The notes beneath the pieces are model-generated. The model did not search any database. It had not been told where the DNA came from and saw only the letters and a list, made by a program, of their open reading frames with translations. From Alphaproteobacteria bacterium (lineage in GTDB: Bacteria > Pseudomonadota > Alphaproteobacteria > MPNO01): 64,000 nt of DNA. The position numbers were made by a program, and so were the translations under genes. Positions 1-64,000 of the stretch are shown here, piece after piece; positions within the stretch are counted from its first letter, which is position 1, and the number at the start of each line of letters is the position of its first letter. The DNA is taken from the NCBI GenBank assembly GCA_965202835.1, contig CBDBCA010000002.1, positions 1,392,427 through 1,456,426 of the forward strand. The letters run 5' to 3'.

Positions 1-19
1 ATCCACGCTCCCACTGCCA

Positions 20-38
20 CCCCGGACTTGTTCCGGGG
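20..38. repeat. REP-like hairpin, copy A (CCCCGGA-cttgt-TCCGGGG)
   Basis: Same motif as 14055-14081 and the 25001-25146 pair. Confidence 0.6.
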
Positions 39-121
39 GCCAAGCCCGGTCATGACGCTGGAGGGAAGAGCGGACTTCGCGCATCGATTCCCCCGCGTTC
101 CCTCACGTTGGCCTGCGTCCC

Positions 122-1138
122 ATGACCGACCTCGTGACCGGCGGGGCCGGGTTTATCGGCGGCCGGCTTGTCGAGCGCCTGCGGCGGGAGGGCGCGAGCG
201 TGCGAGTGCTCGATCTCGACGGCGATGCGACGCTTCCGGAGGGCGTCGAACGGATCGTCGGCTCGGCGTCCGATCCCGGAACCCTGCGGCAGGCGATGGA
301 AGGGGTCGTCCGGGTCTTTCACGTCGCCGGCAATCCCCGTCTCTGGGCCCCGAGAGAGGCCGACTTCGCAGCCGCCAATGTCGAGACCACGCGGGAGGTG
401 CTCGACGCGGCGGCGCGGGCCGGTGTGGCGCGGATCGTCGTGACCTCGACGGCGGCCATCCATTTCGGGGCCGGGCGCGAAGGCCGCAAACCCACGCTCG
501 ACGACATGCCGGGCGCCTATACGCGTTCCAAGTTCCTCGCCGAGCGGGCGGCGCTCGACGCGGCCGCCGGCGGCGTTCCGGTCGTCATCCTCAACCCGTG
601 CCTGCCGATGGGGGCGGGCGACCGCAACCTCACGCCGCCGACGCGGATGCTGCTCGACTTCGTGAACGGCGCGGTCCCGGCCTTTCTCGACTTCGAGCTC
701 CGGATCGTCGATGCCGGCGACCTCGCCGGAGCCTATGTCGCGGCGGCGGAGCGCGGCACGGTCGGCGAGCGCTATTTTCTCGGCGGCCCGCCCGTCCGGC
801 TGTCGCAGCTGCTCGCGGCGGCGGAGCGGATCACCGGGCTCGAAATGCCCCGGCGCCGGGTCCCTTACCCGCTGGCGTTTGCCGCCGCCTCGGTTTCCGG
901 ACTCGCTTCGCGCGTCACCGGCCGCCCGCCCAGGGCGCCGCTCGAGGGAGTCCGGATGGCGCGGCGGCCGGCGGCGCCGGGAGAGCTCGCGACCGCCGCC
1001 GATCTCGGGTTCGAACTGCGCCCTGTGGAAGACACGCTCGCCGACGCGCTCGACTGGCTCGACGAACGGGGCCTCGTGACCCGGCGCTTCAGGACCGGCG
1101 CATCGGCCAGGCCAGCATCAGGCCAGGCAGCACGGTGA
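122..1138 (+). CDS. NAD-dependent epimerase/dehydratase (extended SDR); hopanoid-associated sugar epimerase HpnA-like by context
   Basis: N-terminal Rossmann motif TGGAGFIGGRLVERL and the YxxxK region of extended SDRs. Convergent with, and 50 bp overlapping, the HpnN-like RND gene. Confidence 0.7.
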   Translation: MTDLVTGGAGFIGGRLVERLRREGASVRVLDLDGDATLPEGVERIVGSASDPGTLRQAMEGVVRVFHVAGNPRLWAPREADFAAANVETTREVLDAAARAGVARIVVTSTAAIHFGAGREGRKPTLDDMPGAYTRSKFLAERAALDAAAGGVPVVILNPCLPMGAGDRNLTPPTRMLLDFVNGAVPAFLDFELRIVDAGDLAGAYVAAAERGTVGERYFLGGPPVRLSQLLAAAERITGLEMPRRRVPYPLAFAAASVSGLASRVTGRPPRAPLEGVRMARRPAAPGELATAADLGFELRPVEDTLADALDWLDERGLVTRRFRTGASARPASGQAAR

Positions 1139-3806
1139 GGCTGCAGGCCAGCAGGCTGACCAGCGCGACGGTCAGCAACACGCCCATGCTCGCCGTCCCG
1201 GGGTGATGCGAGATCGCGAGGCTCGCGAAGGACGCCGCGGTGGTCAGTGCGCTGAACAGGACCGCGCGCGGCGTGCTGGAACGGATCGCCGGCGCGGCCG
1301 CGCCTTCGCGCCGCTCGCGCGCGAGCAGGTGAATCCCGTTGGCAACGCCCAGGCCGAACAGGAGCGGCAGCACGATGACGTTGGCGTGGTTGAAGGAGAG
1401 CCCGGTCGCGACCATCGCCGCGATGGCGATCGACGCCGCCAGCACCAAAGGGAAGAAGCCGATGGCGACCGACCGGAGCGAGCGAAGCGTCACCGCAAGC
1501 AAAAGCGCGATGGCGAGAATGGCGGTCGCCGTCGCCTGGAGGAACGACGCGATTACCGTGTTCCCCGCCTCCAGCACGGTAATCGGCGGACCCACGGCCC
1601 GCGGCGCCGCGCCCCGTACCGTTTCGACGAAACGGCGCAGCGCGTCCCTGTCCCGGTGAATCGGCGCCCGCGCGCGGATCTCGACCTTGGCGCGCCCGTC
1701 CCCCGCGACCCAGCGATCGCGCAGCGCGGCAGGGACCGCTCCGGCATCGACCGGCTCTGCGGAGAGCGCTTCCCGCAAACGCCCCACCGCCGCGGGGAGA
1801 TTCTTCAACAACCGATCCGAGAGACCGGTAAGCCGGCCGGGCGAGGGGTCGGAGTCGATCAGGCCGGCGAGCGCGGTGGCGAGGCGCCTCGCCGACCGGG
1901 CCTCCCCGCCTTCGCCCGTGGCCGCGAGCGCGTCCAGCGCCTGCCCGAGGGCGCGCAGCGCGTCCAGGGTCTCGGTCCCGGTGGGCGGCGGCACGCGGTC
2001 GGCGGCGAAGGCCGGATCGACCAGCTCCGCCACCTCCTCGACGATTTCGAGCTTGTCGTCCTGCCCGTCCGGCACGAAGCTCGACAGGGTCCGGACGCTC
2101 TCGACCTCGGGAAGTTGCTTGAGCCGGGCGGCGGCCGCGTCGGCCTCCGCGACCGAGCCAGCGAGCTGGACGAGCGCATAGCTATCGCCGTCGCCGCTCT
2201 CGACCAGCTCCATCACGGTCCGGACCGACTCGCTCTCCGGGTCCTTGAGGCGGAGCGGATCGAAATCGAAGCGCACAAACGGAGAGACCGTGGCGGTCGC
2301 GACGAGGACGACGCCGGCGGCGATGACGATGCCGCGCGCGCGGCCTTCGACGAGGCGCGCGACGGTCTCCGAGAACCCGCCTGCGCCGTCGCCCGCGCCG
2401 TCCGGCCGCACGCGGAGCACGGCGATGAACGCGGGCAGCAGGGTCATGGTCGCCAGGAAGCCGATCGCCATTCCGGCGCCGGCGATCAGGCCGAGCTCGG
2501 CGAGTCCCAGATACGGGGTCGGCAGGAAGGCGAGGAAGCCGATCCCCGCCGCGAGCCCGGCGAGCGCGAGCCCGGGCCCGACGCTGGCGGCGGCGAGCGC
2601 GTTGGCCGCGCCGCCTTCGAGCCCGAGCCTCGCCGCCTCGCGCCAGCGAAGCCCGTAATGGATGCCGAAATCGACGCAGAGCCCGATGAAGAGCACCGCG
2701 AAGGCAACCGAGATCAGGTTGAGCACGCCGACCGCGGCGGCGGCGAACGCCGCCGTCCACACCAGCCCGACGACGAGCGTGAGCAACGCGGCGAGCGAAA
2801 TGCGGATCGACCGGAAGCAGAGCAGCAGGAGCAGGCTCACCAGTCCAAACGAGAGAGCGCCCGCCAGCTCCATTCCCCCGCGCACGGATTGAAGCTCGTC
2901 GTGCCGGAGCGCGGGCCGGCCGGTGAGGCGCACGTCCACCCCCTCGCTCAGCTCGGCCGGCATGGAAGCGGCGATCTCGCGGATCGCGCCGATGGCCTCC
3001 CTGCCCGGCCGGAACCGGTCGAAGGCGAGCGCGATCTCGACCAGGAGGATCTGCCGCCTGCCGGAACGGCGGTCGTCGCCCGGGCCGAACATCAGGTTCA
3101 TCCAGGACAGCTCGCCCGGCTCCTTCCGGGCTTCCGCCAAGACAACGGCGGCAATGCGGTCCAGCGCGGCCGCGAGACCGTGGAGCCCGCTTTCCCCGCC
3201 CTCCTCGACGCGCTTTTCGACGGCGAGCGACAGCATCTCGGCGACACCCCGGATGCTGCGGTCCTGCCAGACCGTGCCGATGAAGGGCTGCGCGGCGAGG
3301 ATCCGGTCCGCCGTATCCTCCAGCTCCTCGATGGGCAGCAGGAGCAGCCCGTTGCGCCGGAAGAAGGGATCGCCCTGCGGATGGAACACCGAACGGAACA
3401 GGTCGGGCCGGCGGGCGATATCCGCGCGCATCCGGGCGGCGGCGCGTTCGGCCTGCTCCGGCGTCGCGCCGTCGATCACGACGACGAGGTCGCGCGCCTG
3501 TTTCGGGAAGGTCCTGCGCAGCTCGATGTTGAGTTGCCGGAAGTCGAGCTCGGCCGAAAGCATGTCGGCGGTGTCGGAATTGATCTTGACCGTGCGCGCA
3601 GCATAGATCCCGGCACCGACCGCGCTGACGACGGCAAGGACCGCGATCGGCCAGGCGAAGCGGTGGGCGATCCTGCCCCAGTGGGCGAAGAACCGTCCCG
3701 CCTTGCCGGTTTCCTGATAGGGCGGTGCTGTCAAGGAAGCCCTGGCGTTCAGGGAGGGGAAGGGCGCCGGCGCGTGGTTATGGGCGCTCCCGAGCCCGCC
3801 GGTCAA
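1089..3806 (-). CDS. RND/MMPL-family transporter, hopanoid biosynthesis-associated HpnN-like
   Basis: 905-aa ORF with two multi-TM blocks separated by periplasmic domains (MMPL architecture). Adjacent to the HpnA-like epimerase. The N-terminal start is uncertain because the first ~40 aa are low complexity. Confidence 0.7.
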   Translation of the reverse strand: MTGGLGSAHNHAPAPFPSLNARASLTAPPYQETGKAGRFFAHWGRIAHRFAWPIAVLAVVSAVGAGIYAARTVKINSDTADMLSAELDFRQLNIELRRTFPKQARDLVVVIDGATPEQAERAAARMRADIARRPDLFRSVFHPQGDPFFRRNGLLLLPIEELEDTADRILAAQPFIGTVWQDRSIRGVAEMLSLAVEKRVEEGGESGLHGLAAALDRIAAVVLAEARKEPGELSWMNLMFGPGDDRRSGRRQILLVEIALAFDRFRPGREAIGAIREIAASMPAELSEGVDVRLTGRPALRHDELQSVRGGMELAGALSFGLVSLLLLLCFRSIRISLAALLTLVVGLVWTAAFAAAAVGVLNLISVAFAVLFIGLCVDFGIHYGLRWREAARLGLEGGAANALAAASVGPGLALAGLAAGIGFLAFLPTPYLGLAELGLIAGAGMAIGFLATMTLLPAFIAVLRVRPDGAGDGAGGFSETVARLVEGRARGIVIAAGVVLVATATVSPFVRFDFDPLRLKDPESESVRTVMELVESGDGDSYALVQLAGSVAEADAAAARLKQLPEVESVRTLSSFVPDGQDDKLEIVEEVAELVDPAFAADRVPPPTGTETLDALRALGQALDALAATGEGGEARSARRLATALAGLIDSDPSPGRLTGLSDRLLKNLPAAVGRLREALSAEPVDAGAVPAALRDRWVAGDGRAKVEIRARAPIHRDRDALRRFVETVRGAAPRAVGPPITVLEAGNTVIASFLQATATAILAIALLLAVTLRSLRSVAIGFFPLVLAASIAIAAMVATGLSFNHANVIVLPLLFGLGVANGIHLLARERREGAAAPAIRSSTPRAVLFSALTTAASFASLAISHHPGTASMGVLLTVALVSLLACSLTVLPGLMLAWPMRRS

Positions 3807-3880
3807 GCGCCGGCCGCTCTTGAGTCCTTCGCGGCCCGCCCTATGCTTCGCGCGCGCCGATGTCCCCGAAGGAGCATGCG

Positions 3881-4429
3881 ATGACGCGATACCGGCCCGT
3901 CAGGCCCGAAACCATGAACGACGCCCAGAAGGCGGTATACGAGTCCATCGCGTCGGGGCCGCGCGGCGACGTGTTCGGGCCCTTCCCGGTGCTGCTGAAC
4001 AGCCCGGGGCTCGCCGACCAGGTGCAGAAGCTCGGCGCCTTCATCCGCTTCGGATCGTGCCTGCCGGGGAACCTGCGCGAGATAGCGGTCCTCGTGACAT
4101 CGCGGTTCTGGGCGGCCGAGTTCGAATGGTACGCGCACGCGCCCATCGCCCGCGAGGAAGGAGTTGCCGACGGGATCGTCGAGGCGATACGGACCGGCGC
4201 CGAGCCGTCCTTCGCGGACGAGGCGGAGGAGGCGGTCTATCGCTTCGCCGCCCAGCTGCACGAGACCCGCGACGTCGACGACGCGCTCTATGGCCGCGTC
4301 CAGGGGCTGATCGGGCAGGAGGCGCTCACCGACTTGATCGCGGTTTGCGGCTACTACACGATGCTCGCGATGACGCTCAACCTCTATCGCGTGCCGACGC
4401 CGGACGGATCGACCGCCTTCGGCGACTGA
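3881..4429 (+). CDS. carboxymuconolactone decarboxylase (CMD/AhpD-like) family protein
   Basis: The ORF-track protein 3860..4429 is trimmed to the second Met, which follows AAGGAG at the right spacing. A paralog lies at 46247..46792 (shared blocks NGPRG, GPFPVLL, SPGLAD, EWxAHAPIA). Confidence 0.7.
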   Translation: MTRYRPVRPETMNDAQKAVYESIASGPRGDVFGPFPVLLNSPGLADQVQKLGAFIRFGSCLPGNLREIAVLVTSRFWAAEFEWYAHAPIAREEGVADGIVEAIRTGAEPSFADEAEEAVYRFAAQLHETRDVDDALYGRVQGLIGQEALTDLIAVCGYYTMLAMTLNLYRVPTPDGSTAFGD

Positions 4430-4448
4430 GGCCGGGGAGGAGCGAGGG

Positions 4449-5210
4449 ATGGAGAAAGGCGCGGCCGTACTGGTCACCGGGGGCTCGTCCGGGATCGGCG
4501 CGGCGTCCGCCCTGCAGCTCGCCGAGAAGGGCTGCCGCGTGGCCGTCAACTACCGCGCCAACGAATCCGGCGCGGCGGACACCGTGGCGGCCTGCGAAGG
4601 CGCCGGGGTCGAGGCGTTCGCGATCCAGGGCGACGTATCCGACGATTCCGCGTGCCGCCGCATGGCCGAGGCGGTCGAGGCGCGCTGGGGCAGGCTCGAC
4701 GGGCTGGTCAACAACGCGGGCGCCACCCGGTTCCACGACCCCTTCGACCTGGAAGGGCTGACGGCCGACGACTTTGCTTCGTCCTACGCGGTCAACGTCA
4801 CCGGCGCGTTCCAGATGGCGCGCGCGGTCGTGCCGGCGATGAAGCGGGCGGGCGGCGGCGCGATCGTCAACGTGTCGTCCTTCGCCGCCGCGATCGGCGC
4901 CGGGAGCTCGATCGCCTATACCGCGTCCAAGGGCGCGGTGAACACGCTGACGCTCTGCCTCGCCCGGGTGCTCGCGCCCGAGATCCGGGTGAACTGCGTC
5001 GCGCCGACGCTCACCGACACCCGCTGGAACCGCTCCGGGCTCGGCGACAAGCGTTACGAGAAGGTCCTGTCGGGTTTCGTGGCCTCGGCCCCGCTCAAGC
5101 GCAAGATCGTCGCCGAGGACGTGGCCGACGCCATCGTCTGGCTGGTCACCGGCGCCGAGCTGGTGACCGGCGAGATCGTTCCGATCAGCGCCGGCACCCA
5201 TCTCGGTTAG
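4449..5210 (+). CDS. SDR-family oxidoreductase
   Basis: TGGSSGIG Rossmann motif, NNAG, and the SxnYxxxK catalytic pattern (YTASKGAV). Confidence 0.85.
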   Translation: MEKGAAVLVTGGSSGIGAASALQLAEKGCRVAVNYRANESGAADTVAACEGAGVEAFAIQGDVSDDSACRRMAEAVEARWGRLDGLVNNAGATRFHDPFDLEGLTADDFASSYAVNVTGAFQMARAVVPAMKRAGGGAIVNVSSFAAAIGAGSSIAYTASKGAVNTLTLCLARVLAPEIRVNCVAPTLTDTRWNRSGLGDKRYEKVLSGFVASAPLKRKIVAEDVADAIVWLVTGAELVTGEIVPISAGTHLG

Positions 5211-5236
5211 CCCGGCCCGGGATTACCACTGTCCGG

Positions 5237-5424
5237 TTTATAGCGTGTCCGTTCTTGATTGAACCGCCTCGCCCAATTTCTGCCGTCATGGTCGGCGAAG
5301 GCCGACCATCCACGTTTTGTTTTGAATCCAGAGACTTAAAAACTCGTGGATGGTCGGCCTTCGCCGACCATGACGGTTGGGAAGCAAGGGGTAACAGCGC
5401 TTTCTATCCGAAACGGACAGACTC
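5237..5424. repeat. MITE-like 188-bp repeat, copy 1; 32-bp perfect internal inverted repeat arms (5282-5313 / 5344-5375) around a 30-bp AT-rich spacer
   Basis: Near-identical to 39959-40146. The arms CCGTCATGGTCGGCGAAGGCCGACCATCCACG and CGTGGATGGTCGGCCTTCGCCGACCATGACGG are exact reverse complements. Short terminal inverted repeats (tgtccgtt / aacggaca). It sits in a lower-GC intergenic region. Confidence 0.75.
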
Positions 5425-5697
5425 TGGCTTTCCGGGCCGGGCTCCGCGCCCATGAGCGAGACCGTCCCCGCCCCCCGGTGTCGGCTACGGATTCGGGTTC
5501 TACGCGGCGTCGCTACGCATCTGATGCCTGCAACCTTGATGCGATGATGCTTTCATGCCGTGCGGGGCGTCATGCGAAGGCCGGGCCACAAGCCGTTGAC
5601 GCGGCGTCCGCTTTCGCCGCCGCGCACCGTCCCGAACCGCGCGGGCGCCAACCCCTCGTGTCCCCTGGGGACAGAAAAAAATGCCGTTTCAGGCTAA

Positions 5698-5751
5698 TGT
5701 TTCACGTGAAACAATGGTCAACGATGCTGACCTATGTTTCACGTGAAACAT
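5698..5751. promoter_or_regulatory. two copies of the 16-bp perfect palindrome TGTTTCACGTGAAACA (5698-5713 and 5736-5751; the second extends to 18 bp, ATGTTTCACGTGAAACAT)
   Basis: Read directly from the sequence. Centres are 38 bp apart. They lie between the 3' ends of the convergent SDR and GST genes. Candidate dimeric transcription-factor operator or structured RNA. Confidence 0.5.
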
Positions 5752-5771
5752 CAGGCGGTCGAAAGGCCGGG

Positions 5772-6395
5772 CTACCCCTGGCCGAAATCGAGCCCGCGCC
5801 GCACGCCGGGCCTGGCCTCCATCTCCCCGTACCAGCGGTCGAGATTGGCGTAGCCCTGCATCAGATGCGGCGTCACCTGCTTGCAGCGGACCAGCGTGCC
5901 GAACATCGCGAAATCGGCGATGCTGACCGCCTCGCCGCCGCAATTGGCGCGCGTCGCGAGCGCTCCGTCCCAGACCCGGAGGAAATCGCTGAAGCGCTCC
6001 TCGAACATCTTCTGGGTCGGCTCGTGCGGGTTTTCCGAGCGCACGATGGCGAAGATCGTCGACAGCGTCGGTCCCATGTCGGAGAGGATGTTGACGTAGC
6101 GCTCCCGGAACAAAGGCTGGTTTTCCGCCGTGGATATCCCGAACCGGCCGGTCTTGTCGGCGAGATAGGCGAGGATCGCGCCCGATTGCGCCATGGTGAG
6201 CGAGTTCCCGTCCGGCCCGTCATGGTCGACGATCGCCGGGGTCAGACCCTGCGGGTTGATCGCCAGGAAGTCGGCCTCGCTGTGCGCGCCGGCGAAGATG
6301 TCGACGAATTTGAGGGTGTAGGCGAGGTTGCACTCCTCCAGCATGATCTTGACGCGGATGCCGTTCGAGGTGGCCGCGGCGTAGAGGTCGATCAA
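5772..6395 (-). CDS. glutathione S-transferase
   Basis: Thioredoxin-like N-terminus (MIDLYAAATSNGIRV...) with an alpha-helical GST C-terminal domain. Confidence 0.8.
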   Translation of the reverse strand: MIDLYAAATSNGIRVKIMLEECNLAYTLKFVDIFAGAHSEADFLAINPQGLTPAIVDHDGPDGNSLTMAQSGAILAYLADKTGRFGISTAENQPLFRERYVNILSDMGPTLSTIFAIVRSENPHEPTQKMFEERFSDFLRVWDGALATRANCGGEAVSIADFAMFGTLVRCKQVTPHLMQGYANLDRWYGEMEARPGVRRGLDFGQG

Positions 6396-6423
6396 TTGTT
6401 CCTCCTTCGGTGGGGCGTGGGGT

Positions 6424-7308
6424 TCAGCGGGTCACGCAGCTCTCGGTGAAGGCGCGGACCGCCGCGTTGAAGGCCTCCGGGTGCTCGCGATAGCAAAAAT
6501 GCCCGGATTCGTTGAAGATGTGCAGATAGGTGCGGCGCTCCTTCGCGGTCAGGAACTCCATCAGCGCCATGCCCTGCCAGAGCGGGGCGGTCGGGTCGTT
6601 GTAGCCCCAGAGCATCAGCGTCGGACGCTGCAGCCCGCGGTCGAGCAGCCAGCGATGGGTCTCCTCGAGATCGCGCTGGAGATCGGGCAGGAATTTCGTG
6701 GCCAGCAGCCCTTCGTCGGACATCTTGCGCACCGCCTCCTCGTATTTCGGCGTGTGCGCCGCCTCCACCGCCACGTCGAGCCAGCCCTCGGTGACGCAGG
6801 CCGCGCTGTAGGAGTAGCGCTCGAACACCCAGCGATGGCACTCGCGCGAGCGCAGAGGCAGCGGCGGATCGGCGTGGACGATCTCGTTGCGCCCGGCGCC
6901 GGGGGACAGCGTGCCCGAATCCACGATGATGCAGGAGCGGCACTGCTCGGGATGCTGGAGCGCTTGCCGGGTCACCAGGTAGCCGCCGCGCGAATGTCCG
7001 CAGAGATGGGCGGGTCCGATGCCGAGCGTCTCCATGAAGCGCGAGACGTGGTCGGTCTGGGCCTGGATGGTGTAGCCGTCGTCGGTCTTCGGGTTGTCGG
7101 TGAACCCCATGCCGAGCTTGTCGAGCGCGTAGACCCGGTAATGCTCCGACAGCGCGTCGAAGTTGAGGTCCCAGTCGTCGGCGAGGTCGGCCGCGAAGGT
7201 GCCCATGTGCCCGCCATGGACCAGCACCATCGGCTCGCCCTCGCCCTTCTCGAAATAGCGCGTCCTGATGCCGTCGACATCGACATATCTGGGATCCGAA
7301 AGCGGCAT
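6424..7308 (-). CDS. alpha/beta-fold hydrolase (meta-cleavage product hydrolase-like)
   Basis: HGGH and GHSRGG nucleophile-elbow motifs. Start taken at MPLSD, which is preceded by AGGGGGAA; the longer ORF-track start is a TTG. Confidence 0.8.
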   Translation of the reverse strand: MPLSDPRYVDVDGIRTRYFEKGEGEPMVLVHGGHMGTFAADLADDWDLNFDALSEHYRVYALDKLGMGFTDNPKTDDGYTIQAQTDHVSRFMETLGIGPAHLCGHSRGGYLVTRQALQHPEQCRSCIIVDSGTLSPGAGRNEIVHADPPLPLRSRECHRWVFERYSYSAACVTEGWLDVAVEAAHTPKYEEAVRKMSDEGLLATKFLPDLQRDLEETHRWLLDRGLQRPTLMLWGYNDPTAPLWQGMALMEFLTAKERRTYLHIFNESGHFCYREHPEAFNAAVRAFTESCVTR

Positions 7309-7393
7309 TGTTTCCCCCTCGCGTTGGTCCGGTCCGCTATGATCGGGCAATCATAGCGCGGCGCGGCGGGGAACCGCCATGAGGGGGGAACGG

Positions 7394-8227
7394 ATGCTCG
7401 AACTCTACGATTTCAACAACTCGGTCTGCGCGCAGAAGGTCCGCATGACGCTCGCCGAGAAGGGGCTGGAATGGACGGAGCGCGAAGTCGATCTGTTCCG
7501 GCTCGAGCAGTACGACCCCAAGTACCTCGCCTTCAACCCGAAGGGCGTGGTGCCGACGCTGGTCCATGACGGCACACCGGTGATCGAATCGACGCTGATC
7601 TGCGAATATCTCGACGACGTGTTCCCCGATCCGCCGCTCCGCCCTTCCGCGCCGATGGAACTGTCGGCGATGCGGGTCTGGTCCAAGACGGTGGACGAGG
7701 GTCTCCACGCGGGCATCACCGCGATCAGTTTTTCCGCCATGTTCCGCGAGCGCATGCGGGGAATGACCGACGAGCAGCGCGCGAAGCGCTGGCGCAATAT
7801 CGGCGATCCGGCGCGCAGCGACCGCGACCGCTCGGTTTACGAGCATGGCGTGGAGTCGCCCCATGTCTACAACGCCATCGCGGCGTATGAGTCCGCGTTC
7901 GGGAAGCTGGAGAAGGCTTTTGCCCACGGGCGAAGCTGGGTCATGGGCGATGCCTTCACCCTAGCCGACATCGTGCTCGCCCCCTATATGGCGCGGCTCG
8001 ACTACCTCACCTTGCTCGACGTCTGGACCGGGGGCCGGCCCGGCGTCGCGGCCTGGTGGGAAAAGTTGAAGGAGCGCGCGTCCCTCCGCGTCCAGCTCAG
8101 CGGCAGGCTCACGCCGGAGATGATCGGGCCGATGAACCGGTTCGGCGCCGCGATCCGCGAGCGCGTGGCGGAGCGGCGGGACGAACACCTGGCCGAGCTC
8201 GCCGAAGCCCGCGCGGACGCGGCCTGA
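7394..8227 (+). CDS. glutathione S-transferase family protein
   Basis: MLELYDF...VPTLV...ES GST N-terminal motifs. An SD (AGGGGGGAA) precedes the second ATG. Confidence 0.75.
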   Translation: MLELYDFNNSVCAQKVRMTLAEKGLEWTEREVDLFRLEQYDPKYLAFNPKGVVPTLVHDGTPVIESTLICEYLDDVFPDPPLRPSAPMELSAMRVWSKTVDEGLHAGITAISFSAMFRERMRGMTDEQRAKRWRNIGDPARSDRDRSVYEHGVESPHVYNAIAAYESAFGKLEKAFAHGRSWVMGDAFTLADIVLAPYMARLDYLTLLDVWTGGRPGVAAWWEKLKERASLRVQLSGRLTPEMIGPMNRFGAAIRERVAERRDEHLAELAEARADAA

Positions 8228-8228
8228 G

Positions 8229-9194
8229 GTGAAGGCCTGGCGGTCGGGCGACGTCCCCGGCATAGAGGGCATCGCGCTCGCCGAGATCGCGCCGCCGCGC
8301 CCGGGCCCGGGCGAGTTGCTGATCCGTGTCGAGGCCGCGGCGATCAACTTCTCCGATCTCCTGATGATCGGCGACCGCTACCAGGTCCGCCCCGACCGTC
8401 CCTTCACCCCCGGCCAGGAGGTCGCCGGCGTCGTGGAGGAGGCCGGGCCGGGTGCGGCGATCCGCCCCGGCGCACGCATCGCCGCCAAGACGATCTGGGG
8501 CGGTTTCGCGGAGAAGGCCGTCGTCCGCGACGACATGGCGATGCGACTCCCCGACGGGATTCCGTTCGCGACCGGGGCCGCGCTGCCCGTGGTCTACACC
8601 ACCGCGGTCGTCGCGCTCACCGAGACCGCCTCCGTTCGCGAGGGCGACAGCGTCCTGGTCTTCGCCGCGACCGGCGGCATGGGCATCGCCGCAATGCAGG
8701 TCGCCAAGGCGCTCGGCGCGCGGGCGATCGCCGTCGCCTCGGGCGCGGCGAAGGAGGCGGTCGCCCGGGAGGAAGGCGCCGATGCCGTCATCCCCTCCGG
8801 CGCGGACGATTTCGTCGACCGCGCGATGGCGGCCTCGGGCGGAAGGGGGGTCGATATCGTCGTCGATACCGTCGGCGGCGAGGCGACGGCGCTTGCGCTG
8901 GAATGCCTCGCCTGGCGCGGCGAGCTCCTGATCGTCGGGTTCCTGAGCGGGGAGGTGCCCAGGATTCCGGGGCATCGGCTTCTGCTCAAGGGAGCGTCGG
9001 CGAAAGGCGTCTACTGGGACCACGACCGCGACCGGGCGCTCGTCGGGCGCGCCGTCCGCCGGGTGCTGGAGATGGCCGGGAGCGGTGCGATCCGGCCGCG
9101 CGTCGATACGCGCTACCGCCTCGCCGAACTGCCGCGCGCGCTACACGCGCTCGCACGGCGCGAGACGGTCGGCAAGCTGGTGCTTGCGACCTGA
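8229..9194 (+). CDS. NADPH:quinone oxidoreductase / zinc-independent MDR-family alcohol dehydrogenase-like
   Basis: MDR fold with an AxxGGxG nucleotide motif (AATGGMGIAAMQ). Confidence 0.8.
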   Translation: MKAWRSGDVPGIEGIALAEIAPPRPGPGELLIRVEAAAINFSDLLMIGDRYQVRPDRPFTPGQEVAGVVEEAGPGAAIRPGARIAAKTIWGGFAEKAVVRDDMAMRLPDGIPFATGAALPVVYTTAVVALTETASVREGDSVLVFAATGGMGIAAMQVAKALGARAIAVASGAAKEAVAREEGADAVIPSGADDFVDRAMAASGGRGVDIVVDTVGGEATALALECLAWRGELLIVGFLSGEVPRIPGHRLLLKGASAKGVYWDHDRDRALVGRAVRRVLEMAGSGAIRPRVDTRYRLAELPRALHALARRETVGKLVLAT

Positions 9195-9650
9195 TCCCGG
9201 TTGAGCGGACCGATTCGGCCACCTGCCGCCCGCCTTGCGCCAAGGGCGCGGCGGATGCCGCCGGACCGGATCGATCGAGGGTCAGTCTGAGAGAGAGTTG
9301 TCTCCGCTACGCCAGCGAGTTTGCGACTTGCACTTCTTGCAAATCCTTTCGCCGGCCCACGCACTCTCGAACATCTCACTGCACATCAGGCACGAACGCT
9401 CTCTGGCACTGTACCTGTGCTCCAACCCTTGCTCTTCAACTTCGTAGTCGAGTTCTTCCACATATCCACTCTATCCACAGACGCCTCGGAATGCAATGCC
9501 AAAATTGATTTGGCGACCCCCCTTCCGAAGTTTTTTGTTATAGGAGTGTGCGTGCAAAAGAGGTATCCGCAACGGGGTCGCGGTTCGCGCCCGTTTCGGC
9601 ATATGATGCGCGCCCTGCAACCGAACGGAGGCAGAATCGGAGGTCATGTC

Positions 9651-9866
9651 TTGAAAGAAGACTTGCTGGAGACGACCGGTACGGTAACCGAGAAGCTCCC
9701 CAACGCCATGTTCCGGGTCAAGCTCGAGAACGACCACGAGATCATCGCCCAGCCCAAGGGGAAGATGAGAAAATTCCGCATCCGCGTCATGGTCGGCGAC
9801 CGGGTCGACGTGGAGATGTCGCCCTACGACCTGAGCCGCGGGCGGATCACGTTCCGCCACAAATAG
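9651..9866 (+). CDS. infA: translation initiation factor IF-1
   Basis: 71-aa protein [68 protein letters not shown], closely matching the IF-1 S1-like fold. TTG start 7 nt after GGAGG. The ORF-track ORF 9321..9866 is an in-frame upstream extension. Confidence 0.9.
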
Positions 9867-9951
9867 CCGCGCGGCGTACAACGCCGCCATCGGGCGCCGC
9901 GACGCCGCCCGGCATGCCGGGCACGGACGCCGCGGCGGGAGAGGACGAATT

Positions 9952-11628
9952 GTGACCGAAACCGGGCGCGCAGCGAACGTCGCGGGCATCCGGAGCCCAC
10001 GCGGGTCCGAGCTGACCGCGAAGAGCTGGGCCACAGAGGCGCCGCTCCGCATGCTGATGAACAACCTCGACGCGGAGGTCGCCGAGCATCCCGAGGAACT
10101 CGTCGTCTATGGCGGGATCGGCCGGGCGGCGCGCAACTGGGACTGCTACCGCGCCATCGTGGAGTCGCTCACCCGCCTCGAGGAAGACGAGACCCTCTGC
10201 GTCCAGAGCGGCAAGCCGGTCGGCATCTTCCGCACCCACCCCGACGCGCCCCGCGTGCTGATCGCCAATTCCAACCTGGTCGGCGGCTGGGCCAACTGGG
10301 AGCATTTCAACGAGCTCGACCGCGCCGGGCTGATGATGTACGGCCAGATGACGGCGGGCTCGTGGATCTATATCGGCAGCCAGGGCATCGTCCAGGGCAC
10401 CTACGAGACGTTCTCCGAGGTCGGGCGCCAGCATTTCGGCGGCGATCTCGCGGGCAGGTGGATCCTGACCGGCGGGCTCGGCGGCATGGGAGGCGCGCAG
10501 CCGCTCGCCGCCACCATGGCCGGCGCGAGCCTGATCGCCGTGGAATGCCAGCCGAGCCGGATCGAGTTCCGCCTGAAGACCGGCTACCTCGACACCGAAG
10601 CCGCCTCGATCGACGAGGCGCTCGCGATCGTCGAGCGCGCGCGGGCGGACGGAAAGCCGGTCTCGGTCGGGCTGCTCGGAAATGCGGCGGAGATCTATCC
10701 CGAGATGCTGGAGCGCGGCATCCGACCCGACGCGGTGACCGACCAGACCTCGGCGCACGACCCGTCGAACGGCTACCTGCCGGCAGGCTGGACGCTGGAG
10801 GAATGGGCCGACCGGCGCGAGCGCGACCCGGCCGGCGTCGCCGAGGCGGCCAAGCGGTCGATGGCACGCCAGGTCGAGGCGATGCTCGCCTTCCACCGCG
10901 ACGGCATCCCGGTGCTCGACTACGGCAATAACATCCGCCAGATGGCGTCCGAGGCCGGGCTGAGGGACGCCTTCGACTTCCCGGGCTTCGTCCAGGCCTA
11001 TGTCAGGCCGCTGTTCTGCCGCGGCAAGGGGCCGTTCCGCTGGGCGGCGCTGTCGGGCGATCCGGAGGACATCTACCGCACCGACGAGACGGTGAAGGAG
11101 CTGCTGCCCGACGACCGGGCCCTCCATACCTGGCTCGACATGGCGCGCGAGCGGATCCACTTCCAGGGGCTGCCTTCCAGGATCTGCTGGCTCGGGCTCG
11201 GCGATCGCGACCGGGTGGGGCTCGCCTTCAACGAGCTCGTGCGGTCGGGCGAGATAAGCGGGCCCATCGTGATCGGCCGCGACCACATGGATTCGGGCTC
11301 GGTCGCGAGCCCCAACCGCGAGACCGAGGGGATGCTCGACGGCACCGACGCGGTCGCCGACTGGGCGTTCCTCAACGCGATGCTCAACACCGCCTCGGGC
11401 GCCACCTGGGTCAGCATCCACCACGGCGGCGGGGTCGGCATGGGCTATTCGCAGCACGCCGGCATGGTGGTGCTCGCCGACGGCACCGACGACGCCGAAC
11501 GCAAGCTCGCTCGCGTGCTGTGGAACGACCCCGGCTCCGGCGTGATGCGCCACGCCGACGCGGGCTACGACATCGCGATCGAGACCGCCCGCGCCCACGG
11601 CCTCGACCTGCCGATGCTGGAGGGTTAG
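9952..11628 (+). CDS. hutU: urocanate hydratase
   Basis: 558 aa with urocanase motifs ([39 protein letters not shown]). GTG start. Confidence 0.9.
11400..11628 (+). repeat. left copy of the roughly 229-bp direct repeat (3' end of intact hutU) flanking the inserted cassette
   Basis: Re-occurs at 13763-13991 with 4 substitutions, all synonymous in the hutU frame. Confidence 0.85.
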
Positions 11629-11788
11629 CCGGGCGCGAGGTTTCCTCCCCTTCCCGTCACGATGGCGGCGCGCCCGATGTCTCGCCACGACCGGTCGGCA
11701 AGCCGGTTACGCAACGCTGGCGATATTCTGCGCGCTGCCCCATGATGGCGGAATACTGCTGGGGAACATCCTCGACGCGGCACGTCCA

Positions 11789-13075
11789 ATGCGCATCGAT
11801 CGGCTAACTGTCTCGAACTTCAAGAAATTCGAAGAGGAAACCTTCGAATTTCATCGCCAATTCACGCTTCTGGTGGGCGACAACGGCGCTGGCAAGACGG
11901 CCGTCCTGGATGCACTTCGTATCGGCGTGGGTGCATACCTGCTCGGGATCCCTTACGGGCAAGCACCCTCGATCAAACGGGAATATGTGCGGCGAGAGAC
12001 CAGACGAAATGGGGAGTTCTCGACTTTCGAGCCCGTCACGCCATCCGTGGTCGGATGCGAAGGACGCGTGCATCTTTCCGATCTTCGCTGGAATCGCGAA
12101 TTGGCCTCGTTCCGTGGGCGAACGAATCGAGTCGGGGCGCGGGAACTTGTACGGTGCGTCGCCAAGTACTTTCGGGAAAACGATCCGGGAATGAACTTCC
12201 CGCTGATCGTTTCGTACGGCACGGGGCGTTTGTGGATCGAGCCGCGGACCACGAAGAAAGCCCGCTCCGCAGTCCGCGAGCCTCTCGGCCGGCTGTCCCG
12301 GTTCGAAGCCTATCGCGGCTGCCTTGGCCCAGCGGTTTCGTCCGAATTGCTGCGCCGGTGGATCAAGAAAATGGCGCTGATCGCGGTTCAAGAGAAGCAG
12401 TCGCTGGCGAGTCTCGATGCGGTCTATTCGGCGGTTGTGGGCTGCGTCGAGGGTGTGGACCGGGCGCTTTACGATTTCGACCTCGACGATATTGCGCTCG
12501 ATTTCGAGGATGGAGAACGTTATCCGTTCGGCTTCCTTAGCGACGGGCAAAGAAGCATGGCGGCACTCGCTGCCGACATCGCGTTGCGATGCGTTCAACT
12601 GAACCCACATCTGGCGGGGGAGGCGCCGCACGAGACCGAGGGCGTGGCGCTGATCGATGAGTTGGACCTCCACTTGCATCCGAATTGGCAGCGCGTCGTT
12701 GTGCGCAACCTGACCTCCCTCTTTCCGAAATTGCAGTTTGTCGCCACGACGCACTCGCCGTTCATCGTTCAGTCGCTCGACGGTCAAGGGCTGGTCAATC
12801 TCAGCGATCGGGGCGTTCTGGAGGAACGAAAGGAGCCGTACAGTATCGAAGACGTGGCCGAAGAAACCATGGGCGTGGATGCGCCACAACGGAGCAAGCT
12901 GTTTCTGGAAATGGAGGCTGCGGCGGGGCGCTACTACGAACTCCTTGATCGGTTGAGCGAAGACGATCCGGCCGTAATACAAGCGAAGGCGGAGTTGAAC
13001 CGAATCGAAGCGCGCTTCTCCGACAATCCGGCATACGCCGCTTTGCTGAAGCTGCAGCGTTCTGCGGCCGAGTAG
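11789..13075 (+). CDS. ABC-type (AAA_15/AAA_21-like) ATPase, Septu PtuA-like
   Basis: Walker A GDNGAGKT, signature-like LSDGQRS, Walker B ALIDELDLHLHP, H-loop TTHSP. Lower GC than its surroundings. Immediately followed by an HNH nuclease gene. Confidence 0.7.
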   Translation: MRIDRLTVSNFKKFEEETFEFHRQFTLLVGDNGAGKTAVLDALRIGVGAYLLGIPYGQAPSIKREYVRRETRRNGEFSTFEPVTPSVVGCEGRVHLSDLRWNRELASFRGRTNRVGARELVRCVAKYFRENDPGMNFPLIVSYGTGRLWIEPRTTKKARSAVREPLGRLSRFEAYRGCLGPAVSSELLRRWIKKMALIAVQEKQSLASLDAVYSAVVGCVEGVDRALYDFDLDDIALDFEDGERYPFGFLSDGQRSMAALAADIALRCVQLNPHLAGEAPHETEGVALIDELDLHLHPNWQRVVVRNLTSLFPKLQFVATTHSPFIVQSLDGQGLVNLSDRGVLEERKEPYSIEDVAEETMGVDAPQRSKLFLEMEAAAGRYYELLDRLSEDDPAVIQAKAELNRIEARFSDNPAYAALLKLQRSAAE

Positions 13076-13092
13076 CGGAAGCCAACAGCGCG

Positions 13093-13713
13093 ATGCGATC
13101 GGTCGAACGCGGATCGTGGCCGACCGAAAGCGACGGCCACCGGAAGTCCTTCTCCCAGTACGGGCACGTGAAAGCGCCGCTAATCGAAAGAATTGGCGAG
13201 TATTGCAGCTATTGCGAGCGTCCCGGCGACCTCCATGTCGAACACGTCGTTCCCAAATCTGTGAAGGACGACCTCGAAAATGAGTGGTCGAATTTCCTGC
13301 TCGGATGCGCAAATTGCAACAGCCGCAAGTCGGACAAAAACGCTTCGAGAGATGGGTATCTTTGGTCGGATCGCGACGACACGTTCGGCGCCTTCGTATA
13401 CCGGCCGGGCGGAAGGGTGTCGGTGAACGGCGGACTTGCGCGGCCGCAGCGTGGTAAGGCGGCGGCGCTGTTCGACCTTGTCGGGCTCGGCGAAACGGGA
13501 ACCCGCACCGACAGACGCCGCCGCAAAAGGCGCCAAGCCTGGGATCAAGCAGTCAAAGTTCGCGACCTCATCAACAACGGTAATTCAAGGACTCTTGCCG
13601 TCGACTTGGCTGTGGCAATCGGATTCTTCAGCGTTTGGATGGCGGTGTTTCACGAGGACAAAGATATGCGTAACCGCTTGGTAAACGCATTTCCGGGAAC
13701 GCGAACGGGATAG
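13093..13713 (+). CDS. HNH endonuclease, Septu PtuB-like (TIGR02646-type)
   Basis: HNH motif [19 protein letters not shown]...[12 protein letters not shown]. 18 bp downstream of the ATPase gene. Confidence 0.7.
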
Positions 13714-13762
13714 CGATCGTTTCCCCCCGAATGTCCCGACGACAGCCGATTTCGGTATCCAG

Positions 13763-13991
13763 CGCCACCTGGGTCAGCATCCACCACGGCGGCGGGGTCG
13801 GCATGGGCTATTCCCAGCACGCCGGCATGGTGGTGCTCGCCGACGGCACCGACGACGCCGAACGCAAGCTCGCCCGCGTGCTGTGGAACGACCCCGGCTC
13901 CGGCGTGATGCGCCACGCCGACGCGGGCTACGACATCGCGATCGAGACCGCCCGCGCCCACGGCCTCGACCTTCCGATGCTGGAGGGGTAG
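13763..13991 (+). pseudogene. displaced duplicate of the hutU 3' end (last ~76 codons), right copy of the direct repeat
   Basis: The translation [75 protein letters not shown] is identical to the hutU C-terminus. It has no upstream hutU body. Confidence 0.85.
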
Positions 13992-14054
13992 AGGGGACGG
14001 CGCCAGCGCCGTATCGAGGGACGGCATCCTCCACCGCAGCCGCCCGCCCCGATT

Positions 14055-14081
14055 GTCACCCCGGACTTGTTCCGGGGTGAC
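14055..14081. repeat. REP-like hairpin, copy B GTCACCCCGGActtgtTCCGGGGTGAC (11-bp perfect stem)
   Basis: Perfect inverted repeat. It lies between the hutU remnant and the convergent MBL gene. Confidence 0.7.
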
Positions 14082-14106
14082 AAACCCAGGGTGAGCCAGA
14101 CCCGCC

Positions 14107-14907
14107 CTACAGCGTCATCAGGTCCTCGCCGATGACCAGCGCGCCGGCGTAGTCGCGGCGAATGATCTCGCTGAGCTCGCGGGGTTCGGAGTCCGGCAGC
14201 ATGTGGGTGGTGACCAGCAGGCCGACATCGGCGTCCTTCGCCACCAGGGAAAGCCGTTCCGGCGAGGTGTGGGCGTGCGGGGTGTGGCTCTTGTCGATAT
14301 CGGGCGCCTTCCACCTGTCGTATTGCACGCATTCGTGGATCAGCACGTCCGCGCCGTGCGCGTGGCGGATCAGGTTCTCGCAGGGACAGGTGTCGCCCGA
14401 CAGCACGATCCGGCGGTCCTTCGATTCGAAGAGGTAGCCGAAGGGCTGATCCAGCGGATAGTGGTCCACGTCGAAGGCGGTCACCCGGACCCCGTCGACC
14501 TCGGTGGCGAGGCCCTGGTCGATCTCGTGCACCACGATGTTCGGCATCCCGCGCGGCGTCTTCCGGATCTTCATCCGCATTTCGAGGTCCGGGCGGTGCA
14601 TTTCCAGCAACTGCTCGACCATCGTCCGGATGCCCGGCGGCCCGTAGACGTGCCAGGGCGTGTCGCCGCCGTAGATCCAGCGGCAGATGATGAAATGCCC
14701 GAGATCGATGTAGTGGTCGGAATGGAGATGCGTGATGAACAGATGGTCGACCTGGTCCGGACTGACTCCCGCCTCGACCATGCGCGCGACGATGCCCGAG
14801 CCGCAATCGACCACGAAGTTGCTGGCGCCCGCGCGGACCACGTAGCCCGGGCCGCGGCGCTTGGGGTTAGGAAACGGCAGCCCGGTTCCCAGAAGGCTGA
14901 CTTGCAT
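14107..14907 (-). CDS. MBL-fold metallo-hydrolase
   Basis: HLHSDH metal-binding motif. Start at MQVSLLGTG. The upstream part of the ORF-track ORF is not coding. Confidence 0.8.
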   Translation of the reverse strand: MQVSLLGTGLPFPNPKRRGPGYVVRAGASNFVVDCGSGIVARMVEAGVSPDQVDHLFITHLHSDHYIDLGHFIICRWIYGGDTPWHVYGPPGIRTMVEQLLEMHRPDLEMRMKIRKTPRGMPNIVVHEIDQGLATEVDGVRVTAFDVDHYPLDQPFGYLFESKDRRIVLSGDTCPCENLIRHAHGADVLIHECVQYDRWKAPDIDKSHTPHAHTSPERLSLVAKDADVGLLVTTHMLPDSEPRELSEIIRRDYAGALVIGEDLMTL

Positions 14908-15041
14908 GGTGTCTCTCCCGGTCGGCGGTGCGAAGACCCGAACCGTACCACCAGCGGGGGTGGCGCACATGCGGGACACAGGTTTCCAGTTTAGGCGAAT
15001 TTCGGTATTGATTTGGTATGATATCAGCCCAATTTATGGGT

Positions 15042-15305
15042 ATGGAGTTCGAATTCGATCCGGAGAAGCGCGCCGCGAACGAGATCGAGCACGGCATCGA
15101 CTTCGATGACGCGCAGGCGCTTTGGGACGATCCCTGGCTGCTCGAAGCGCCGGCCCGGACGGAAGACGAGCCGCGCTTTATCATGATCGGCAGGATCGGG
15201 GATCGGCACTGGTCGGCGGTCTGCACGTTCCGCGGCGAACGCATACGGATTATCTCGGTCCGCCGCGCACGCAATGAGGAGGTCGAGCGCTATGAAAGCC
15301 CATGA
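15042..15305 (+). CDS. brnT: type II toxin BrnT (DUF497 ribonuclease)
   Basis: MEFEFDPEKRAANEIEHGIDFDDAQALWDDP...RIISVRRARNEE matches the BrnT family signature. It overlaps the downstream RHH antitoxin gene by 14 nt. Confidence 0.75.
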   Translation: MEFEFDPEKRAANEIEHGIDFDDAQALWDDPWLLEAPARTEDEPRFIMIGRIGDRHWSAVCTFRGERIRIISVRRARNEEVERYESP

Positions 15306-15516
15306 GTTCGACCGGGCCTTCGATTCCGGGGAGGATGTGAGCGGGCAGGTGGACTGGTCGCGGGCGCGGCGGGTGAATACCGAGTCCAGGCGCGTCAACG
15401 TGGATTTCCCGGCCTGGGTCGTCGCCGCGCTCGACCGGCAGGCCAGGATGCACGGCGTGCCGCGGCAATCCCTCATCAAGCTCTGGATCGCCGAACGGCT
15501 GAAGCAAATCTCCTGA
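15292..15516 (+). CDS. brnA: type II antitoxin BrnA (CopG/RHH-like)
   Basis: Small protein MKAHEFDRAFDSGEDV...PAWVVAALDRQARMHGVPRQSLIKLWIAERL. Toxin-first BrnTA order. Confidence 0.7.
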   Translation: MKAHEFDRAFDSGEDVSGQVDWSRARRVNTESRRVNVDFPAWVVAALDRQARMHGVPRQSLIKLWIAERLKQIS

Positions 15517-15622
15517 GGGCAGAGCGCGGGACGTTCGCGACCGCGTCGCAGCCCTCCGTCGCTGCCGCGGCTCGGGCGACAGCCGGCTCAGTCCTGCCGA
15601 CTGTCGCCCCGCGAACCCGCGC

Positions 15623-16630
15623 CTATTTCCAGACGCCGGCTTCCTTGTAGTACTTCGCGGCGCCGGGATGGAACTCCATGTTCGCCTTCTGGGCGGCGAA
15701 TTCGAGCGAGACCGCGTCCATATAGGGCGCGCTCTTGCGGATCCCGTCGAGATTGGACCAGAACAGCTTGGTCATCGTGTAGACGCTGTCGTCGTCGAGC
15801 CCGGTCCGCGCCGTCACCCCGAGAATCGCGTTGTTCGTCCAGACATCGGCCTCGTTGGTGTGGTTGGCCCCGTAGACGCCCTTCTTGATGACGCCCTTGA
15901 TCCGACCGAGCGGGGCGAAGAACTTCTTCAACGCCTCGTTCTGCAACAGGTCGGCCTCCTTCGGCACGCCGAGAAAGCGGATCCTGGAGGTCGCCGCGAC
16001 CTGCTGGAGCTGCGCGCAGGGATCGAGGCACCCGATGGTGTAGACATCGATCTGCCGGTCCTGGAATGCCTGCAGCGCCGAGGCGAAGTTGAGGTTCACG
16101 CTCTTGAAGTCGCCCTTCTTGGGCGAGAGTCCCGTCAGGGCCTGGATGAACCCGAGCCCGGTCACCAACTGCCCGCCGGACGGGGGACCGATGAAGGCCC
16201 GCTTGCCCTTGATGTCGGCCAGCGTCTTGATGCCGGAATTCTCATAGACCGTGTAGTGGAAGCCGCCGGCGGGGAACCAGAAGACCGCCTTCAGGTTCTT
16301 CGCCAGCTCCTTGACGCCCTTCAGCTTCTTGTAGATCCGGGTCCCCTTTTTCATCCACTCATAGGGAACCGGCGCGGTCATCGACATGTCGATCGAGCCG
16401 CGCGCCACATCGACCATGTGCTTGGTCGCCGTGCCGGTGGCGTCGACGGTGATCTCGAAGTCCTTCTGCCCTTGGTTCACCAGGTTGGCGAAGGTGGTCA
16501 TGACGAGATACATCGACGAGCCCGGCGCGATGGTCGACATCTTGATCTGCCGCTTCTGCGCCTCGGCGGGCATCGCTATCGCGGCCGCCAGCAACCCTGC
16601 GACGGCCAGTACGTTCCAACGCCTCATCAT
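15623..16630 (-). CDS. TAXI-family TRAP transporter solute-binding protein
   Basis: Signal peptide MMRRWNVLAVAGLLAAAIAMPAEA followed by a TAXI-type periplasmic domain. Its start overlaps the stop of the permease gene (ATGA). Confidence 0.8.
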   Translation of the reverse strand: MMRRWNVLAVAGLLAAAIAMPAEAQKRQIKMSTIAPGSSMYLVMTTFANLVNQGQKDFEITVDATGTATKHMVDVARGSIDMSMTAPVPYEWMKKGTRIYKKLKGVKELAKNLKAVFWFPAGGFHYTVYENSGIKTLADIKGKRAFIGPPSGGQLVTGLGFIQALTGLSPKKGDFKSVNLNFASALQAFQDRQIDVYTIGCLDPCAQLQQVAATSRIRFLGVPKEADLLQNEALKKFFAPLGRIKGVIKKGVYGANHTNEADVWTNNAILGVTARTGLDDDSVYTMTKLFWSNLDGIRKSAPYMDAVSLEFAAQKANMEFHPGAAKYYKEAGVWK

Positions 16631-18558
16631 GGATAGCCTCCCTCTTCCTGATTCGCCGGGCGCCGCTCGACGGACGAGCCGGCCATCCGGCTTTCGACCA
16701 CGAACGACGCCGCCACGCCGGCGGCGCTCACGCCCGCGACCAGCGGATCCGGTACCAGCACCGCGACGCCGGCGGCGATCCGCACGAATCTTTGTACCGG
16801 CCCGATGGGCCCGATGGAATAGGCCCCGAGCCCCGTCGCGAGCGCCACCGTCGAGACCAGGAAAACGCCTATTCCCCACGCCAGACCGACATAGGTGAAC
16901 CCCGTCTCCACCAACACGATGCTGGGGTGGTAGACGAAGATGAAGGGGATCAGGAAGCCCGCGATCGCAAGACGGACCGCGACCACGCCGGTCTCGATCG
17001 GTTTCGAGCCGGCAATGGGCGCGGCGGCGAAGGCGGCGATGGCGACCGGCGGGGTGATCGCCGACAGCACCGCGTAGTAGATCACGAAGAGGTGGGTGAG
17101 CAGAAGCGAAAGCCCGAGCTTGCCGAGCGCCGGCCCGATGATCAGCACGATGATCAGATAGGCCGCGCCCACCGGCACGCCCATGCCCAGCAGCAGGCAG
17201 CCGATCGCCATCACGACCAGCGACAGGAACAGGCTGTCCCCCGCGATCGACAGGATGGTCGCGGCGAACTTGATGCCGAGCCCCGACATGTTGACCATGC
17301 CGACGACGAAGCCGATCGCGGCAACGACGATCATGATGGTCGCGCAGGTGCGCCCGCCGCGCATCAGGGCGGCGAGGATCTTCCGGGGCGACCGGAACTC
17401 CGGATAGAGGACGAGCGACAGCACGAACGCCGAGATCAGGCCGTAGAAGCCGGCGTTCTGGGCCGTCCGCCCGGTCATCAGCACGTAGACGATGACACCG
17501 AGCGGCACGAAGAACGAGATCGAGCGGATCCAGTCGGTGGTGTCCAGCCTGACCCGCTCCGCCTTCGGGGTCGGCCGGAGCCCCTGCCGCCGCGCTTCCA
17601 GCCAGACCACGGAGAACAGGCTGAGGTAATACATCAGCGCCGGGATCGCCGCGGCCGCGATGATGGTGAGGTAGGGGATCCCCGTAAGGTCGGCCATCAG
17701 GAACGCGACCGCGCCCATCACCGGCGGCATGATCTGCCCGCCGGTCGACGCGGCCGCCTCGACCGCCCCCGCGAATTTGGACCGGAAGCCGGTCCGCTTG
17801 ATCATCGGGATGGTGAAGACGCCGGTGGTCACCACGTTGGCGACGGCGGCGCCGTTCATGGTGCCGAAGCTGGCGCTGCCGATGATCGCCGCGTGCGCCG
17901 GGCCGCCGCGCAGCGGGCCGGTCACCGCGAAGGCGAATTTGAGGAGCGTCGCGCCGGCGCCCGAGGTCTCGAGGACCGCGCCGAACAGGATGAACACCAG
18001 CACGATCTGGCCGACCACGGCGACCGGGCGGCCGAACACCCCGTCGGTGCTGTACCAGAGCTTCTCCGAGATCAGGAACCACTTGACCTCCGGGATGTTG
18101 AGCGTGCCCGGAATCAGGTTCCCGAAGAGCAGGATCACCAGCGAGAGCAGGCAGACGAGGAACAGCGGGAGGCCGAAATGCCGGTAGGTGAGGTAGAACA
18201 GCAACGCGATCCCGGCGAAGCCCACCAGGTAGTCGAACACCGAGAATTCGACGAAGAAGTCGAGCTGCTCCGTCATCAGCGTGATCCAGAGGTAGTAGAT
18301 CGGCGCGAGCGCGAGCAGCATCCCGGCGTTGAGCGCGATCGAGCCCCAGGCGACGTCCTCGCGCCTCACGTCCATGTTCTCGGTGGAGAAGCAGAGCAGC
18401 GAGATCAGGATCGGCAGCCCGGTGGTGCCGGCGCGCACCCAGACCTCGTCGAACACCCCGAACCCGGCGACGTAGATCGCGAACGCCGCCAGCCCGAGCG
18501 CGAGCACGTCGGCGACCCTCCGGCTATACGCGACGATGCGATCCCTTGGCGACTGCAC
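16627..18558 (-). CDS. TRAP transporter fused permease subunit (TAXI-associated)
   Basis: 643-aa polytopic membrane protein. Confidence 0.8.
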   Translation of the reverse strand: MQSPRDRIVAYSRRVADVLALGLAAFAIYVAGFGVFDEVWVRAGTTGLPILISLLCFSTENMDVRREDVAWGSIALNAGMLLALAPIYYLWITLMTEQLDFFVEFSVFDYLVGFAGIALLFYLTYRHFGLPLFLVCLLSLVILLFGNLIPGTLNIPEVKWFLISEKLWYSTDGVFGRPVAVVGQIVLVFILFGAVLETSGAGATLLKFAFAVTGPLRGGPAHAAIIGSASFGTMNGAAVANVVTTGVFTIPMIKRTGFRSKFAGAVEAAASTGGQIMPPVMGAVAFLMADLTGIPYLTIIAAAAIPALMYYLSLFSVVWLEARRQGLRPTPKAERVRLDTTDWIRSISFFVPLGVIVYVLMTGRTAQNAGFYGLISAFVLSLVLYPEFRSPRKILAALMRGGRTCATIMIVVAAIGFVVGMVNMSGLGIKFAATILSIAGDSLFLSLVVMAIGCLLLGMGVPVGAAYLIIVLIIGPALGKLGLSLLLTHLFVIYYAVLSAITPPVAIAAFAAAPIAGSKPIETGVVAVRLAIAGFLIPFIFVYHPSIVLVETGFTYVGLAWGIGVFLVSTVALATGLGAYSIGPIGPVQRFVRIAAGVAVLVPDPLVAGVSAAGVAASFVVESRMAGSSVERRPANQEEGGYP

Positions 18559-18864
18559 GTTCGGGCTCTCCCGGCCGGGCGACGGACAGGCGTGGCGAGA
18601 TTATAGCAACCCGGGCGCGGTGGGAGGGGTATTCCCCCTTCGGTCATGGTCGGGACCGTCCTGTTTCGTCATTTCCGCAACTCCGGGATTCGCATACAGC
18701 CTCCCATCACTGGTCTAGAATGGTCCGGCAGCGTGGCCTTGGGCGTTGCCAACCGACCGGATCGGCCCAGGGGCGAGTCGGCCGACCCTGCCGTGCGTGC
18801 CGCACAAGCGCGCTCGGCGCGTTGGGCCGGATAGGCCCACCGCGGGTCGTGGAGGAGATGCCGG

Positions 18865-20604
18865 ATGCTTACCAAGCTCACCGTCCGGAACTTCAAACGC
18901 TTCGGGGCGGTCGAGATCGAGCTCGGCAATCCGGTCGTGTTCATCGGGCCGAACAATTCGGGGAAGACCTCGGCGATGCAGGCCCTGGCGCTGTGGGATA
19001 TCGGCGTCAAGCGGTGGAACGAAAAGCGGGCCGGCAAGAGCGCGCCGGAAAAGCGTCCCGGCGTAACGGTCAACCGGAGGGACCTCTTCGCCATCCCTCA
19101 TCCGAGCGCCGTACACCTGTGGCGCGACCTGCACGTGCGGGACGTCCGGAGCGTCGAGGGGCGGCAAAGCACCGACAACGTGCGTATCGACCTGATCGTC
19201 GAAGGGGTCGACGAGGGCAAGGTCTGGACCTGCGGCCTGGAATTCGACTACGCGAACGAGGAATCGTTCTATTGCCGGCCGCTGCGGCTTGACGACGCCA
19301 AGCCGCCGAAGCGGATGCCGATCCCGAACGAAGCCGGATCGCTACGCATCGCCTTTCTGCCACCCATGTCCGGTCTGGCCGCGACCGAGACCCGGCTCGA
19401 TCAGGGCGCGGTGAACGTGAGGGTCGGCGAGGGTCGAACGGCCGAAGTCCTCCGCAACCTGTGTTTCCGCATCCTGACGGAGAATCCCGACGGGTGGGCT
19501 TCGCTGGTGACGCGTATCGAAGGCCTGTTCGGCGTGGAACTCGAAGAGCCCCGTTATGTCGAGGAACGGGGAGAAATTACCATGGGGTACCGGGAACATG
19601 GTTCGGCCCTGGACCTCTCGTCCAGCGGGCGCGGCTTGCAGCAAACGCTCCTGATCCTCGCCTACATGCACGCCAATCCGGGCGCGGTCATCCTGCTGGA
19701 CGAGCCGGACGCGCATCTCGAAATCCTCCGCCAGCGCCAGATCTACAGCCTCATCGCGGCGGTTGCGTCGGAAAGCGGCAACCAGATCGTCGCCGCGAGC
19801 CATTCCGAGGTGTTGCTCAACGAAGCCGCAGACAAGGACCTCGTGATCGCCTTCGTCGGCAAGCCGCACCGGATCGGCGACGGGCAGAGTCAAGTGCGCA
19901 AGGCGCTGGCGGAGATCGGCTTCGATCAGTACTACCAGGCCGAGCAGACCGGCTGGGTGCTCTATCTCGAAGGCTCGACCGATCTGGCGATATTGCAAGC
20001 GTTCGCGAGGAGGCTCGGCAAGGACAGGGCCGTCCGGGCGCTGGAAAGACCGTTCGTCCGCTATGTCGGGAACAGCCCGCCGACGGCCGCGCACCACTTC
20101 CACGGGCTGAGGGAAGCCATTCCCGGCCTCAAGGGGGTGGCCCTCTACGACCGTCTCGAACCAGGCGCGCCGGACGATCCGTATCTCCGACATCTGGTCT
20201 GGCACCGGCGGGAGATCGAGAACTATCTCTGTACCCGGACGACCCTGGAGACTTACGCTCGCGCGTCCGCCATGGCGGCCGAGCCGAGACCCCTGCTCGC
20301 CCCCCTTGAAGTCGACGGTCGGTTGACGGCTATGGACGAAGCGATCGGGGAGGTAAGCCGGGCCCTCGAAACCCTCGGCAAGGGATCGCCCTGGGAGAAT
20401 GACCTTAAGGTGAGCGACGAGTTCTTGACGCCGCTCTTCAAGGCCTATTTCGAGCGGATCGGCATCCCCAACCTGATGAGCAAGAAGAACTTCTACGAGC
20501 TCGCCGACTACGTTCCTGAGGCAGAGATCGACCCGGAAATCGGCGAAAAGCTGGATGCGATCGCCACGGTCGCGGAGAGCGCGAGGCCGGCGGAGGAGGA
20601 ATAG
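18865..20604 (+). CDS. stand-alone OLD-family-like ATPase with Toprim-like C-terminal domain (GajA / class-1 OLD / fused PARIS-like)
   Basis: Walker A GPNNSGKTS, signature-like LSSSGRGLQQ, Walker B VILLDEPDAHLE, H-loop ASHS. The C-terminal ~230 aa carry a Toprim-like E...D pattern (VLYLEGSTDLAILQ, VALYDRLEP). It is flanked by about 300 bp and 180 bp non-coding gaps and unrelated genes. Confidence 0.65.
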   Translation: MLTKLTVRNFKRFGAVEIELGNPVVFIGPNNSGKTSAMQALALWDIGVKRWNEKRAGKSAPEKRPGVTVNRRDLFAIPHPSAVHLWRDLHVRDVRSVEGRQSTDNVRIDLIVEGVDEGKVWTCGLEFDYANEESFYCRPLRLDDAKPPKRMPIPNEAGSLRIAFLPPMSGLAATETRLDQGAVNVRVGEGRTAEVLRNLCFRILTENPDGWASLVTRIEGLFGVELEEPRYVEERGEITMGYREHGSALDLSSSGRGLQQTLLILAYMHANPGAVILLDEPDAHLEILRQRQIYSLIAAVASESGNQIVAASHSEVLLNEAADKDLVIAFVGKPHRIGDGQSQVRKALAEIGFDQYYQAEQTGWVLYLEGSTDLAILQAFARRLGKDRAVRALERPFVRYVGNSPPTAAHHFHGLREAIPGLKGVALYDRLEPGAPDDPYLRHLVWHRREIENYLCTRTTLETYARASAMAAEPRPLLAPLEVDGRLTAMDEAIGEVSRALETLGKGSPWENDLKVSDEFLTPLFKAYFERIGIPNLMSKKNFYELADYVPEAEIDPEIGEKLDAIATVAESARPAEEE

Positions 20605-20786
20605 CGTCGGCACGCCAGGACGCCGCCATAGCGGAATGAACGATAGCGGCGACGACTTTCGGCGAGACAATGCGTCAACACGCGAAGCCAGCCGTCTGAC
20701 GGACCGAAGGAAACAGTGCTCCGCGGGCGAAGCGTTGGCCCGCCGGGCGCCAGGTCGCGCGCCCCGGGGACGCGAAACGCCCGCCG

Positions 20787-21509
<723 letters not shown>

Positions 21510-21527
21510 GTCGCTCGCCCCCCTTCC

Positions 21528-22703
21528 TCAGTTGCGTTCGACGCACATGGCGATGCCCATGCCGCCACCGATGCAGAGCGTCGCGAGCCCCCTCGCGGCG
21601 CCGCGCCGTTTCATCTCGTGCAGGAGTGTGACGAGGATCCGCGCGCCCGAGGCGCCGATCGGGTGGCCGAGCGCGATCGCCCCGCCGTTCACGTTCACCT
21701 TCTCCATGTCGAAGCCGAGGTCGCGCGCCACCGCGCAGGATTGCGCCGCGAAGGCCTCGTTCGATTCCACGAGGTCGACGTCGCCGATGCTCCACCCGGC
21801 CGTCTCCAGCGCCTTGCGGCTCGCCGGGATCGGGCCCGAGCCCATCAGCGCCGGATCGACGCCCGCCGTCGCCCAAGAGACGATGCGCCCGAGCGGCTCG
21901 ATCCCGCGCCGCGCCGCCTCGTCCGCGGTCATCAGCACCAGCGCCGCCGCGCCGTCGTTGATGCCGGACGCGTTCCCCGCCGTCACCGTGCCGTCCTTCG
22001 CGAAGGCGGGCCGCAGCTTGGCCAGTGTCTCGACCGTGGTGCCGTGGCGCGGATACTCGTCGGCGTCCACCGCGATGTCGCCCTTACGATGAGGCACGAC
22101 GGCCGGCGCGATCTCGTCCGCGAACCGGCCCGCCTTCTGCGCTTGCTCCGCCTTGGCCTGGCTGGCGGCGGCGAATTCGTCCTGCTCGGCGCGGGGGATC
22201 TGCCAGCGCTCGGCCACGTTCTCCGCCGTGGTGCCCATGTGGTAGCCGTGGAAGGCGTCCCACAGCCCGTCCCTGATCATCGTGTCGGTGAAGGCGAAAT
22301 CGCCCATCTTCTGGCCCGCGCGCATGTGGGCCGCGTGCGGCGAGAGGCTCATGCTCTCCTGCCCGCCGGCCACGACGATCCCGGCATCGCCGGCGCGGAT
22401 CGCCTGGCCCGCCATCGCGACCGCGCGCAGCCCCGAGCCGCACACCTGGTTGATGGTGAGCGCGGTCTTCTCCTGGGGAATGCCGGCGGCCATCGCGGCC
22501 TGCCGGGCCGGGTTCATGCCGCAGCCGGCGGTCAGCACCTGGCCCATCACCGCCTCGTCGACCTCCGCGCCGTCCACACCCGCGCGCGCAAGCGCGGCCC
22601 CGATCGCGGCCTTGCCGAGGTCGACGGCGGGGACGCTCGCAAACGCGCCGTTGAACGCGCCGATCGGGGTGCGGGCGGCACCCGCGATGACGATGTCTGT
22701 CAT
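21528..22703 (-). CDS. phaA: acetyl-CoA C-acetyltransferase (thiolase II)
   Basis: [15 protein letters not shown], active-site NQVCGSGL, and C-terminal [11 protein letters not shown]...CIGGGMG. The ORF-track 5' extension is excluded. Confidence 0.85.
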
Positions 22704-22884
22704 GGAAATGTCCTCCCGAGGGATGGGGCGCCGAGCGCCTGCCACCGATCTAGGCGCGGGCCGTCCCGGAGGCAACAGGACAGAATCGCGCACCCCCGGG
22801 GACGCAACTCCGTTGCGCTCGCCCCCGCGCGCGTCCTAGGCTTCTTGCAAGTAGCGCGTACAACCGCGGGCAGAGGAGAGAGCC

Positions 22885-24153
22885 ATGAAGATCGTGGCGT
22901 TCGCGCAAAACCAGTACCGCACGTTTCCCGCCGACTTCCAGGACCGCCACGAGGGCACGGTGACGACACCCTGGTCGCTCGCCGAGCCGGGCGAGGTGCG
23001 GGCGGCGTTCCGGGACTATCTCGACTACATCATGCAGGCGGCGCGGTCGGGCTTCGACGGCGTCGCCTTCACCGAGCACGCCCAGACCACCTACGACATG
23101 ATCGCCAACCCGAGCCTGATCGGCTCGGCGATCGGCTACGCGACCGAGACCGAGGGGCTCGACGTCGCCATCTATCCGGTCGGCCGGTCGCTCGGCAAGG
23201 CGCGGGAGCCGGTCCGCGTCGCCGAGGAATACGCGATGATCGACTGCATCTCGGGCGGCCGGCTGATGGCCGGCTTCCCGGTCGGGTTGATGTTCGACGC
23301 GGCGATCAACAACGGCGTGCCGCCGATCGAGGTGCGCCAGCGCTACACCGAGAACCTGCGGCTCATCCTGCGCGCCTGGCACGATCACGAGCCGTTCGCC
23401 TGGAACGGCCGGTTCACCCAGCTCCCGTCGGTCAATATCTGGCCGCGGCCGCTGCAGCAGCCGCTCCCGGTCTGGATCACCGGCGTGGGCAACCCGGCGA
23501 CGATGCGCCTCGTGCTGGAGAACAATTTCGGCTTCAACTATTTCGGCTGGTTCGGCAGCGAGCTCACGGCCAGGCGGGTGTTCGACCGCTTCTGGGAGAT
23601 CGCCGACAGCGTCGGTGCACCCGCCAACCCCAACCGGATGGCCTTCATGGCCTCGGTCTGCGTCGGCGAGACCGACGAAGAGGCCGAGCGCGTCTACGGC
23701 CCCCATCTCGAATACTTCTTCAACAAGGGGCCGGGCGCGACCCAGCTCGGCAAGCTCGCGATACCCGGCGGCATCTCGCTCCCCGGCATCCGCTTCCTGC
23801 TGGAGGACCAGGCCGGTGATTTCGGTTTCGCCCACGAGATGCGCCACGCCAGCGCGGCGCGGATCTTCGAGGTCGGCGCGGCCGTCGTCGGCTCCGCCGA
23901 AACGGTGGCCGACCGGCTGATCGGGATCGCCCGCGACTACCGCGTCGGCAATCTGGTGACGATGCTCAAGATGGGCTCGATGCCGCGCGATCTCGTTGCC
24001 GACAACGTCGCGCGCTTCGCGGAGTCCGTGCTGCCCAGGCTGCGCGAAGCCGGGGTCGGCGACGACTGGCCGCATCGCTGGTGGCCCGAACGCCTTGGCG
24101 GCAGTCCGGAACCCGTCGGCGCGAAGCTCGACGCGCTCCGCGGAGCCGCGTGA
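22885..24153 (+). CDS. LLM-class (luciferase-like) flavin-dependent oxidoreductase
   Basis: TIM-barrel LLM family features. Confidence 0.7.
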   Translation: MKIVAFAQNQYRTFPADFQDRHEGTVTTPWSLAEPGEVRAAFRDYLDYIMQAARSGFDGVAFTEHAQTTYDMIANPSLIGSAIGYATETEGLDVAIYPVGRSLGKAREPVRVAEEYAMIDCISGGRLMAGFPVGLMFDAAINNGVPPIEVRQRYTENLRLILRAWHDHEPFAWNGRFTQLPSVNIWPRPLQQPLPVWITGVGNPATMRLVLENNFGFNYFGWFGSELTARRVFDRFWEIADSVGAPANPNRMAFMASVCVGETDEEAERVYGPHLEYFFNKGPGATQLGKLAIPGGISLPGIRFLLEDQAGDFGFAHEMRHASAARIFEVGAAVVGSAETVADRLIGIARDYRVGNLVTMLKMGSMPRDLVADNVARFAESVLPRLREAGVGDDWPHRWWPERLGGSPEPVGAKLDALRGAA

Positions 24154-24962
24154 TGTCGGGGATCGAACTGCGCGAGCGCGAGGTCGAGGCGTGGGGCGGG
24201 CGGCTCACGATGCGCGTCAAGACGGCCGGGTCGGGCCCGCCGCTGGTCTATCTCCACCCGGCCGCGGGGCTGCACTTCGATCCCTTCCTCGAGGCGTTGA
24301 GCGCCGACTGGACCGTCATCGCGCCCGAGCATCCGGGGACCAGCGAGGGCGACGCCGAGGCGATCCACGCCGTCGACGATCTCTGGGATCTCGTGCTGAT
24401 CTACGACGAGGCGATCCGCGCGCTCGACCTCGACGGCCCGGTCGTGGCGATCGGCCAGTCCTTCGGCGGCATGATGGCGGCCGAGCTCGCGGCGCTCCGT
24501 CCAGACATGTTCGCACGCCTCGTTTTGCTCGCCCCGATCGGGCTCTGGCGTGAGGATGTGCCGATCGCCAACTGGATCATGACGCCGCCCGAGGAGCTTC
24601 CGGCGCTGCTTTTCAAGGACCCCGGTTGCGCCGCAGCGCGGACGATGTTCACGCCACCCGAGGACGCGGGCGTGGCGCTGGCCGCTACGGCCGGGCTGAT
24701 CTGGGCGCTCGGCTGCACGGGTAAGTTCGTCTGGCCGATCCCCGACCGGGGGCTCGCCAAGCGTATCCACCGGATCGCCGCGCCGACGCTGATCGTCTGG
24801 GGCGAGGACGACGCGCTGATCCCCTCCGCCTACGCCGCCGAGTTCGGCGAGCGGATCGCCGACAGCCGGGTCGAAATCCTCCCCGAATGCGGCCACATCC
24901 CGCAGCTCGAACGGGGCGCCGAGACGCTGGACATGGTGCGGGGGTTCCTGACGGCGGGGTAA
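24153..24962 (+). CDS. alpha/beta-fold hydrolase
   Basis: GQSFGG nucleophile elbow. ATG overlaps the LLM stop (TGATG). Confidence 0.75.
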   Translation: MSGIELREREVEAWGGRLTMRVKTAGSGPPLVYLHPAAGLHFDPFLEALSADWTVIAPEHPGTSEGDAEAIHAVDDLWDLVLIYDEAIRALDLDGPVVAIGQSFGGMMAAELAALRPDMFARLVLLAPIGLWREDVPIANWIMTPPEELPALLFKDPGCAAARTMFTPPEDAGVALAATAGLIWALGCTGKFVWPIPDRGLAKRIHRIAAPTLIVWGEDDALIPSAYAAEFGERIADSRVEILPECGHIPQLERGAETLDMVRGFLTAG

Positions 24963-25000
24963 GGGCGCGCCATACGGGTGAGACCGGGTGCGCGGCCCCG

Positions 25001-25146
25001 GACCCCGGAACAAGTTCGGGGTGACAATTTGTGCGGTTTCCGAAAACGAGCCCGGCAATCGAGCGGCCGTACAACGGCCTTCGTCGCGCAGCCGGCGCCC
25101 TGCCGCCCGCTGTCACCCCGGGCTTGTTCCGGGGTCCAGGGAAGCC
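25001..25146. repeat. pair of REP-like hairpins in opposite orientation (copy C 25001-25025, reverse and imperfect; copy D 25122-25146)
   Basis: GACCCCGGAACAAGTTCGGGGTGAC and GTCACCCCGGGCTTGTTCCGGGGTC, about 120 bp apart between convergent genes (BIME-like doublet). Confidence 0.65.
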
Positions 25147-25171
25147 GGCACGGCGGTCCGGCGGAAGGCGC

Positions 25172-25927
25172 CTATCCCGCCTGCAGCGACTCCAGGATCT
25201 CGCGGCTCGACGGGGCGAGCTCGCAGTTGATGGCGTCGAACGCGGAGAGCGGCGGGAACACCAGACCGGTACCCTCCATGTGGCCGCGCATCTCGGTGAG
25301 GTAGCGGTTGACGATCGCCTCGGTGGTGTTCCGCTTGAGCCCGTGTTCGAGGCAGAAATCGTTGTCCGCCCCGGTCAGCCGGCCGAAGGCGCGCTTGACG
25401 CAGTTGGGCAGCACGCGGTTGAAGATCTGCTGGAACTCGGCGAGCTGGACCGGGTCCCTGGCGACCTCCTTCAGGTTCTCGACGCCGTTGTCGTAGTGGT
25501 CCTCCTCGTCGGCCAGCACCTCTTCCTGGCTGTCCGCCCAGGGGGTGTAGGACGACTGGCGGTATTCCATGATCTGGTGGCTGCCGGCGCGGTCGACGGT
25601 GAAGTTGAACACCGCGATGTGGAGCCAGTTGTCGAGGTCGAGCTGCCAGAAATCGGCCGCGTCCGGACGGCCGGCGATGATCTCCTCGGGGTCCTCGCCG
25701 AGGTCGACCAGCAGGTCGTAGAGCCCCTGGCTGTGACGCGCCTCCTCGGCCGCGAACTCCGCCGCGAGCGCCTTCTCCTTCCAGTTGGGCGCGACCGAGA
25801 TCGCCTTCCCGAACACCTCGGCGGTCGCGGTCTCGGCATAGATCTGCCGCGTCATCAGGCGAACCAGAAGGTCCTTGTACGGGCCGCCCACCTGCTCGGG
25901 GCGCGCGAATTCGGGTGCCGGGGCCAT
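25172..25927 (-). CDS. ferritin-like di-iron protein of the phenylacetate-CoA oxygenase PaaA/PaaC family
   Basis: Helical di-iron carboxylate signature regions (EVFGKA...EExRH). A solitary gene. Confidence 0.5.
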   Translation of the reverse strand: MAPAPEFARPEQVGGPYKDLLVRLMTRQIYAETATAEVFGKAISVAPNWKEKALAAEFAAEEARHSQGLYDLLVDLGEDPEEIIAGRPDAADFWQLDLDNWLHIAVFNFTVDRAGSHQIMEYRQSSYTPWADSQEEVLADEEDHYDNGVENLKEVARDPVQLAEFQQIFNRVLPNCVKRAFGRLTGADNDFCLEHGLKRNTTEAIVNRYLTEMRGHMEGTGLVFPPLSAFDAINCELAPSSREILESLQAG

Positions 25928-26033
25928 GGGGCGGGATCCTCTCTCGGTATATCCGGGTACGGGAGGGAACTTAGGCAGGGAGGCGGCGGTGTCAATGCGT
26001 CAGGAGCGGGAAGTCAGGCTGAAAACCCCACCC

Positions 26034-26363
26034 TCAGACGGCCTGGAGACGCGTCATCTCCGCTTCGAATTTTGCCTCCAGCCGCGCCGCCTCGTCCTCG
26101 GGCAGCCAGCAGGTCAGCTTGGGGAACACCATGCGGAAGAACGAAGACCGCCCGTACTCCCAGTGGCGCGCGGATATCTCTTCGCGCAGTTCCTTCAGGA
26201 TGCTGTCGATCCGGCGCCGCACCTGCTCCGGGTCGGGCCGGTAGGCCTCGGCGGGCGAGATGCCGAACAGGTCGCCCTGTTCGTGCTCGTCCAGAGTGTC
26301 TTGTCGGCGCGTTGCCACCCGGAACCCCGCATCTGGTAGCAATTCCCGACGGCCACCATACAT
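26034..26363 (-). CDS. hypothetical protein (109 aa)
   Basis: Met-initiated C-terminal part of the ORF-track ORF 26034..26579. No recognisable motif. Confidence 0.4.
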   Translation of the reverse strand: MYGGRRELLPDAGFRVATRRQDTLDEHEQGDLFGISPAEAYRPDPEQVRRRIDSILKELREEISARHWEYGRSSFFRMVFPKLTCWLPEDEAARLEAKFEAEMTRLQAV

Positions 26364-26416
26364 TTCGATGCCGATTCGCTCCAATGGGCAATCGCATCGA
26401 CCGGAAAAGCCGCGCG

Positions 26417-27244
26417 TCAGCGGTTGATCGGGTAATCGCCCTGACCGTCCCAGAAGGGATGGAGGAGGAGCCTGTGAAGATGCAGCTCGGCCGGGTCGCG
26501 GAAGCTGTCCAGGCCGATGGTCATCGCCTCGTGGCCCTTCGCGGGCTGGTCCCGGTAGGTGCCGAAAAGGCGGTCCCACCAGGGAAAGTTGAAACCGAAA
26601 TTGCTGTTGGTCTCGGCCGTGATGTCGGAATGGTGGACTCGGTGCATGTCGGGCGTGACGACGATCAGGCGCAGCACCCGGTCGAGTCCCAGGGGCAGGC
26701 GAAGATTGCCGTGGTTGAACATCGAGGTGCCGTTCAGCAGCACCTCGAAGATCACCATGGCCAGCGCCGCCGGGCCGATCACGATCACCGCCGCGAACTT
26801 CAGCAGCACCGAGAGGATGATCTCGAACGGGTGGAAGCGGGAGCCGGTGGTGACGTCGAAATCGAGATCAGCGTGATGCATGCGATGAAGGCGCCACAGC
26901 GCCGGCACGGCGTGGAACATGACGTGCTGGAGGTAGATCACGAGATCGAGCACGAGAACCGCGATCGCGACCTCCAGCCAGAACGGCAGCGCGACCAGGT
27001 TGAGCACCCCCCAGCCGCGCTCTTCCGCGATCACGGCGAGCGCGACCGGCGCGACGGGGACGAGCAGCCGCACCGCCACGGTGTTGAGGGCGACGATGCC
27101 GATATTGGCGTACCAGCGCAGCCAGCGGGGCTGGCTCGGCGCCCGCCTCGGCGCGGCCAGTTCCCACAGCGCCACAACGGCGAAAATGCCGACGAAGAAG
27201 CCGAGCCTGATCGCGGGCTCGCTCTCGGCGATGAACTCGGGCAT
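26417..27244 (-). CDS. sterol desaturase / fatty-acid hydroxylase superfamily membrane protein
   Basis: His boxes HxxHH (HRMHHAD, HRVHHSD) in a polytopic membrane protein. Confidence 0.8.
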   Translation of the reverse strand: MPEFIAESEPAIRLGFFVGIFAVVALWELAAPRRAPSQPRWLRWYANIGIVALNTVAVRLLVPVAPVALAVIAEERGWGVLNLVALPFWLEVAIAVLVLDLVIYLQHVMFHAVPALWRLHRMHHADLDFDVTTGSRFHPFEIILSVLLKFAAVIVIGPAALAMVIFEVLLNGTSMFNHGNLRLPLGLDRVLRLIVVTPDMHRVHHSDITAETNSNFGFNFPWWDRLFGTYRDQPAKGHEAMTIGLDSFRDPAELHLHRLLLHPFWDGQGDYPINR

Positions 27245-27247
27245 CGG

Positions 27248-27595
27248 TCACACCGGAACGATATCGTCGAGCGCCACCCGGAGCGCGTCGGCGAGCTTGC
27301 GAAGGGTCTTCACGGAACCCGCGTTGCGTCCGGCTTCGATCTCCACGATCTGCACCCGGTTGACGCCGGAGACGCGTGCGAGCCGGGATTGGGAAAAGCC
27401 GCGGTATTCCCGCCAGACCCTGAGCGCCGATTCCCCGTCAATGAGGCGGTCGGCGACGCTGGAAGGAACGAGCTCTTCCTCCCCGGCGGCGATCCGCGCC
27501 TCAATGTCCAGCGCCGCCCGGAAGTCCTCGAAATCTTCTTCCATGGCGCGCAGACGGTCGTATTCCGCTCTCGGGATCGTTACGGTTTCGGTCAT
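27248..27595 (-). CDS. higA: HTH XRE-family antitoxin (HigA-like)
   Basis: C-terminal HTH FSQSRLARVSGVNRVQIVEIEAG. Located 5 bp downstream of the RelE/ParE-family toxin gene (toxin-first order). Confidence 0.65.
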   Translation of the reverse strand: MTETVTIPRAEYDRLRAMEEDFEDFRAALDIEARIAAGEEELVPSSVADRLIDGESALRVWREYRGFSQSRLARVSGVNRVQIVEIEAGRNAGSVKTLRKLADALRVALDDIVPV

Positions 27596-27600
27596 CGAAG

Positions 27601-27855
27601 TTACTCCCGATAGGCGCTGCCGCGGCTGGTTACGTGGAGGACGTGGAGCGTGCTCATCTCGCGCATCACGATCCGCCAGTCTCCCACCCTGAGGCGTACC
27701 AGGCCGTCCTCACCCTTCATAGCGACGACGTTGTTCGCCTGCGACGCAGGGTCGTCCGCGTAGGCCCTGATTTTCTCCCGGATACGGCTTGCCAGATTGC
27801 GCGGCATCCGGGACAGAGCCTTCACGGCGGTGCGGCTATACGCGATATCTCTCAC
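27601..27855 (-). CDS. higB: RelE/ParE-family type II toxin (HigB-like)
   Basis: Conserved core ...LASRIREKIRAYADDPASQANNVVAMKGEDGLVRLRVGDWRIVMREM..LHVLHVTSRGSAY. Start placed at an internal GTG (27855) so that the promoter/operator lies upstream. The ORF-track ATG at 27921 is the alternative. Confidence 0.6.
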   Translation of the reverse strand: MRDIAYSRTAVKALSRMPRNLASRIREKIRAYADDPASQANNVVAMKGEDGLVRLRVGDWRIVMREMSTLHVLHVTSRGSAYRE

Positions 27856-27862
27856 GTCGATT

Positions 27863-27890
27863 ATGTAGTCAATGGCTACATTGTAGTCAA
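27863..27890 (-). promoter_or_regulatory. putative promoter/operator of the higBA-like operon
   Basis: On the minus strand: TTGACTACAatgtagccaTTGACTACATAAT. It has two direct TTGACTACA repeats, a -35/-10-like TTGACT-17nt-TACATA arrangement, and an internal palindrome CTACAaTGTAG. It is AT-rich relative to the genome. Confidence 0.45.
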
Positions 27891-28022
27891 GAACGACAGG
27901 CGAAGGTTTGCACCTTGTCATGGCAATCAGACTCTAGATGCCCCCTGTACCGCCGCCCGGGACCCCGTGCTAAATTCGGCGCCCTTCGATCGTTCGAGAA
28001 TTTCCCCCCGCCAGAGACCCCC

Positions 28023-28655
28023 ATGCATCCGGTCGCGGAAGACATTCTGACATTCTGGTTCGAGACCACCGACCTCTCGGCCGAGATCGAGCGGCGGCAG
28101 GTCTGGTTCCGCTCGACGCCCGAATTCGATGCGGAACTCGCCGAGCGTTACACCGCCGTCCATGAGCGCGCGGCGGGCGGGGCGTTCGACGGCTTCGTCG
28201 CGACCCGCGAGGAATGCCTCGCCCTGGTGATCGCGCTCGACCAGTTCCCGCGCAACATCTTCCGCGGCACGCCGCGCGCCTTCGCCTCCGACGCCAAGGC
28301 GCGCGAGATCGCCCGCATCGCCCTCGAACGCGGCCATGACGAGGGGTTGTGCTCGTCGTTCAAGATGTTCTTGTACCTCCCCTTCGAGCACAGCGAGAGC
28401 CTCGCAGACCAGGAGCGCGCGGTGGTGCTCTACGGGGGGCTCGGCGAGGACCGCTCGCTCGAAGCCGCGCTCGGCCACCGCGACGCGATCCGCCGCTTCG
28501 GCCGCTTCCCGCACCGCAACGAGACGCTCGGGCGCGAGAACACGCCGGACGAGGCGGAATATCTCAAGGCGCCGCCGAGCTGGGGGCTGACGGCGGAGGA
28601 ATTCGCCGAATGGGAGCGCGAGAAGGAAGCGCGCGAGCAGGCGGCGTCCGGCTGA
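28023..28655 (+). CDS. DUF924-family protein
   Basis: Conserved DUF924 blocks (LDQFPRNIFRG, FLYLPFEHSE, RFGRFPHRN). Confidence 0.7.
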   Translation: MHPVAEDILTFWFETTDLSAEIERRQVWFRSTPEFDAELAERYTAVHERAAGGAFDGFVATREECLALVIALDQFPRNIFRGTPRAFASDAKAREIARIALERGHDEGLCSSFKMFLYLPFEHSESLADQERAVVLYGGLGEDRSLEAALGHRDAIRRFGRFPHRNETLGRENTPDEAEYLKAPPSWGLTAEEFAEWEREKEAREQAASG

Positions 28656-28673
28656 CGCGGCAAGGGGAGGCGG

Positions 28674-29156
28674 ATGGAGGAGAGATATACCAAGGGTTTC
28701 CCGGTCTCGTGGGAACAGCTCCACCGGGATGCCCGGGCGCTCGCCTGGCGGCTCGCCTCGATGGGGCCGTGGAACGGGGTGATCGCGGTCACGCGCGGCG
28801 GGCTGGTGCCCACCGCGATCGTCGCCCGCGAGCTCGAGCTCCGCATGATCGACACCATCTGCGTCACCTCATACGACTGGAAGGACCAGGGCGGGATCGA
28901 GGTCATCAAGGGCATCGAGGGCGATGGGGAGGGGCTGCTGATCGTCGACGACCTGGTCGATACCGGGCAGACCGCATCGCTGGTGCGCGACATGCTGCCC
29001 AAAGCGCATTTCGCCACCGTCTACGCCAAGCCCGCCGGGCGGCCCATGGTCGACACCTTCATCACCGAGGTCAGCCAGGACACCTGGATCTACTTCCCCT
29101 GGGACATGGAGCTCCAGTTCGTCCAGCCCATCGTCCAGGCCGCCCCGCCGGGGTAG
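28674..29156 (+). CDS. gpt: xanthine-guanine phosphoribosyltransferase
   Basis: Near-collinear with E. coli Gpt ([43 protein letters not shown]). Confidence 0.9.
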
Positions 29157-29234
29157 GAAACCACGCCTTCCGCGCTTTTCCCGGCGCTCCTATAATCCGT
29201 CCCCTTTTCGCGGCGAGGGGAGGCCGGGCGAGGC

Positions 29235-30647
29235 GTGGCCGGGCGATCGATCCCAATCCTGCTCAACGGCGAGCCCTGCGAGATCCGGGACGTGCCGCCG
29301 GCCACGACGGTGCTCGACTGGCTCCGGACGGAAAGGCGTCTCACCGGCACCAAGGAAGGCTGCGCCGAGGGCGATTGCGGCGCCTGCACGGTCGTGCTCG
29401 GCATCCCCGACGGCGGCGACCTGCGCTACGAGGCGGTCAACAGCTGCCTGATCGCCATGCCCCAGCTCGCCGGAAGGGCGCTTCTGACCGTCGAGGGGCT
29501 GGCGGCGAACGGTCGCCTCCACCCCCTGCAGCAAGCCCTGGTCGAGGCCGATGCAAGCCAGTGCGGGTTCTGCACGCCGGGAATCGCGATGGCGCTCTTC
29601 GCCTTCCTCGAATGCGGCGAGGCGCCGGAGGTCGAGACGATCCACGACGCGCTTGCCGGCAATCTGTGCCGCTGCACCGGGTACCGGCCGATCGTCGATG
29701 CCGCCCGCGAGGCGGAGCGCGCGCCCGCGGGCGCCCCCGTCGCACCGGTTCCCGAGGCCGGACCCGATTACGAGGCCGGGAAGCAGGTCTTCTTCGCGCC
29801 CCGGACGCTCGACGGACTTATCGAGCTGCGCACGAAGCACCCGGACGCACCGATCCTCGCCGGCGGCACCGATCTCGGGCTCCTGTTCTCTAGGGAACGC
29901 CGCGCCTTCGACGCCATAATCTCGGTCGCGCGGGTCGAGGAGCTGAACCGGCTGGAAGTCCGCGAGGAAGAAATCGAGATCGGCGCGGCGGTCACCTATA
30001 CGCGCGCGCTTCCGGTGCTGGACGCGGAATATCCGGGAATGGGCGAGCTGATCCGCCGCATCGGCTCGCGTCAGATCCGCAATCTCGGCACGATCGGCGG
30101 CAATGTCGGCAACGCTTCTCCCATCGGCGACACGCCGCCCTGCCTGATCGCGCTCGACGCCACCCTGGTCCTGCGGGGGCCGGATGGAGCGCGCGAAATG
30201 CCTATCGAGGACTTCTTTCTCGACTACCGCAAGACCGACCTGCGCCGCGGCGAAGTCATCGGGTCGGTGCGCGTCCCGCGCCTCGGCACCGATGAGATTT
30301 TCCGCACCTACAAGGTCTCCAAGCGCTACGACCAGGACATCTCGGCGGTGATCGGGGCCTATCGCCTCACCCTGGCTGACGGCCGCGTGACCGACGCGAG
30401 GATCGCCTATGGCGGCATGGCGGCAACGCCGAAGCGCGCGCGCCACGCTGAACAAGCGCTGACCGGAAGATCCTGGGACGGGGAGGCCGTCGAAAGCGCC
30501 AAGCGGGCGATGGCCAACGATTTCGAGCCCATCGACGATTTCCGCGCCGGCGCGCGCTACCGCGCCACGGTCGCCGCCAACCTGCTGGAGCGCCTCCGTC
30601 TCCAGACCACCGGAGGGGACACGCCAACCGGGGTGTTCGCGCTGTGA
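29235..30647 (+). CDS. xdhA: xanthine dehydrogenase small subunit (2Fe-2S + FAD-binding)
   Basis: Cys clusters CAEGDCGAC and CGFCTPG, and the FAD-binding domain LAGGTDLG. Confidence 0.85.
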   Translation: MAGRSIPILLNGEPCEIRDVPPATTVLDWLRTERRLTGTKEGCAEGDCGACTVVLGIPDGGDLRYEAVNSCLIAMPQLAGRALLTVEGLAANGRLHPLQQALVEADASQCGFCTPGIAMALFAFLECGEAPEVETIHDALAGNLCRCTGYRPIVDAAREAERAPAGAPVAPVPEAGPDYEAGKQVFFAPRTLDGLIELRTKHPDAPILAGGTDLGLLFSRERRAFDAIISVARVEELNRLEVREEEIEIGAAVTYTRALPVLDAEYPGMGELIRRIGSRQIRNLGTIGGNVGNASPIGDTPPCLIALDATLVLRGPDGAREMPIEDFFLDYRKTDLRRGEVIGSVRVPRLGTDEIFRTYKVSKRYDQDISAVIGAYRLTLADGRVTDARIAYGGMAATPKRARHAEQALTGRSWDGEAVESAKRAMANDFEPIDDFRAGARYRATVAANLLERLRLQTTGGDTPTGVFAL

Positions 30648-32950
30648 CCGCATCGGCGCTCAAGGGCGGGGTCCACCGCGCATGGCGCCACGACAGCGCC
30701 GAGAAGCACGTCACCGGGCGCGCGGTCTATATCGACGACATGCCGGCCGTTCCGGACACCCAGGAAGTCTGGCTCGCCACCAGCCCGCACCCGCATGCCC
30801 GAATCCTCTCCATCGACTGCACGGAGGCACGCACTCTCCCGGGGGTGAGCGCCGTCGTCACCGCCGCCGACATACCGGGGGTCAACGACGTTGCGCCGAT
30901 CTTCTCGGGCGAGCCGATCCTGGCCGACGGGGTCGCCGAATATGTCGGCCACCCCGTCGCGGCGGTCGCCGCCCGCGACCGCGACACCGCGAGGCGGGCG
31001 GCGGCGCTGGTCGCGGTCGAATACGAGGTCCTGGAACCCGTGCTCTCCATCGAGCAGGCGCTGGAGCGCGAGAGCTATGTCGCGAAGCCGCAGGCGATGA
31101 AGCGGGGCGACGCGGCAGCCGCGATCGCCGCCGCACCGCACCGGATTTCCGGCGAGGCGGGCTGCGGCGGGCAGGATCATTTCTACCTCGAAGGCCAGGT
31201 CGCGCTCGCCGTGCCCCGGGAAGACGCAGACATGCTGGTCTATTCGTCGACCCAGCACCCGACCGAGGTGCAGCACGGCGTCGCGCACACGCTCGGCGTG
31301 CCGGCCAACGCGGTCACCGTCGAGGTCAGGCGGATGGGCGGCGCGTTCGGCGGCAAGGAGAGCCAGGCGACCATCGTCGCGGCCATCGCCGCCGTGCTGG
31401 CGCGCGCCGCCGGCCTGCCGGTGAAGCTCCGGCTCGCGCGCGACGAGGACATGATCGTCACCGGCAAGCGGCACGACTTCCTGTTCCGCTACGAGGCCGG
31501 GTTCGACGGGACGGGGCGGATTGCCGGGCTCGACATCCTGTTCGCCGCGCGGGCGGGAAACGTCGCCGATCTCTCGACCTCGGTGATGGGGCGCGCGCTG
31601 TGCCACGCGGACAACTGCTACGACATTCCGAACGCCCGTTTCCGCGGCTATTGCTGCAAGACCAACACGGTCTCCAACACCGCCTTCCGCGGCTTCGGCG
31701 GTCCGCAGGGGATGGTCGTCATCGAGATCGTGATCGAGCACATCGCCCGCACCCTCGGCATGGACGTCGAGGCGGTGCGCCGCGCCAACTACTACGGCGA
31801 TGCGCCGAAGAACGTCACGCCCTACGGCCAGGTGGTCGACGACAACATCATCGAGGTGGTGGTGGAGAGCGTTTCCGAGAGAGCCGACTACGAGGCGCGA
31901 AGGCGCGAGGTCGCCGGGTTCAACGAGACCAGCCCGGTGATCAAGAAAGGCATCGCGATGGTGCCGATCAAGTTCGGCATCTCGTTCAACGTAAAGAGCC
32001 TCAACCAGGCCGGCGCGCTGGTCCACGTCTATACCGACGGCAGCGTCCATCTGAACCACGGCGGCACCGAGATGGGGCAGGGTCTCTACGTCAAGATCGC
32101 CCAAGTGGTGTCGGAGGCGTTCCAGATCGATCTCGACCGGATCAGGGTCTCGCCCGCTTCCACCGACAAGGTGCCCAACACCTCCGCCACCGCGGCGTCG
32201 TCGGGCTCCGACCTCAACGGCATGGCGGCGCTGGATGCGGCGAACCGGATCAAGGAACGGATGACCGGCGTCGCGGCGGAGCATTTCGGGGTCGCGCCCG
32301 GCGAGATCCGCTTCGCCGACAACCGCATCTATGCCGGCAACCAGAGCCTCGCCTTCGACGAGCTCGCGAAGATGAGCTGGGCGGAGCGCGTCTCGCTCTC
32401 GGCCACCGGCTTCTACCGCACCCCCGACATCCACTGGGACGGCGAGACGATGCAGGGCCGTCCGTTCTTCTACTACGCCTACGGCGCCTGCGTCGCCGAG
32501 GTCGCCATCGACACGCTGACCGGGGAGAACCGGGTGCTGCGCGCCGACATCCTGGAGGATTGCGGGGCCTCGCTGAATCCGGCGATCGATCTCGGCCAGA
32601 TCGAAGGCGGGTTCGTGCAGGGCATGGGCTGGGTGACGATGGAGGAGCTGTGGTGGGACGGGGAAGGGCGCCTCAGGACGCACGGCCCCTCGACCTACAA
32701 GATCCCGGGCAGCCGCGACGTGCCGCCCGTCTTCAACGTCCACATCCTGGAGGAATCTCCCAACCCCCATCCCACCATCTTCCGTTCCAAGGCGGTGGGC
32801 GAGCCGCCGCTGATGCTGGCGCTCTCGGTCTGGCTCGCGATCCGGGACGCGGTCGCCTCGCTTGCGGATCACCGCCGCTTCGTCCGCCTCGACCCGCCGG
32901 CGACGCCGGAGCGGGTGCTGGCCGCGGTCGAGGAGATTCGGGCGCCATGA
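30644..32950 (+). CDS. xdhB: xanthine dehydrogenase molybdopterin-binding large subunit
   Basis: 768-aa aldehyde-oxidase/xanthine-DH MoCo domain (GGAFGGKE, etc.). Overlaps xdhA by 4 nt. Confidence 0.85.
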   Translation: MTASALKGGVHRAWRHDSAEKHVTGRAVYIDDMPAVPDTQEVWLATSPHPHARILSIDCTEARTLPGVSAVVTAADIPGVNDVAPIFSGEPILADGVAEYVGHPVAAVAARDRDTARRAAALVAVEYEVLEPVLSIEQALERESYVAKPQAMKRGDAAAAIAAAPHRISGEAGCGGQDHFYLEGQVALAVPREDADMLVYSSTQHPTEVQHGVAHTLGVPANAVTVEVRRMGGAFGGKESQATIVAAIAAVLARAAGLPVKLRLARDEDMIVTGKRHDFLFRYEAGFDGTGRIAGLDILFAARAGNVADLSTSVMGRALCHADNCYDIPNARFRGYCCKTNTVSNTAFRGFGGPQGMVVIEIVIEHIARTLGMDVEAVRRANYYGDAPKNVTPYGQVVDDNIIEVVVESVSERADYEARRREVAGFNETSPVIKKGIAMVPIKFGISFNVKSLNQAGALVHVYTDGSVHLNHGGTEMGQGLYVKIAQVVSEAFQIDLDRIRVSPASTDKVPNTSATAASSGSDLNGMAALDAANRIKERMTGVAAEHFGVAPGEIRFADNRIYAGNQSLAFDELAKMSWAERVSLSATGFYRTPDIHWDGETMQGRPFFYYAYGACVAEVAIDTLTGENRVLRADILEDCGASLNPAIDLGQIEGGFVQGMGWVTMEELWWDGEGRLRTHGPSTYKIPGSRDVPPVFNVHILEESPNPHPTIFRSKAVGEPPLMLALSVWLAIRDAVASLADHRRFVRLDPPATPERVLAAVEEIRAP

Positions 32951-33453
32951 ATCTCGCCGAACTCAACGGCGCGACGCGCGAGGAATTCACCGCCGCGCTC
33001 GGCCCGATCTTCGAGCATTCGCCGTGGATCGCGGGCGAGGCCTGGGCGGCGCGACCCTTCGCCTCGGTCGAGGACGTGTTCGAGGCGATGACGGCGGCGA
33101 TCGCTACGGCCGAGGAGGACATGAAGCTCGCCCTGATCCGCGCCCATCCCGACCTCGCCGGCAAGGCGGCGCGGGCCGGCGCTCTCACCGAGCATTCGAC
33201 CCGAGAGCAGCAGGGCGCCGGGCTCGACCGGCTGAGCGACGAGGAGTTCGAGCGTTTCCACCGGCTCAACGCCGCCTACCGTGAACGCTTCGGTTTTCCC
33301 TTTATCGTTGCGGTCCGGTTGCATACGAAGGACAGTATTCTGGAGGCATTCGAGCGGCGTCTCGCCAACGACGGGGCGGCGGAGATGGAAGAGGCGCTGC
33401 GGAATATCGGTCTGATCGGCCGGTTCCGGCTGTTGGACCTGTTGCGGGACTGA
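32947..33453 (+). CDS. uraD: 2-oxo-4-hydroxy-4-carboxy-5-ureidoimidazoline (OHCU) decarboxylase
   Basis: MNLAELNGATREEFTAALGPIFEHSPWIAG...HPDLAGK...FGFPFIV matches the OHCU decarboxylase family. ATGA overlap with the xdhB stop. It occupies the position usually held by xdhC. Confidence 0.75.
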   Translation: MNLAELNGATREEFTAALGPIFEHSPWIAGEAWAARPFASVEDVFEAMTAAIATAEEDMKLALIRAHPDLAGKAARAGALTEHSTREQQGAGLDRLSDEEFERFHRLNAAYRERFGFPFIVAVRLHTKDSILEAFERRLANDGAAEMEEALRNIGLIGRFRLLDLLRD

Positions 33454-33462
33454 GACGCGACG

Positions 33463-34656
33463 ATGGAAACGATCCTCAGCGAATGGGGCAACCTGGTCCT
33501 CAGATGGGCCCATATCATCACCGGCATCGCCTGGATCGGCTCGTCCTTCCTGTTCATGTGGCTCGACAGCCATCTCGAGAAGCCCAACCCGCCGCGCAAG
33601 AACGTCGAGGGCGAGCTCTGGATGACCCATAGCGGCGGGTTCTACGTCGTCGAGAAGATGGACCTCGCGCCCGAGGAAGTTCCGCGGACGCTGCACTGGT
33701 TCAAATGGGAGGCGGCGTGGACCTGGATAACCGGGTTCCTGCTGCTCTGCCTGATGTACTATTACGGGGCGGAGATCTACCTGATCGACCGCAACGTGGC
33801 GGACCTCTCAAAGCCCGAGGCCATCGCCATCGGCGTCGCGCTGCTCGTCGCGTCATGGTTCGTCTACGACGCGCTCTACAAGTCGCCGCTCAGGCATCGT
33901 GGCGCCACTGTCGAGTGCATCGGCTTCGCGCTCCTGATCCTCGTGACTTACGGCCTCACCCACGTGTTCAGCGCGCGTGGCGCCTACATGCATGTCGGCG
34001 CCATGCTGGGCACCATCATGGTCGCCAATGTCTGGATGATCATCATCCCGGCGCAGCAGAAGCTGGTGGACGCGACCAGGGCGGGCACCGCGCTCGACGC
34101 GCGGCTCGCCTTCAACGCCAAGCAGCGCTCGGTCCACAACAACTACATGACGCTGCCGGTCATCTTCATCATGATCAGCAGCCACTACCCGAGCACGTTC
34201 GGCCACGAATACGCCTGGGCGGTCCTCATCGTCGTCTTCATCGCGGGCGCTCTGGTGCGCCACTGGTTCAACCTGCGCAACGAGGGCCGGTCCCGGCTCT
34301 GGCCGATCCCCGCCGCGGTGGTCATCATCCTCGCGCTGATCTACGTGACGCTGCCCGGAAGGACGATGACGGCGGAGGACGAGGACGCGGATCCGGTCAC
34401 CTTCGCCCAGGCCTACGACATCGTCGCCAGGCGCTGCGTCTCCTGCCACGCCGCCAAGCCGTCGGACGAGAACTTCGAAAAGCCGCCCAAGAACGTCGCC
34501 TTCGACACCGCCGAGCAGATTCGCGACCAGGCGCCGAAGATCCGGGCGGTCGCGGTGCTGACCAGGACCATGCCGGTCGGCAACGAGACGGAGATGACCG
34601 ACGAGGAGCGCCGCATCCTCGGGCGCTGGATCGCCGAAGGCGCGGAGATTGAATAG
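33463..34656 (+). CDS. puuD: membrane cytochrome c urate hydroxylase (PuuD-type urate oxidase)
   Basis: N-terminal polytopic membrane domain plus a C-terminal CxxCH haem-binding motif (CVSCH). Embedded between uraD and uraH. Confidence 0.6.
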   Translation: METILSEWGNLVLRWAHIITGIAWIGSSFLFMWLDSHLEKPNPPRKNVEGELWMTHSGGFYVVEKMDLAPEEVPRTLHWFKWEAAWTWITGFLLLCLMYYYGAEIYLIDRNVADLSKPEAIAIGVALLVASWFVYDALYKSPLRHRGATVECIGFALLILVTYGLTHVFSARGAYMHVGAMLGTIMVANVWMIIIPAQQKLVDATRAGTALDARLAFNAKQRSVHNNYMTLPVIFIMISSHYPSTFGHEYAWAVLIVVFIAGALVRHWFNLRNEGRSRLWPIPAAVVIILALIYVTLPGRTMTAEDEDADPVTFAQAYDIVARRCVSCHAAKPSDENFEKPPKNVAFDTAEQIRDQAPKIRAVAVLTRTMPVGNETEMTDEERRILGRWIAEGAEIE

Positions 34657-35707
34657 CGCGCGCGCCCTCGCGGCCGCACTGCTCTTCGTCGCGGCGTCGG
34701 TCTCCGCGCCAGCCCCGGCGCAGACGCCGGCCTTGGCGGAAGGAAGCTGGCCCGCCGTCGACGGCTATGCCGACGACCTTGGCGTTTCCGTCACGCTCGA
34801 TAGCACGAGCCCGTTCGGACTCTCGGATTTCCGCGCGAAGGCAAGCGAGCCGACGGACGTGCCGGCGACCCTGTTCCTGCCGAATGACCGAAAGAAGGGG
34901 AGCAGGGTGCCGGCGGTGGTGCTCCTTCACGGCGCCGCCGGCGTGCTCTACCAGCGCGAGTTGACCTACGCCCGCCAGTTCGCGGCGATGGGCGTCGCCG
35001 CGCTGGTGATCGACGTTTTCGGCGGCCGCCGCGACCGCGCCAGCGGCTTCATCGAGCGGCTGCTCGAGATCACCGAGACGATGATGATCGCCGACGCCTA
35101 TGCCGGGCTCCGCTTCCTCGGTCGCCACGAGGCGGTCGATCCGCGCAGGATCGCGCTGATGGGGTTCTCCTACGGAGGCATGGCGTCGGTGCTCGCCGCC
35201 TATTCGCAGGTCGCCGAGACGATGGCGCCCGACGGGCACCGCTTCGCCGCCCATGTCGCGTTCTACGGTCCCTGCCTCGCGCGGCTCGAAGACAGCAGGG
35301 CGACCGGCGCGCCGGTGCTGATGGTCTGGGGCAGCGAGGATGCGCTGATCGACCCGGAGCGTTGCGCGGAAATCGCGGTCGACCTGAGAAAGGGCGGAGC
35401 CCCGGTCCGGACCGTCGTCTATGACGGCGCCTATCACCAGTGGGACGGCGCCTGGGAGGGGCCGTTCGAGATCGGCCGCAGCCTCGCCGATTGCAGCTTT
35501 CGGGTCAGCCGCGCCGGCATCGCGCGCGATCAACTCACCTACCTGCCGATGACCGATCCCTGGCTGCGGCGGGTCATTCTCGGGCTCTGCGTCGCCGGCG
35601 ACGGCTACATGATCGGCCGCGACGACAAGGTGAGGGCGCGGTCGAACCGGGACGTGGGCCGTTTCCTGGCAACGGCGTTCACGCGGAAGGAGCGCGGCGA
35701 TGGGTAG
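34649..35707 (+). CDS. dienelactone hydrolase-family alpha/beta hydrolase (secreted)
   Basis: Signal peptide and a GFSYGG nucleophile elbow. Confidence 0.7.
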   Translation: MNSARALAAALLFVAASVSAPAPAQTPALAEGSWPAVDGYADDLGVSVTLDSTSPFGLSDFRAKASEPTDVPATLFLPNDRKKGSRVPAVVLLHGAAGVLYQRELTYARQFAAMGVAALVIDVFGGRRDRASGFIERLLEITETMMIADAYAGLRFLGRHEAVDPRRIALMGFSYGGMASVLAAYSQVAETMAPDGHRFAAHVAFYGPCLARLEDSRATGAPVLMVWGSEDALIDPERCAEIAVDLRKGGAPVRTVVYDGAYHQWDGAWEGPFEIGRSLADCSFRVSRAGIARDQLTYLPMTDPWLRRVILGLCVAGDGYMIGRDDKVRARSNRDVGRFLATAFTRKERGDG

Positions 35708-36050
35708 GCTGACGACGCATGTGCTCGATACCGCGAACGGCCGCCCCGCCGCGGGGGTCCGGATCGCGCTCTACCGCGCCGAGGACCAGAACCGGGCGGT
35801 CGCCGCGGCGACCACCAACGCCGACGGGCGCTGCGACGAACCCATTCTCGAAGGCGAGGAATTCGCGGCCGGGGTTTACGAGCTGATCTTCCATGTCGGC
35901 GATTACTTCCGCGACGCGGGGCACGAAGGGCCGTCGCCTCCCTTCCTCGACGTCGTCGTGATCCGCTTCGGCATCGCGAGCGCCGACGAGCACTACCACA
36001 TCCCCCTCCTGGTTTCCCCTTTCGGCTACACGACTTATCGCGGTAGCTGA
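35700..36050 (+). CDS. uraH: 5-hydroxyisourate hydrolase (transthyretin-like)
   Basis: Transthyretin-family fold with the diagnostic C-terminal YRGS tetrapeptide. Confidence 0.85.
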   Translation: MGRLTTHVLDTANGRPAAGVRIALYRAEDQNRAVAAATTNADGRCDEPILEGEEFAAGVYELIFHVGDYFRDAGHEGPSPPFLDVVVIRFGIASADEHYHIPLLVSPFGYTTYRGS

Positions 36051-36056
36051 ACAGGT

Positions 36057-36080
36057 CCCTCTGGGAGGGTTATATTTCGT
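36057..36080 (+). terminator. putative intrinsic terminator after uraH
   Basis: A CCCTC-tgg-GAGGG hairpin followed by TTATATTTCGT, between the convergent uraH and crcB genes. Confidence 0.45.
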
Positions 36081-36087
36081 CCGGGTC

Positions 36088-36486
36088 TCAACCCGTGTGG
36101 GCTTGGCCCAATCCGCCGCCTGCGAGGTAGCCGAGCCAGACGGCGATCAGGCATGCGATCACCGACAGCAGGACGTTGCCGAGGGCGGCTATCCAAGCGC
36201 CTTCGCGAAGCAGGTCCAGGGTCTGAAGGCTGAAAGCGGAAAAGGTGGTGTACCCGCCGCACAAACCCACCACGATGAAGGCCCGGATGTGATGTCCCGG
36301 CAGCCACGAACGGTCGAGGGATTCGCCCATCGCGGCCACGACGCCGATCACGAACGACCCCACGACGTTGACGAGGATCGTGCCCCACGGAAAGTCGTCG
36401 CCCAACCGAGCCGACACCACCGCGCCGCACCAGTAGCGCCCAACGCCGCCGATCGCGCTACCGATTGCAACCCACAAATAGGTCAT
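36088..36486 (-). CDS. crcB: fluoride efflux channel CrcB/FluC
   Basis: 132-aa 4-TM protein with the conserved GGYTTFS(A/T)F motif. Confidence 0.85.
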   Translation of the reverse strand: MTYLWVAIGSAIGGVGRYWCGAVVSARLGDDFPWGTILVNVVGSFVIGVVAAMGESLDRSWLPGHHIRAFIVVGLCGGYTTFSAFSLQTLDLLREGAWIAALGNVLLSVIACLIAVWLGYLAGGGLGQAHTG

Positions 36487-36558
36487 GTGCCGGTCCGTTC
36501 CGCACTCGCCGACGCGGGCGCGCCGATATCGACTAGGGATGCGAACCCGGTTCGCGCT

Positions 36559-36891
36559 TCAGTGACCGATCGACCAGGGGCGTGAATGCGTGTTGTGCAG
36601 ACCTTCGCCGAGGCCGGTGTTGCGCCGCGCGCCGTGGCTGTGGCCGTGGTCATGCCCATGACTGTGGCCGCCCGGCTTTCCGGACACCACCCTGGGCTCG
36701 TCCGCGCTCTTTTCGTTTCGCTGATGCGCGATCCGGTTGTTGGGGTCCATGTTGGCGATGAACGGCGCGCTTATGCTGCGCGGGGCCGCGTTGCCGCAAT
36801 CCGGGCAGGGCATCGGCTCCGACGATCGGCTCATCGGCTGTATCTCGGTAAACGGGCCGCATGCCCCGCAATCATAACCGTAAATCGGCAT
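36559..36891 (-). CDS. FmdB-family zinc-ribbon putative regulatory protein with a His-rich tail
   Basis: MPIYGYDCGACGPFTE...CPDCG. The C-terminus is GHSHGHDHGHSHG. Confidence 0.7.
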   Translation of the reverse strand: MPIYGYDCGACGPFTEIQPMSRSSEPMPCPDCGNAAPRSISAPFIANMDPNNRIAHQRNEKSADEPRVVSGKPGGHSHGHDHGHSHGARRNTGLGEGLHNTHSRPWSIGH

Positions 36892-36955
36892 CGCGCCCTC
36901 CTCCATCGCCGAGCCGGATGCCGCCCGGCCCCGACGGGCCGGGCGGCAATGTCGG

Positions 36956-37468
36956 CTAGGTAAGCCAGCCTTCGAGAATCAGGTAGCCGGGCAGCCAAGC
37001 GGTCAGCACACCCTGTATCGAGGTCATGGCTCCCGTCGCCTTGAGGATCGGTCTCTGCATCGCCAGCAGCAGGAAGAACATGAACCACAGTACCGCCCAC
37101 GCGGCCCAGCACACGCCCAACCACCACCCCAGCGGCGAGGTGGCGGCCATGAACTGGACCACGGCCACCGGGACAACGGTGATGGAGACGAACAGGCTGT
37201 ACCAGCCGAGCCCGCGGCCATCGACGTCCTGGAACCGGTTATAGGCCACCCACAGATAGGTGAAGCTGAAGAGCAACGTCAGCGCCGCAGCCCTGATTGA
37301 TTGGTCATCGGCACCGGGCCCGAAGGCCAGATATGCGGCCACGGCCGCAGTGACGAGACCGGAAAAGATGTTGATGATCGCGATCTCGCGATCACCGATG
37401 CGCCCCAACAGCCAGATTCCGTTCAGGAACAGAACGGCTCCAACCCAGAGCAGTGCAAGTCCGAGCAT
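36956..37468 (-). CDS. AmiS/UreI-family amide/urea channel
   Basis: 170-aa 6-TM protein of the AmiS/UreI type. It sits between the formamidase and fmdB-like genes. Confidence 0.7.
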   Translation of the reverse strand: MLGLALLWVGAVLFLNGIWLLGRIGDREIAIINIFSGLVTAAVAAYLAFGPGADDQSIRAAALTLLFSFTYLWVAYNRFQDVDGRGLGWYSLFVSITVVPVAVVQFMAATSPLGWWLGVCWAAWAVLWFMFFLLLAMQRPILKATGAMTSIQGVLTAWLPGYLILEGWLT

Positions 37469-37629
37469 TTTCGAGTCCTCCGCGTGTCAGATACTCCGCA
37501 GAGTGACCGGTGCGGATGCACTTACGCGACGGTACGCCGCACCGAACAAACGTTCGCCGGTCATCATCTGCGGACCGGGATGCGAAGCGGAGGCCGGACG
37601 GTCGCCGCCCCGCCTCCGCGATGCATCAA

Positions 37630-38868
37630 TCAGCTGCAGGACGTCGCGTCTACGCCGCTGACGTGGACGGTCGGTCCGGAAGCGTTCGGCCGGATATCGA
37701 AATCGAAGATCTCCGTTGGAACGGCAACCGTGCAACACGCGTTCGGGATGTCGACGATTCCGCTGACCCGGCCCTCGACGGGAGCCGTGCCAAGGATCAT
37801 GTAAGCCTGCTCGCCCGAATAGCCGAACTTCTTGAGATATTCGACCGCGTTCAGGCAGGCGCGGCGGTAGGCAACCGTCGCATCCAGATACTTCTGGGAA
37901 CCGTCGTGCTCGTCGACGCAGACCCCCTCGAAGATCAGGTACTCGGAGTAATGAGGCTCGACCGGGCTTGGCTTGAAGACCGGGTTGGTGATCCCGTACT
38001 TCTCGACACCGCCCTTGATGACGTCGACGCCGATATCGATCCAGCCGGCCATCTCGATGGCGCCGCAGAAGGTGATCTCGCCGTCGCCCTGCGACCAGTG
38101 GATGTCGCCCATCGAGAGCCCGCCGCCCGACTGGTAGACCGGGAAGTAGCAGGTTGAGCCGCGCGACAGGTTCTTGATGTCGCAGTTCCCGCCATGCTCG
38201 CGCCCGGGCACCGTGCGCGCGCCTTCCAGGCCCGCGGCGTTCGCCGCGTCGCCCGTCATCTGCCCCATCAGCGCCGTCGTCGTCCCGGCGAGGCCGTCCG
38301 GCAGCGTGCACAAAGGCGGCACGCGGTCCGGATCGGTCCTGAACAGGGCCGACTCCCGGTCGTTCCACCGCTTCAGCAGATCGGCGTCAGGCAGAGTGCC
38401 GATCAGCCCGGGATGAATGAGCCCGGGAAAGCGCACGCCGGGAATGTGGCGCGACGTGGTGTAGATGCCGTGGAAGTCCCAGCACGCCTTGCGCGCCTCG
38501 GGGAAGTGCTTGTCGAGGAACCCGCCACCGTTTTCCAGCGCGAAGATCCCGGTGAACCCCCACTTGGAATCCGGCAGCCATCCGATGTCGTTGATGTCCA
38601 CGACCATGAGGTCGCCGGGCTCGGCGCCCTCGACGCCGAACGGTCCGCTCAGATAGTGCACTTTCGAAAGATCGACATCCCGGATGTCGTTGGCGGACTC
38701 GTCGTTCTTGATCTGCCCGCCGGTCCAGTCGTAGCACTCGACCCGGAATTCATCACCGGGCTTGAAGGTTTCCACGATCGGGATATCCGGGTGCCACCGA
38801 TTGTGGGTCTTGACGTCTTGATCTTCGGGCCATTTGTCCATTTCCGCCCGAAATACAGTGTTGGCCAT
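37630..38868 (-). CDS. fmdA: formamidase (acetamidase/formamidase FmdA_AmdA family)
   Basis: 412-aa protein collinear with the FmdA family. Start at MANTVFRAEMDKWPE. The ORF-track 5' extension is excluded. Confidence 0.8.
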   Translation of the reverse strand: MANTVFRAEMDKWPEDQDVKTHNRWHPDIPIVETFKPGDEFRVECYDWTGGQIKNDESANDIRDVDLSKVHYLSGPFGVEGAEPGDLMVVDINDIGWLPDSKWGFTGIFALENGGGFLDKHFPEARKACWDFHGIYTTSRHIPGVRFPGLIHPGLIGTLPDADLLKRWNDRESALFRTDPDRVPPLCTLPDGLAGTTTALMGQMTGDAANAAGLEGARTVPGREHGGNCDIKNLSRGSTCYFPVYQSGGGLSMGDIHWSQGDGEITFCGAIEMAGWIDIGVDVIKGGVEKYGITNPVFKPSPVEPHYSEYLIFEGVCVDEHDGSQKYLDATVAYRRACLNAVEYLKKFGYSGEQAYMILGTAPVEGRVSGIVDIPNACCTVAVPTEIFDFDIRPNASGPTVHVSGVDATSCS

Positions 38869-39724
38869 GCTTTCCTCCCAATCCTTGAGTGCGCGTTTGT
38901 GCCGTTCACGGAACTTGTCCGTGCCGCAACTACTTGGGCCTCTAGCTGTACAGGCCCCGCACAAAACCTCGGGAAATCACTGTTCCGATCAGCCGCTATA
39001 ATTACTTTTTATCTGACCGATAGAAGAAAACAGTATTATGCCGCCACACCGATCACAACCCCTATCTTCCACCACTATGCGGAATTGACGCTGGGCGGCG
39101 CGTATATCGTTGCCCGAAGCCCCTTGAGGGTCACTAACCGGGGGCATTTAATGTGATGATATAATATTACATAACACCGCGCGGAGGAGATAATTCCGGC
39201 GTGAAATCGCGCCGCTCTCCATCCCCGCGCACAGGGCGAAATGTCGGGCAAGGACTCGCAATCCCGCGCGCGCGGCCCGATAACATCGGGTTGCCCTGCG
39301 CCGGGGCGGCAACTCGGGGAGGCGGTCGCCATGCCATCGTTTGCATTGCGTAACGCGAGCGTCCCGCCTTCCCTGCCCGGGGAGCCGGCCGACCTCTTCC
39401 CGTTCCGGGGAAGGTCAGGCCCCGAGCGGCCTGACGGGACCGCGGAGCGAACGCTTGCTCACCCCGCCATCGGAAAGTCCGGGGGCCACGGCCGGGAGGG
39501 CGTCAGGGTGCGCCTTCCACCGTGGGATCTTCGGGCAACGGCAGATCGGCGGCCAGCCGGATCGCGCCCGAGGCGCGGTCGAACAGGCGGACCGCGCGAT
39601 CGCCGGCGAGGGATTCCGGCCGCCATTCGAAGTCCTCGTGCTGGCGCAGGAACGCGACCTCGCCGCGGCCGGGCACCCGACACTCCCGCTTGCCTTTGGG
39701 GCACTTGCCCGTCGCAGTCCGTTC

Positions 39725-39752
39725 AGGTCGGCGAGGTCGGCGAGGTCGGAGA
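39725..39752. repeat. short tandem repeat (GGTCGGCGA)x2.5 inside a degenerate, ambiguously coding region
   Basis: Read directly from the sequence. Minus-strand protein-like segments change frame at this repeat. Confidence 0.5.
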
Positions 39753-39958
39753 GCCAGAGCGCGAGATCGACATCCTTGCACTCGTGCCATAGCTCGATCC
39801 CCTTGCGCCGGCATGGCTGGAAGCGGGGCACCTCCTTCCAGGGATCGCGCGCCACGGAGCCGATCGGGGAGACCGCAACGACATGAGGGTGGTCGCGCCA
39901 CGCGGCCGTCCACTTCCCCACAGGCCCAGCAACCGCAACAGAAGCGGTCAATCGATGT

Positions 39959-40146
39959 TCTATAGCGTGTCCGTTCTTGATTGAACCGCCTCGTCCATTT
40001 TCTTCCGTCATGGTCGGCGAAGGCCGACCATCCACGTTTTGTTTTTGATTCCAGAGACTTAAAAACTCGTGGATGGTCGGCCTTCGCCGACCATGACGGT
40101 TAGGAAGCAAGGGTAACAGCGCTTCCATCTGAGACGGACAGGCTCT
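39959..40146. repeat. MITE-like 188-bp repeat, copy 2
   Basis: Near-identical to 5237-5424, including the 32-bp inverted-repeat arms. Confidence 0.75.
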
Positions 40147-40267
40147 AGGAAAACCGGACAAATCTACTTGCTAACGACAGCCCCGGCTGAGGTGTTGCCG
40201 GAATGGTGATCGAACGGAACGGCGTCCCCCGTTCCGATCTCCTCTATGGGCAGGGAATAGGCTGGCC

Positions 40268-40723
40268 TCAGAACGTGGTCGGCTCTTCCGTCATTTCGCG
40301 GCGCTCCTCGATGTCGAAGCGGTCCCTGTAGATCGGCCGTCCGCCGGTGTTGGGTCCCGGATACTGGCAGAACACGATGGTCACACCGTTCTCGGTGTGG
40401 AGTTCGCGCTCGACATGGGGGTCGGGGTGGAAGACGAAAGTGCCGGCGGTCAGCCTCTCCCCGTTCACCGTGCACTCTCCCTCGGTGATGTACCAGACCT
40501 GCGCGAAATCGTGGGCGTGGTCGGGGAAGTGGCCGCCGGGCTCGAAGCGGGTGACGCCGAACAGCGGCTCGGTCGGGTCTTCGGCGCACGGGTGAAAGGC
40601 GATCTTTCCCCATTCGCCCGGCCAGCGGATGCGCTTCCATTCGAGGTCGTCGACATGGACCGCCCGGTGCGGCGCGCGCTCCCCGATCAGCCTCGCCACC
40701 CGCGCCTCTCGATCCTCGGCCAT
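40268..40723 (-). CDS. cupin-domain protein
   Basis: Cupin metal-binding His pattern (HFPDHAHDF...H). Confidence 0.6.
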   Translation of the reverse strand: MAEDREARVARLIGERAPHRAVHVDDLEWKRIRWPGEWGKIAFHPCAEDPTEPLFGVTRFEPGGHFPDHAHDFAQVWYITEGECTVNGERLTAGTFVFHPDPHVERELHTENGVTIVFCQYPGPNTGGRPIYRDRFDIEERREMTEEPTTF

Positions 40724-40785
40724 TTTCGCCCCTTCCCTCGCGGTTGTAGGGTTCGATCTGACCACTCCACCGGACGGATGACAAC

Positions 40786-41568
40786 ATGGATCTGGGGCTT
40801 GCGGGCAAGCACGCGCTGATCACCGGCGCGTCGCGGGGTATCGGGGAGGCGATCGCCCGCCGCCTCGCGGAAGAGGGCTGCCGGCTGACGCTCGCCGCGC
40901 GGTCGGCCGACCGGCTGGCGGCGCTGCGCGAAGAAATCGGGGCGGCGCATGGCGTGCGGGTGCGCGACATCGCGATCGACCTGACCGAAAAGGGCGCTTC
41001 CGCCAGGCTGGCGGGGAAGGCGGGACCGGTGGACATCCTGATCAACAACGCGGGTGCGATCCCGCCCGGCCGGCTACAAGAGATCGGCGGCGCGGAATGG
41101 CGGGCGGTCTGGGAACTCAAGCTGTTCGGCTATATCGACCTGATCCGCGCTGTCTATCCCGCGATGGCGGCTTCAGGCGGCGGAGCGATCGTGAATATCT
41201 GCGGCGCGAGCGGCGAGCGGCCCAAGGCCAACTATATCTGCGGGGCGACCGCGAACGCGGCGCTGATGGCGTTCACCCAGGCGCTGGGTGGCGACAGCAT
41301 GAACGACGCAATCCGGGTCGTCGCGCTCAATCCGGGCCCGACGGAGACGGAGCATCTCGTCCGGCTGACCCGGAAGTCGGCGGCGGAAAAGCTCGGCGAC
41401 CCGGAGCGCTGGCGCGAGCTCTGGGCGCCGCTCCCGGACGGGCGCGCGGCCACGGTGAACGAAATCGCCGACACCGCGGCGTTCCTCGCGTCGCCGCGCT
41501 CCGCCTATATCTCGGGCACGGTCGTCACCGTCGACGGCGGCTACTGCAACCGCGGCTCGCTGATGTAG
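40786..41568 (+). CDS. SDR-family oxidoreductase
   Basis: TGASRGIG, NNAG, and the catalytic Ser (CGASG) of the SDR core. Confidence 0.8.
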   Translation: MDLGLAGKHALITGASRGIGEAIARRLAEEGCRLTLAARSADRLAALREEIGAAHGVRVRDIAIDLTEKGASARLAGKAGPVDILINNAGAIPPGRLQEIGGAEWRAVWELKLFGYIDLIRAVYPAMAASGGGAIVNICGASGERPKANYICGATANAALMAFTQALGGDSMNDAIRVVALNPGPTETEHLVRLTRKSAAEKLGDPERWRELWAPLPDGRAATVNEIADTAAFLASPRSAYISGTVVTVDGGYCNRGSLM

Positions 41569-41631
41569 CGCATTTTTCGAACGGGCACGATCGCAGCCGG
41601 TTGTCGCCCGGGAGGTCCCCCCTCTCCCTAA

Positions 41632-41706
41632 CCCTCTCCCCGCTGGGGAGAGGGGATTGCGGTGCGGAGTTCCGCCTATCTTCCCCCCTCCCGCTTGCGG
41701 GAGGGG
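41632..41706. other. two tandem GC-rich perfect hairpins (CCCTCTCCCC-gct-GGGGAGAGGG at 41632-41654; CCCCTCCCGC-tt-GCGGGAGGGG at 41685-41706) between convergent genes
   Basis: Read directly from the sequence. Possible bidirectional terminator or repeat element. Confidence 0.5.
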
Positions 41707-41776
41707 CCGGGGGAGGGTGGGTCGGTCGGGTACGGACCGCCGCGACCCGGTCAGGTCGGAAAATGCTGCCGATCGG

Positions 41777-42787
41777 TCACGCGGCGGGCGCCTCTTCGCC
41801 CTGCAGTTCCGGCATGATCTCTCGGGCGAACCGGCGCAGCGTTTCCACGTCGTCGGGCAGCAGGATCAGGATGTATTCGAAACCCATCTCCTTGAGGCGG
41901 CGGAGTCGGCGCAGGACTTCATCCGGGTCTCCGATCAGCGCATCGGACGCTCGGCCCGGTTCGGCATAGGACACGGGCTGGGTATCGTCGACGCCGGGAA
42001 GTGAGCCATAGGCCCCGACCATGCGTGAAACGCGTTGCTCGCGGGCTCGCACCGCCGCTTCGTACTCGCGCCCGTCCTCCGCGATGACGACGGCGCGGGC
42101 GAGGCCGACCTGCATGGGATCGAACGGCCTACCGGCTTGGGCGCAGGCTGAGCGCCATACCCGGAGCCGTTCCCCGGTACGCCCGAACGAGGCGAACTGG
42201 TCGAAGAGCACGTTCAGCCCGGCTCCCGCCACGCGGGCGATGGATTCGTCGGTGCCGGCTCCGGTCCACAGCGGCGGATGGGGTTTCTGCAGCACAGGCG
42301 GCTCGACCACGATGTTGCTGTATTGCCAGTACCTGCCGTCGTGACTGAACCGCTCGTCGGAGGTCCATGACCTGACGATCAGTCCAAGGGATTCCTCGAA
42401 GCGATCCAGCGCTTCTTCTCGGGGAATACGGAAGCTCTCGAACTCGACATCCCGGTACCCCTTTCCGATGCCGAAATCCAGCCGGCCCCGCGAGAGCAAG
42501 TCGAGGGTCGCCGCCTGCTCCGCGAGCAATACCGGGTCGTGCCACGGCAGCACCGTGACCGCGGTTCCAAGACGGATGCGTTCGGTCTTCGCCGCCAGAT
42601 AGGTCAGAAGGTTGAGGGTCGCCGAAACCTGGCCTGCACCGGTGAAATGGTGTTCCACCAGGAAGACGCTGTGGTAGCCGAGCTCCTCGGCCTCCTGCAC
42701 CAAGTCGACCAGCTTGCCGTAACCCTGGCTGTCCGGGGATTCGTCGCCGCGCCGAGCGATCGCGCCGCCGAAGAGGCCGAATTTCAT
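41777..42787 (-). CDS. LLM-class flavin-dependent oxidoreductase
   Basis: Luciferase-like TIM-barrel family. Confidence 0.7.
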   Translation of the reverse strand: MKFGLFGGAIARRGDESPDSQGYGKLVDLVQEAEELGYHSVFLVEHHFTGAGQVSATLNLLTYLAAKTERIRLGTAVTVLPWHDPVLLAEQAATLDLLSRGRLDFGIGKGYRDVEFESFRIPREEALDRFEESLGLIVRSWTSDERFSHDGRYWQYSNIVVEPPVLQKPHPPLWTGAGTDESIARVAGAGLNVLFDQFASFGRTGERLRVWRSACAQAGRPFDPMQVGLARAVVIAEDGREYEAAVRAREQRVSRMVGAYGSLPGVDDTQPVSYAEPGRASDALIGDPDEVLRRLRRLKEMGFEYILILLPDDVETLRRFAREIMPELQGEEAPAA

Positions 42788-43980
42788 GCGGGATCGCGGC
42801 CGAACGCGCCGGCCTCGCGGAGCGCGGCGATCTCCGCCGCGTCCAACCCGGCCTCGCCCAACACTTCCAAGGTGTCGGCGCCGAGCCGGGGCGCGGGGCG
42901 GGGCGCGCCGGTCGGGGTCCCGGAGAACACCGCCGCCGGGCGCGCCTGACGCAGCTTTCCGGCATCGGGATGCTCCGCCTCGATGACGATCTCGTTGGCC
43001 GCGATCTGCTCATTGGAGATCATCTGGTTTCGCGTCAGCACCGGGACGCAGGGAATGTCGACCGCCTCCAGCCGCGCCAGCCAATAGGCCGAGCTGTTGG
43101 TCTTCAAGGCCTCTTGGGTCAGGCCGAGCCGGTCGTCGATGTTCTCCTGGCGCAGCTCCTGGGTCTTGAACCGTGGATCGTCGAGCAATTCCGGCCGATC
43201 GATCGCTTCGGTGAGCCCGCGCCACTGCTTGTCGGTCTGGACCGCGACGCTGATATAGCCGTCCGAGGTCTCGTAGATCAGGTCGATGAAGCTGTGCGCC
43301 GCCTGTTGCGGCAGCTCGTCGCCGACGAAAGTCTGGCTTCCCATGTCGGAGGCCCAGAGGAAGGCGATCACGCTGTCCAGCATCGAGACCCGGACATGCT
43401 GGCCGCCCCCCGTCCGCTCGCGGGCCAGCAGCGCGGCGGTGACCGCCTGGGACGCCGTCACGCCGGTCAGCTTGTCGGGAAGAATGGTTCGAACCAGCCT
43501 GGGCCTGACCTCGTCCGATCCCGCCTGCACCGTCGTCAGCCCGGATATGGCCTGGATCAACGGGTCGTAGACCGGACGCCGCGCGAGCGGGCCGCGATGA
43601 CCGAAGCCGGAGATCGAGACATAGACGATATCCGGCCGCGCCGCGCGCACCGCCCCTTCGTCGACGCCCAAACGCTCGACAACGCCCGGGCGGAAGTTCT
43701 GGATGAAGACATCGGCGCCCGCGACGATCGCCATCAGCGCCTCGAGACCCTTCGGGTTCTTGAGATCGAGCGCGATCGAACGCTTGTTCCGGTTGTTGTT
43801 GACGAACGATGCCGAGAACCCGCCGCGCCGGTTCGCCGAGGCGCGGGTGAAATCGCCGCCGTGAGGGGTCTCGACCTTGATCACCTCGGCGCCCTGGTCG
43901 GCGAGGATCATCGTCGCCAGCGGCCCGGAGATCACCGAGGTGAGGTCGACGATGCGGAAGCCTTCCAGAGGTCCGGCCAT
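42784..43980 (-). CDS. CaiB/BaiF-family (type III) CoA-transferase
   Basis: Family-typical N-terminus LEGFRIVDLTSVISGP and the catalytic Asp region. Confidence 0.75.
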   Translation of the reverse strand: MAGPLEGFRIVDLTSVISGPLATMILADQGAEVIKVETPHGGDFTRASANRRGGFSASFVNNNRNKRSIALDLKNPKGLEALMAIVAGADVFIQNFRPGVVERLGVDEGAVRAARPDIVYVSISGFGHRGPLARRPVYDPLIQAISGLTTVQAGSDEVRPRLVRTILPDKLTGVTASQAVTAALLARERTGGGQHVRVSMLDSVIAFLWASDMGSQTFVGDELPQQAAHSFIDLIYETSDGYISVAVQTDKQWRGLTEAIDRPELLDDPRFKTQELRQENIDDRLGLTQEALKTNSSAYWLARLEAVDIPCVPVLTRNQMISNEQIAANEIVIEAEHPDAGKLRQARPAAVFSGTPTGAPRPAPRLGADTLEVLGEAGLDAAEIAALREAGAFGRDPA

Positions 43981-43990
43981 GTTTGCTCCC

Positions 43991-44905
43991 TCAACCGTCG
44001 ACGGGCGGGTGGCGCTCGTGCCAGTGCCGCGCGATGTCGACACGCCGGCACACCCAGACCCGGTCGTGGTCGAGCGCGTAATCCATGAAACGCGCGAGCG
44101 CCGCCGCGCGACCCGGCCTTCCGGCGAGCCGGCAATGAAGACCGATGCTCATCATCTTGGGCGCGGTGTCCCCCTCCGCATAGAGCACGTCGAACGCATC
44201 CTTGAGGTAGCCGAAGAACCCCTCGCCCGAGGTGAAACCGGGCGGAACAGCGAACTTCATGTCGTTCTGATCGAGGGTGTAGGGAACGATCAACTGGTGC
44301 TTGCCGTCGATTTTCACCCAATAGGGGAGGTCGTCGTTATAGGCATCGGCGTCGTAGAGGAAGCCGCCGTCCTCCACCACCAGTCGCCGCGTGATGGGGC
44401 TCACCCGCCCCCCGTACCAGCCCAAGGGGCGCTCTCCCACGATCTTCTCGTGCGCCGCGATGGCAAGCCGCATGTGCTCTCGCTCGGTCGCTTCGTCGAC
44501 ATGCTGGTAGTCGATCCACCGCCAGCCGTGCGTCGCCAGCTCGTGCCCCGCCTCGTGCATGGCGATGGCGGCGTCGGGATGCTTCTCGATGGCGAGGCCG
44601 ACCGCGTAGCAGGTGAAGTGGGTGCCGCGCGATTCGAACAACCGCATCAGGCGCCAGAACCCCGCTCGGCTGCCGTACTCGTACATCGTCTCGGCGTTGA
44701 TGTTGCGCGCGCCCATGACCGGCGCCCCGCCCGGGGTCTCGCTGAGGAACGTCTCGGAGTGGGCGTCGCCGTTGAGCACGGTATTCTCGCCGCCCTCCTC
44801 GTAGTTGACGACGAACTGGACCGCCAGTCTCGCCCCGCCCGGCCATTCCGGATCGGGCGGCGTCGGGCCGTAGCCGACGAGGTCGCGGGGGTAGGGATCG
44901 TCCAT
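43991..44905 (-). CDS. puuE: polysaccharide-deacetylase-family allantoinase (PuuE-like)
   Basis: NodB-homology domain protein adjacent to an allantoate amidohydrolase-like gene. Key residues are not verified. Confidence 0.55.
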   Translation of the reverse strand: MDDPYPRDLVGYGPTPPDPEWPGGARLAVQFVVNYEEGGENTVLNGDAHSETFLSETPGGAPVMGARNINAETMYEYGSRAGFWRLMRLFESRGTHFTCYAVGLAIEKHPDAAIAMHEAGHELATHGWRWIDYQHVDEATEREHMRLAIAAHEKIVGERPLGWYGGRVSPITRRLVVEDGGFLYDADAYNDDLPYWVKIDGKHQLIVPYTLDQNDMKFAVPPGFTSGEGFFGYLKDAFDVLYAEGDTAPKMMSIGLHCRLAGRPGRAAALARFMDYALDHDRVWVCRRVDIARHWHERHPPVDG

Positions 44906-44914
44906 TTCAGCTCC

Positions 44915-46177
44915 TCAGCTGTCGGCGAGCGCGCACAGCGTCTCCGCGAGGACCCGCGCGCCGGCGGCGCAATCCTCGGGCGAGGCGTATTCGCTCTCGT
45001 GATGGCTGACGCCCCGCAGGCAGGGAATGAAGATCATCGCCGTCGGGCTCACCCCGGCGACGAAGGCCGCGTCGTGGTTCGCGCCCGAGGGAAGCCGTAG
45101 CGACGGCAGGTCGCAGGTCGTGGCGCTTTTTTCGATCAGGTCGACGATGCCGGTCTCGAACGCGACGGGCCTCTGGTCGAAGGTCCGGCTGATGCGGACC
45201 GAGCAGGGCAGCGCGGCATTCTCGCATACCCGGGCGATGCGCCGCGCCCGGCGATCCAGCTCCCAGCCGTCCGGATGCCTGAGGTCGATGGAGAAGCGCA
45301 CCTTGGACGGCACCGTGTTGGGCGAGTTGGGCTCGACCTCGAAACGGCCGACGGTAAAGCGCAGCACGTCCTTCGGGTCCGACATGGTTTCGTTGAGCCG
45401 GGCCACCGCGCGCATGGCCGCCTGCAGCGCGTCGCGCCTTCCCCTGACCGGGGTGGTGCCCGCATGTGCGGTGGCGCCCAGCACTTCCACCACGAAGCGC
45501 TGCGATCCCTGCACGCCGGTCACCGCGCCGATGGGAACTTCGGCGGCCTCCAAAACGGGACCCTGTTCGATATGGGCCTCGACATAGGCCGCCGGCGGGA
45601 TCGTTTCATGGCGCCGCGGCAGGTCGGGCGTGGCGCCCAAAGTCCTCGAAAGCGCCCGGCCAAAGGAAATTCCGTTGGCATCGACCGCGTCCTCGAACCG
45701 CTCCAGCGGCGCCGCGCCGGAAAACACCATCGAGCCCATGCAGCCCGGATCGAAACGGCTGCCCTCCTCGTTGGTCCAGGCGACAAGCTCGACCGGGCGC
45801 CTGGTGGCGGTCTCGGCGTCGTCCAGCGCCTCGATCGCCTCCAACCCGGCGATCACGCCGTAGATTCCGTCGAACCGGCCGCCGCGCGGCTGGCTGTCCA
45901 TGTGGCTGCCGGTCAGCACCGGCGCCAGATCGGGTTCCGAGCCGGGCCGGCGGATGAACAGATTCGCCGCTTCGTCGACGGCCACCGCATAACCCCGCCT
46001 TTGCGCCCAGTCGATCAGCAATTCGCGCGCCGCGATGTCTTCTTCCGACAACGCCTGACGATTGACGCCGTTGCCGGGAATGGCGCCGATTTCGGCCATT
46101 TCCATCAGTCGGCGCCACAGCCGGCCGCCATCGACCCGCCCCGCAACACCGTTGAGCTCGCGCATCGCGTCTTCCAT
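44915..46177 (-). CDS. M20-family Zn-dependent amidohydrolase (allantoate amidohydrolase / N-carbamoyl-amino-acid hydrolase-like)
   Basis: 420 aa from MEDAMREL. M20 metal ligands (HxD, ...E, H). The ORF-track N-terminal extension is excluded. Confidence 0.7.
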   Translation of the reverse strand: MEDAMRELNGVAGRVDGGRLWRRLMEMAEIGAIPGNGVNRQALSEEDIAARELLIDWAQRRGYAVAVDEAANLFIRRPGSEPDLAPVLTGSHMDSQPRGGRFDGIYGVIAGLEAIEALDDAETATRRPVELVAWTNEEGSRFDPGCMGSMVFSGAAPLERFEDAVDANGISFGRALSRTLGATPDLPRRHETIPPAAYVEAHIEQGPVLEAAEVPIGAVTGVQGSQRFVVEVLGATAHAGTTPVRGRRDALQAAMRAVARLNETMSDPKDVLRFTVGRFEVEPNSPNTVPSKVRFSIDLRHPDGWELDRRARRIARVCENAALPCSVRISRTFDQRPVAFETGIVDLIEKSATTCDLPSLRLPSGANHDAAFVAGVSPTAMIFIPCLRGVSHHESEYASPEDCAAGARVLAETLCALADS

Positions 46178-46246
46178 CGAGCGACGCCCCTCGATCTTCG
46201 TGATAGGGTCAAACTGCCACGCACGACCGATACAGGGAAGACCGAG

Positions 46247-46792
46247 ATGAGCCGACTGCCCCCGCTCGAAACGCACGAGATGACGCCCGAACAGCGCCGG
46301 GTTCACGACGACATCGCGAACGGTCCCAGGGGAAGCGTGCGGGGGCCGTTTCCGGTCCTCGTCCGCAGTCCCGGCCTCGCCGATCACGTGCAAAAGGCGG
46401 GCGGTTACCTGCGTTACGAGAGCGGGCTGCCCGGCAAGCTGCGCGAGCTCGCGATTCTCACCGTCGCGCGATACTGGGGGGCAGGGTACGAATGGGCCGC
46501 GCATGCTCCGATCGCCGAGTCGGAGGGGCTGGCGAGCGCCACGATCGAGGCCATCCGCATCGGCGCCGCGCCCGACTTCGCGGACCCGGCGGAGGCCGCC
46601 GTTCATGCTTTCTGCACGGAGGTGCTGACCACCAGCGAGGCGGGGGACGAGACCTACCGCGCCGCCCTCGACCGCCTCGGCGAGGAGGGGCTGGTCGATC
46701 TTGTCGGGCTGATGGGCTATTATTGCCTGGTCTCTTTCACCCTCAACGTGTTCCGAATCGAGCCGCCCGGCGGTCCCCCGTCATTCGCCTGA
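46247..46792 (+). CDS. carboxymuconolactone decarboxylase (CMD/AhpD-like) family protein, paralog of 3881..4429
   Basis: Shares blocks NGPRG, GPFPVL, SPGLAD and EWAAHAPIA with the other copy. Divergently transcribed from the allC-like gene, with a 70-bp gap. Confidence 0.7.
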   Translation: MSRLPPLETHEMTPEQRRVHDDIANGPRGSVRGPFPVLVRSPGLADHVQKAGGYLRYESGLPGKLRELAILTVARYWGAGYEWAAHAPIAESEGLASATIEAIRIGAAPDFADPAEAAVHAFCTEVLTTSEAGDETYRAALDRLGEEGLVDLVGLMGYYCLVSFTLNVFRIEPPGGPPSFA

Positions 46793-46829
46793 TCGCGGCG
46801 CAGTTCACGGATCAAGCGCAAGGTCGAGC

Positions 46830-48074
46830 ATGGCGATCAACCGGGCCGGCTTCACCCGTTCCCAGACCCTGACGGTGCTGACCGCGTCCAGCATCATGCT
46901 GACCCTCTCGATGGGAATGCGGCAGAGCTTCGGCCTGTTCGTCGTTCCGGTGACGGAGGGCATCGACGTCTCGGTTGCCGACTTCACGCTGGCCCTGGCG
47001 ATCCAGAACCTGGTCTGGGGGCTGAGCCAGCCCATGATCGGCGCGCTCGCCGACCGCTTCGGCTGCCGCATCGTGACGGTGTTCGGCACCTTCCTGTTCG
47101 CCGGCGGGCTCGCGCTCACGCTCGCCGCGACCGGGCCGGCGACGCTGATCGTCGGGCTCGGGCTGATGATAGGCGTCGGGCTCGCCTGCACGGCGCTCAA
47201 TCTCGGTCTCGCGGCGACCGCCAAGGTGATCTCGCCGATCAGGCGCTCGATGATCCTCGGCACCGTGGCGGCGGCGGGCTCGATCGGCGCCTTCATCGCG
47301 GCGCCCATCGCCCAGGGCCTGATCGGTCTCGGCGGGTGGGAGCTCGCCATAATCGGTTTCATCGGGTTGTGCGGGTTGATGCTGCCGGCCGCGATGTTCG
47401 TCGGCGCGGGGGACCGGCCGAAGGATACCGAGGTGCCGTTCGTGCCGGACCGGAGCGCCGGGCTCACCTTCGCCCAGGCGCTCGGCGAAGCCGGAAGGCA
47501 TCGCGGCTTCGTCATCATGGCGGTCGCGTTCTTCGTCTGCGGGCTGCAGCTGATGTTCATCGCGACCCATCTGCCGGCCTATCTCGCGACCTGCGGCCAG
47601 CCGCCCGAGCTTGGCGCGATGTCGCTCGCGGTGATCGGCGGGTTCAACGCGATGGGCTGCTACCTGCTCGGCTGGCTCGGCGACCATTTTCCCAAGCACA
47701 TCCTGCTCGGCACCGTCTACATCCTGCGCTCGCTGCTGATCGTGATCTATTTCTCGCTGCCTGCCTCGGCCACGACCACGCTGATCTTCGCCGCGCTGAT
47801 AGGGGTGCTCTGGCTCGGCGTGGCACCGCTGGTCAACGGGCTGGTGGTGCAGATGTTCGGCCTCTCCTTCGTCGCGACGCTGTCGGGGATCGCGTTCATC
47901 AGCCACCAGGCGGGTTCGTTCTTCGGCGCCTGGGGCGGCGGGCTCCTGTTCGACACGTTGGGCAATTACGACCTCGCCTGGCAGATCGGCGTGGCGATCG
48001 GCATCACGGCTGGGATCGCCCAGATGTTCATGGACGACACGCCGACACGGCGGATGGCGGGCGCTCCCGCCTGA
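46830..48074 (+). CDS. MFS transporter
   Basis: 12-TM profile and the MFS loop motif. Confidence 0.75.
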   Translation: MAINRAGFTRSQTLTVLTASSIMLTLSMGMRQSFGLFVVPVTEGIDVSVADFTLALAIQNLVWGLSQPMIGALADRFGCRIVTVFGTFLFAGGLALTLAATGPATLIVGLGLMIGVGLACTALNLGLAATAKVISPIRRSMILGTVAAAGSIGAFIAAPIAQGLIGLGGWELAIIGFIGLCGLMLPAAMFVGAGDRPKDTEVPFVPDRSAGLTFAQALGEAGRHRGFVIMAVAFFVCGLQLMFIATHLPAYLATCGQPPELGAMSLAVIGGFNAMGCYLLGWLGDHFPKHILLGTVYILRSLLIVIYFSLPASATTTLIFAALIGVLWLGVAPLVNGLVVQMFGLSFVATLSGIAFISHQAGSFFGAWGGGLLFDTLGNYDLAWQIGVAIGITAGIAQMFMDDTPTRRMAGAPA

Positions 48075-48078
48075 GGGC

Positions 48079-48987
48079 TCAGCCCGCCGCGCCGTCCCGT
48101 TCCCGCACCTCGCGCTGCGCCGGGATCCAGCGAACCGCGACCACCGCCCCGATGACCAGCGCCGCGCCCAGCAGCTGCAGCCCGTCGAGATGCTGGCCGA
48201 GAAGCACGAAGCCGAACACGATCGCCGCCACCGGCTCCAGGTTCATGATCAGCGACATCCGGACCGAGCCGATCGAGCCGATGGCGTAGAACACGCCGAT
48301 GACCGCGATGCAGTAGAACAGCGGAACGAAGGCGAACATGATCCACGCCTCCTGCGTGTTCGGCAGGGAGTAATCGCCGAGCGCCACCGAAGCGGCGAGG
48401 AACGCGATCACCGGCACGGCGTGGAGATGGAGCGTGATCGAGCGGCTGTCCGGCGAACGCCGGATGATCGGCTGAGAGACCAGGGCGACCACGGAAAAGG
48501 CCGCCGCCGCGGTGACCGCGAGCACGATGCCGAGCACGCTGAAATCGAAGTCGCCGCCGAGATCGAGCACCAGGACTAGCCCGGCGAAAGCCACCGCGAG
48601 AGCGGTCACGATCGCCGGCGTGATCCGCTCCTGGCCGCTCAGATGCGCGCCGGCCGCGATGAAGAACGGGTAGGTGTAAAGCAGCAGCGTCGCGTGGGCG
48701 AGCGGCAGCAGCAGGACCGCGATGTAATGGGTGATCGACTGCACCGCCATCACGCTGCCGAGCGCGAGCACGATCCAGCGGTCGCGCGGAAGGAGCGCGA
48801 ACGAGCCGGCGGTGACGCGGATCAGCAGAACCAGGAAGATCGCCGACAGCACGGTCCGGAAAGTCGTCACCGAGAGCGGCGTCGTCCCGTAGCCGTATGT
48901 ATAGACGGCGAGTCCGGTGCCGAAGGAGAAGCTGAGCGACGCGGTGACGGCCATCGCGTAGCCGAGCAGTCTGCGCGGCAGGATCAT
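48079..48987 (-). CDS. DMT-superfamily (EamA-like) transporter
   Basis: 10-TM protein with duplicated EamA-like halves. Confidence 0.7.
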   Translation of the reverse strand: MILPRRLLGYAMAVTASLSFSFGTGLAVYTYGYGTTPLSVTTFRTVLSAIFLVLLIRVTAGSFALLPRDRWIVLALGSVMAVQSITHYIAVLLLPLAHATLLLYTYPFFIAAGAHLSGQERITPAIVTALAVAFAGLVLVLDLGGDFDFSVLGIVLAVTAAAAFSVVALVSQPIIRRSPDSRSITLHLHAVPVIAFLAASVALGDYSLPNTQEAWIMFAFVPLFYCIAVIGVFYAIGSIGSVRMSLIMNLEPVAAIVFGFVLLGQHLDGLQLLGAALVIGAVVAVRWIPAQREVRERDGAAG

Positions 48988-49024
48988 CCGAAAGCGATCG
49001 GACGGGTCGGGGATGTGAAGGGGG

Positions 49025-50020
49025 CTATGCGTTCGCTCCCCAGGCGACGCCGAGATCCCTCAGCCACTTGCGGTAGGCGACGCAGTACTTGTCGGAGCGC
49101 ACGTGCAGCTCTTCCCGGAGGTCGAGCGGGATCTCATATGGCCGCTGGGTCTCGACGATGCGCTTGTCCTGCGCGAACACCCGGTCCTGGCGCGAGAGGA
49201 TCTGCGCCTCGGTCAACTCCTCGCCGAAATTGATCGCGACCTGGAGCCAGACGATGCAATCGTCGGGGGCCAGCGGGGTCACCGTGAGGAAGGTGCAGAA
49301 CCGGTTTCCCTCGCCCGTGTTCTTCGAGAAATAGGCGGTCAGCGGACGCGGACAGTGAAAGGTGTAACCGGCATTCACCGGAATGCCGCGATGATCGCCA
49401 TAGGGCTGGAAGACCATGATCTCGCTGGTGCGGATTCCGTCCTCGCCGACGAAGACGTCGAAATCCTCGATCGGGTCCGGCCTGTCGGGATCGCCGTTGA
49501 GATTGGCGTGGACATAGGGGAAGTGCGAGACGTCGAGGAAGTTCTCCACCGTGCGGAACGGGTTGGCGTGGAAGAAATAGGGACCGGCGAGAACCTTGCG
49601 GAACCCGTCGTCTTCCCATTCCGGAAACGGCGGCAGATCGTGCTCCGGCTCGCCCAGCGACGCCCAGATCATGCCGTAGGCCTCGCGCGCCCGGTAGGTG
49701 AAGGTCCGCGCCTTCGGCGGCGGGCGGATGTCGGGATGGGCCGGCATCAGTGTGCAGGCGCCGGTCCTGTCGTAGTGCCAGCCGTGATAGGGGCAGACGA
49801 TCTGTCCGTCCTTCACCCACCCGAGCGACAATTTGGATCCGCGATGGATGCAAAGGTCCTTCCAGGCGAGGACCTCGCCGCCGGTCCGCCACAGCACCAG
49901 GGTCTCGCCGAGGAGGCTGGCTTCCATCACGCCGCCTTCGGCGAGGTCGCTCGAACGCGCGACCACGTACCAGTCGTTGCGGATTACCGGGTCGTCGATC
50001 GTGGCTGCGGGTTCCGTCAT
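49025..50020 (-). CDS. Rieske [2Fe-2S] non-haem-iron oxygenase (VanA/KshA-like)
   Basis: Rieske motif CIHRGSKLS...CPYHGW and a mononuclear-iron HxxxxH region. Start verified at MTEPAAT. It overlaps the upstream Mo-enzyme gene stop by 4 nt. Confidence 0.8.
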   Translation of the reverse strand: MTEPAATIDDPVIRNDWYVVARSSDLAEGGVMEASLLGETLVLWRTGGEVLAWKDLCIHRGSKLSLGWVKDGQIVCPYHGWHYDRTGACTLMPAHPDIRPPPKARTFTYRAREAYGMIWASLGEPEHDLPPFPEWEDDGFRKVLAGPYFFHANPFRTVENFLDVSHFPYVHANLNGDPDRPDPIEDFDVFVGEDGIRTSEIMVFQPYGDHRGIPVNAGYTFHCPRPLTAYFSKNTGEGNRFCTFLTVTPLAPDDCIVWLQVAINFGEELTEAQILSRQDRVFAQDKRIVETQRPYEIPLDLREELHVRSDKYCVAYRKWLRDLGVAWGANA

Positions 50021-52266
50021 GCCAGTTCCTTCGCCGCCAGCGCCTCCGGCACCTCGTCCGGCAGGTTGGCGCGCTTCATCTCGGGCGGGTCGGCCTTGTA
50101 GACCCTGCACAGCAGTCCCTTGAGCGGGCTCGAGCCGAGCGCCACGTCGCAATTGTCCGGATCGTCGTCGGTCAGCACGTTGGAGCACACCTCGAACACC
50201 CCGTATTCCGGGCCCGGCGCCTCCGGCAGCCACCAGCCATGCGGCACCGAAACGACCCTGGGGTGGGTGCGTTTGTGCGGGTTGGCCTTCATGCGGAGCC
50301 GTCCCCGCGCGGTCTCGATCCAGCAATAGTCGCCGCGCTCGATGCCGAGCTCCTTCGCCGTCTCGTCGTTGATCTCGACCAGCGGCTCGGGGCTGAGGCG
50401 GCGGAGCGAGCGGAGCTGCCGGCCCTGGCTGTGCCAGTACATCGGCTGCTTGGCGCCGGTATTGAGGATCAGCGGGTATTCTTCGTAGCGCTCCGGCGTG
50501 GAGACCGGGCTTTCCGGCGGCTCGACATGGTCGGGCAGCGGGTCGTAGCCCCATTCTTCCATGATCGTGGAGTAGATCTCGAACTTGCCGGTCGGCGTGC
50601 CGAAGCCCATGCGCTCGTACTTGCGGAACTCGATCGGGACCTTGATGTAGTCCTGCGACCTGAGCTGGTCCCAGCTGACTCCCATCGGCTTGAGCGCGTT
50701 CTCGGCGAAGACGTCGAGGCTCGGGAAATATTCCTCCAGGCCGAGCTTGCGGCCGAGTTCGATGACGAACTCCCAGTCCGACTTGCGTTCGCCGATATCG
50801 ACCACCTTCTGGGACACCGCATCCATGAAGGTGCCGCCGGGCCCCTTGATGTGGAGGTGGAGCCGGGGCTCGTCGCGTTCGAGATTGCCCGCCGCCGGCA
50901 GGACCACGTCGGCGAGCGCCGCGGTCGGCGTCATGAACAAGTCCTGGACGACGAAGAAATCGAGCTTCTTCAGCGCCTCGATGATCTGGCCCGAGTTGGG
51001 GAAGCAGGTGACGGTGTTGTTGCCTACCACGATGAACGTCTTCACCGGGTAGGGCTCGTCCGTCAGCATGGTGCGGAACAGGCTCGGCGGGTGCGCGTAG
51101 GCGTAGGGCGTCAGGTTGAGCGCCTTGAAGCGGTCGCCGCCAAGACGCTTGGCATCCTGTTCCGGCGGCAGCTTGTCCCACAGCTCCGGGTAGTCGAGCT
51201 TCGGCGCGGGCCAGAACACGTTGCCGCCCGGCACGTCGAGATTGCCGCTCAACGCCATCAGGATCAGCAGCGAGCGCGTCGCCTGGAAGGTGTTGTTGCC
51301 GAGCTGGTCGGTGCCGTTGCCCCAGACGATGCAGCCGGGTTTCGTGGTGGCGTAGATGCGTGCCGCGCGCGCGATCTCGTCGGCGTCGCACCAGGTGATC
51401 TCGGCCACCCGGTCGAGCGGGTATTCCTTGAGCCGCTCGCACAGTTCCTCGAAGCCGTGGCAGTACTTCTCGACGAACTCCTTGTCGTAGAGCCCCTCGT
51501 CGACCATCACCCGCATCCAGCCGAGCGCCATCGCCGCGTCGGTGCCGGGACGGAGCGGCAGCCAGATGTCGCCGCGCCCCGCCGATGCTGGCTTGCGGGG
51601 ATCGACCACGATGTTGACGTGCTCCTTCTTGAGCGCGTTGGTCATCGGCTTGTGGCCGATCAGCCCGTGGTCGTTGCTGGTGCGTTTCTGCGAGCCCCAT
51701 TCGACGATGCATTTGGGGTCGGAATAGAAATCGGGAACCGCGACGGTGTCCCACGACTTGCCGGTGTACTTGCCGGCGGCGGTGACCTTGCACACCGCGA
51801 CCCTCGGCCCGTAGCAGAAATAGCCGATGGAGATGACGTTGGGCGTGCCGAACAGATTGGCGAGGCGCGAGACGATATGGGTGTTGTTGACCCCGGTGCC
51901 GCGCCCGAAGGCGACGGCCTCCGCGCCATAGCGCTCCCTGGTCTCCTGCATCTTTTCGGCGATCAGGGTCAGCGCCTCGTCCCAGCTCGCCTCGCGCCAT
52001 TGCCCCGCGCCGCGTTCACCGGTGCGGATCAGCGGGTGGTCGAGCCGGTCGGGGTGGTAGAGCTGCTCGATCGAGGGCGTCCCCGCCTTCGAGCACAGGA
52101 GGCCCTCGTTGACCGGGTTATCGAAGTCGCCGAGCACCCGGCGGACGGTGCCGTTCACCTTCTCCACGATGGTGCCGCAGCCGCCATGGCACATGCGGCA
52201 GATCGCCTTGAAGCGCTCCACGAAGTCGCTGCCGACCCGCTCCGCCTCGTAGGTCCCCAGTCCCAT
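50017..52266 (-). CDS. molybdopterin-dependent (DMSO-reductase/MGD-family) oxidoreductase with an N-terminal 4Fe-4S motif
   Basis: N-terminal CRMCHGGCG...C cluster motif. 749 aa with MGD-binding domains. Confidence 0.7.
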   Translation of the reverse strand: MGLGTYEAERVGSDFVERFKAICRMCHGGCGTIVEKVNGTVRRVLGDFDNPVNEGLLCSKAGTPSIEQLYHPDRLDHPLIRTGERGAGQWREASWDEALTLIAEKMQETRERYGAEAVAFGRGTGVNNTHIVSRLANLFGTPNVISIGYFCYGPRVAVCKVTAAGKYTGKSWDTVAVPDFYSDPKCIVEWGSQKRTSNDHGLIGHKPMTNALKKEHVNIVVDPRKPASAGRGDIWLPLRPGTDAAMALGWMRVMVDEGLYDKEFVEKYCHGFEELCERLKEYPLDRVAEITWCDADEIARAARIYATTKPGCIVWGNGTDQLGNNTFQATRSLLILMALSGNLDVPGGNVFWPAPKLDYPELWDKLPPEQDAKRLGGDRFKALNLTPYAYAHPPSLFRTMLTDEPYPVKTFIVVGNNTVTCFPNSGQIIEALKKLDFFVVQDLFMTPTAALADVVLPAAGNLERDEPRLHLHIKGPGGTFMDAVSQKVVDIGERKSDWEFVIELGRKLGLEEYFPSLDVFAENALKPMGVSWDQLRSQDYIKVPIEFRKYERMGFGTPTGKFEIYSTIMEEWGYDPLPDHVEPPESPVSTPERYEEYPLILNTGAKQPMYWHSQGRQLRSLRRLSPEPLVEINDETAKELGIERGDYCWIETARGRLRMKANPHKRTHPRVVSVPHGWWLPEAPGPEYGVFEVCSNVLTDDDPDNCDVALGSSPLKGLLCRVYKADPPEMKRANLPDEVPEALAAKELA

Positions 52267-52422
52267 TCCCGTCCTCCCCCGACAGGGCCCGGATGATCCA
52301 TCAACTGGCGATGGCGATCAAGGCGAACGCACCGTCACTCCTCGGCATTTCGACCGGGCCGAGCAAGAGAAGAAATCTGCCACGCCGCGCGTCTTCGCTC
52401 GATGCGGCGAAGAGCGACCTCC

Positions 52423-54108
52423 TCACGCCACCCATTCGCTGACCGGGGCGCGGGCTTCTTCCAGCGGCTGGCAAACCACGTCGACGAGACTCGGCCCGCG
52501 ATGCGCGATGGCGGCTTCGAGGGCGGGGGCGAGGTCCCGGGGATCGGCAACCGACCACGAGCGCACCCCGTAGGCGGAGGCGATCCGGGCATGGTCGCTG
52601 CGCGAGAAATCGACCGCATGATAGCGCCCGGCATAACCGGTCTTCTGGCCGGCCTTGATCCATCCGAAGGCGGAATTCGAGATCACGACGAAGGTGACGG
52701 GGAGGCCGAGGCGAACCACCGTCTCGAGCTCGCCGGCGGCGAAGGCGAAGCTGCCGTCGCCCATCACCGCGACGCACTTGGCGTCGGGCCGCGCGAAATG
52801 GGCTCCCACCGCGGCGGGCATCGCATAGCCGAGCGCCCCGTGCGCCCGGTTGGAAATGAACCGCCGCCCCGGCCTGTCCAGCACCAGATAGGCCGAGAGA
52901 TAGGGGCACGGCGTCCCCGGATCGGCGATCACCACGGCGTCTTCGGGAAGCGCCTTCTGCAAATCCGCGACAAGGCGTTCCGGGCGGATGGGCGTCTCGC
53001 CGGATGTGGCGAGCGCGTGGAAGGCGGCGAATTTCCGTTTCTTCTGCGTCGCCACGAAGCCGGGGTCGATCCGTCCCGGCGCAGCCCCGTCGAGCGCATC
53101 GGCGAGCGCTTCGAGCGCGAGCCGCGCGTCGCTTTCGACCGCCACCTCGGTCGGGTAGTTGGCGCCGGGCACGCGGGCGTCGATGTCGATGTGAACGATC
53201 CTCGCCGCTCTCGGCCGGGGAAACCGCCAGCGCTCCGTGGTGACCGAACCGGCCCGGCAACCGACGAAGACGACGAGATCGGCGGCTTCGACCACCGCCC
53301 GGGTCTCCGGCGTGCCGCCGTTGCTGCCGACCACCCCGACGGCGAGCTCGTGGGTCTCGGCGATGCTCCCCTTGCCGCTGATGGTGGTGGCGACCGGGGC
53401 GCCGATCTTCTCCGCGAGGCGCAGCAGCGCAGCCTCCGCGCCCGCCGTCATCACCCCGCCGCCGCAGATCAAGAGGGGCGCCGAAGCGCTCGCGACGGCG
53501 TCCGCCGCGGCGCGGACGGCTTCGGGGTCCGGCGCCGCCGGGGGCACGGCTTCTGGGCCCTCCGGAACGTCCTCCTCGTCCACCGCATCGCGCTGAACGT
53601 CGAAGGGAAGCCCGATATGCGCCGCGCCCGGCCGCCCCGCCGTGATCGCCGAGAAGGCGGCGTGCATCGTCCCGGGAATGTCGGCCGCGCGGTCGATCAC
53701 CGCGTTCCACTTGGTCGCCGGGCGGAACAGCGCTTCCTGGTCGATCTCGGTCAGGGTGAACCGGCCGCGCGAGGAGACCGATATGTCGGAGGTAATCGCC
53801 AGCAGCGGCACCGAGGACTCGTTGGCCTCGACCACGCCGGGAAGGATATAGGTCGCGCCGCCGCCAGACGGCCCCTCGCAGATCCCAACGCGGCCGCTCA
53901 GCCGGGCATAGGCGTCCGCCATGTAGGAGGCGGAGCGCTCGTCCCGGGTGAGCACATGGGCGATCCCGTGATCGAGCCTCGCCAGCGCGTCATAGAGCGG
54001 CAGGCTGGTATCGCCGCAGAGCCCGAATACGACCTCGACGCCGTACCCCTGAAGAATCCGGACGACCGCCTCGGCTCCGGTGACCGCATTGCCGCGCTCA
54101 GCGCTCAT
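52423..54108 (-). CDS. thiamine-pyrophosphate-dependent enzyme (acetolactate synthase / benzoylformate decarboxylase-like)
   Basis: TPP-binding GDGS(F/A) motif (VMGDGSFAFAA) and the N-terminal PYR domain. The ORF-track 59-aa extension is excluded. Confidence 0.75.
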   Translation of the reverse strand: MSAERGNAVTGAEAVVRILQGYGVEVVFGLCGDTSLPLYDALARLDHGIAHVLTRDERSASYMADAYARLSGRVGICEGPSGGGATYILPGVVEANESSVPLLAITSDISVSSRGRFTLTEIDQEALFRPATKWNAVIDRAADIPGTMHAAFSAITAGRPGAAHIGLPFDVQRDAVDEEDVPEGPEAVPPAAPDPEAVRAAADAVASASAPLLICGGGVMTAGAEAALLRLAEKIGAPVATTISGKGSIAETHELAVGVVGSNGGTPETRAVVEAADLVVFVGCRAGSVTTERWRFPRPRAARIVHIDIDARVPGANYPTEVAVESDARLALEALADALDGAAPGRIDPGFVATQKKRKFAAFHALATSGETPIRPERLVADLQKALPEDAVVIADPGTPCPYLSAYLVLDRPGRRFISNRAHGALGYAMPAAVGAHFARPDAKCVAVMGDGSFAFAAGELETVVRLGLPVTFVVISNSAFGWIKAGQKTGYAGRYHAVDFSRSDHARIASAYGVRSWSVADPRDLAPALEAAIAHRGPSLVDVVCQPLEEARAPVSEWVA

Positions 54109-54802
54109 TGGCCATCCAGACCGCCTCCACCTCGGCGACGCTCGCGAGCTCGCCGAAATAGCGGTCGATATTGCGGAGCGTCGCTTCGTGGTCCTCCCGA
54201 GCGTAGGTCGCCGTCCCGTCGGTGGTGAAGACGACGTAGTAGTCGTGCATGAACGCGTCGCGCGCCGAGGTCTCGACGCAGACATTGGTGGCGACCCCGG
54301 TGAACACGGTCGTGCGGATCCCGTTGGCGCGGAGGATGGTGTCGAGATCGGTGTTGCGGAAGGCGTTGAAGCGATGCTTGCTGACGACGGGATCGCGCGG
54401 CCCGGGGCGCACGTCGCCGTAAAAATCGCCCTCCCACGAGTCCGCCTTGCACACCTCGCGCCTCGTGTAGCTTCCCTCGCGCTTGCGCGACGCCTGCTCG
54501 AGCCAGGTGTCGGACAGGTAGAAATTGTGCTCGGACGAGTAGACGTTGCGCACGAAGACGACCAGCACGCCGGCCGCGCGCGCCGCCGAGATCAGCGGCG
54601 GCAGGCGGTCCGCCATCGCCTGCGCGTCGCTCAGGTCGAATCCCTCCTGGTCCATCATTCCGCCCGGCGCGCAGAAATCGTTCTGCACGTCGATCACGAT
54701 GAGCGCCGTGTGGCCGGGCTCGATCTTGTTCGCGAGTCCGCGGAGCGGCGCCACATGGGAAATATTCGAAGCGACCGCGAAATCGTCGGTTTGGGACGCC
54801 AT
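54098..54802 (-). CDS. isochorismatase-family cysteine hydrolase
   Basis: ALIVIDVQNDF and the catalytic Cys (ATNVCVETSARDA). Confidence 0.75.
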   Translation of the reverse strand: MASQTDDFAVASNISHVAPLRGLANKIEPGHTALIVIDVQNDFCAPGGMMDQEGFDLSDAQAMADRLPPLISAARAAGVLVVFVRNVYSSEHNFYLSDTWLEQASRKREGSYTRREVCKADSWEGDFYGDVRPGPRDPVVSKHRFNAFRNTDLDTILRANGIRTTVFTGVATNVCVETSARDAFMHDYYVVFTTDGTATYAREDHEATLRNIDRYFGELASVAEVEAVWMANER

Positions 54803-54863
54803 GGCGTTTCTCCCGTGGCCGTCATGATCCAATATGCCCGCAGAATGACAGGGAGACGCCCCG

Positions 54864-56558
54864 ATGGCCAAGCCGCGAATAGCCCACCTCGCCGGCCCCA
54901 ACGCGACGATCCAGAACACCCCGCCGCTGGTGACATCGAACAAGGCGCGGGAGCGGCACGGCCTGCCCCTGCTGACCGACGGGGACGGCGCGCCGGTCCG
55001 TTTCGATGCGCTCAGGACCCAGCGCCTCGCCGCCCCGGCGACGGTCTATGTGGAGCAGTTCTCGGCCCATCCGCTGGAACGCGACACGTCGGAGCTATAC
55101 GCCCCGCCGGACGGCTATATCGACGCCGCGGGCGAATTCAGCGAGCAGTGCCGGAAGTCGGACGACAAGCCGGTCTACCGGATCGAACTCAAGCCGGAGG
55201 ACGGGCTCTATCCCCTGCCCTACATGGCGCGCCAGGCCGACGGCAGCGCCTGGGAAGACGATGCCACCCATCCAGGAGCGCCGGCCGAACGAAGCCGTCA
55301 GGCCTATTTCCCGGACGGCTCACGCCTGTTCGAGGAAGTCGACCGGCTGGGCGTCTCGATGGCCGGCCACGGCAGCATGATCTCGTCGCTCGCCGATGTC
55401 GATTTCCACCGTATCGTCCCTTCCGGCGGCTACACCAAGGGGCTGGCGGCGGACGAGCGCACCGATATGGGCGAGGGCGACATTCCGCCGGAGGTCCTGG
55501 GGCGCGACTTCTTCCCCTACCGGCCGACCCATCTCGCCTCGGCCCCGCCGCGCCCGGCACTCGCGCAGATGGCCAACGCGTCGCAGCGCATCCTCGCGAG
55601 CGGGGACTATATCGGCGCGATCTGGAGCCAAGGCAGCCCGCGCATCGAAGAGACGATCTACTGGCTGCAGCTCCTCCTCGATACCACGCTGCCGGTCTGC
55701 GGCAACGCGGCGCAGCGGACGATGGGAGAGATTTCGAATGACGGGCCCAAGAACCTGCACGATTCGGTCCAGTACCTGACCTCGCGGGTCTGGGCCGGCG
55801 CGGACGGGCGCAACCGCGCCGGCATGGTGCTGATCCAGGAGCAGCAGATCTTCTCCGCCCGCGACGTGCAGAAGGGCGACGCGAGGCCGGGCGGCTACGT
55901 GACCACCGGCGGGCATGGCGGCATCCTGGGTGGCATCCCGCACGATGCGCCGCCTGTGCTGACCTATCTGCCGAGCGTCCGCCACAGCTACGACTCGGCG
56001 GTGAACCTGACGCGCCTGCCCGACGAGGTCGAGGGCACCCTGGTCCGCGACGGGAGACGGGAAGCCGTGGCGGTCGCGGTCAAGGACCGGGACGGCCGCT
56101 TGCGGGGCGAGGCCGTCCCCAGGGTCTCCATCGTCAAGGACGGGAACTACCACGCGGACAGGGCGAACGCCGCTCCCGAGGACGAGGCCGACCTCAACGC
56201 GGCGATGGCCGACCACCTCGCGAACGCGCCGCTCGCCGGTTTCGTCGTCGAAGGCCAGTCGCCCTATGGCTCGATGACCGCGCCCGCCCGCCACCGGCTG
56301 ATGCAGCGCGCGGCGTTCAGCGGCATGCCGGTCGCCCGGGTGGGGCGCGGCAACAATGACGGGTTCACCGCGGGCACCGACGTCTTCATCGGCGGCGGCA
56401 ATCTCACCGCGACGAAGGCGCGGCTGCTGCTGATCGCCTGCATGATGAAATTCGGCGCGATGCCGGCGGCGGCGGACCCGGACTCGCCGACGGCGGGCGA
56501 GCGCGACGCCCTCGCGGCCAGGGTCGCGGAATACCAGGAGGTCTTCGGCAGCCACTGA
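54864..56558 (+). CDS. asparaginase-domain-containing protein (atypical, 564 aa)
   Basis: The C-terminal region resembles the asparaginase C-domain (GFVVEGQSPYG...MPVARVGRGNNDG...KARLLLIACMM). The N-terminal part is uncharacterised. Confidence 0.45.
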   Translation: MAKPRIAHLAGPNATIQNTPPLVTSNKARERHGLPLLTDGDGAPVRFDALRTQRLAAPATVYVEQFSAHPLERDTSELYAPPDGYIDAAGEFSEQCRKSDDKPVYRIELKPEDGLYPLPYMARQADGSAWEDDATHPGAPAERSRQAYFPDGSRLFEEVDRLGVSMAGHGSMISSLADVDFHRIVPSGGYTKGLAADERTDMGEGDIPPEVLGRDFFPYRPTHLASAPPRPALAQMANASQRILASGDYIGAIWSQGSPRIEETIYWLQLLLDTTLPVCGNAAQRTMGEISNDGPKNLHDSVQYLTSRVWAGADGRNRAGMVLIQEQQIFSARDVQKGDARPGGYVTTGGHGGILGGIPHDAPPVLTYLPSVRHSYDSAVNLTRLPDEVEGTLVRDGRREAVAVAVKDRDGRLRGEAVPRVSIVKDGNYHADRANAAPEDEADLNAAMADHLANAPLAGFVVEGQSPYGSMTAPARHRLMQRAAFSGMPVARVGRGNNDGFTAGTDVFIGGGNLTATKARLLLIACMMKFGAMPAAADPDSPTAGERDALAARVAEYQEVFGSH

Positions 56559-56565
56559 GGCGGGG

Positions 56566-57765
56566 CTACTCCGCGGCGATGGCGCCCCGTTCGGCCAGCG
56601 GTCCGAAGCCGGTGCTCCTGGTGCCGAGATCCGCGATCCGGGGCAGCACTTCCTTCGCCAGCAGGGTCATGCTTTTGGCGGTCGTCTTGAAGTCCATGTC
56701 GCCCGAATGGAGCATCGCGATCAGGTGGCCGAACCCGCCCACCTTGTCGTAGAGCGAGCGGATCTGCCGGACGACGGAATCGGGCGTGCCGTAGATCGCG
56801 ACGTGGTTCTCGCGGAAATAGGAGACGCCCTTCTTGCGGATCGCGTCGGTCCGCCCGCCTGAGTAGCGGCCGCTCAGGAAGTCGGCGTAAAGCTTGCGGC
56901 TGTTGTAGCCGGGCGGCGCGCGGAATTGCGGCTCCGACTTGTTGTGGGTGACGTACCAGAACACTCCCTCGATGACCTTCTCGGCCTCGGCTTCCGTCTC
57001 GCCGACCGCGACCAGCGGCATGAAGGCGAACTGGTCGTCGGCGGGCTCGGGCAGCCCCTCGTCGCGGCAGTATTGGCGCACGCCCTTGAACATCTTCGCG
57101 AGCCCGTCGACCGGGGTGAGGAACATCGCGAAGTTGTGTCCGCGTTCGACGGTCTTGCAGGCATGCGCGAGGTCGCTGCCGCCGGTTGTCCAGACTGGCG
57201 GGTGCGGCTGCTGGTAGGGGCGCGGCCAGACATTCACCTGGCGCTTGTGGATCCACTTTCCCTCGTAGTTGAACGGCCCGTCATGGCTGGTCCACGCGCG
57301 AATGCAGAGGTCGATGGTTTCCCACAGCCGTTCCTGGGTCTCGGTCGGGTTGGCGTTGGACGCGAAAAGCTCGTAGGGAACGCCGCGCACGAACCCGCAA
57401 TCGAGCCTGCCGTAGGAGATGTTGTCGATCATCGCCATCTCTTCGGCGCAGCGGATCGGATCGGCGAGGTTGGCCGCCGGGTTGCCGAGGATGCAGAGCC
57501 GCGCGTTCCGGGTCTGGCGGGCGAGGATGGCGAGCGAGATCGGACCGGCGGCGTTCAGGCAGGTCGCGGTCTGGTGGTGCTCGTTGATCATGCAGTGGAG
57601 GCCGAGCTCGTCCGCCAGCAGGTACTGGTCGAGATACATGTTGTAGAGATCGGCCCCGATCTTCGGGTCGTAGTGCCTGCTGGGCAGGCTTAACCGCATC
57701 GAGGTGAAGGAATCGTCGGGCGGCAGATGAGGCCAGGGAAATTCGGTGAAGTGGTAGAGTTCCAT
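56566..57765 (-). CDS. LLM-class flavin-dependent oxidoreductase
   Basis: 399 aa from MELYHFTEFPW. The ORF-track 168-aa upstream extension is excluded. Confidence 0.7.
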   Translation of the reverse strand: MELYHFTEFPWPHLPPDDSFTSMRLSLPSRHYDPKIGADLYNMYLDQYLLADELGLHCMINEHHQTATCLNAAGPISLAILARQTRNARLCILGNPAANLADPIRCAEEMAMIDNISYGRLDCGFVRGVPYELFASNANPTETQERLWETIDLCIRAWTSHDGPFNYEGKWIHKRQVNVWPRPYQQPHPPVWTTGGSDLAHACKTVERGHNFAMFLTPVDGLAKMFKGVRQYCRDEGLPEPADDQFAFMPLVAVGETEAEAEKVIEGVFWYVTHNKSEPQFRAPPGYNSRKLYADFLSGRYSGGRTDAIRKKGVSYFRENHVAIYGTPDSVVRQIRSLYDKVGGFGHLIAMLHSGDMDFKTTAKSMTLLAKEVLPRIADLGTRSTGFGPLAERGAIAAE

Positions 57766-57773
57766 GCCGCTCC

Positions 57774-58589
57774 CTAACCCTCCCCGGCGTTCAGGAACGA
57801 AAACATCGCGTCCATGAAGGCGTCGGGCTGCTCGATATGGGGATAATGGCCGGCCCCGGCGATGCTGACAAACCGCGAATCCGGAATCCGCCCGGCATAG
57901 GCGCGGCCGTAATCGGGACGGACGAAACGATCCTCCTCCCCCCAGAGCACCAGCGTGGGAACGGCGATGCGGTGGAGCCGGCCCCTCAGCGCCGGGTTGT
58001 GAAAATAGGGATCCCAGCACAGCCTCGCCGTGGTCTCCCGGTGCCGGGCGACCTGCATCGCCTCGTCCTCGCCGAGCCCGATCATGTCGTCCAGCGGGTC
58101 GCGGCGCGGGTCGGCGAACCTGATCGCCTTCACCTCGTCGAACGAGAGGAAGTAGATGTCCTCGATGTCGCGGTCGTAGGTGCCGCCGAACTTCGCGCCG
58201 AGCGGATCCACGAGGACCAGCCTCGACAGCCGCTCGCAGGTCTTGGTCGCCATCTCGGCGGCGATCCAACCGCCCAGCGAACAGCCGACCAGCACGATGT
58301 CGCCAAGATCGTAATGCTCGATAAGGTCGAGAAAGATGTAGGAGACGTCGTCTATCGCACGCACGTTGTCGGGCAACGGCGAACCCCCGTAACCCGGCGC
58401 CCAGGGCAGAAATACTTCGCGGCTCCCGGCCAACCGGTCCATGATATCGAGCCCGGCTTCATAGACCTCGGCGCTTTGCAGAAGGACCAGCGGCGGTCCG
58501 CTCCCCATCCGCTCGACCTCGATCCGCGCGCCGGGCAGCTCGACCGTTTCCCGGTGCCTCTTCATCCTCGCTCCGCTCCACCGATACAA
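57774..58589 (-). CDS. alpha/beta-fold hydrolase
   Basis: GCSLGG nucleophile elbow. Start ambiguous (58589 or 58565). Confidence 0.7.
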   Translation of the reverse strand: MYRWSGARMKRHRETVELPGARIEVERMGSGPPLVLLQSAEVYEAGLDIMDRLAGSREVFLPWAPGYGGSPLPDNVRAIDDVSYIFLDLIEHYDLGDIVLVGCSLGGWIAAEMATKTCERLSRLVLVDPLGAKFGGTYDRDIEDIYFLSFDEVKAIRFADPRRDPLDDMIGLGEDEAMQVARHRETTARLCWDPYFHNPALRGRLHRIAVPTLVLWGEEDRFVRPDYGRAYAGRIPDSRFVSIAGAGHYPHIEQPDAFMDAMFSFLNAGEG

Positions 58590-58663
58590 CGCCGCGCCGG
58601 ACGGTTAGTATCGCCGCACGGCTAGCCGGGCAAGCCGCCGACGCGGCACATGGGAGAGAGCGG

Positions 58664-59659
58664 ATGAAGATCGATGTGTTCAATCACATCATGGCCGCCG
58701 ACGCGCTGGAAAAAATGGCCGCGTTCGTGCCGCCGCATTTCGTAAGAGTCCTGAGCGGGATTCCCACCATGCTCGACGTGGACGCCCGGCTTCGCCACAT
58801 CGAGCCGTTCGAGGACTACTGCCAGGTGCTGTCCGCCTCGAACCCGGTGATCGACGACTGGGTGGGACCCGAGGACACGCCAGCGCTTGCGCGCGCGATA
58901 AACCAAGGCATGGCGGGAATCTGCGCCACCCATCCGGACCGCTTCCCGGGCTGGATCGCGACGCTGCCGATGAACAACCCCGACGAGGCGCTGAAGGAGA
59001 TCGACCGCGCGGTACGGGACGGCGGCGCCTGCGGTATCCAGATCTACTCGAATGTCAGGGGCAAGCCGCTCGACCGGCCGGAATTCCAGCCGATCTTCGC
59101 GCGCATGGACGAACTCGCCAAGCCGATCTGGCTGCACCCGATCCGCCCGATGACGCATGCCGATTACGCGACCGAGGAGACCTCGCAGTTCGACATCTGG
59201 TGGGCCCTGGGGTGGGCATACGAGACATCGGCCGCGATGGCCCGGATCGTGTTCTCGGGCGTGTTCGAGCGTCACCCGAACCTCAAGATCGTTGCCCATC
59301 ACTGGGGCGCCTACATCCCCCACGCCGACGGCAGGATGGAACCGAACTGGAGCGATGGCGTGATGATCGCGGGAGACAAGGGGCCGCTGTGGAAGAACGC
59401 GCGCTCGCTGCGCGACAGCTTCAGGCTGTTCTACGGCGACACCGCGATGTTCGGCGGGCAGGCGGCGAGCCAGTGCGGGCTCGCATTCTTCGGCGCCGAG
59501 CATTCGGTGTTCGCCACCGACTACCCGTTCGACAAGGAAGCCGGGATGCTCAACCTCAAGGGCACGATCGACGTGATCGAGTCGCTGGACTGCAGCGACG
59601 CGGACCGGCGCCAGATCTACGAGCTCGGCCCGCGCATGCTGCTCGGAGAGGACGGATAG
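58664..59659 (+). CDS. amidohydrolase-2 family protein (ACMSD-like metal-dependent decarboxylase/hydrolase)
   Basis: N-terminal MKIDVFNH, plus His/Asp metal ligands (HHWGAY, ATDYPF). Confidence 0.65.
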   Translation: MKIDVFNHIMAADALEKMAAFVPPHFVRVLSGIPTMLDVDARLRHIEPFEDYCQVLSASNPVIDDWVGPEDTPALARAINQGMAGICATHPDRFPGWIATLPMNNPDEALKEIDRAVRDGGACGIQIYSNVRGKPLDRPEFQPIFARMDELAKPIWLHPIRPMTHADYATEETSQFDIWWALGWAYETSAAMARIVFSGVFERHPNLKIVAHHWGAYIPHADGRMEPNWSDGVMIAGDKGPLWKNARSLRDSFRLFYGDTAMFGGQAASQCGLAFFGAEHSVFATDYPFDKEAGMLNLKGTIDVIESLDCSDADRRQIYELGPRMLLGEDG

Positions 59660-59665
59660 GCCGGA

Positions 59666-60538
59666 TCAGGCGGCCGCGAAAATCGACTCCCGGTAAGGCG
59701 CGTCGCCCGGGCCGCCCTCGGGGAAGATTCCCCGTTCCGCGACCCAACTCTGGGAGCGTTCGAACATCTCCTGGGTATAGGGCTCGAACACCAGCCGCTC
59801 GCCGGGACCGAAGCGGCGCACGTCCATCCGGTCGTGGAACCGCACCGGAAATTCCTTCCGGTAGTGGTGGCGGTAGAGCTCGAGCCTGAGGTCGATCTCC
59901 ACCTGGGCCCGGCGCAGCCCCTCGAAATACTTCTCGACATCGCCCGGTTCGGGATCGCCGGTGATCATCGAGGCCATCATGAAGCTGGTGTCCACCACCT
60001 TCCGGAAGCCGAGCTGCTCGGCGAAGTAGAACGGCCCGCTGAACAGGCTGACCGCGGGCGCCTTGCCGTCGACCAGCTGTTCCAGCCGGTGGAACAGGAG
60101 ACCGTCGGCGAAGTGGAGCTTGATGTCGACGGGGTCGAGAAACTCCTCCAGCGTCTGGATGGTGGAATAATGGCTGCCCGATTGGTAGCCGACGGAGATC
60201 GGCACGCCGGCGAGGTCTTCGGGCTGGCGAATGTCGGAGTCGGCCGGAACGAAAATCCCGCAGGGCGAGACCGAGTAGCACCCAGCGTAGAGCTTGCCAT
60301 GGCCTGACGCCGCGGCGGCGTTGACCGTCCAGTGACAGGCGGCGCTCACGTCGCAGCTTCGACCCTGCTCGAAGGTCTGGTAGGCGCCGACCTTGTCGCC
60401 GAGATCGTGATAGGTGCCGTCGCGCGAGCTGAGTTGCTCCCGAAATACGTAGTCGAGCCCGACATCGGAAAAGAACCCCTTCTCCTCCGCCACCCACTCG
60501 TGCAGCCGCATATGCGGCGAGACGACGAACTGCGCCAT
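59666..60538 (-). CDS. hypothetical protein (possibly NMT1/THI5-like periplasmic-binding-fold)
   Basis: 290-aa ORF with codon bias consistent with the genome. No firm motif. Confidence 0.4.
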   Translation of the reverse strand: MAQFVVSPHMRLHEWVAEEKGFFSDVGLDYVFREQLSSRDGTYHDLGDKVGAYQTFEQGRSCDVSAACHWTVNAAAASGHGKLYAGCYSVSPCGIFVPADSDIRQPEDLAGVPISVGYQSGSHYSTIQTLEEFLDPVDIKLHFADGLLFHRLEQLVDGKAPAVSLFSGPFYFAEQLGFRKVVDTSFMMASMITGDPEPGDVEKYFEGLRRAQVEIDLRLELYRHHYRKEFPVRFHDRMDVRRFGPGERLVFEPYTQEMFERSQSWVAERGIFPEGGPGDAPYRESIFAAA

Positions 60539-60611
60539 GTGATCGCTCCTGTTCTAATTCACCGTCACCGGAACTCGCTGAGCGCGTCGATGAAGGCCTG
60601 AGCAGCCATGC

Positions 60612-60788
60612 CTACAGATAATGCTCAGGTTTCGTCGGCGGGTCGTTGATATCCGGGAAATCCTCTTCCAGCGGCGCGAGCCCGGACAGGATCTTCGCGA
60701 GCGCGGTCGGACGCTCCGCCGGTTGCTTGGAGGGATGCGCCGTCGCTTGCTCAATTTCCTTGTCGTCGCGAGATTCTCTTCGCTGCAT
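60612..60788 (-). CDS. small ORF (58 aa), not in the ORF track, immediately downstream of the Rieske oxygenase gene
   Basis: Translation by hand: MQRRESRDDKEIEQATAHPSKQPAERPTALAKILSGLAPLEEDFPDINDPPTKPEHYL. The ATG is 5 nt after the Rieske stop. Confidence 0.3.
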   Translation of the reverse strand: MQRRESRDDKEIEQATAHPSKQPAERPTALAKILSGLAPLEEDFPDINDPPTKPEHYL

Positions 60789-60792
60789 TCGG

Positions 60793-61845
60793 TCAACCTA
60801 GGCTGGGCTGAGCTTCGGAACAATCCACCCCGCCACCTTCCGCCGCCGTCATCCTCTCCACGATCGCGCGCATGGCGAGGGTCGGCTCGTCGCTGGGGAG
60901 GGTGTGCATGGGGATGTCGGGGTAGCGGTCCAGCGCCTCCTGCTGGTGCTCGATCGCCCAGACGTCCTCCTCCATCACATTGTTGAGGAAGCGCCAGGAA
61001 TCCGACGACGGCGGCGTTTCGTGGACGGTCGACTGGAAATAATGCGTGCTGGTCTCGGTCTCGGGCGTGATGAAATGATGCGGCCGGATCGCCCAGCGCC
61101 CTTCGCCCGCCGGCAGCTCGCTGTCGGGCCCGCCGGTGCCCGTCTCGGCGACACCGGTATGGATGCGCCAGAAGCAGGGGCCGCGGAACTCGACGACGTG
61201 CCAGCGATCGATATTGCCTTGCGCATTGGACAGCCGGCGGTATCCCGCCGGCGCCGGTATGTCGCGGCTGTGGCGCTGGAAATCGTAGCCGAAGCCGTTG
61301 ACCTCAAGCGTCATCTCGGCATCCCCCATGTCCTCGTTGCCGCCGCCGGACGGGATGTGCAGGAAGGCGACGTGCAGCAGGTCGGCGAGGTTGTCGTTGA
61401 GCAGCAGGTAGTTCGCCCTGGCGCGGCGATAGAGGTCGGAGCGGTGCCACCCCGGCTTCTCCAGCCAGCCGCAATCGGGGAGCAGCGCCTTGTCCGCCCG
61501 TCCGGGCGGGCCCATCCAGACGAACACCACTCCGGCACGTTCCTCGACCGGATAGGCGCGGATGCGGATGCGGCCGGGGTCGTCCTGTCCGGGGACGTGC
61601 ACGCAGGCGCCGGTCGCGTCGTAGGCGAGCCCGTGATAGGGGCACACTAGGCGGCCGCCATCGGCGATCCGCCCCAGAGACAGCGGCATCGAGCGATGCG
61701 CGCAACGGTCTTCCAATACGGCGGCGGTCCCGTCCGGCTCGCGGTAAAGCACCAGGCGTTCGCCGATCACCGTGCGCGAGAGCGGCTGGCGCTGTCCGAC
61801 TTCTTCGGTCCACGCGGCGGCGTACCAGTTGTTCCGGACGAACAT
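60793..61845 (-). CDS. Rieske [2Fe-2S] aromatic-ring-hydroxylating oxygenase alpha subunit (VanA-like)
   Basis: Rieske motif CAHRSMPLS...CPYHGL and an iron-binding HVAFLH region. Confidence 0.8.
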   Translation of the reverse strand: MFVRNNWYAAAWTEEVGQRQPLSRTVIGERLVLYREPDGTAAVLEDRCAHRSMPLSLGRIADGGRLVCPYHGLAYDATGACVHVPGQDDPGRIRIRAYPVEERAGVVFVWMGPPGRADKALLPDCGWLEKPGWHRSDLYRRARANYLLLNDNLADLLHVAFLHIPSGGGNEDMGDAEMTLEVNGFGYDFQRHSRDIPAPAGYRRLSNAQGNIDRWHVVEFRGPCFWRIHTGVAETGTGGPDSELPAGEGRWAIRPHHFITPETETSTHYFQSTVHETPPSSDSWRFLNNVMEEDVWAIEHQQEALDRYPDIPMHTLPSDEPTLAMRAIVERMTAAEGGGVDCSEAQPSLG

Positions 61846-61858
61846 CGGCCCCTCCCGG

Positions 61859-62722
61859 TCAGCCGGGCTCGGAGACGGTGTAGCGTCTGAGCAGCCGGTC
61901 CTCTTCCGCCGGGAAGTCGTTGCGCGCGTGGTTGACCGTCCGGTTGTCCCAGATCACCAGGTCGCCGGGCGTCCAGCTATGGGCGTAGACGAACTCGGGC
62001 TTCTCGATGTGGTCGAACAGCGGCAGCAGGATCGCTTCGCTCTCTTCCTTGTTCATGCCGACCACGGTCTGGGTCATCAGCCGGCTGAGATAGAGCGCCT
62101 TGCGCCCGGTATCGGGATGGGTCTTGACCAGGGGATGGACGGCCCGGTTGAGGTCGGTCCGGCTGTCGTCATTGAGATCGCGGGTCACCAGGTCGTAGCG
62201 ATAGGCGTGGTTCGCCTTCAGCCCCTCGAGGCGCGACCGTTGATCTTCGGGAAGCGCGTCGTAGGCGTTGGCGAGGTTGGCGAACAGGGTCTCTCCGCCG
62301 CGCGAGGGGATCTTGATCGCGAACAAGGTGGTCGCGCGATAGGGCACGTCGCGGTGGGAGCCGTCGGAGTGGAAGTGCATCTCGCCGTCCGGCAGCGAGC
62401 CGATCTGCTTGCCGTCCTTGCGGATGTTAGTGACCAGCATCACGCCGCGCTTCTTGTTGGTGTTGTCGAGCTGGTAGGAAGGCGGGCGGAAACCGGCATC
62501 GACCCGGCCGAAGAACCCCGCGAAACGGGCCTGATCCTGCGCCGAGACCTTCTGACCGGGGACGCAGAGCACCGCGTTGTCGACGAAGACCTTGCGCAGC
62601 CCGGCGACGGTCTCCTCGTCGACCTCCTCGCGCAGGTCGAGCCCGGTGACACGGGCACCAAGAGCGGGGCTCAGCTTTTCTACCTGGAAGTCCGGCATGG
62701 ATGGGGTTCCGTTTGTGTTCAC
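61859..62722 (-). CDS. TauD/TfdA-family Fe(II)/2-oxoglutarate-dependent dioxygenase
   Basis: HxD...H facial triad (HFHSDGSH ... H) and TauD-like length. Confidence 0.7.
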   Translation of the reverse strand: MNTNGTPSMPDFQVEKLSPALGARVTGLDLREEVDEETVAGLRKVFVDNAVLCVPGQKVSAQDQARFAGFFGRVDAGFRPPSYQLDNTNKKRGVMLVTNIRKDGKQIGSLPDGEMHFHSDGSHRDVPYRATTLFAIKIPSRGGETLFANLANAYDALPEDQRSRLEGLKANHAYRYDLVTRDLNDDSRTDLNRAVHPLVKTHPDTGRKALYLSRLMTQTVVGMNKEESEAILLPLFDHIEKPEFVYAHSWTPGDLVIWDNRTVNHARNDFPAEEDRLLRRYTVSEPG

Positions 62723-62768
62723 GGAAGTCGGAGCGAGTATAGGACCCGAACGGTCGCCGTGTCAGGGT

Positions 62769-64000
62769 TCAAACGGCCGGCGCCGCCTGAGCACGCCCGA
62801 GAACCGTGCCCGGCGTGGCCCCGGTGTGCTCGCCTTCGGCGAAAACCGGCACGCCGTTGACCCAAACCCGCTCGACACCCGTCGCATACCGGTGAGGGTC
62901 GTGGTAGGTCGCGGTCTCGGCGACGGTCTCCGGATCGAACACCGTCACGTCCGCGGCGAAGCCCTCGCGGAGCAGCCCGCGTCTCGAAATCCCCAGCGCG
63001 CGGGCCGATGCACCGGTCATCTTGTGGATCGCGGTCTCGATGGAGATCAGGCCGAACTCGCGGACATAGCGGCCGAGGATCCGCGCGAAGGTGCCGTAGA
63101 AGCGGGGATGCGGTTTGCCCTGCCCCGTGGTGCCGTAGGGCGCGACCGCGTTGCCGTCGGACCCCACCATCACGTTCGGCGAGGCGATCAGCGTCCGGAT
63201 GTCGTCCTCGGAAATCGAAGAGACCAGCACCCGGGTCTGGCCGCGGTCGGCGACCAGGTAGTCGAGCGCCGCCTCGAACGGATCGGTTCCCTGCTTCGCC
63301 GCGATGTCCTGCACAGTGCGACCCGCGTATTGCGGCCGGTCGGGGGAAATGGAGATGCGCACGGCATCCCATGACGGAATGCGGCCGAAATTGTTGAGCC
63401 CCCCGGCATCGACCTCCGCACGGACGCGGGCACGGATGTCCGCGCTGCCGAGCCGTTCGAGCATGGCGTCGATCCCGCCCTGCTGCAGCCAGCTCGGAAA
63501 CAGGTTGCGAAGCGGGTTGCTGGCGGCCTCGTAGGGGTACTGGTCGCAGTCGATGGCGGCGCCGCCGCGCCGCGCCTCTTCCAGCCGGTCCAGCAGGCGC
63601 TCCGCCCCGCCCCAGTTGTCCATGCCGGACAGCTTGACGTGGACGATCTGGACGTGAACGCCGGTCTGCTGGGCGAACTCGATCGATTCCTCGACCGAGT
63701 CGAAGACCGTGTTGGATTCGTCGCGGAGATGGGTGAAGTAGCGGGCGCCGTGGCGCCTGAGCACGCGGCCGAGCGCGACCAGCTCTTCGCCTTCGGCATA
63801 GGAGCCGGGGGCGGTGAACAGTCCGGACGACAGGCCGAGCGCGCCGGCGCCGAGCGCCTCTTCGAGCAGTTCCGTCATCCGGGCAAGCTCGTGCGGCTCC
63901 GGCGGGCGGTCCTCCATCCCCATCGTCATCAGCCGGAGCGTGTTGTGCCCGACCAGCATCACCCGGTTGACCGAGGTCGCGGGATAGGTGCGCACGTAAT
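62769..64000 (-). CDS. D-aminoacylase (N-acyl-D-amino-acid deacylase) family amidohydrolase, 5'-truncated by the window edge
   Basis: C-terminal two-thirds of the D-aminoacylase family (VMVGSDG, PRFYGTFARILGRYVRE). The N-terminal metal-binding HxH region lies beyond position 64000. Confidence 0.7.
   Translation of the reverse strand, partial: YVRTYPATSVNRVMLVGHNTLRLMTMGMEDRPPEPHELARMTELLEEALGAGALGLSSGLFTAPGSYAEGEELVALGRVLRRHGARYFTHLRDESNTVFDSVEESIEFAQQTGVHVQIVHVKLSGMDNWGGAERLLDRLEEARRGGAAIDCDQYPYEAASNPLRNLFPSWLQQGGIDAMLERLGSADIRARVRAEVDAGGLNNFGRIPSWDAVRISISPDRPQYAGRTVQDIAAKQGTDPFEAALDYLVADRGQTRVLVSSISEDDIRTLIASPNVMVGSDGNAVAPYGTTGQGKPHPRFYGTFARILGRYVREFGLISIETAIHKMTGASARALGISRRGLLREGFAADVTVFDPETVAETATYHDPHRYATGVERVWVNGVPVFAEGEHTGATPGTVLGRAQAAPAV

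Follow-up and report, generated by a model that had tools for sequence, protein, structure and literature searches.

A 190-bp composite palindromic element built on a head-to-head dimer of CGTC-tagged REPs, and a GIY-YIG nuclease as its candidate partner enzyme

Introduction

What kind of element is a short, strongly self-complementary DNA unit that occurs twice in one region of an alphaproteobacterial genome, and how could it have come to lie there? The question is raised by a stretch of 64,000 nucleotides from contig CBDBCA010000002.1 (hereafter the window, meaning the whole stretch that was analysed), for which an earlier note had described two near-identical copies of such a unit with exactly complementary internal arms, and had read them either as a transposable element of the miniature inverted-repeat kind (MITE) or as a structured small RNA gene.

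A known class of repeats bears directly on this question. REPs carrying a CGTC tag were defined by Di Nocera, De Gregorio & Rocco (2013, BMC Genomics 14:522; PMC3733652) through the tag itself, a stem of 8-9 bp starting with the pairs A-T and T-A, a loop spanning 4-5 nt and a short unpaired tail of the form CCA, with TGTC and CCTC as variants of the tag. They are mostly alphaproteobacterial, are located after genes, and occur predominantly as head-head dimers with the tags outside, and in two other species, including H. neapolitanus with CGTC-1, they were found nested inside longer palindromes (Di Nocera et al., 2013). They "apparently lack a dedicated transposase", no tyrosine-transposase gene flanked by CGTC repeats having been reported, and the authors proposed for their spread either an extinct enzyme or borrowed transposases (Di Nocera et al., 2013).

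Results

Anatomy of the two copies

As summarized in Table 1, the two copies previously claimed are indeed present, both in plus orientation, with borders at 5238/5239 and 5425/5427 for copy 1 and at 39960/39961 and 40147/40148 for copy 2. They are ~94% identical overall (about 94-96% in gap-free blocks), their flanks are unrelated, and the homology ends abruptly on either side. The 32-nt arms were confirmed to be exactly complementary in both copies and are separated by AT-rich spacers of 30 nt in copy 1 and 31 nt in copy 2. The nested palindrome ATGGTCGGC-GAAG-GCCGACCAT is present in every arm, giving four occurrences in the window versus 0.05 expected from shuffles. The short terminal inverted repeats GTGTCCGTT...AACGGACAG also turned out to be real and, across the family, extend to CTAGAGC..TCCGTTT / AAACGGA..GCTCTAG, the alignment of 11 full-length copies showing CTAGAGC-NNN-TCCGTTT at both ends. 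Beyond these termini, an inverted-repeat similarity of ~65-70% over ~35 nt was estimated by eye from the same alignment. The 190-bp unit is a REP dimer nested in a second, outer imperfect inverted repeat of ~45 nt per side. Folding of the unit gave approximately -105 kcal/mol with z = -12 to -13 on either strand, and the REP dimer core alone folded at -74 kcal/mol.

Table 1. Positions of the element's parts and of nearby sequence features in the window.
Feature	Position	Strand	Basis
Copy 1, composite palindromic element	5238..5427	+	homology to copy 2 and 9 copies elsewhere; fold -105 kcal/mol, z = -12
Copy 1, outer left arm, imperfect terminal inverted repeat, consensus CTAGAGCGGATCCGTTTTAGTTGGAACCGCTTCGTCCGTTCTCTTC	5238..5282	+	11-copy alignment
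Copy 1, REP arm 1: C-CGTC tag, stem ATGGTCGGC, loop GAAG, stem GCCGACCAT, tail CCACG	5283..5314	+	
Copy 1, spacer of 30 nt, T-tract at left end, A-tract at right end	5315..5344		
Copy 1, REP arm 2, same REP on minus strand, tag outward	5345..5376	-	
Copy 1, outer right arm, consensus ...GGTAAAGGCGCTTCTATCTGAAACGGACAGGCTCTAG	5377..5427	+	11-copy alignment
Copy 2, composite element	39960..40148	+	homology to copy 1, 11-copy alignment
Copy 2, REP arm 1	40005..40036	+	
Copy 2, REP arm 2	40068..40099	-	
AGCCCGGCCCGG, left half of 12-nt inverted repeat bracketing copy 1	5209..5220		read from sequence
CCGGGCCGGGCT, right half of bracketing inverted repeat	5432..5443		read from sequence
ACCACTGTCCGGTTTA, similar to (CC)ACTGCTGTCCGGTTTA, the terminus of a second family of elements, which insert into REP hairpins	5225..5240	+	
			

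Identity of the arms

An unpaired CGTC is located at 5284-5287 and 40006-40009, and its complement GACG at 5372-5375 and 40095-40098. The stem ATGGTCGGC/GCCGACCAT comprises nine perfect base pairs, of which the first are A-T and T-A, the loop is 4 nt long (GAAG / CTTC), and CCACG follows the 3' side of the stem in all four arms, which are the only CGTC arms in the 64-kb window. The tags point outward in both window copies, as they do in 47 of the 47 tight dimers among the listed loci. Since tag, stem, loop and tail all correspond to the published sequence definition, the arms are identified by their sequence as CGTC-tagged REPs forming a head-to-head homodimer, and thus as members of a published superfamily rather than of a generic MITE. 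The MITE-like reading accordingly stood in part: the unit is a miniature non-coding inverted-repeat element, yet not a generic MITE, as its core is a CGTC REP dimer with an outer repeat around it. The unit is real, and is a novel composite variant of this known repeat superfamily. Readings as an attC site or a CRISPR repeat were dismissed from the order and arrangement of the motifs.

The family in other genomes

When the 22-nt palindrome was used to search one genome per species, at least 110 loci were obtained. Among the 110 loci listed, 47 were tight head-to-head dimers and ~45 were apparent singles, many of which were dimers having a different partner stem in the same frame, CGTCAT-stem-loop-stem-ATCCACG; ~17 of the listed loci came from OZ220750.1 and ~14 from CBDBCV01. 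The complete 190-bp unit was present in at least nine further copies in OZ220750.1, CBDBCV01, CBDDOM01 and the Defluviicoccus MAG JAPPIT01, resulting in 11 full-length copies across five genomes, all with unrelated flanks and sharp outer ends. The expectation of the earlier note that the genome carries more copies thus held for related genomes, four of which have the unit with unrelated flanks; the further copies are demonstrated in these genomes only. A BLASTN search of the element against plasmids gave no match. The bare dimer was found at dozens of additional unrelated sites, and other outer palindromes surround the same core, namely a 290-bp form that is 99% identical in at least six copies, and a ~320-bp form of a longer palindrome that has the terminus ACTGCTGTCCGGTTTA.

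When partner arms were chosen by position (and tail) only, 96% were paired, and they carried 30 double-sided changes versus 8.5 in shuffles, with none of 500 shuffles reaching 30 and with covariation at five inner stem pairs. The pairing and the double-sided changes together indicate that the hairpin itself is conserved. Furthermore, the tetraloops of both arms agreed in 43 of 52 dimers versus 24.9 expected (maximum 35 in 5000 shuffles), which argues that the dimer is copied or kept as one unit. In the sub-family of the window, the whole 190 bp spreads as a single unit.

Spread across phyla was rejected as unsafe. A syntenic contig (L047) is labelled Vicinamibacterales, and this label or the binning is doubtful because a Defluviicoccus MAG has a urocanase 94% identical to the one in the window, and the named relatives are Rhodospirillaceae or Alphaproteobacteria. 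The other non-alphaproteobacterial matches were short metagenome-bin contigs, or palindromes arising by chance and mismatched at 4-5 positions beyond the core that was searched. The host was taken as a Defluviicoccus-like alphaproteobacterium.

Copy 1 and its site in close relatives

Copy 1 lies between a convergent pair of genes, an SDR gene (4449-5210, plus strand) and a GST gene (5772-6395, minus strand), 28 nt past the SDR stop codon. L047 is syntenic with the window at 85-93% nucleotide identity. Between the SDR and GST genes the window has a spacer of 561 nt, compared with 68 nt in four close relatives, 115 nt in L047, and 178 nt in two further relatives whose urocanase protein is 94% identical to that of the window. 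Copy 1 is absent from L047 and from six closer relatives. Conversely, L047 carries dimers after infA and hutU, and the window has none at either site. The presence of the element therefore differs between close relatives, in agreement with the mobile type of dispersal that had been suspected, and because these relatives lack copy 1 but have dimers elsewhere, the repeat family is or was mobile.

A target-site duplication was sought at the orthologous spacers of L047 and the six relatives, which were too diverged to align, so that no borders were readable there; all-versus-all matching of flanks among the 110 listed loci returned filled-filled pairs only and no empty site. The ends read C-TA...TA-G in most of the 11 copies, i.e., they lie on CTAG/TA. 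Since a 12-nt inverted repeat brackets copy 1 (Table 1), an older hairpin may have received this copy in its loop. The resemblance of ACCACTGTCCGGTTTA to the terminus of the second element family is not significant alone, as 11 of 100 shuffles reached one match. An exact look-up of the window's SDR and cupin proteins returned no record.

The neighbourhood of copy 2

Copy 2 is located 120 nt from the stop codon of a cupin gene (40268-40765, minus strand), at the right edge of a strain-variable segment of 3.45 kb (36818-40265) containing amiS, a formamidase gene and a frame-broken ORF. A relative (L222) lacks this segment and has 200 nt in its place. That the region beside copy 2 is a frame-broken coding region, as had been proposed, is plausible in view of GC3 frame switches at ~39450 and ~39650 and of protein-like stretches in two minus-strand frames; a search of this ORF, its hand-spliced product included, matched no Pfam family. 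The further claim of gene decay associated with the insertion stays conjectural, since copy 2 is at the edge of a variable segment that includes the frame-broken ORF.

Sequence features relevant to transcript ends

Single arms fold at -19 to -21 kcal/mol (for copy 1, -18.9 kcal/mol for arm 1 by itself and -20.6 kcal/mol for the minus-strand RNA of arm 2), and directly after them come UUUUGUUUU and AGUUUUU, respectively. On the strand that runs from tag through hairpin to tail, a T-rich tract follows the arm: of 158 arms, 64% have five or more T among the 9 nt next to the tail and 82% have four or more, in DNA containing 17% T. The gene context of the sites, as assigned by a crude gene caller, was convergent in 27 cases, tandem in 35 and divergent in 10. 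Insertions thus favour gene 3' ends, and these counts match the bias of REP location toward gene 3' ends already published (Di Nocera et al., 2013). A scan of copies 1 and 2 with consensus terminator and promoter models called neither a terminator nor a promoter-like site; the lack of a terminator call is explained by a 1x2 internal loop that parts the 9-bp stem from three closing pairs.

Because each arm precedes a T-rich tract and the insertions favour gene 3' ends, the element fits a two-way terminator or an RNA 3'-end barrier between neighbouring genes. Given the outward tags, a transcript arriving from either side would first run into a stable hairpin of -19 to -21 kcal/mol and then into a U-rich tract, and a transcript that reads through would form a long hairpin of -74 to -105 kcal/mol.

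A GIY-YIG gene framed by REP arms

In a Dongia MAG (L039), a 95-aa ORF that encodes a GIY-YIG domain lies between two arms of exactly the window's type, and the same framing by window-type arms was observed in a JGI contig, also from Dongia (L111). Dongia was the only case with the exact REP type of the window, and its tags face the gene (tail-to-tail) rather than outward. In another locus (L004), the dimer spacer holds a C-terminal remnant of the GIY-YIG gene; when wide-spacer dimers were searched for such remnants, this was the only clear one, a second (L060) being marginal with E = 0.04. The 64-kb window contains no GIY-YIG gene, and among the 110 listed REP loci only the Dongia MAG locus and the L004 remnant were found.

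The GIY-YIG family comprises 1447 close relatives, and 9271 clusters at E <= 1e-10. We collected 96 gene loci, consisting of 80 metagenomic loci and 16 exact look-ups, some of which represent one locus in several samples. Arms were present on both sides in 58 of the 96, and both tags pointed outward in 46 of these 58, so that in these loci the gene lies in a dimer's spacer. In the 80 metagenomic loci, an arm was located within 130 nt on both sides in 51, on one side in 22 and on neither in 7, the background of CGTC-type arms in those loci being 0.41 per kb. Typical distances are 20-60 nt from one arm to the start of the gene and 5-20 nt from its end to the other arm. The REP stems differ between loci, and stem sharing between pairs of genes rose from 2% at <55% protein identity to 69% at 75-85%.

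The same arrangement was found in cultured organisms. In Azospirillum lipoferum 4B (protein WP_014249537.1) the order is sufB, dimer, GIY-YIG gene, dimer, sufC, and the gene is likewise framed by REPs in Sinorhizobium meliloti (protein UIJ96462.1) and Novosphingobium aromaticivorans; in N. gonorrhoeae it lies within a dRS3 cluster. All four hosts are named in the published account of CGTC REPs (Di Nocera et al., 2013). In three close Azospirillum relatives the sufB-sufC spacer lacks the ~530-nt module seen in A. lipoferum, and 17 of the 21 places in the plasmid database that have the A. lipoferum REP dimer are on A. lipoferum 4B replicons.

The protein matched PF01541 with 58 bits versus a cut-off of 22.6 (E = 9e-16), and the catalytic residues Y6, Y17, R27, H31, E64 and N83 were invariant or nearly so in 62 sequences. 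A structural model was obtained with a pLDDT of 93.7, and the closest solved folds were UPF0213 and the Slx1 nuclease domain (1zg2, 7cq3, 4xlg and 6seh). Slx1 is a structure-specific endonuclease that cuts branched and stem-loop DNA. In the searchable library, no literature was found that links GIY-YIG proteins and REPs, including bacterial Slx1/UPF0213 members with repeats.

Discussion

We consider it probable, at roughly 60%, that both copies in the window are non-autonomous members of a REP-dimer family that serve as RNA-end barriers and have been spread in trans, with a GIY-YIG nuclease as the candidate enzyme. Spread of the element would need an enzyme acting in trans, and the best candidate for the REP dimer would be the ~95-aa Slx1-like GIY-YIG structure-specific nuclease, because elsewhere its gene sits where the spacer sits here, between CGTC arms. 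In that case, the relation of the short-spacer dimer to the gene-bearing unit would parallel that between a MITE and an insertion sequence, or between a REPIN and a RAYT. Alternatively or additionally, some transposase might handle the outer inverted repeats, and the sharp ends of the 190-bp unit on CTAG suggest that a different enzyme acts on them. The REPs and the gene are associated; that the nuclease spreads the REPs is a candidate reading, to which homing of the gene into dimers is the alternative, and GIY-YIG nucleases are not known to be transposases. The fuller proposal, in which this low-copy nuclease, encoded between the arms, propagates or maintains CGTC REPs, and in which the 190-bp elements of the window are its non-autonomous offspring wrapped in an outer palindrome, is put forward tentatively, and we lean slightly against it as a whole.

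The outer repeats raise the possibility of a classical MITE, in which a DDE transposase (IS630- or IS5-like) would move the unit via these repeats into TA or CTAG targets with the REP dimer as a passenger. The 11 copies with sharp outer ends (CTAGAGC..TCCGTTT / AAACGGA..GCTCTAG) and unrelated flanks speak for such a course, as do the ends C-TA...TA-G, given that a TA duplication by IS630 at a CTAG target would leave this pattern; in addition, the kindred terminus (CC)ACTGCTGTCCGGTTTA marks another family, for which an 11-bp flanking duplication was seen in one locus (L096). However, no transposase gene framed by the outer repeats was found in 206 fetched loci, and a search of the same 206 loci for a parent insertion sequence, with outer-repeat or ACTGCTGTCCGGTTTA ends paired 0.7-3 kb apart, returned none. 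No empty site with a duplication was seen, and CTAG may belong to the repeat itself. Moreover, the core dimer alone is far more dispersed than the outer part, which is therefore not needed for spread, and the sharing of one core by outer palindromes of 190, 290 and 320 bp would be odd for a chance passenger. We thus regard the classical MITE as unlikely, although it is the strongest of the competing explanations. Slightly more doubtful still is the view that the GIY-YIG gene is a free-standing homing endonuclease targeting the spacer of REP dimers, so that the dimers would be mere landing pads that spread otherwise or with no dedicated enzyme. GIY-YIG is a classic fold of homing endonucleases, the gene is placed precisely in the spacer, the arms could provide homology for repair-mediated copying, and closely related species of Azospirillum differ in whether they have the module. 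Nevertheless, the gene occurs in 1-2 copies per replicon despite many empty dimers in the same genomes, and it occupies the same locus across samples, e.g., between dnaN and recF in 10 contigs, so that it resembles, as a RAYT does, a single-copy gene maintained by vertical descent. The protein, with 95 aa, is also Slx1-like and lacks the DNA-binding extension of homing enzymes.

The two remaining readings concern the element rather than an enzyme. A structured small-RNA gene in two copies, the other option in the earlier note, would account for the very stable fold and the covarying stem pairs. Against it, no Rfam family reached the gathering threshold across the 64-kb window, a loose E-value around copy 1 bringing up low-scoring microRNA hairpin models only, and neither copy showed a promoter-like site. 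The fold is equally good on both strands, and the conservation is strand-symmetric, as of a DNA palindrome; the copies lie at gene 3' ends, directly after stop codons; and hundreds of relatives exist at unrelated sites, in some of which a protein gene replaces the loop. An RNA gene is consequently very improbable. A segmental duplication within the genome, the outcome against which the earlier note had set its own call, would agree with the presence of two copies only in 64 kb, but the homology ends exactly at the termini of the element and the 190-bp unit occurs at unrelated sites in four other genomes, by which this explanation is effectively excluded.

If the GIY-YIG reading of REP-dimer spread is true, REPs would have a second kind of enzyme partner, with a mechanism that has nothing in common with the HUH-based RAYT/REPIN system. 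Its confirmation would bring forward a nuclease fold not known to drive bacterial transposition and a second, independent, long-lived partnership between a repeat and an enzyme. How CGTC REPs spread, common as they are in Alphaproteobacteria, Neisseria and Rickettsia, has been a question since 2013, for which there is now a concrete candidate in cultivable hosts, namely A. lipoferum 4B, S. meliloti and N. aromaticivorans. The element alone is an ordinary member of a known superfamily and is of use in annotation, where it marks gene ends and strain-variable junctions and accounts for spurious ORFs.

Among known systems, the closest are the CGTC-tagged REPs (Di Nocera et al., 2013), with which the element shares the tag, the stem, the loop, the CCA tail, the head-to-head homodimer, the alphaproteobacterial host, the location after genes and the nesting in longer palindromes that is seen at times. 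Its combination of a 9-bp stem and a 4-nt loop, however, has no exact counterpart among the four published families, both the conserved spacer with its T/A tracts and the outer inverted repeats of 45 nt are peculiar to the sub-family of the window, and the published account has no enzyme gene, in contrast to the GIY-YIG gene associated here in other genomes. The dRS3 repeats of Neisseria and RPE-4/RPE-6 of Rickettsia belong to the same superfamily (Di Nocera et al., 2013), but their stems differ from that of the window. The dRS3 repeats are clustered, and the 190-bp composite form is not known for dRS3, the RPEs or the S. meliloti intergenic repeats; a GIY-YIG homologue is nonetheless present in the dRS3 cluster of N. 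gonorrhoeae and between S. meliloti arms, as in the loci surveyed here. With MITEs of the IS630/IS5 type (Correia, RUP and Nezha), the element has in common a length of 100-300 bp, terminal inverted repeats, an intergenic site, a transcript hairpin and TA/CTAG ends, and it differs from them in that no parent insertion sequence was found in the 206 loci and in that the REP dimer in its middle is also mobile when the outer repeats are missing. As for the partner protein, its predicted fold and catalytic residues match those of Slx1 and UPF0213 (YhbQ-like) proteins.

REPINs and RAYT transposases, reportedly described by Bertels and Rainey in 2011 and by Nunvar and colleagues in 2010, offer the nearest parallel in organization. 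Like a REPIN, the element joins two inverted REPs across a spacer into a single long hairpin, which is replicated as a unit and shows concerted evolution of its arms, and in both cases a non-autonomous repeat stands beside a low-copy gene framed by the same REPs. The tag of the window is CGTC, however, and not GTAG, the GTGG beside the stem being the CCAC tail on the other strand, and the framed gene encodes a GIY-YIG nuclease, whose fold is unrelated to HUH/Y1 and whose gene usually lies inside the dimer.

Interruption of conserved gene pairs by the GIY-YIG/REP module

The GIY-YIG/REP module, namely an Slx1-like nuclease gene of about 95 codons lying between CGTC-tagged REP arms, was found within the dnaN-recF pair in ten metagenomic contigs (L117-L126), and within the sufB-sufC pair in A. 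lipoferum 4B (L208). Both are conserved gene pairs interrupted by the module, and operons evidently tolerate its insertion.

Repeats associated with the REP arms and with the two copies

As summarized in the table below, an element family with the terminus (CC)ACTGCTGTCCGGTTTA was found as an insertion within the loop or the 3' half of CGTC REP arms at five loci of other genomes. The member in L096, approximately 320 bp in length and flanked by repeated GGACTTGTTCC, carries a central REP dimer that is the same as that of the window, where a 16-nt look-alike of the terminus adjoins the first of the two composite palindromic elements (copy 1) on its left; to the right of the second (copy 2) lies AAACCGGACA. 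In L059, the spacer of one 190-bp family copy lies in the opposite orientation to the outer arms, which would be the expected product of recombination between the two REP arms of that copy.

Copy 2 lies at the edge of a strain-variable 3.45-kb segment, in place of which the relative L222 has 200 nt; the segment contains a frame-broken ORF along with genes for a formamidase and an AmiS/UreI transporter. In the spacer between the convergent SDR and GST genes, the relatives have the palindrome CCCCTCCCGC-AAGC-GGGAGGGG where the window has copy 1; this palindrome recurs at intergenic sites of relatives, often with GAAGGTAAGGAAG following it. The same spacer of the window holds the palindrome TGTTTCACGTGAAACA twice, the copies being 35 nt apart with a small hairpin between them, and the pair may serve in regulator binding.

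Synteny with the window, at 85-93% identity, is shown by the contig CBDANZ010000001.1 (L047/L097), which carries the label Vicinamibacterales; this bin label looks wrong because the proteins of the window indicate Defluviicoccus or Rhodospirillales.

Coordinates of the repeats and insertions
Feature	Locus	Position
(CC)ACTGCTGTCCGGTTTA family	L096	2287-2606
	L004	249
	L012	7921
	L058	7479
	L064	4032
(CC)ACTGCTGTCCGGTTTA look-alike	window	5225-5240
Copy with inverted spacer	L059	7365-7555
Strain-variable segment	window	36818-40265
CCCCTCCCGC-AAGC-GGGAGGGG	L215	3700-3830
	L222	2580-2640
	L003	4490-4530
TGTTTCACGTGAAACA pair	window	5698-5750
TGTCACCCCGGACTTGTTCCGGGGTCCA REPs	window	6-38, 14045-14078, 24996-25036, 25102-25141
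TGTCACCCCGGACTTGTTCCGGGGTCCA head-to-head pair	window	24996-25141
hutU-end direct repeat	window	11399-11633 / 13762-13996
hutU-end insert	window	11634-13761
AAA_15/AAA_21 ATPase gene	window	11789-13075
HNH endonuclease gene	window	13093-13713

Comparison with known systems

A second REP family, TGTCACCCCGGACTTGTTCCGGGGTCCA, shares the layout of the CGTC type, with a TGTC tag, an 8-bp stem, a 5-nt loop and a CCA tail, whereas its stem begins with A-C rather than the A-T of the CGTC-tagged REPs; one head-to-head pair was present. A 2.1-kb insert at the 3' end of hutU has on either side a 235-bp copy of the hutU-end sequence, the two copies forming a direct repeat with 97% identity; the insert was absent from this position in the relatives compared. 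The ATPase and HNH endonuclease genes that it carries resemble a Septu-type defence pair.

Follow-up and report, generated by a model that had tools for sequence, protein, structure and literature searches.

Twin palindromes with the sequence of chromosomal parS, probably ParB loading sites, within a conserved cassette of about 97 bp at the 3′ end of an alphaproteobacterial gene

ParABS segregation systems are nearly universal in Alphaproteobacteria. Most parS sites are found in the part of a chromosome near ori. Chromosomal parS, the site at which ParB is loaded, has the consensus TGTTNCACGTGAAACA; it is tabulated as TGTTTCACGTGAAACA for Hyphomonas neptunium and as the near-identical t/cGTTt/cCACGTGAAAca for Caulobacter (PMC7022226). 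In H. neptunium, two parS sites lie upstream of parAB. The ParB of this organism shifts an oligonucleotide of exactly TGTTTCACGTGAAACA in EMSA, and a 2-nt mutation abolishes the binding (PMC6650430). In Caulobacter crescentus, the sites form a cluster about 8 kb from ori, which includes the adjacent strong sites 3 and 4. Here, a permissive zone of about 500 kb accepts extra parS sites, while an ectopic strong parS outside this zone lowers fitness (PMC5815017). A different arrangement is known from Corynebacterium glutamicum, where ten identical parS sites lie within 35 kb, 73 kb from oriC, and nine of them are intergenic; as this cluster is away from parAB, parS need not adjoin parAB (PMC7083940).

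Two further groups of described elements resemble the locus presented here in other respects. Repeats of the REP/BIME and MITE types, such as the REP elements of E. coli and the Correia elements of Neisseria, are short and palindrome-rich and are found in many intergenic contexts. They lie preferentially at gene 3′ ends or in convergent gaps, their presence varies between relatives and they may have terminator or mRNA-stabilising side effects. Composite centromeres, on the other hand, are known from plasmids; for instance, the parS of P1 comprises an IHF site and boxes A and B, and the sopC of F is made of repeats. Both adjoin their own par operon.

The pair of palindromes described here was found in the window, i.e., the whole stretch of 64 kb of DNA that was analysed. 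Its 16-bp sequence is identical to the parS of Hyphomonas, its two copies form a closely spaced pair, as parS sites in Hyphomonas and Caulobacter occur in such pairs or in clusters, and its role is presumed to be the same as in these organisms, namely ParB nucleation and clamp loading. Unlike the sites of Hyphomonas and Caulobacter, however, the pair is not beside parAB or mnmG, and it is part of a conserved cassette with extra palindromes, of which no description was found for those two organisms. It also resembles the arrangement in C. glutamicum, in which multiple identical consensus sites are spread over tens of kb, away from parAB and intergenic among ordinary metabolic genes, although no shared flanking cassette or orientation rule is reported for that species, which belongs to a different phylum (PMC7083940). 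The cassette shares with REP and MITE-type repeats the features listed above, but it has neither terminal inverted repeats nor target-site duplications, its copy number appears to be low, and its most conserved part is the putative site of a segregation protein. With the centromeres of P1 and F it has in common that it is a multi-part DNA module and not a single palindrome, while the sequences and the ParB subfamilies are unrelated.

Sequence and identity of the paired palindromes

The elements of the locus are the following, in window coordinates.

4449..5210, plus strand: SDR gene (Pfam adh_short), which converges on the cassette from the hairpin-1 side at a distance of 449 nt
5660..5756, minus strand (relative to the incoming GST gene): whole cassette with the twin putative parS sites, about 97 bp, matched by an nhmmer profile at 5660-5755
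5660..5672, unstranded: hairpin or palindrome 1, GTCCCCTGGGGAC, the left edge of the cassette, present once in the window
5673..5697, minus strand: linker, with an A-run at 5675-5681 (minus-strand T7), the weak hairpin 2 and then TAA
5698..5713, unstranded: putative parS site 1, TGTTTCACGTGAAACA, a perfect 16-bp palindrome and an exact match to the published chromosomal parS consensus
5714..5734, unstranded: 21-nt spacer between the two sites, ATGGTCAACGATGCTGACCTA, conserved across cassettes
5735..5750, unstranded: putative parS site 2, TGTTTCACGTGAAACA, an exact match inside an 18-mer palindrome, ATGTTTCACGTGAAACAT (5734-5751)
5772..6395, minus strand: GST-family gene (Pfam GST_N/GST_C), transcribed toward the cassette

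The first-pass annotation of this DNA had reported twin perfect palindromes of 16 bp, the second extending to an 18-mer, between convergent SDR and GST genes. Both palindromes were recovered at the positions given in the list, and the convergence of the two genes agrees with Pfam and with the coordinates. Two of the accompanying figures need correction, as the distance between the centres is 37 bp instead of 38 bp and the G+C content of the window is 67.3%, compared with about 70% claimed for the genome. An A precedes both copies of TGTTTCACGTGAAACA, which gives a 17-nt direct repeat (5697-5713 and 5734-5750). Together with the spacer, the two sites form an imperfect palindrome of 61 bp, with arms of 27 nt (5694-5720 and 5728-5754) that are 89% complementary, and a smaller imperfect palindrome, GGTCAAC-N3-GCTGACC, lies within the spacer at 5716-5732. 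A chance origin had been called unlikely, and this was borne out: only 0.06 matches to TGTTTCACGTGAAACA are expected, and two or more were found in none of 100 dinucleotide-preserving shuffles of the window. With up to three mismatches allowed, neither strand of the 64 kb contains a further match to TGTTTCACGTGAAACA.

Open reading frames called mechanically run across the two sites, one on the plus strand (5346-6449) and one on the minus strand (5689-5943), and include the peptide MFHVK(Q/H). The A followed by parS reads ATG TTT CAC GTG AAA CA on both strands, and parS sites preceded by A can seed spurious calls of short "hypothetical proteins".

Comparison of the 16-bp palindrome with the consensus TGTTNCACGTGAAACA gave two perfect matches, and the 14 papers that were found to contain the exact 16-mer TGTTTCACGTGAAACA are all on ParB and parS. 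Both palindromes are thus very probably chromosomal parS sites, that is, ParB loading sites of a ParABS segregation system, to which we give a probability of roughly 0.9. This reading is based on identity to an experimentally bound consensus, on the selective conservation of the 16-mers (see below) and on genomic associations. A protein-binding element had been one of the options considered in the first-pass annotation and is the most likely one, as TGTTTCACGTGAAACA is the consensus of a ParB site, but parS had not been recognised at that stage. On this reading, the pair is one more example of a very well-known element and, as such, an ordinary finding.

One set of genomic associations comes from a survey of perfect parS pairs, in which one genome per species was searched for two copies 6-36 nt apart. 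Such pairs occur in at least 120 species, which belong to Actinomycetota, Bacillota, Bacteroidota, Alphaproteobacteria and other groups. By a crude signature search, ParB or MnmG motifs were present in 59 of 120 loci of 8 kb among the matches listed. For instance, in the alphaproteobacterial loci L001, L035, L036 and L077 the parS pair is within about 120 bp of mnmG; parB is present in L020, also alphaproteobacterial, and motifs of ParB or MnmG in L089 and L108. The spacing of the twin sites varies from 22 to 55 bp among the 120 loci listed, with lineage-specific modes at 39 and 46, which rules out a universal rule of 37 bp.

It had also been proposed that the palindromes are operators, at which a dimeric transcription factor would control an unannotated small gene or sRNA in 5430-5700. 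Paired palindromes are indeed a typical operator architecture, and the intergenic gap between the SDR and GST genes is long (561 nt). Nevertheless, the sites are located between two gene 3′ ends, and a pattern scan of 5150-5900 detected no sigma-70-like promoter. A search of 5150-5850 against Rfam returned only sub-threshold matches of the miRNA type, which fall on the hairpin of a MITE. This MITE (5209-5443) and 216 nt of unique sequence (5444-5659) make up the part of the gap between the SDR gene and the cassette. The unique part has no counterpart in related loci, and even the closest relative has a completely different spacer, so that a conserved small gene or sRNA is not apparent there. 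The sequence being, moreover, fully explained as parS, hardly any likelihood is left for an operator.

The adjacent MITE-like element is 235 bp long and starts inside the stop codon of the SDR gene, at the A of TAG (5209). It has perfect terminal inverted repeats of 12 nt (AGCCCGGCCCGG / CCGGGCCGGGCT) and an inner hairpin of 39 nt. The window has another copy at 39961-40146, with 94% identity over 188 bp, and the element is absent from all other loci examined. The suggestion that the palindromes and this element form a single repeat family did not hold, since the second MITE copy is without parS and the other cassette loci are without the MITE. The MITE is thus unrelated to the parS cassette.

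The wider window has no partition genes of its own. About 50 of its ORFs, chosen by third-position G+C, were scanned with Pfam and turned out to be metabolic and transport genes together with two AAA_15/AAA_21 ATPases; ParA, ParB, DnaA, MnmG and RsmG were absent among them. In addition, a six-frame scan of the 64 kb found no ParB or MnmG signature motifs, and there is no parAB or mnmG for at least 5.7 kb on one side of the pair and 58 kb on the other. The GC skew is flat across the window, with no switch and no origin signature, and only distant matches, to hutU, were obtained in the search for a plasmid or chromid origin. In relatives with the cassette described below, one copy is 359 nt upstream of dnaA (L007). 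Another (L123) is separated from gyrA by about 5 kb and has a third parS at a distance of 2.6 kb, so that three parS sites are found within 2.7 kb. We infer that the window belongs to an origin-proximal zone, and the cognate ParB is presumably encoded in the source genome.

A conserved cassette around the pair

Of the 120 loci listed in the survey, two match the window beyond the palindromes themselves, namely L007, from an alphaproteobacterial MAG chromosome, and L010, from a Defluviicoccus MAG. In all three, GTCCCCnGGGGAC is located about 25 nt before the first parS and the spacer has the form GGTCAnC..GyTGACC. A scan of metagenomes with the pattern GTCCCCNGGGGAC-N15-40-parS, in which the second parS was left unconstrained, gave 16 loci, and 10 of these have the complete twin arrangement. 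In total, 12 further full cassettes are known (13 with the window), which are 78-90% identical to 5660-5756, cannot be aligned in their flanks on either side and have non-syntenic neighbours. They come from Defluviicoccus and other alphaproteobacterial MAGs and from metagenomes. A profile search also detected partial copies in L121, L122, L129, L130, L142 and L145, while in the window the nhmmer profile of the cassette finds a single copy (E = 1e-27). The first-pass annotation had named, as an outcome that would speak against its operator reading, that the palindromes are part of a longer repeat present in other intergenic regions, and this turned out to be the case.

In cassette alignments, the parts follow each other in a fixed order: hairpin 1 (GTCCCCnGGGGAC); a linker with the consensus rCGAAAATAGT-GTCyCATATCGrGAC-AA, in which GTCyC-ATATC-GrGAC is hairpin 2; parS; a spacer with the consensus wwGGTCAACAATGCTGACCTA; the second parS; and TyAGG. 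In the window, hairpin 2 (GCC GTTTCA GGC, 5683-5694) has just 3 bp. Homology between cassettes begins exactly at hairpin 1. Outside the window, in about 1 Mb of other loci, this hairpin is found only beside parS, in L007 and L010 among the 120 loci listed and in L142 among the loci syntenic with the window. Contig Ga0209754_1000141 (115 kb) carries two cassettes at a distance of about 21.8 kb, which, like the sites of L123, recalls known parS clusters, and seven copies are on separate short contigs of the metagenome assembly LXNJ01, which may represent one genome or several. In L007, the spacer (2760-2780), GGTCAGCATTGTTGACC, is identical to the family consensus GGTCAACAATGCTGACC in reverse complement, which implies that the near-palindromic twin-parS block would have been flipped there relative to the hairpins.

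With its sharp edges, its unrelated flanks and its 13 full and about six partial copies, the discrete unit is also what would be expected of a primarily selfish or neutral palindromic repeat of the MITE or REP kind, which spreads to gene 3′ ends and carries parS incidentally. A position at gene ends or between convergent genes is typical of such elements, and decayed cassette copies with only one parS exist. In addition, cassette presence differs among close relatives, as L126 and L142 have it after a 240-aa SDR and the window after the GST gene, unlike L141-L145. In a neutral repeat, however, the 16-mers would not be expected to stay near-invariant while the remaining cassette diverges. In the second parS of the 10 metagenomic cassettes there is 1 mismatch in 160 positions, compared with 72 in 470 in the linker and spacer (Fisher p = 5e-9), which points to selection for ParB binding. 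Because the 16-mers are conserved far beyond the remaining cassette, the ParB-binding sequence appears to be the part that matters most, and this selective conservation argues against an incidental or purely RNA-level role.

The structure of the cassette does not favour a mobile repeat either. Its ends (GTCCCC... / ...GAAACATyAGG) are not inverted copies of each other, which means that it lacks terminal inverted repeats, and a target-site duplication was seen neither in the comparison of the filled site (window) with the empty one (L141) nor in that of L126 with the window. Signs of classical MITE mechanics were not found. The cassette is present only once in the 64 kb, and no copy was found on viral contigs or plasmids. 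Furthermore, the fitness cost of an ectopic strong parS in Caulobacter makes a neutral spread unlikely (PMC5815017). Taken together, it is very unlikely that the cassette is in the main a selfish or neutral repeat, and parS sites under selection are the preferred reading.

A resemblance to the attC sites of integrons was also considered, prompted by the fixed orientation after a stop codon and by the GGCTAA...TTAGGC flanks of the window and L123. It was ruled out, as most flanks do not fit RYYYAAC/GTTRRRY, the neighbours are syntenic core genes and the cassette is present or absent irrespective of the gene.

Orientation at gene ends and turnover between relatives

With the cassette written from hairpin 1 to parS, the first gene called with confidence beyond the parS side is on the opposite strand, and so reads toward the cassette, in every one of the 15 loci where such a call could be made (about 13 of them independent). 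The loci without a confident adjacent gene include no counter-example. The stop codon of this gene is usually 0-23 nt from parS. In the window, the GST stop TAG (5772-5774) is 21 nt from parS site 2, and the corresponding distances are 17 nt in L007, 0 in L124, 11 in L125, 7 in L126, 5 in L128, 7 in L130, 21 in L135 and 23 in L136. Two variant loci obey the same rule: in L142 parS is 18 nt past a TAG stop, and in L145 it overlaps a TAA stop. On the hairpin-1 side, genes are farther away (48 nt to 2 kb) and face either direction. Along the strand of the incoming gene, the stop codon is followed by parS, the spacer, the second parS, the small hairpin, a T-rich tract (T7 in the window, TATTTTCG in the consensus) and GTCCCCnGGGGAC. 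It is possible that the distal part of the cassette acts as a terminator or insulator.

TAG is the stop codon of seven of the 10 genes that end beside cassettes (the window gene, L007, L126, L128, L130, L135 and L136), compared with 15 of 50 window genes (binomial P ~0.01). The 240-aa SDR orthologues differ in a similar manner, with TGA in the window, where no cassette follows this gene, and TAG in L126 and L142, where a cassette is present; the homology break between the orthologues falls inside the stop codon.

The rule that the gene always enters on the parS side might also be understood as the mark of an RNA-level element. In this case, the 61-nt near-perfect hairpin, together with the small hairpin and a U-tract, would terminate or stabilise the GST mRNA, and ParB would be irrelevant. 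Folding of the minus-strand RNA gives -68.9 kcal/mol (z = -8.4), and consensus copies on the gene strand read GUCCC-loop-GGGAC followed by UAUUUUCG, with a U7 run in the window. Nevertheless, the fold energy is of little weight, since any pair of palindromes folds in this way. Compensatory changes, moreover, would be tolerated in an RNA hairpin, whereas the 16-mers stay fixed to the ParB consensus. A terminator pattern scan flags only the spacer stem, with no more matches than in shuffled sequence, and the 3 bp of hairpin 2 in the window compare poorly with the consensus copies, in which a 5-bp hairpin is followed by TATTTTCG. Covariation in the accessory stems is weak, as hairpin 2 is paired in 69% of cells and the observed score was reached in 15 of 500 shuffles, and the reading of these stems as structured RNA was discarded for this reason. 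We consider it highly improbable that the element works on the mRNA in place of ParB. A terminator-like side role of the cassette, added to its putative function as parS, is possible.

The positions of the cassette are not stable between close relatives. GST orthologues of 78-92% identity are found on Mb-scale contigs, in neighbourhoods syntenic with the window (HpnN, CMD, SDR, then GST, hydrolase, GST, ADH, and on to HutU). In all of these syntenic relatives (L141-L145), parS is absent from the SDR/GST junction, which indicates that this pair is not individually indispensable. At the junction, L141 (91% identity) has a different spacer of 194 nt, L142-L144 have the two genes 2 nt apart and L145 has a different neighbour. 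Between the filled site of the window and the empty one of L141, homology is interrupted from about 12 nt past the stop of the GST gene to that of the SDR gene, the spacer being wholly remodelled.

The distribution is the opposite one at a second place. L126 matches 19699-20996 of the window with 88-94% identity in DNA and 92-98% in protein. Its 240-aa SDR gene is followed by a full cassette, while the orthologue in the window (20787-21509) has no parS there; L142 has a variant with a single parS at the same SDR end. From such presence and absence between relatives, together with the decayed copies, it appears that cassette positions change on the timescale of species divergence.

Two further observations were made at this second place. 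In L142, the single parS and a hairpin-2-like sequence are followed by three tandem repeats of 40 bp (505-610), each with GTCCCCnGGGGAC, so that amplification of the accessory hairpin can occur without that of parS. In the window, just past the SDR stop (20787), the minus strand has at 20755-20786 the sequence TTTCGC-GTCCCCGGGGCGC, which resembles the T-tract and the end of hairpin 1 and occupies the site where L126 and L142 carry parS. From this resemblance, 20755-20786 may be the remnant of a cassette deletion; the cassette profile search gave no match at these positions.

Gene content in the same neighbourhoods is variable as well. The two AAA_15/AAA_21 (OLD/AbiEii-like) ATPase genes of the window, at 11789-13713 and 18865-20604, the first followed by an HNH nuclease, lie where the GC content is low (0.61 at 12-14 kb). 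The slot beside hutU is filled differently in the syntenic relatives: L142 has HEPN_AbiV and a MazE-like gene, L143 has GmrSD, L145 has an AAA_15 fragment along with other genes, and L141 lacks anything of the kind. The slot has the appearance of a hotspot with variable defence genes. Similarly, L137 (19546-20219) and L138 (12289-12962) carry a ParE-toxin/HTH antitoxin pair between DUF924 and fatty-acid-hydroxylase genes, where the window has only a gap of about 545 nt (~27244-27789).

Proposed working and significance of the cassette

Established ParABS biology (PMC7022226, PMC6650430, PMC7053999 and PMC8367383) suggests how the pair would work. A ParB dimer would recognise each 16-bp palindrome via its helix-turn-helix domain. 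Binding to parS would lead to a CTP-dependent closure of ParB into a clamp, which would slide onto the flanking DNA, and repeated loading would produce a partition complex of several kb. ParA-ATP would then pull this complex, by which the origin region would be segregated, and the complex would also load SMC. In such a scheme, two adjacent perfect parS sites would be a stronger loading point. By analogy with these systems, ParB binding at the two sites and the subsequent ParABS steps are expected in this organism as well.

The role of the accessory palindromes is a matter of several options, as they could be a terminator or insulator, the site of a second protein or a relic of cassette spread. 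A more far-reaching idea, which we put forward tentatively and consider doubtful at present, is that in the clade that contains Defluviicoccus the functional centromere is built from a portable, oriented parS cassette of about 97 bp, re-seeded at gene 3′ ends in the origin-proximal zone. Two parS sites, two accessory palindromes and the T-tract would be duplicated, lost and re-seeded, and close relatives would come to differ in the number and position of their centromere sites. The accessory part might end transcription that comes in from the gene, block the traffic of ParB and RNAP on one side or bind a second factor. Any such function, if real, would explain why the gene always runs into the parS side. 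A literature search of incomplete coverage returned no described parS-bearing repeat, and the packaging of parS in a conserved, oriented cassette right behind stop codons in an alphaproteobacterial clade, with positions that turn over between close relatives, may be new.

If the palindromes are parS, the pair marks a chromosome partition site and, by extension, places the window near the origin, which is useful for annotation and for the orientation of the replicon. Should the idea of a portable cassette also be true, parS in the form of an oriented cassette after stop codons would be a natural system in which to follow the gain and loss of centromere sites, as well as ParB loading against transcription that runs into the site. 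In that event, the signature of GTCCCCnGGGGAC, about 25 nt and parS would find centromere regions in MAGs of this group.

Follow-up and report, generated by a model that had tools for sequence, protein, structure and literature searches.

The window (the whole 64-kb stretch of DNA analyzed) carries an intact hutU gene, a lower-GC 2.1-kb insert with ptuA and ptuB directly behind it, and a displaced copy of the hutU 3' end beyond the insert (Table 1). For orthologues of the window HutU (94-97% aa identity), infA-hutU synteny was kept. An ungapped alignment places the two copies of the hutU end 2363 nt apart. Of their 230 nt, 4 differ (11451 G/C, 11511 T/C, 11610 G/T, 11625 T/G), and each of these differences falls at codon position 3 without altering the amino acid (tcg/tcc, gct/gcc, ctg/ctt, ggt/ggg). 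Copy 1 starts at codon position 2. Identity between the copies breaks off sharply at both edges, at 11398/13761 on the left and immediately past the stop codon at the right-hand edge. No longer direct repeat occurs within the window, and an 86-aa ORF (13731..13991) spans copy 2. The alignment thus agreed with the original prediction of a recurring hutU end with synonymous differences only, except that the predicted start of copy 2, 13763, was off by one; the true start is 13762 and the repeat is 230 nt long.

Table 1. Coordinates of features at the hutU locus, counted from the first nucleotide of the window
Feature	Coordinates	Strand	Basis or remark
hutU (urocanate hydratase), intact live gene	9952..11628	+	558-aa ORF; full-length Pfam Urocanase_N, Urocanase and Urocanase_C matches
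Repeat copy 1, last 230 nt of live hutU, TAG stop included	11399..11628	+	ungapped alignment to copy 2
GC-rich 75-bp filler, hutU stop to conserved cassette	11629..11703	+	unconserved in most other ptuAB loci
Conserved cassette leader, promoter-like elements	11704..11788	+	nucleotide homology to cassettes of other phyla starts here
ptuA, Septu ABC-type ATPase, 428 aa	11789..13075	+	PADLOC, Pfam and PDB matches, motifs
ptuB, Septu HNH nuclease, 206 aa	13093..13713	+	PADLOC, Pfam, motifs
48-bp 3' tail of insert, to copy 2 junction	13714..13761	+	weakly conserved
Repeat copy 2, displaced hutU 3' fragment (pseudogene)	13762..13991	+	lacks the first 482 hutU codons
Ancestral hutU-MBL intergenic region	13992..14106	.	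matches native intergenic region of L175/L176
REP-like palindrome	14053-14083		within hutU-MBL intergenic region
MBL-fold hydrolase gene, ancestral convergent neighbor of hutU	14107..14907	-	Pfam Lactamase_B_2 4.6e-20

Windowed GC was 0.57-0.63 inside the insert vs. 0.69-0.73 in the flanks, as had been predicted for the interval between the copies. The insert is fully accounted for by the 75-bp filler, a 2.0-kb conserved cassette and the 48-bp tail. The filler is identical in three related contigs (L001, L002, L178) and gave no significant match among the sequences searched; its identification as native hutU-downstream sequence was dropped, as shuffle p values were at least 0.06 against the hutU-downstream region of every relative. 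The leader contains the elements TGGCGA (11718-11723) and CATGAT (11741-11746) with a 17-nt spacer, and the GCTGGCGAT...CATGAT block was conserved in an alignment of 24 upstream regions (the window and 23 loci). A strict sigma-70 scan of 11500-14200, conserved leader included, called no promoter, and a terminator scan of the same interval gave a single, chance-level match; from its conserved elements, the leader may act as the cassette's own promoter. The two genes lie on the same strand with 17 nt between the ptuA stop and the ptuB start, and their pairing recurs in >15 related loci. Past the ptuB stop conservation is weak (~35 nt), with CCCGACGACAGCC common to the window and L166; the tail differs at 0-2 positions among all cassette-bearing strains.

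The two genes were identified as the PtuA/PtuB pair of Septu, in agreement with the original prediction, and the motifs quoted there were all present. PtuA matched the PADLOC PtuA profile PDLC00278 over residues 1-426 of 428 (1.1e-125), with Pfam matches to AAA_15 (1.3e-21), AAA_21 (1.7e-18) and SMC_N. Its similarity to the solved E. coli-type PtuA (PDB 8ee4) was moderate (E = 3.7e-41), with residues 1-338 aligned and the C-terminal 90 residues unaligned; the aligned part included the catalytic motifs Walker A (GDNGAGKT), signature (LSDGQR), Walker B (LIDELDLHLHP) and H-loop (TTHSP). PtuB matched the PADLOC PtuB profile PDLC00315 over residues 1-205 of 206 (1e-70) and Pfam HNH (6.9e-9), its motifs CSYC...HVEHVVP...CANCN were intact, and the match to solved PtuB/TIGR02646 chains was weak (7.7e-5). 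As in the stand-alone Septu structures 8EE4 and 8EE7, an ABC/AAA_15 ATPase is followed by an HNH nuclease in a two-gene operon. Unlike the E. coli-type protein, the window PtuA belongs to a high-GC alphaproteobacterium and keeps the canonical glutamine of LSDGQR, where 8ee4 has LSDGLR, a form for which ATPase activity was reported to be absent (PMC12819146).

Retron type I-A (Ec78/Eco7) carries a homologous ATPase and HNH effector pair, and retron structures (9vh1, 9kjx and others) matched the ATPase core of the window PtuA at 1e-27 to 1e-29. The PADLOC retron profiles ATPase_I-A (1.6e-53) and HNH_I-A (2.7e-12) were also hit, with PtuA profiles scoring far higher than I-A. Retron type I-A PtuA is ~550 aa with a retron-specific N-terminal extension, whereas the window PtuA is 428 aa and lacks it. 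An Rfam search of 9000-16000 gave no credible ncRNA (best E = 0.54, 14 bits vs. a 40-bit gathering score), and no family reached even half its gathering score. Neither a retron msr/msd RNA nor a reverse transcriptase was found in the insert, which holds ptuA and ptuB only and leaves no space for a reverse transcriptase; the neighbors of ptuAB are hutU and the MBL gene. The insert is therefore a standard stand-alone (type I) Septu module, with neither a retron nor an integrase. PMC12819146 and PMC13096335 describe Septu as cutting nucleic acid, with DNA nicking and tRNA-Tyr cleavage reported. By homology to such characterized systems, this ptuAB pair would have putative anti-phage activity: PtuA and PtuB would form an ATPase-nuclease complex, restrained until phage infection, and on infection the complex would cut nucleic acid and so halt phage replication.

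Relatives of the hutU locus were gathered via IF-1 and HutU homologues; an exact look-up of the window HutU sequence returned no record. Both insert junctions were the same as in the window in L001, L002 and L163, and L178 shares the left junction, its contig ending inside ptuA. These are independently assembled contigs, with L001, L002 and L163 from different samples, and because the same arrangement recurs among them, the assembly artefact that had been named as a possible refutation was excluded. Identity between the window and L163 was matching in cassette (95-96%) and flanks (93.5-96.5%). A single ancestral insertion is thus common to the cassette-bearing strains. In six relatives (L168, L169, L172, L175, L176, L179) the site is empty, with hutU followed directly by the MBL gene, and five (L170, L173, L177, L171, L174) carry other cargo after hutU. 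The cargo between the conserved neighbors comprises toxin-antitoxin pairs, an IS element, ATPases and Septu, and because it differs among relatives the hutU/MBL site is a hotspot, in line with the original prediction. The flank to the right of copy 2 matched the L175/L176 intergenic region with a score reached by 0/300 shuffles; together with the six empty sites this establishes the MBL gene and the adjoining intergenic region as the ancestral neighbors of hutU, also as proposed. The half-site of the palindrome in that region has 7 matches in the window vs. 1.35 expected and recurs in relatives. Further downstream, a 579-aa AAA_15 protein gave partial PADLOC matches only, and no system was assigned to it.

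The two copies co-vary within each genome, with 0-7 within-genome differences. In L163 they are identical (0 differences) yet stand at 14 differences from the window's copies; the Poisson probability of 0 differences given 14 expected is ~8e-7, and the pattern points to concerted evolution by gene conversion. Copy 2 is an unselected pseudogene fragment, as its frameshift, missense changes and deletion of 3 bp in L001 and L002 show. Gene conversion and decay of copy 2 were thus both observed. Judged against outgroups, 11511 and 11625 are later changes of the live gene and 11610 a later change of copy 2, so that 3 of the 4 window differences postdate the insertion and 11451 alone may have separated the copies from the start. 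The claim that synonymous-only divergence implies a functional donor allele therefore failed on all three counts (the later changes seen with outgroups, conversion in L163, decay in L001 and L002). Most, perhaps all, of the allelic differences have been lost to gene conversion, and an origin of the copies from different alleles cannot be shown. At this locus conversion gives a dead gene fragment the appearance of purifying selection, a warning that synonymous-only differences between a gene and a nearby partial duplicate prove neither that the duplicate is a functional allele nor that it came from one. Homologous recombination is also active at the locus: an imported patch in L178, ~8% diverged, ends inside copy 1, and the window differs from L001/L002 by 0.1% in the cassette but by 1-5% in the flanks.

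Approximately 100 PtuA relatives were found at 64-97% aa identity, the next tier lying at <=49%. Hosts of the close relatives include Pseudomonadales, Rariloculaceae, Binatia, Paracoccaceae, Bryobacterales and Ca. Synechococcus spongiarum; by these matches and its lower GC, the cassette is foreign to the window genome and has spread over several bacterial phyla. Screening JGI metagenomes with PtuA gave no relative above 43% identity and no useful contexts for the cassette clade. What is conserved across loci starts with the promoter-like leader and finishes at the ptuB stop; beyond these limits no conserved terminal or att-like ends were found across cassette loci. Flanking duplications were present in 2/19 cassette loci, of 230 nt in the window lineage and 52 nt in L004, where intergenic sequence is tightly duplicated around a cassette of the same family; the other 17 had no flanking duplication above a 9-13-nt background. 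Large flanking repeats in L165 were rejected as a target duplication, being diverged paralogous GerE/integrase modules (77-84% identity). None of 25 other cassette-clade loci examined lies at hutU. Related ptuAB cassettes occur on integrase islands in L164 and L166 and beside a tRNA in L012.

No ORF in 11629-13761 encodes a site-specific recombinase, and Pfam gene tables for L001 and L002 held no integrase within ~10 kb, so the predicted lack of an integrase was upheld. Transposon or IS hallmarks were likewise not found: the insert ends have no inverted repeats, there is no transposase gene, and ends are not conserved. The duplications (230 nt, 52 nt or absent) do not form a short target duplication of fixed length. 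The insert, bounded by direct repeats of the 3' end of its target gene as e14 is, therefore stands without integrase, terminal repeats or att-like ends.

Septu identity, a single insertion and gene conversion, taken alone, we hold to be close to certain. For the entry itself, integrase-free host recombination is the most likely origin, although once this route is included the whole statement could equally well prove right or wrong. A single entry at the hutU/MBL hotspot, in an ancestor of this Defluviicoccus-like alphaproteobacterial lineage, would have been brought about by host recombination without an element-encoded recombinase, the donor DNA carrying a hutU 3' end with the cassette behind it. 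When a circle integrates by a Campbell-type crossover, the segment of homology ends up as two direct repeats. A circularized donor fragment could accordingly have recombined with the recipient hutU in a single Campbell-type crossover; alternatively, one end may have been joined by homologous recombination and the other illegitimately. By either route hutU would stay intact and its original 230-nt end would be displaced downstream. After the entry, gene conversion has homogenized the copies again and again, with copy 2 decaying in the intervals, and close strains have also swapped the hutU-cassette segment via homologous recombination. In this clade intergenic regions cannot be aligned even for relatives whose hutU is ~91% identical, so the homology of two hutU alleles would stop at the stop codon; because the repeat ends exactly there, and not on account of the synonymous-only divergence, a donor-derived hutU end is a reasonable model. 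Among the genomes searched, none showed the donor context, a hutU with the 75-bp filler and ptuAB behind it but no second copy. Homology-facilitated illegitimate recombination, as outlined in PMC3240628, combines a homologous anchor with an illegitimate junction and uses no element-encoded enzymes. The entry proposed at hutU, for which no donor was found, would resemble it in bringing in foreign DNA without enzymes of the element, and Campbell-type integration in leaving direct repeats; classical homology-facilitated illegitimate recombination usually deletes recipient DNA, whereas the hutU locus shows a duplication.

A long target-site duplication via staggered breaks would yield the same final structure, although we consider it rather unlikely as the origin. 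The cassette and its two tails (75 bp and 48 bp) would be ligated between single-strand breaks staggered by 230 nt, e.g. at a broken replication fork or during end joining, and fill-in would duplicate the hutU end with no donor hutU. The copies would be identical at birth, which fits the few differences within genomes, and the shorter duplication in L004 would imply a length that varies with the site. However, one break would have to coincide with the final base of the stop codon, a chance of ~1 in 100 within the 115-nt intergenic region, the great majority of cassette loci (17) lack a duplication above background, and we know of no bacterial pathway that routinely makes 50-230-nt duplications.

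Distinctly unlikely, in our estimate, is a remnant of a site-specific integrative element of the type of e14 or phage 21 at icd: an integrase island whose attP carried the 230-nt hutU end would have integrated into hutU and been reduced by later deletions to ptuAB only. In e14 the architecture is the same: live icd lies on one side and the C-terminal pseudogene icdC on the other, their differences are mostly synonymous, and recombination between the copies would remove the insert and leave a chimeric gene (PMC13626634). As there, foreign DNA lies between an intact gene and a displaced duplicate of its 3' end; a replacement copy ending exactly at the stop would be expected if an element was selected to restore the gene, and related cassettes do sit on integrase islands or next to a tRNA. 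But e14 and phage 21 have their own integrase and a short crossover core, whereas the 2.1-kb hutU insert holds no integrase or fragment of one, the surrounding ~10 kb contain none, its copies are kept alike by gene conversion, and every strain covering the insert has the same minimal structure. L170, L173 and L177 have a single hutU end despite other cargo, which shows that hutU does not serve repeatedly as an att site, and a recombinase identity block of 230 nt would be very long.

An assembly or chimera artefact, or a functional small ORF under selection in copy 2, could appeal to the 86-aa ORF and the all-synonymous differences of the window, but is extremely improbable and refuted by the junctions in the independent assemblies (both in three, the left one in L178), by the state of copy 2, which is frameshifted in L002 and altered in L001 by missense changes and an in-frame deletion, and by gene conversion, which explains the likeness of copy 2 to copy 1.

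The locus is a known system, ordinary Septu, in an unusual but explicable setting. It offers a clean natural example of a minimal defense cassette spread across phyla with no mobility genes of its own, of a neighboring core gene preserved by duplication of its end, and of the misleading effect of gene conversion described above. It is very unlikely, though conceivable, that the duplicated end is more than a scar and serves as a built-in homology arm, by which the cassette would loop out through RecA as a circle with one copy and re-enter by a single crossover; the target may then be the hutU of any related genome, and gene conversion would maintain the match between arm and host gene. If so, ptuAB would be a recombinase-free, reversibly integrating defense module, L004 would be a second instance of a possibly general route for minimal defense cassettes, and excision and re-integration through the repeat would explain how integrase-less defense cassettes move within hotspots. 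Like other defense hotspots and islands flanked by core genes, the site has variable cargo between conserved neighbors and a segment exchanged by flanking homology; its occupant differs in being a very small single system with a duplicated gene end, a duplication that to our knowledge most described hotspots lack.

The last 230 nt of hutU recur downstream of a Septu gene pair, at an offset of 2363 nt, and form the longest direct repeat within the 64-kb window. Identity between the live 3' end (copy 1) and the displaced fragment (copy 2, hutU') breaks off sharply at 11398/13761 on the left and directly past the stop codon on the right. The four mismatches (11451, 11511, 11610 and 11625) are each synonymous, at codon position 3. 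GC content is 0.57-0.63 in the 2133 nt separating the copies vs. 0.69-0.73 on both flanks. A 75-nt filler, the conserved cassette (2.0 kb) and a tail of 48 nt together make up the complete insert. The original prediction had described the repeat and the low-GC insert correctly, its sole slip being a copy 2 start that was off by one base.

Features of the hutU-Septu locus and of the repeats and defence-related genes around it (window positions)
Feature	Position	Strand	Basis or remark
Dispersed ~150-bp element	5239-5390; 39961-40113		Long palindrome CGTCATGGTCGGCGAAGGCCGACCATCCACG ... CGTGGATGGTCGGCCTTCGCCGACCATGACG
hutU, complete urocanate hydratase (558 aa)	9952-11628	+	Full-span matches to each of the three Pfam urocanase domains
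Repeat copy 1	11399-11628	+	Last 230 nt of hutU, including TAG stop
Conserved leader block	11716-11746		GCTGGCGAT-N17-CATGAT
ptuA (428 aa)	11789-13075		PADLOC PtuA full length, best 1.1e-125; Pfam AAA_15, AAA_21, SMC_N; solved Septu PtuA 8ee4, 3.7e-41
PtuA signature (residues 248-253)	12530-12547		LSDGQR
ptuB (206 aa)	13093-13713		PADLOC PtuB full length, 1e-70; Pfam HNH; weak match to solved PtuB/TIGR02646 proteins
Repeat copy 2 (hutU')	13762-13991	+	Match to copy 1
Palindrome	14053-14083		TTGTCACCCCGGA-CTTGT-TCCGGGGTGACAA
MBL-fold gene	14107-14907	-	Sub-threshold Pfam match to Apyc1
BrnT-toxin/CopG-like antitoxin pair	15036-15516	+	Pfam annotation of L001/L002 orthologues
AAA_15/AAA_21 ATPase (579 aa)	18865-20604	+	Partial PADLOC matches
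Palindrome half-sites	25015-25027; 25110-25122		

The two cassette genes are separated by 17 nt, and the aligned PtuA motifs comprise Walker A (GDNGAGKT), the signature, Walker B (LIDELD) and the H-loop (TTHSP). The full-length PADLOC matches, together with those to Pfam and to solved structures, bear out the predicted PtuA/PtuB identity, and assignment to Septu, an already known kind of system, is nearly certain on these matches. A type I-A retron was rejected: no reverse transcriptase is present in the insert, an Rfam search of the region returned a single chance-level match (E = 0.54, 14 bits vs. the 40-bit gathering score), and the protein does not have the ~120 aa by which retron-associated PtuA is longer, which together argue for a stand-alone pair. 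Two reports (PMC12819146; PMC13096335) describe PtuAB as an ATPase-nuclease complex in which phage infection leads to DNA nicking and/or tRNA-Tyr cleavage, and the same anti-phage action is assumed here by homology. The signature carries the canonical glutamine, whereas the solved stand-alone PtuA 8ee4 has LSDGLR, a type reported to be without ATPase activity (PMC12819146); by this criterion, the PtuA clade of the window may be ATPase-active.

To find relatives, searches started from HutU homologues and from IF-1, an invariant protein. Six of the relatives (L168, L169, L172, L175, L176 and L179) have hutU directly followed by a convergent MBL-fold gene, with a single hutU end and no cassette, the closest being L179 (95% amino acid identity in HutU). 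The flank right of copy 2 matched the sequence that natively separates hutU from the MBL gene in L175 and L176 (score reached in 0/300 shuffles), so the ancestral arrangement is represented by copy 2 and all that lies right of it, with the MBL gene as the ancestral neighbour of hutU, as had been proposed. Elsewhere among the relatives, hutU or infA is followed by different cargo, namely an IS element with PIN toxins (L170), a PemK-type toxin (L173) and unknown genes (L177); L171 and L174 have an AAA_15 ATPase and no hutU. The site is therefore a hotspot with variable content, also in agreement with the original prediction. The Defluviicoccus sp. label on a cluster-mate of a 94%-identical HutU suggests that the host is a Defluviicoccus-like alphaproteobacterium.

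The insertion is carried by four further independently assembled metagenome contigs, L001, L002, L163 and L178 (samples ERZ25068633, ERZ26693581, ERZ23495130 and ERZ23495318). L001 and L002 (~98% identical to the window) and L163 (95.6%) all have the order hutU-ptuA-ptuB-hutU'-MBL with the same junction sequences; L178, with a HutU 97% identical to the window's, has the same left junction and ends inside ptuA. As the junctions recur in independent assemblies, an assembly artefact was rejected. Cassette identity between L163 and the window (95-96%) is comparable to that of hutU (96.5%) and of the MBL gene (93.5%), which indicates one old insertion that has been inherited vertically since.

Both repeat copies of four strains (window, L001, L002 and L163) were aligned. 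In L163 the copies are identical to each other over the 230-nt core, yet 14 sites separate them from the window's, some of them in a non-synonymous block (GCC CGC GCC to GCG AGG CGG). Copy 1 and copy 2 differ at 0, 4, 7 and 7 sites within genomes vs. 12-18 sites when the L163 lineage is compared with that of the window, L001 and L002, and the Poisson probability of 0 differences with ~14 expected is about 8e-7. Likeness within genomes combined with shared junctions indicates concerted evolution, the two hutU copies having been homogenised by gene conversion after the strains split. Copy 2 is not under selection, because it bears lesions in L002 (a 1-nt insertion and Asp-to-Val) and L001 (Gly-to-Ser, Leu-to-Pro and a 3-nt deletion). 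By outgroup polarisation, 11511T is private to the window's live gene, 11625T is a derived state that the window shares with L001 in the live gene, and 11610T is one that it shares with L002 in copy 2; at 11451, relatives are polymorphic. Selection on hutU explains why the live-gene changes are synonymous, and the lone copy 2 change is synonymous by chance. Given conversion, copy 2 decay and these later changes, the synonymous-only pattern is uninformative on a functional donor allele for copy 2, and the original argument for one fails.

Approximately 100 PtuA proteins are 64-97% identical to that of the window, with the next tier at ≤49%. In species-representative genomes, identity is 87% in Pseudomonadales, 82% in Rariloculaceae and Binatia, 79% in Paracoccaceae, 73% in Ca. 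Synechococcus spongiarum and Prochlorococcaceae, and 66% in Arenicellales and Bryobacterales; other Alphaproteobacteria are also hosts. This distribution indicates recent transfer of the cassette across phyla, and the names of several hosts point to sponge-associated bacteria. Nucleotide homology with the other loci starts ~75-85 nt 5' of ptuA, at the conserved leader block, which looks like a promoter but was not called by a strict sigma-70 scan, and stops at the ptuB stop or ~35 nt past it; no conserved terminal repeats or att-like ends were found across the loci compared. Settings vary from integrase-bearing defence islands (L164, L166) and the vicinity of tRNA-Pro (L012, ~930 nt downstream of the gene) to plain chromosomal sites, and hutU was involved at 0/25 other clade loci examined. 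Two cassette copies, each ~71% identical in amino acids to the window PtuA, occur in one Paracoccaceae genome (OZ241882.1; L012 and L016). When 19 loci were scanned uniformly, only the window lineage (230 nt) and L004, a Pseudomonadales MAG (OZ241345), had flanking direct repeats longer than the 9-13-nt background, so the duplication is not intrinsic to the cassette. The L004 repeat (7542-7593 and 10062-10113 of that locus; 52 bp, 96% identical, 41 nt exact) tightly brackets the cassette; the sequence it duplicates is intergenic and lies 5' of an acyl-CoA synthetase gene, and the repeat is a candidate target duplication.

The original prediction's point that no integrase is present was borne out: no recombinase or transposase was found in the insert and no integrase within about 10 kb. 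Homologous recombination has clearly been active at the locus. The L178 hutU contains an imported patch of ~1 kb (mapping to 10400-11451) that is ~8% diverged from the window vs. ~1% elsewhere. On its right the patch ends within copy 1, where its SNPs agree with empty-site relatives, L169 for example. When the window is compared with L001/L002, divergence is 0.1% in the cassette and 0.1-1% across the hutU-ptuAB segment (9000-13900) vs. 1-5%, in a mosaic, in the flanks (3-5% at 4-6 kb and 14-19 kb), which suggests that the segment with the cassette has recently spread by recombination or undergone a sweep.

Entry through a hutU 3' end borne on the donor DNA was the favoured route and was given roughly an even chance. 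The donor end would supply homology for host recombination, either as a circularised fragment entering by a Campbell-type single crossover, or with one end joined by homologous recombination and the other illegitimately. Intergenic regions of the clade are unalignable even where hutU is ~91% identical, so homology between two hutU alleles would end at the stop codon, exactly where the repeat ends. A long target-site duplication that involved no hutU sequence from a donor gains some support from L004, but a random staggered break would fall at the stop codon with a probability of only ~1/100, and this route was considered rather unlikely. A degraded e14-like integrase element, although of the same architecture (PMC13626634), is a still more doubtful source, as the insert holds no recombinase trace and hutU is not recurrently used. 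Alleles cannot tell these models apart, because gene conversion erased the allelic information.

Recombination between the copies would precisely delete the cassette and restore hutU beside its native flank, and the reverse reaction could put an excised circle back in. Such excision and re-insertion is improbable, because cassette presence or absence follows phylogeny among the strains available. The locus neatly exemplifies cassette insertion without an integrase, in which a gene end was duplicated and its copies have evolved in concert.

The palindrome between copy 2 and the MBL gene fits the predicted REP hairpin; its half-site has 7 matches in the window vs. 1.35 expected and recurs in L168 and L170. 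The MBL-fold protein scored 23 bits against anti-Pycsar protein Apyc1 (50-bit cut-off) and is probably an ordinary hydrolase, since relatives keep its gene beside hutU as part of the conserved core. The adjoining BrnT/CopG-like pair is missing or partial in some relatives. The 579-aa ATPase matched PADLOC profiles only in part (NsnB 1e-22, AriA 3e-20, GajA N-terminus), occurs in the empty-site relative L175 as well, and may be an unclassified defence ATPase of the same variable region. The dispersed element, whose copies are 95-96% identical, resembles a MITE or REP-type repeat.

Follow-up and report, generated by a model that had tools for sequence, protein, structure and literature searches.

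Enzymes of the OLD family, broadly defined, combine an ABC-type ATPase, with its Walker A, signature, Walker B, and H-loop motifs, with a C-terminal Toprim fold that carries conserved acidic residues; a DxD metal-A motif after β3 is canonical in OLD itself. Class 1 is defined by a single gene without a partner, class 2 is represented by Gabija and class 3 by retrons. PrrC and RloC are ABC-ATPase-like proteins fused to nucleases, which lie inside type I restriction-modification (R-M) operons and serve as a second line once restriction is disabled by phage proteins. PARIS, with its merged AriAB forms, constitutes class 4 of the OLD-like enzymes (PMC9122126, Rousset 2022; PMC11464382, Burman 2024). 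The metal-binding set of its nuclease AriB comprises E26, D30, D88, E90, and E122 (PMC11464382), and its ATPase is detected at thresholds of 32 bits for AAA_15 and 27 bits for AAA_21 (PMC9122126). Of the OLD-like enzymes, those encoded by a single gene are understood least; a 2023 review states that only P2 Old had by then been shown to defend against a phage (PMC10568477), and a class 1 OLD of Vibrio cholerae has since been reported as a phage defense (PMC12392090).

Here we describe a single-gene ATPase-Toprim protein encoded in a 64,000-nucleotide stretch of an alphaproteobacterial contig, hereafter the window. The architecture itself is what specialists would expect; the size of the family, its invisibility to the libraries of profile hidden Markov models searched here, its spread between phyla, and its R-M-embedded variants are not trivial.

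A single gene for a fused ATPase and Toprim protein

The open reading frame (Table 1) starts with ATG and encodes 579 amino acids plus a stop codon, with no internal stops, and the protein on record (P0001) is 100% identical to the window protein. The window has a GC content of 67%, at which long spurious frames are common and length alone is no proof of a gene; an antisense frame of 844 amino acids that overlaps the gene (19342..21876) has no Pfam match. We consider 18865..20604 a real gene because Pfam AAA_15 and AAA_21 hit its product at E values of ~2e-17 (64.1 and 64.2 bits, respectively), over 8000 protein clusters at 90% identity are homologous to it, and the frame has a GC3 of 0.83 and Ka/Ks values of 0.07 to 0.35 against relatives, which indicate strong purifying selection. 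Nearly all members of the best 120 homologous clusters are 574 to 587 amino acids long.

Table 1. Features of the locus, in window coordinates
Feature (residues)	Position	Strand	Basis
Complete gene, fused ABC ATPase and Toprim nuclease	18865..20604	+	ORF list, translation
ABC-type ATPase head (1-342), AAA_15/AAA_21	18865..19890	+	Pfam E 2e-17, model
Walker A GPNNSGKTS (28-36), K34	18946..18972	+	K34 in 80/80 copies
ABC signature LSSSGRG (251-257)	19615..19635	+	G255 in 80/80, S252 in 79/80 copies
Walker B and D-loop VILLDEPDAHLE (275-286)	19687..19722	+	E280 in 80/80, D279 in 79/80 copies
H-loop ASHS (311-314)	19795..19806	+	H313 in 80/80 copies
Flexible interdomain linker (315-346)	19807..19902	+	pLDDT <50, full-length model
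Toprim core (363-456)	19951..20232	+	
Toprim acids E369; D373; D429; E450; E452	19969-19971; 19981-19983; 20149-20151; 20212-20214; 20218-20220	+	
C-terminal helical bundle (457-575)	20233..20589	+	
Upstream non-coding gap, no recognizable element	18559..18864 (from 18206 with the later DctM start)		
Downstream gap between convergent ends of the gene and phaB	20605..20786		

The N-terminal half is a complete ABC-ATPase head, which in the structural model includes a β-rich lobe (about residues 92-139) and a three-helix insert (180-222). Both Pfam scores lie well above those used to detect the PARIS ATPase, and among PADLOC models the AriA profiles score higher on this half than the Old or GajA profiles; the P-loop region also matches SMC_N and RecF weakly. 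An earlier note, made from the letters of the window, had predicted this frame, its ATPase head, and its quoted motifs, and in each respect the prediction was borne out: the motifs lie exactly where they had been placed, including the two acidic stretches of the C-terminal half, VLYLEGSTD at residue 365 and LYDRLEP at residue 427.

The same note had positioned the gene between a TRAP transporter operon and phaAB, which is correct. A TAXI-TRAP permease gene (DctM) and that of its binding protein lie upstream, and phaB (SDR, 20787-21509) and phaA (thiolase) lie downstream, all on the minus strand. The note's figure of about 180 bp for the downstream gap agrees with the 182 bp found; its figure of about 300 bp for the upstream gap holds (306 bp) if DctM starts at 18558, as in the longest frame, and fails (659 bp) if it starts at 18205, as in the gene call. 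Neither gap contains a σ70-like promoter, Rfam match, tRNA, or meaningful repeat, and the sole similarity of the upstream gap to that of the closest relative (L002) is a 62-bp stretch. A terminator-like hairpin in the downstream gap (20733-20718, minus strand) is of a kind that occurs at chance frequency, and no Rfam family reached its gathering score between 17800 and 21200. Helicase, DUF4435, reverse transcriptase, and type I R-M genes are absent both next to the gene and from the 64-kb window, so the reported lack of an adjacent GajB helicase or DUF4435 partner extends to the window as a whole.

The C-terminal Toprim domain

In a full-length AlphaFold2 model, built from an alignment of 111 sequences, both domains are confidently predicted and the linker between them is disordered. 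Its best matches among solved structures are the class 1 OLD of Thermus scotoductus (TsOLD; 6p74) and GajA, followed by PtuA, Rad50, and SMC heads, in line with the P2 Old/GajA-like layout that had been proposed. The C-terminal half folds as a Toprim core, with strands at residues 364-368, 398-400, 423-428, and 441-445 and the motifs LYLEGxTD, HF, and W..REIENY, followed by a bundle of five helices (458-472, 476-503, 516-532, 540-549, and 557-572) in which K515 and D564 are conserved. E369 ends β1, with D373 one helical turn on, D429 ends β3, and E450 and E452 directly follow β4 within W..REIENY. These five acids are kept in 78 to 80 of 80 copies, and the fold together with this conservation confirms that the domain is Toprim-like, as had been suspected. 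The DxD motif is absent: D429 alone is conserved, in the consensus FDRL. Single, scattered substitutions at the Toprim acids occur in 5 of the 80 copies, against none at K34, E280, or H313 of the ATPase, which hints that the nuclease can be costly to its carriers.

The sequence models tested do not see this domain. Residues 331-579 searched alone against Pfam at E ≤ 10 gave no match, and neither did residues 347-579 against Pfam, PADLOC, NCBIfam, and PHROG models, permissive thresholds included; a PADLOC search, which the earlier note had recommended, thus found nothing on the C-terminal domain. Models for Toprim, DUF4435, RloB, and DUF3226 failed likewise in 31 diverse family members. The best match of a domain profile among all PDB sequences was a bile-acid receptor (E = 0.04), which we dismissed as a chance match. 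Structure comparison of the modeled C-terminal region, recommended in the same place, was more informative: the domain aligns with AriB over 176 residues and with the Toprim domains of OLD proteins over 132 to 148. A Foldseek search with the nuclease domain gave the same ranking (AriB, a class 2 OLD Toprim, and AriB again), at weak E values (3e-3). AriB therefore offers the closest fold, over the largest number of residues, by a small margin over the OLD Toprims, and the domain can be described as structurally of the AriB type found in PARIS and class 4.

These comparisons bear on a serious rival reading, namely that the protein is a DNA nuclease of the class 1 OLD type, which nicks phage or host DNA or degrades it 5′-3′ and whose trigger is a cellular state such as RecBCD inhibition rather than a phage protein, as for P2 Old and TsOLD. 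The longer alignment with AriB, the lack of a conserved OLD-type DxD, the failure of the OLD-like Toprim Pfam and PADLOC Old models on the C-terminal domain, and the higher ATPase scores with AriA than with Old or GajA models all argue against it, and we regard it as possible though rather doubtful.

An exhaustive search with the domain alone showed a family of modest size: 759 clusters at 50% identity, of which 137 have E ≤ 1e-30. In full-length proteins it always occupies approximately residues 330-580, after the same ATPase. Short matches that might have represented a split, two-gene version proved to be assembly fragments starting anywhere between residues 151 and 504, and such a version was rejected. 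The domain is thus known only in fusion with the ATPase. Within the protein, variation peaks at residues 205-213, which belong to the helical insert of the ATPase; two other variable patches are residues 434-443, in the β3-β4 loop, and 469-472. It is tempting to speculate that the three patches are recognition surfaces.

A relative of the domain at the level of sequence came from an unnamed family of proteins of ~598 amino acids, encoded on uncultivated viral or prophage-like contigs (L089-L098), which has the same ATPase-Toprim layout. Comparison of the two C-terminal domains with hhalign gave a probability of 96.7% and an E value of 3e-10 over 177 columns, helical tail included. The ~598-amino-acid proteins carry the motifs LIVEGxSD, RDRDD, and WRRRHIENYLL, so that (V/L)EGxxD and W(R/x)RR.IENYL are common to both families, and they match DUF3226 below threshold (E values of 3e-5 to 4e-3, under the 27-bit cut-off). 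They differ from the family described here in retaining the full RDRDD, and overall identity between the two is only 21 to 26%.

Genomic neighborhoods and distribution of the family

We compared 80 genome loci and the window. All-against-all clustering of flanking frames across these 81 loci found no conserved partner: the commonest flanking family, a generic SDR in variable positions, occurs in 18 loci. A Pfam census of 149 immediate neighbors returned 159 families, the commonest of which appears five times. Metabolic families make up the majority (sulfatases, cupins, and desuccinylases); DruA, HsdR, other AAA_15/21 ATPases, and nucleotidyltransferases appear occasionally. Local candidates for a partner, among them a frame of ~1500 amino acids with AAA and HEAT regions, a gene for an AAA_15/21 protein with DUF3696, and an AddB-like nuclease, proved to be lineage specific or unrelated to one another. 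Inspection of homologue neighborhoods, which the earlier note had advised, thus leaves the gene without a conserved partner.

Two contexts nevertheless recur, of which the first is linkage to type I R-M genes. In six loci (L007, L012, L013, L026, L055, and L084), from different taxa, the gene lies exactly between hsdS and hsdR, immediately 5′ of hsdR, and the co-located hsdR genes are 75 to 89% identical; L084 has the order hsdM-hsdS-gene-hsdR. In L019, hsdM comes after the gene. In L016/L083, an HsdM fragment immediately precedes it, and transposase genes lie a few kilobases upstream and immediately downstream. Such linkage amounts to ~10% of loci. In the prr locus, the corresponding place is taken by PrrC, itself an ABC-ATPase-like protein with a fused RNA nuclease. 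The family could by analogy be an obligate accessory of type I R-M, an Hsd-dependent guard of the Rlo/PrrC kind of which the window copy would be an orphan, and both the shared insertion between hsdS and hsdR and the HsdM fragment in L016/L083 speak in favor of this. We nevertheless find dependence on Hsd improbable, given that Hsd genes are missing within 6 kb at ~90% of loci and from the entire 64-kb window, as judged with search seeds from one Hsd family that divergent R-M systems may escape. In L084, moreover, the gene calls break hsdM and hsdR into several short pieces, yet the ATPase-Toprim gene is intact. The linkage also fits an anti-anti-restriction logic better than it fits a class 1 OLD-type DNA nuclease.

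The second recurrent context is phage-like and concerns two full-length relatives. One (L085, 63% identity) lies on a phage contig that also encodes a terminase large subunit, a DNA methylase, and a TET-associated glycosyltransferase; the contig of the other (L086, 54% identity) encodes a phage-tail/GTA-like protein along with a C5 methylase. No record was found in the phage set from cultured organisms, and the corresponding plasmid set gave one match of 25% identity. We also considered whether the gene is itself a mobile element; no notable flanking direct or inverted repeats, tRNA, integrase, or noncoding RNA were found, and this reading was dropped.

Copies 68 to 93% identical to the window protein are present in metagenome-assembled genomes (MAGs) labeled, by the titles of their records, as Alphaproteobacteria, Gammaproteobacteria, Acidobacteriota (Vicinamibacterales and Bryobacterales), Chloroflexota, Gemmatimonadota, Nitrospirota, Latescibacterota, Bacteroidota (Rhodothermales), Spirochaetota, Binatia, and Thermodesulfobacteriota. 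Mis-binning is not the cause of this pattern, since many carrier records are complete chromosomes of several megabases. The GC content of the gene (0.48 to 0.72) follows that of each host, and flanking DNA is alike within lineages only; in the lineage of the window itself, L002 has the same TRAP-gene-phaB-phaA order, and L003 and L004 have phaB-phaA downstream of the gene. In several lineages the gene is therefore resident and vertically inherited. Between lineages the picture is different. The protein tree mixes phyla, with the nearest relative in another phylum or class for about one-third of copies. Ks is 0.46 between the copies of a gammaproteobacterium and a Longimicrobiales member (Gemmatimonadota), both complete chromosomes from the same sample, and 0.51, 0.77, 0.81, and 0.88 for other cross-phylum pairs. 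Such unsaturated values rule out vertical descent and demonstrate repeated, fairly recent horizontal transfer. Except at the hsdR-linked loci and in one small group, cross-phylum nucleotide similarity ends at the ends of the open reading frame.

These sequence comparisons indicate that the family has spread horizontally through at least ten bacterial phyla, verified sponge symbionts among them. Four carriers are documented MAGs from the sponges Rhopaloeides odorabile, Aplysina aerophoba, and Carteriospongia foliascens (Robbins 2021, supplementary file 9), and a published account describes, in general terms, R-M and CRISPR genes that pass laterally between sponge symbionts (PMC8163846). More distant members, 58 to 65% identical, occur in MAGs of Anaerolineae, KSB1, Nitrospinales, Pyrinomonadaceae, Saprospiraceae, and Parcubacteria, which places the family outside sponges as well. 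The many carrier records with isolate UUIDs resemble sponge genome notes that deposit associated metagenomes.

Purifying selection, near-fixed length, and a chromosomal window copy that sits amid metabolic genes in a position syntenic within lineages would all suit a housekeeping ATPase, a RecF/SbcC/Rad50-like paralogue in repair or chromosome maintenance with no part in defense. So would the weak SMC_N and RecF matches at the P-loop, and an archaeal OLD-family ATPase with a role in the cell cycle has been reported (PMC12796447). We consider this explanation very unlikely. The neighborhoods are heterogeneous and hold no repair partner, the protein tree and the cross-phylum Ks values speak for recent transfer, relatives lie on phage contigs and copies inside type I R-M operons, two copies (L034 and L057) are degraded, and the sets from cultured phages and plasmids lack the family except for the one distant plasmid match. 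Even less probable, in our view, is a selfish gene, a toxin-like nuclease maintained by mobility or addiction with no net benefit to its host. The confinement of cross-phylum sharing to the open reading frame agrees with it, and the substitutions at Toprim acids, set against an invariant ATPase, would fit a costly nuclease; against it, the loci show no terminal repeats, target duplications, integrase, conserved insertion site, or conserved antitoxin-like partner, and within several lineages the gene is stably inherited under purifying selection.

Proposed function and comparison with known systems

We propose, with a probability of roughly 0.65, that the gene encodes a stand-alone, single-polypeptide anti-phage enzyme of the OLD/PARIS group, in which an ABC-type ATPase serves as sensor and switch and is joined by the flexible linker to a two-metal Toprim nuclease of the AriB type with its helical tail. 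The earlier note had already entertained a single-gene anti-phage nuclease or partner-less variant, and architecture, fold, and the absence of a conserved partner lend this support. We infer the role in defense from the architecture, the structural relatives, carriage by phage, embedding in R-M operons, and horizontal spread. In an uninfected cell, the ATPase head, probably oligomeric, would hold the attached nuclease off. ATP-dependent sensing of a phage-derived cue, most plausibly a phage protein, would then unmask the predicted Toprim site formed by E369, D373, D429, E450, and E452, and cutting of host or phage nucleic acid would stop phage production in the manner of abortive infection. 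An anti-restriction factor is a plausible cue because ~10% of copies lie between hsdS and hsdR. Since a fused nuclease cannot be released, activation would have to be conformational or oligomeric.

By analogy with AriB, the substrate may tentatively be taken to be tRNA or another RNA; nicking or degradation of DNA, as by class 1 OLD, is only somewhat less likely, given the small margin between AriB and the OLD Toprims. We favor a PARIS-like logic, with a protein as trigger and RNA as target, because AriB offers the closest fold over the largest number of residues and because ~10% of copies are found in type I R-M operons. An ambitious extension, which we think unlikely, is that the family acts as an anti-anti-restriction guard across the sponge microbiome, a fused PARIS-like enzyme that backs up type I restriction, has been spread by phage through at least ten phyla, and is activated in a novel way. 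If so, its high conservation would reflect a conserved target common to all hosts, and tethering would imply that activation, and possibly trigger and substrate, are unlike those of characterized OLD and PARIS enzymes.

The family has probably been missed by defense censuses that rely on the model sets searched in this work (Pfam, PADLOC, NCBIfam, and PHROG). It also presents an unusually clean case of one defense-type gene crossing phyla inside one host-associated community. Compactness, high conservation, and natural R-M-embedded variants make it a practical system in which to ask how a tethered Toprim domain is switched off and on, whether it targets tRNA or DNA, and how general restriction-linked guards are.

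Among known systems, Gabija and retrons lack support from the gene's context. For Gabija, no helicase of the GajB (UvrD/PcrA/Rep-like) kind is adjacent in the window or found among the commonest neighbor families. GajA is likewise an ABC ATPase joined to a Toprim domain, and the PADLOC GajA models extend into the start of the Toprim region (residues 245-387). For retrons, there is no reverse transcriptase among the called neighbors and no Rfam match above gathering score around the gene. An AbiL/RloB type is not indicated either: the RloB model (PF13707) does not match, AbiLi models match the ATPase only, and DUF3226 (PF11536) has no match in the new family. PrrC and RloC differ in that their nuclease domains are unrelated to Toprim, and only ~10% of the new family is linked to R-M. 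PrrC is mentioned in PMC12409363.

PARIS, which is activated by the phage anti-restriction protein Ocr and cleaves tRNA-Lys, is closer. The E-x3-D pair of AriB and its aspartate at +60 correspond closely to residues of the new family; the second acid of the D88-x-E90 pair, in contrast, is not conserved, being replaced by the FDRL consensus, and sequence identity with AriB is about 13%. The C-terminal domain escapes the Pfam DUF4435 model (PF14491) and the PADLOC AriB and AriAB models, the AriAB match being confined to residues 269-343. The model, a monomer, shows the three-helix insert and no long coiled coil of the kind that builds the hexameric AriA scaffold, and release of the nuclease, as in PARIS, is impossible as a means of activation. 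With class 1 OLD, the protein shares the single gene and the lack of a conserved partner; it departs from that class in that its C-terminal domain lies outside the OLD-like Toprim Pfam and PADLOC Old models (the latter match the P-loop region alone), lacks the DxD, and has a helical tail that aligns better with AriB. Because the nuclease domain fails every sequence-model test for these families and the canonical DxD is missing, we file the protein as a distinct, unnamed family, outside both the described merged-AriAB clades and class 1 OLD proper. By structure it belongs to the OLD family sensu lato and by genomic definition, as a single gene, to class 1, with a nuclease nearest to that of class 4.

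Gene neighborhood and identity mosaic in the window

The PtuA-like ATPase and the HNH protein that follows it, some 5 kb ahead of the target gene, look like a Septu-like pair. The Lactamase_B/Apyc1-like gene, together with BrnT and its CopG-like antitoxin, occupies positions 14108-15517, making the DNA upstream of the TRAP genes rich in genes of the defense or toxin-antitoxin type. Comparison with L081, the contig carrying a database protein 100% identical to the target protein, gave uneven values along the locus: phaB and phaA are 98-99% identical, and the TAXI binding protein and DctM beside the target gene reach only about 90%. Such a mosaic of sequence identities suggests recombination between close strains inside the locus.

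Features in the window and at loci of family members
Feature	Position	Strand	Context
PtuA-like AAA_15/AAA_21 ATPase, 428 aa	end near window 13019		region about 12865-13657 corresponds to L081:1-793
HNH protein	window about 13037-13657		next after PtuA-like ATPase
Lactamase_B gene, matching anti-Pycsar Apyc1 family	window about 14108-14908	minus	
BrnT toxin	window 15037-15306		after Lactamase_B gene
CopG-like antitoxin	window 15293-15517		after BrnT toxin
DruA-like (Druantia) genes, two loci	L001:3216-4139; L082:11112-11993		close to family gene
ORF of ~1500-1780 aa	L033:1374-5924; L041:1400-5950; L044:1441-5994; L062:633-5963; L038:1416-5951	plus	upstream of family gene
Second AAA_15/AAA_21 ATPase	L027:7740-8537; L038:7740-9521; L057		downstream of family gene
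R-M operon pieces	L084:2928-4531; L084:8765-11911		
Degraded family copy	L034:2372-3674		~2.3 kb upstream of intact copy, gammaproteobacterial chromosome
~598-aa fused family, example	L091:7962-9758		

Neighbors and possible cassettes of the family gene

In five loci, four from Vicinamibacterales and one from Syntrophobacterales, the family gene is preceded on the same strand, after a gap of 50-80 bp, by an ORF of ~1500-1780 aa whose matches to AAA/AAA_16 and HEAT repeats are all weak; this ORF may be a STAND-like NTPase and a neighbor restricted to certain lineages. A second ATPase, which in L038 also matches DUF3696, begins ~15 bp downstream of the family gene in Latescibacterota, Syntrophobacterales and Binatia loci. 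Because the DNA of this downstream flank is 76-80% identical across these phyla, the second ATPase and the family gene look like a two-gene block that has been co-transferred in a subset. In L082, one of the loci with a DruA-like gene, the family gene is followed immediately downstream by an IS66-family transposase; in L083 the family gene has IS-type transposases on both sides.

The family gene also occurs inside a type I R-M operon. Since hsdR from six linked loci is 75-89% identical across taxa, the whole cassette seems to move together. At one such locus (L084), gene calling split hsdM into two pieces and hsdR into six around an intact ATPase-Toprim gene, reflecting either a decaying R-M system or frameshift errors in the assembly.

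Degraded copies, substituted residues and a viral relative

Two copies of the family gene itself are disrupted: the Binatia copy (L057) has an internal stop, and the second, degraded copy in L034 is split between different frames, with 76% identity in the segment for residues 1-278 and 57% in that for residues 395-569. Toprim acidic residues show scattered single substitutions (E369K, D373N, D429G, D429N and E452G) in 5 of the 80 genomes (L018, L078, L024, L058 and L020); the ATPase residues K34, E280 and H313 are intact in all 80. The substitutions may mean that a nuclease which is costly is inactivated now and then, or they may be sequencing errors.

A separate fused ATPase-Toprim family of ~598 aa was found on uncultivated viral (IMG/VR) contigs (L089-L098). 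Marked by the motifs LIVEGxSD, RDRDD and WRRRHIENYLL and by sub-threshold matches to DUF3226, it appears to be uncharacterized and is homologous to the C-terminal domain of the target protein.
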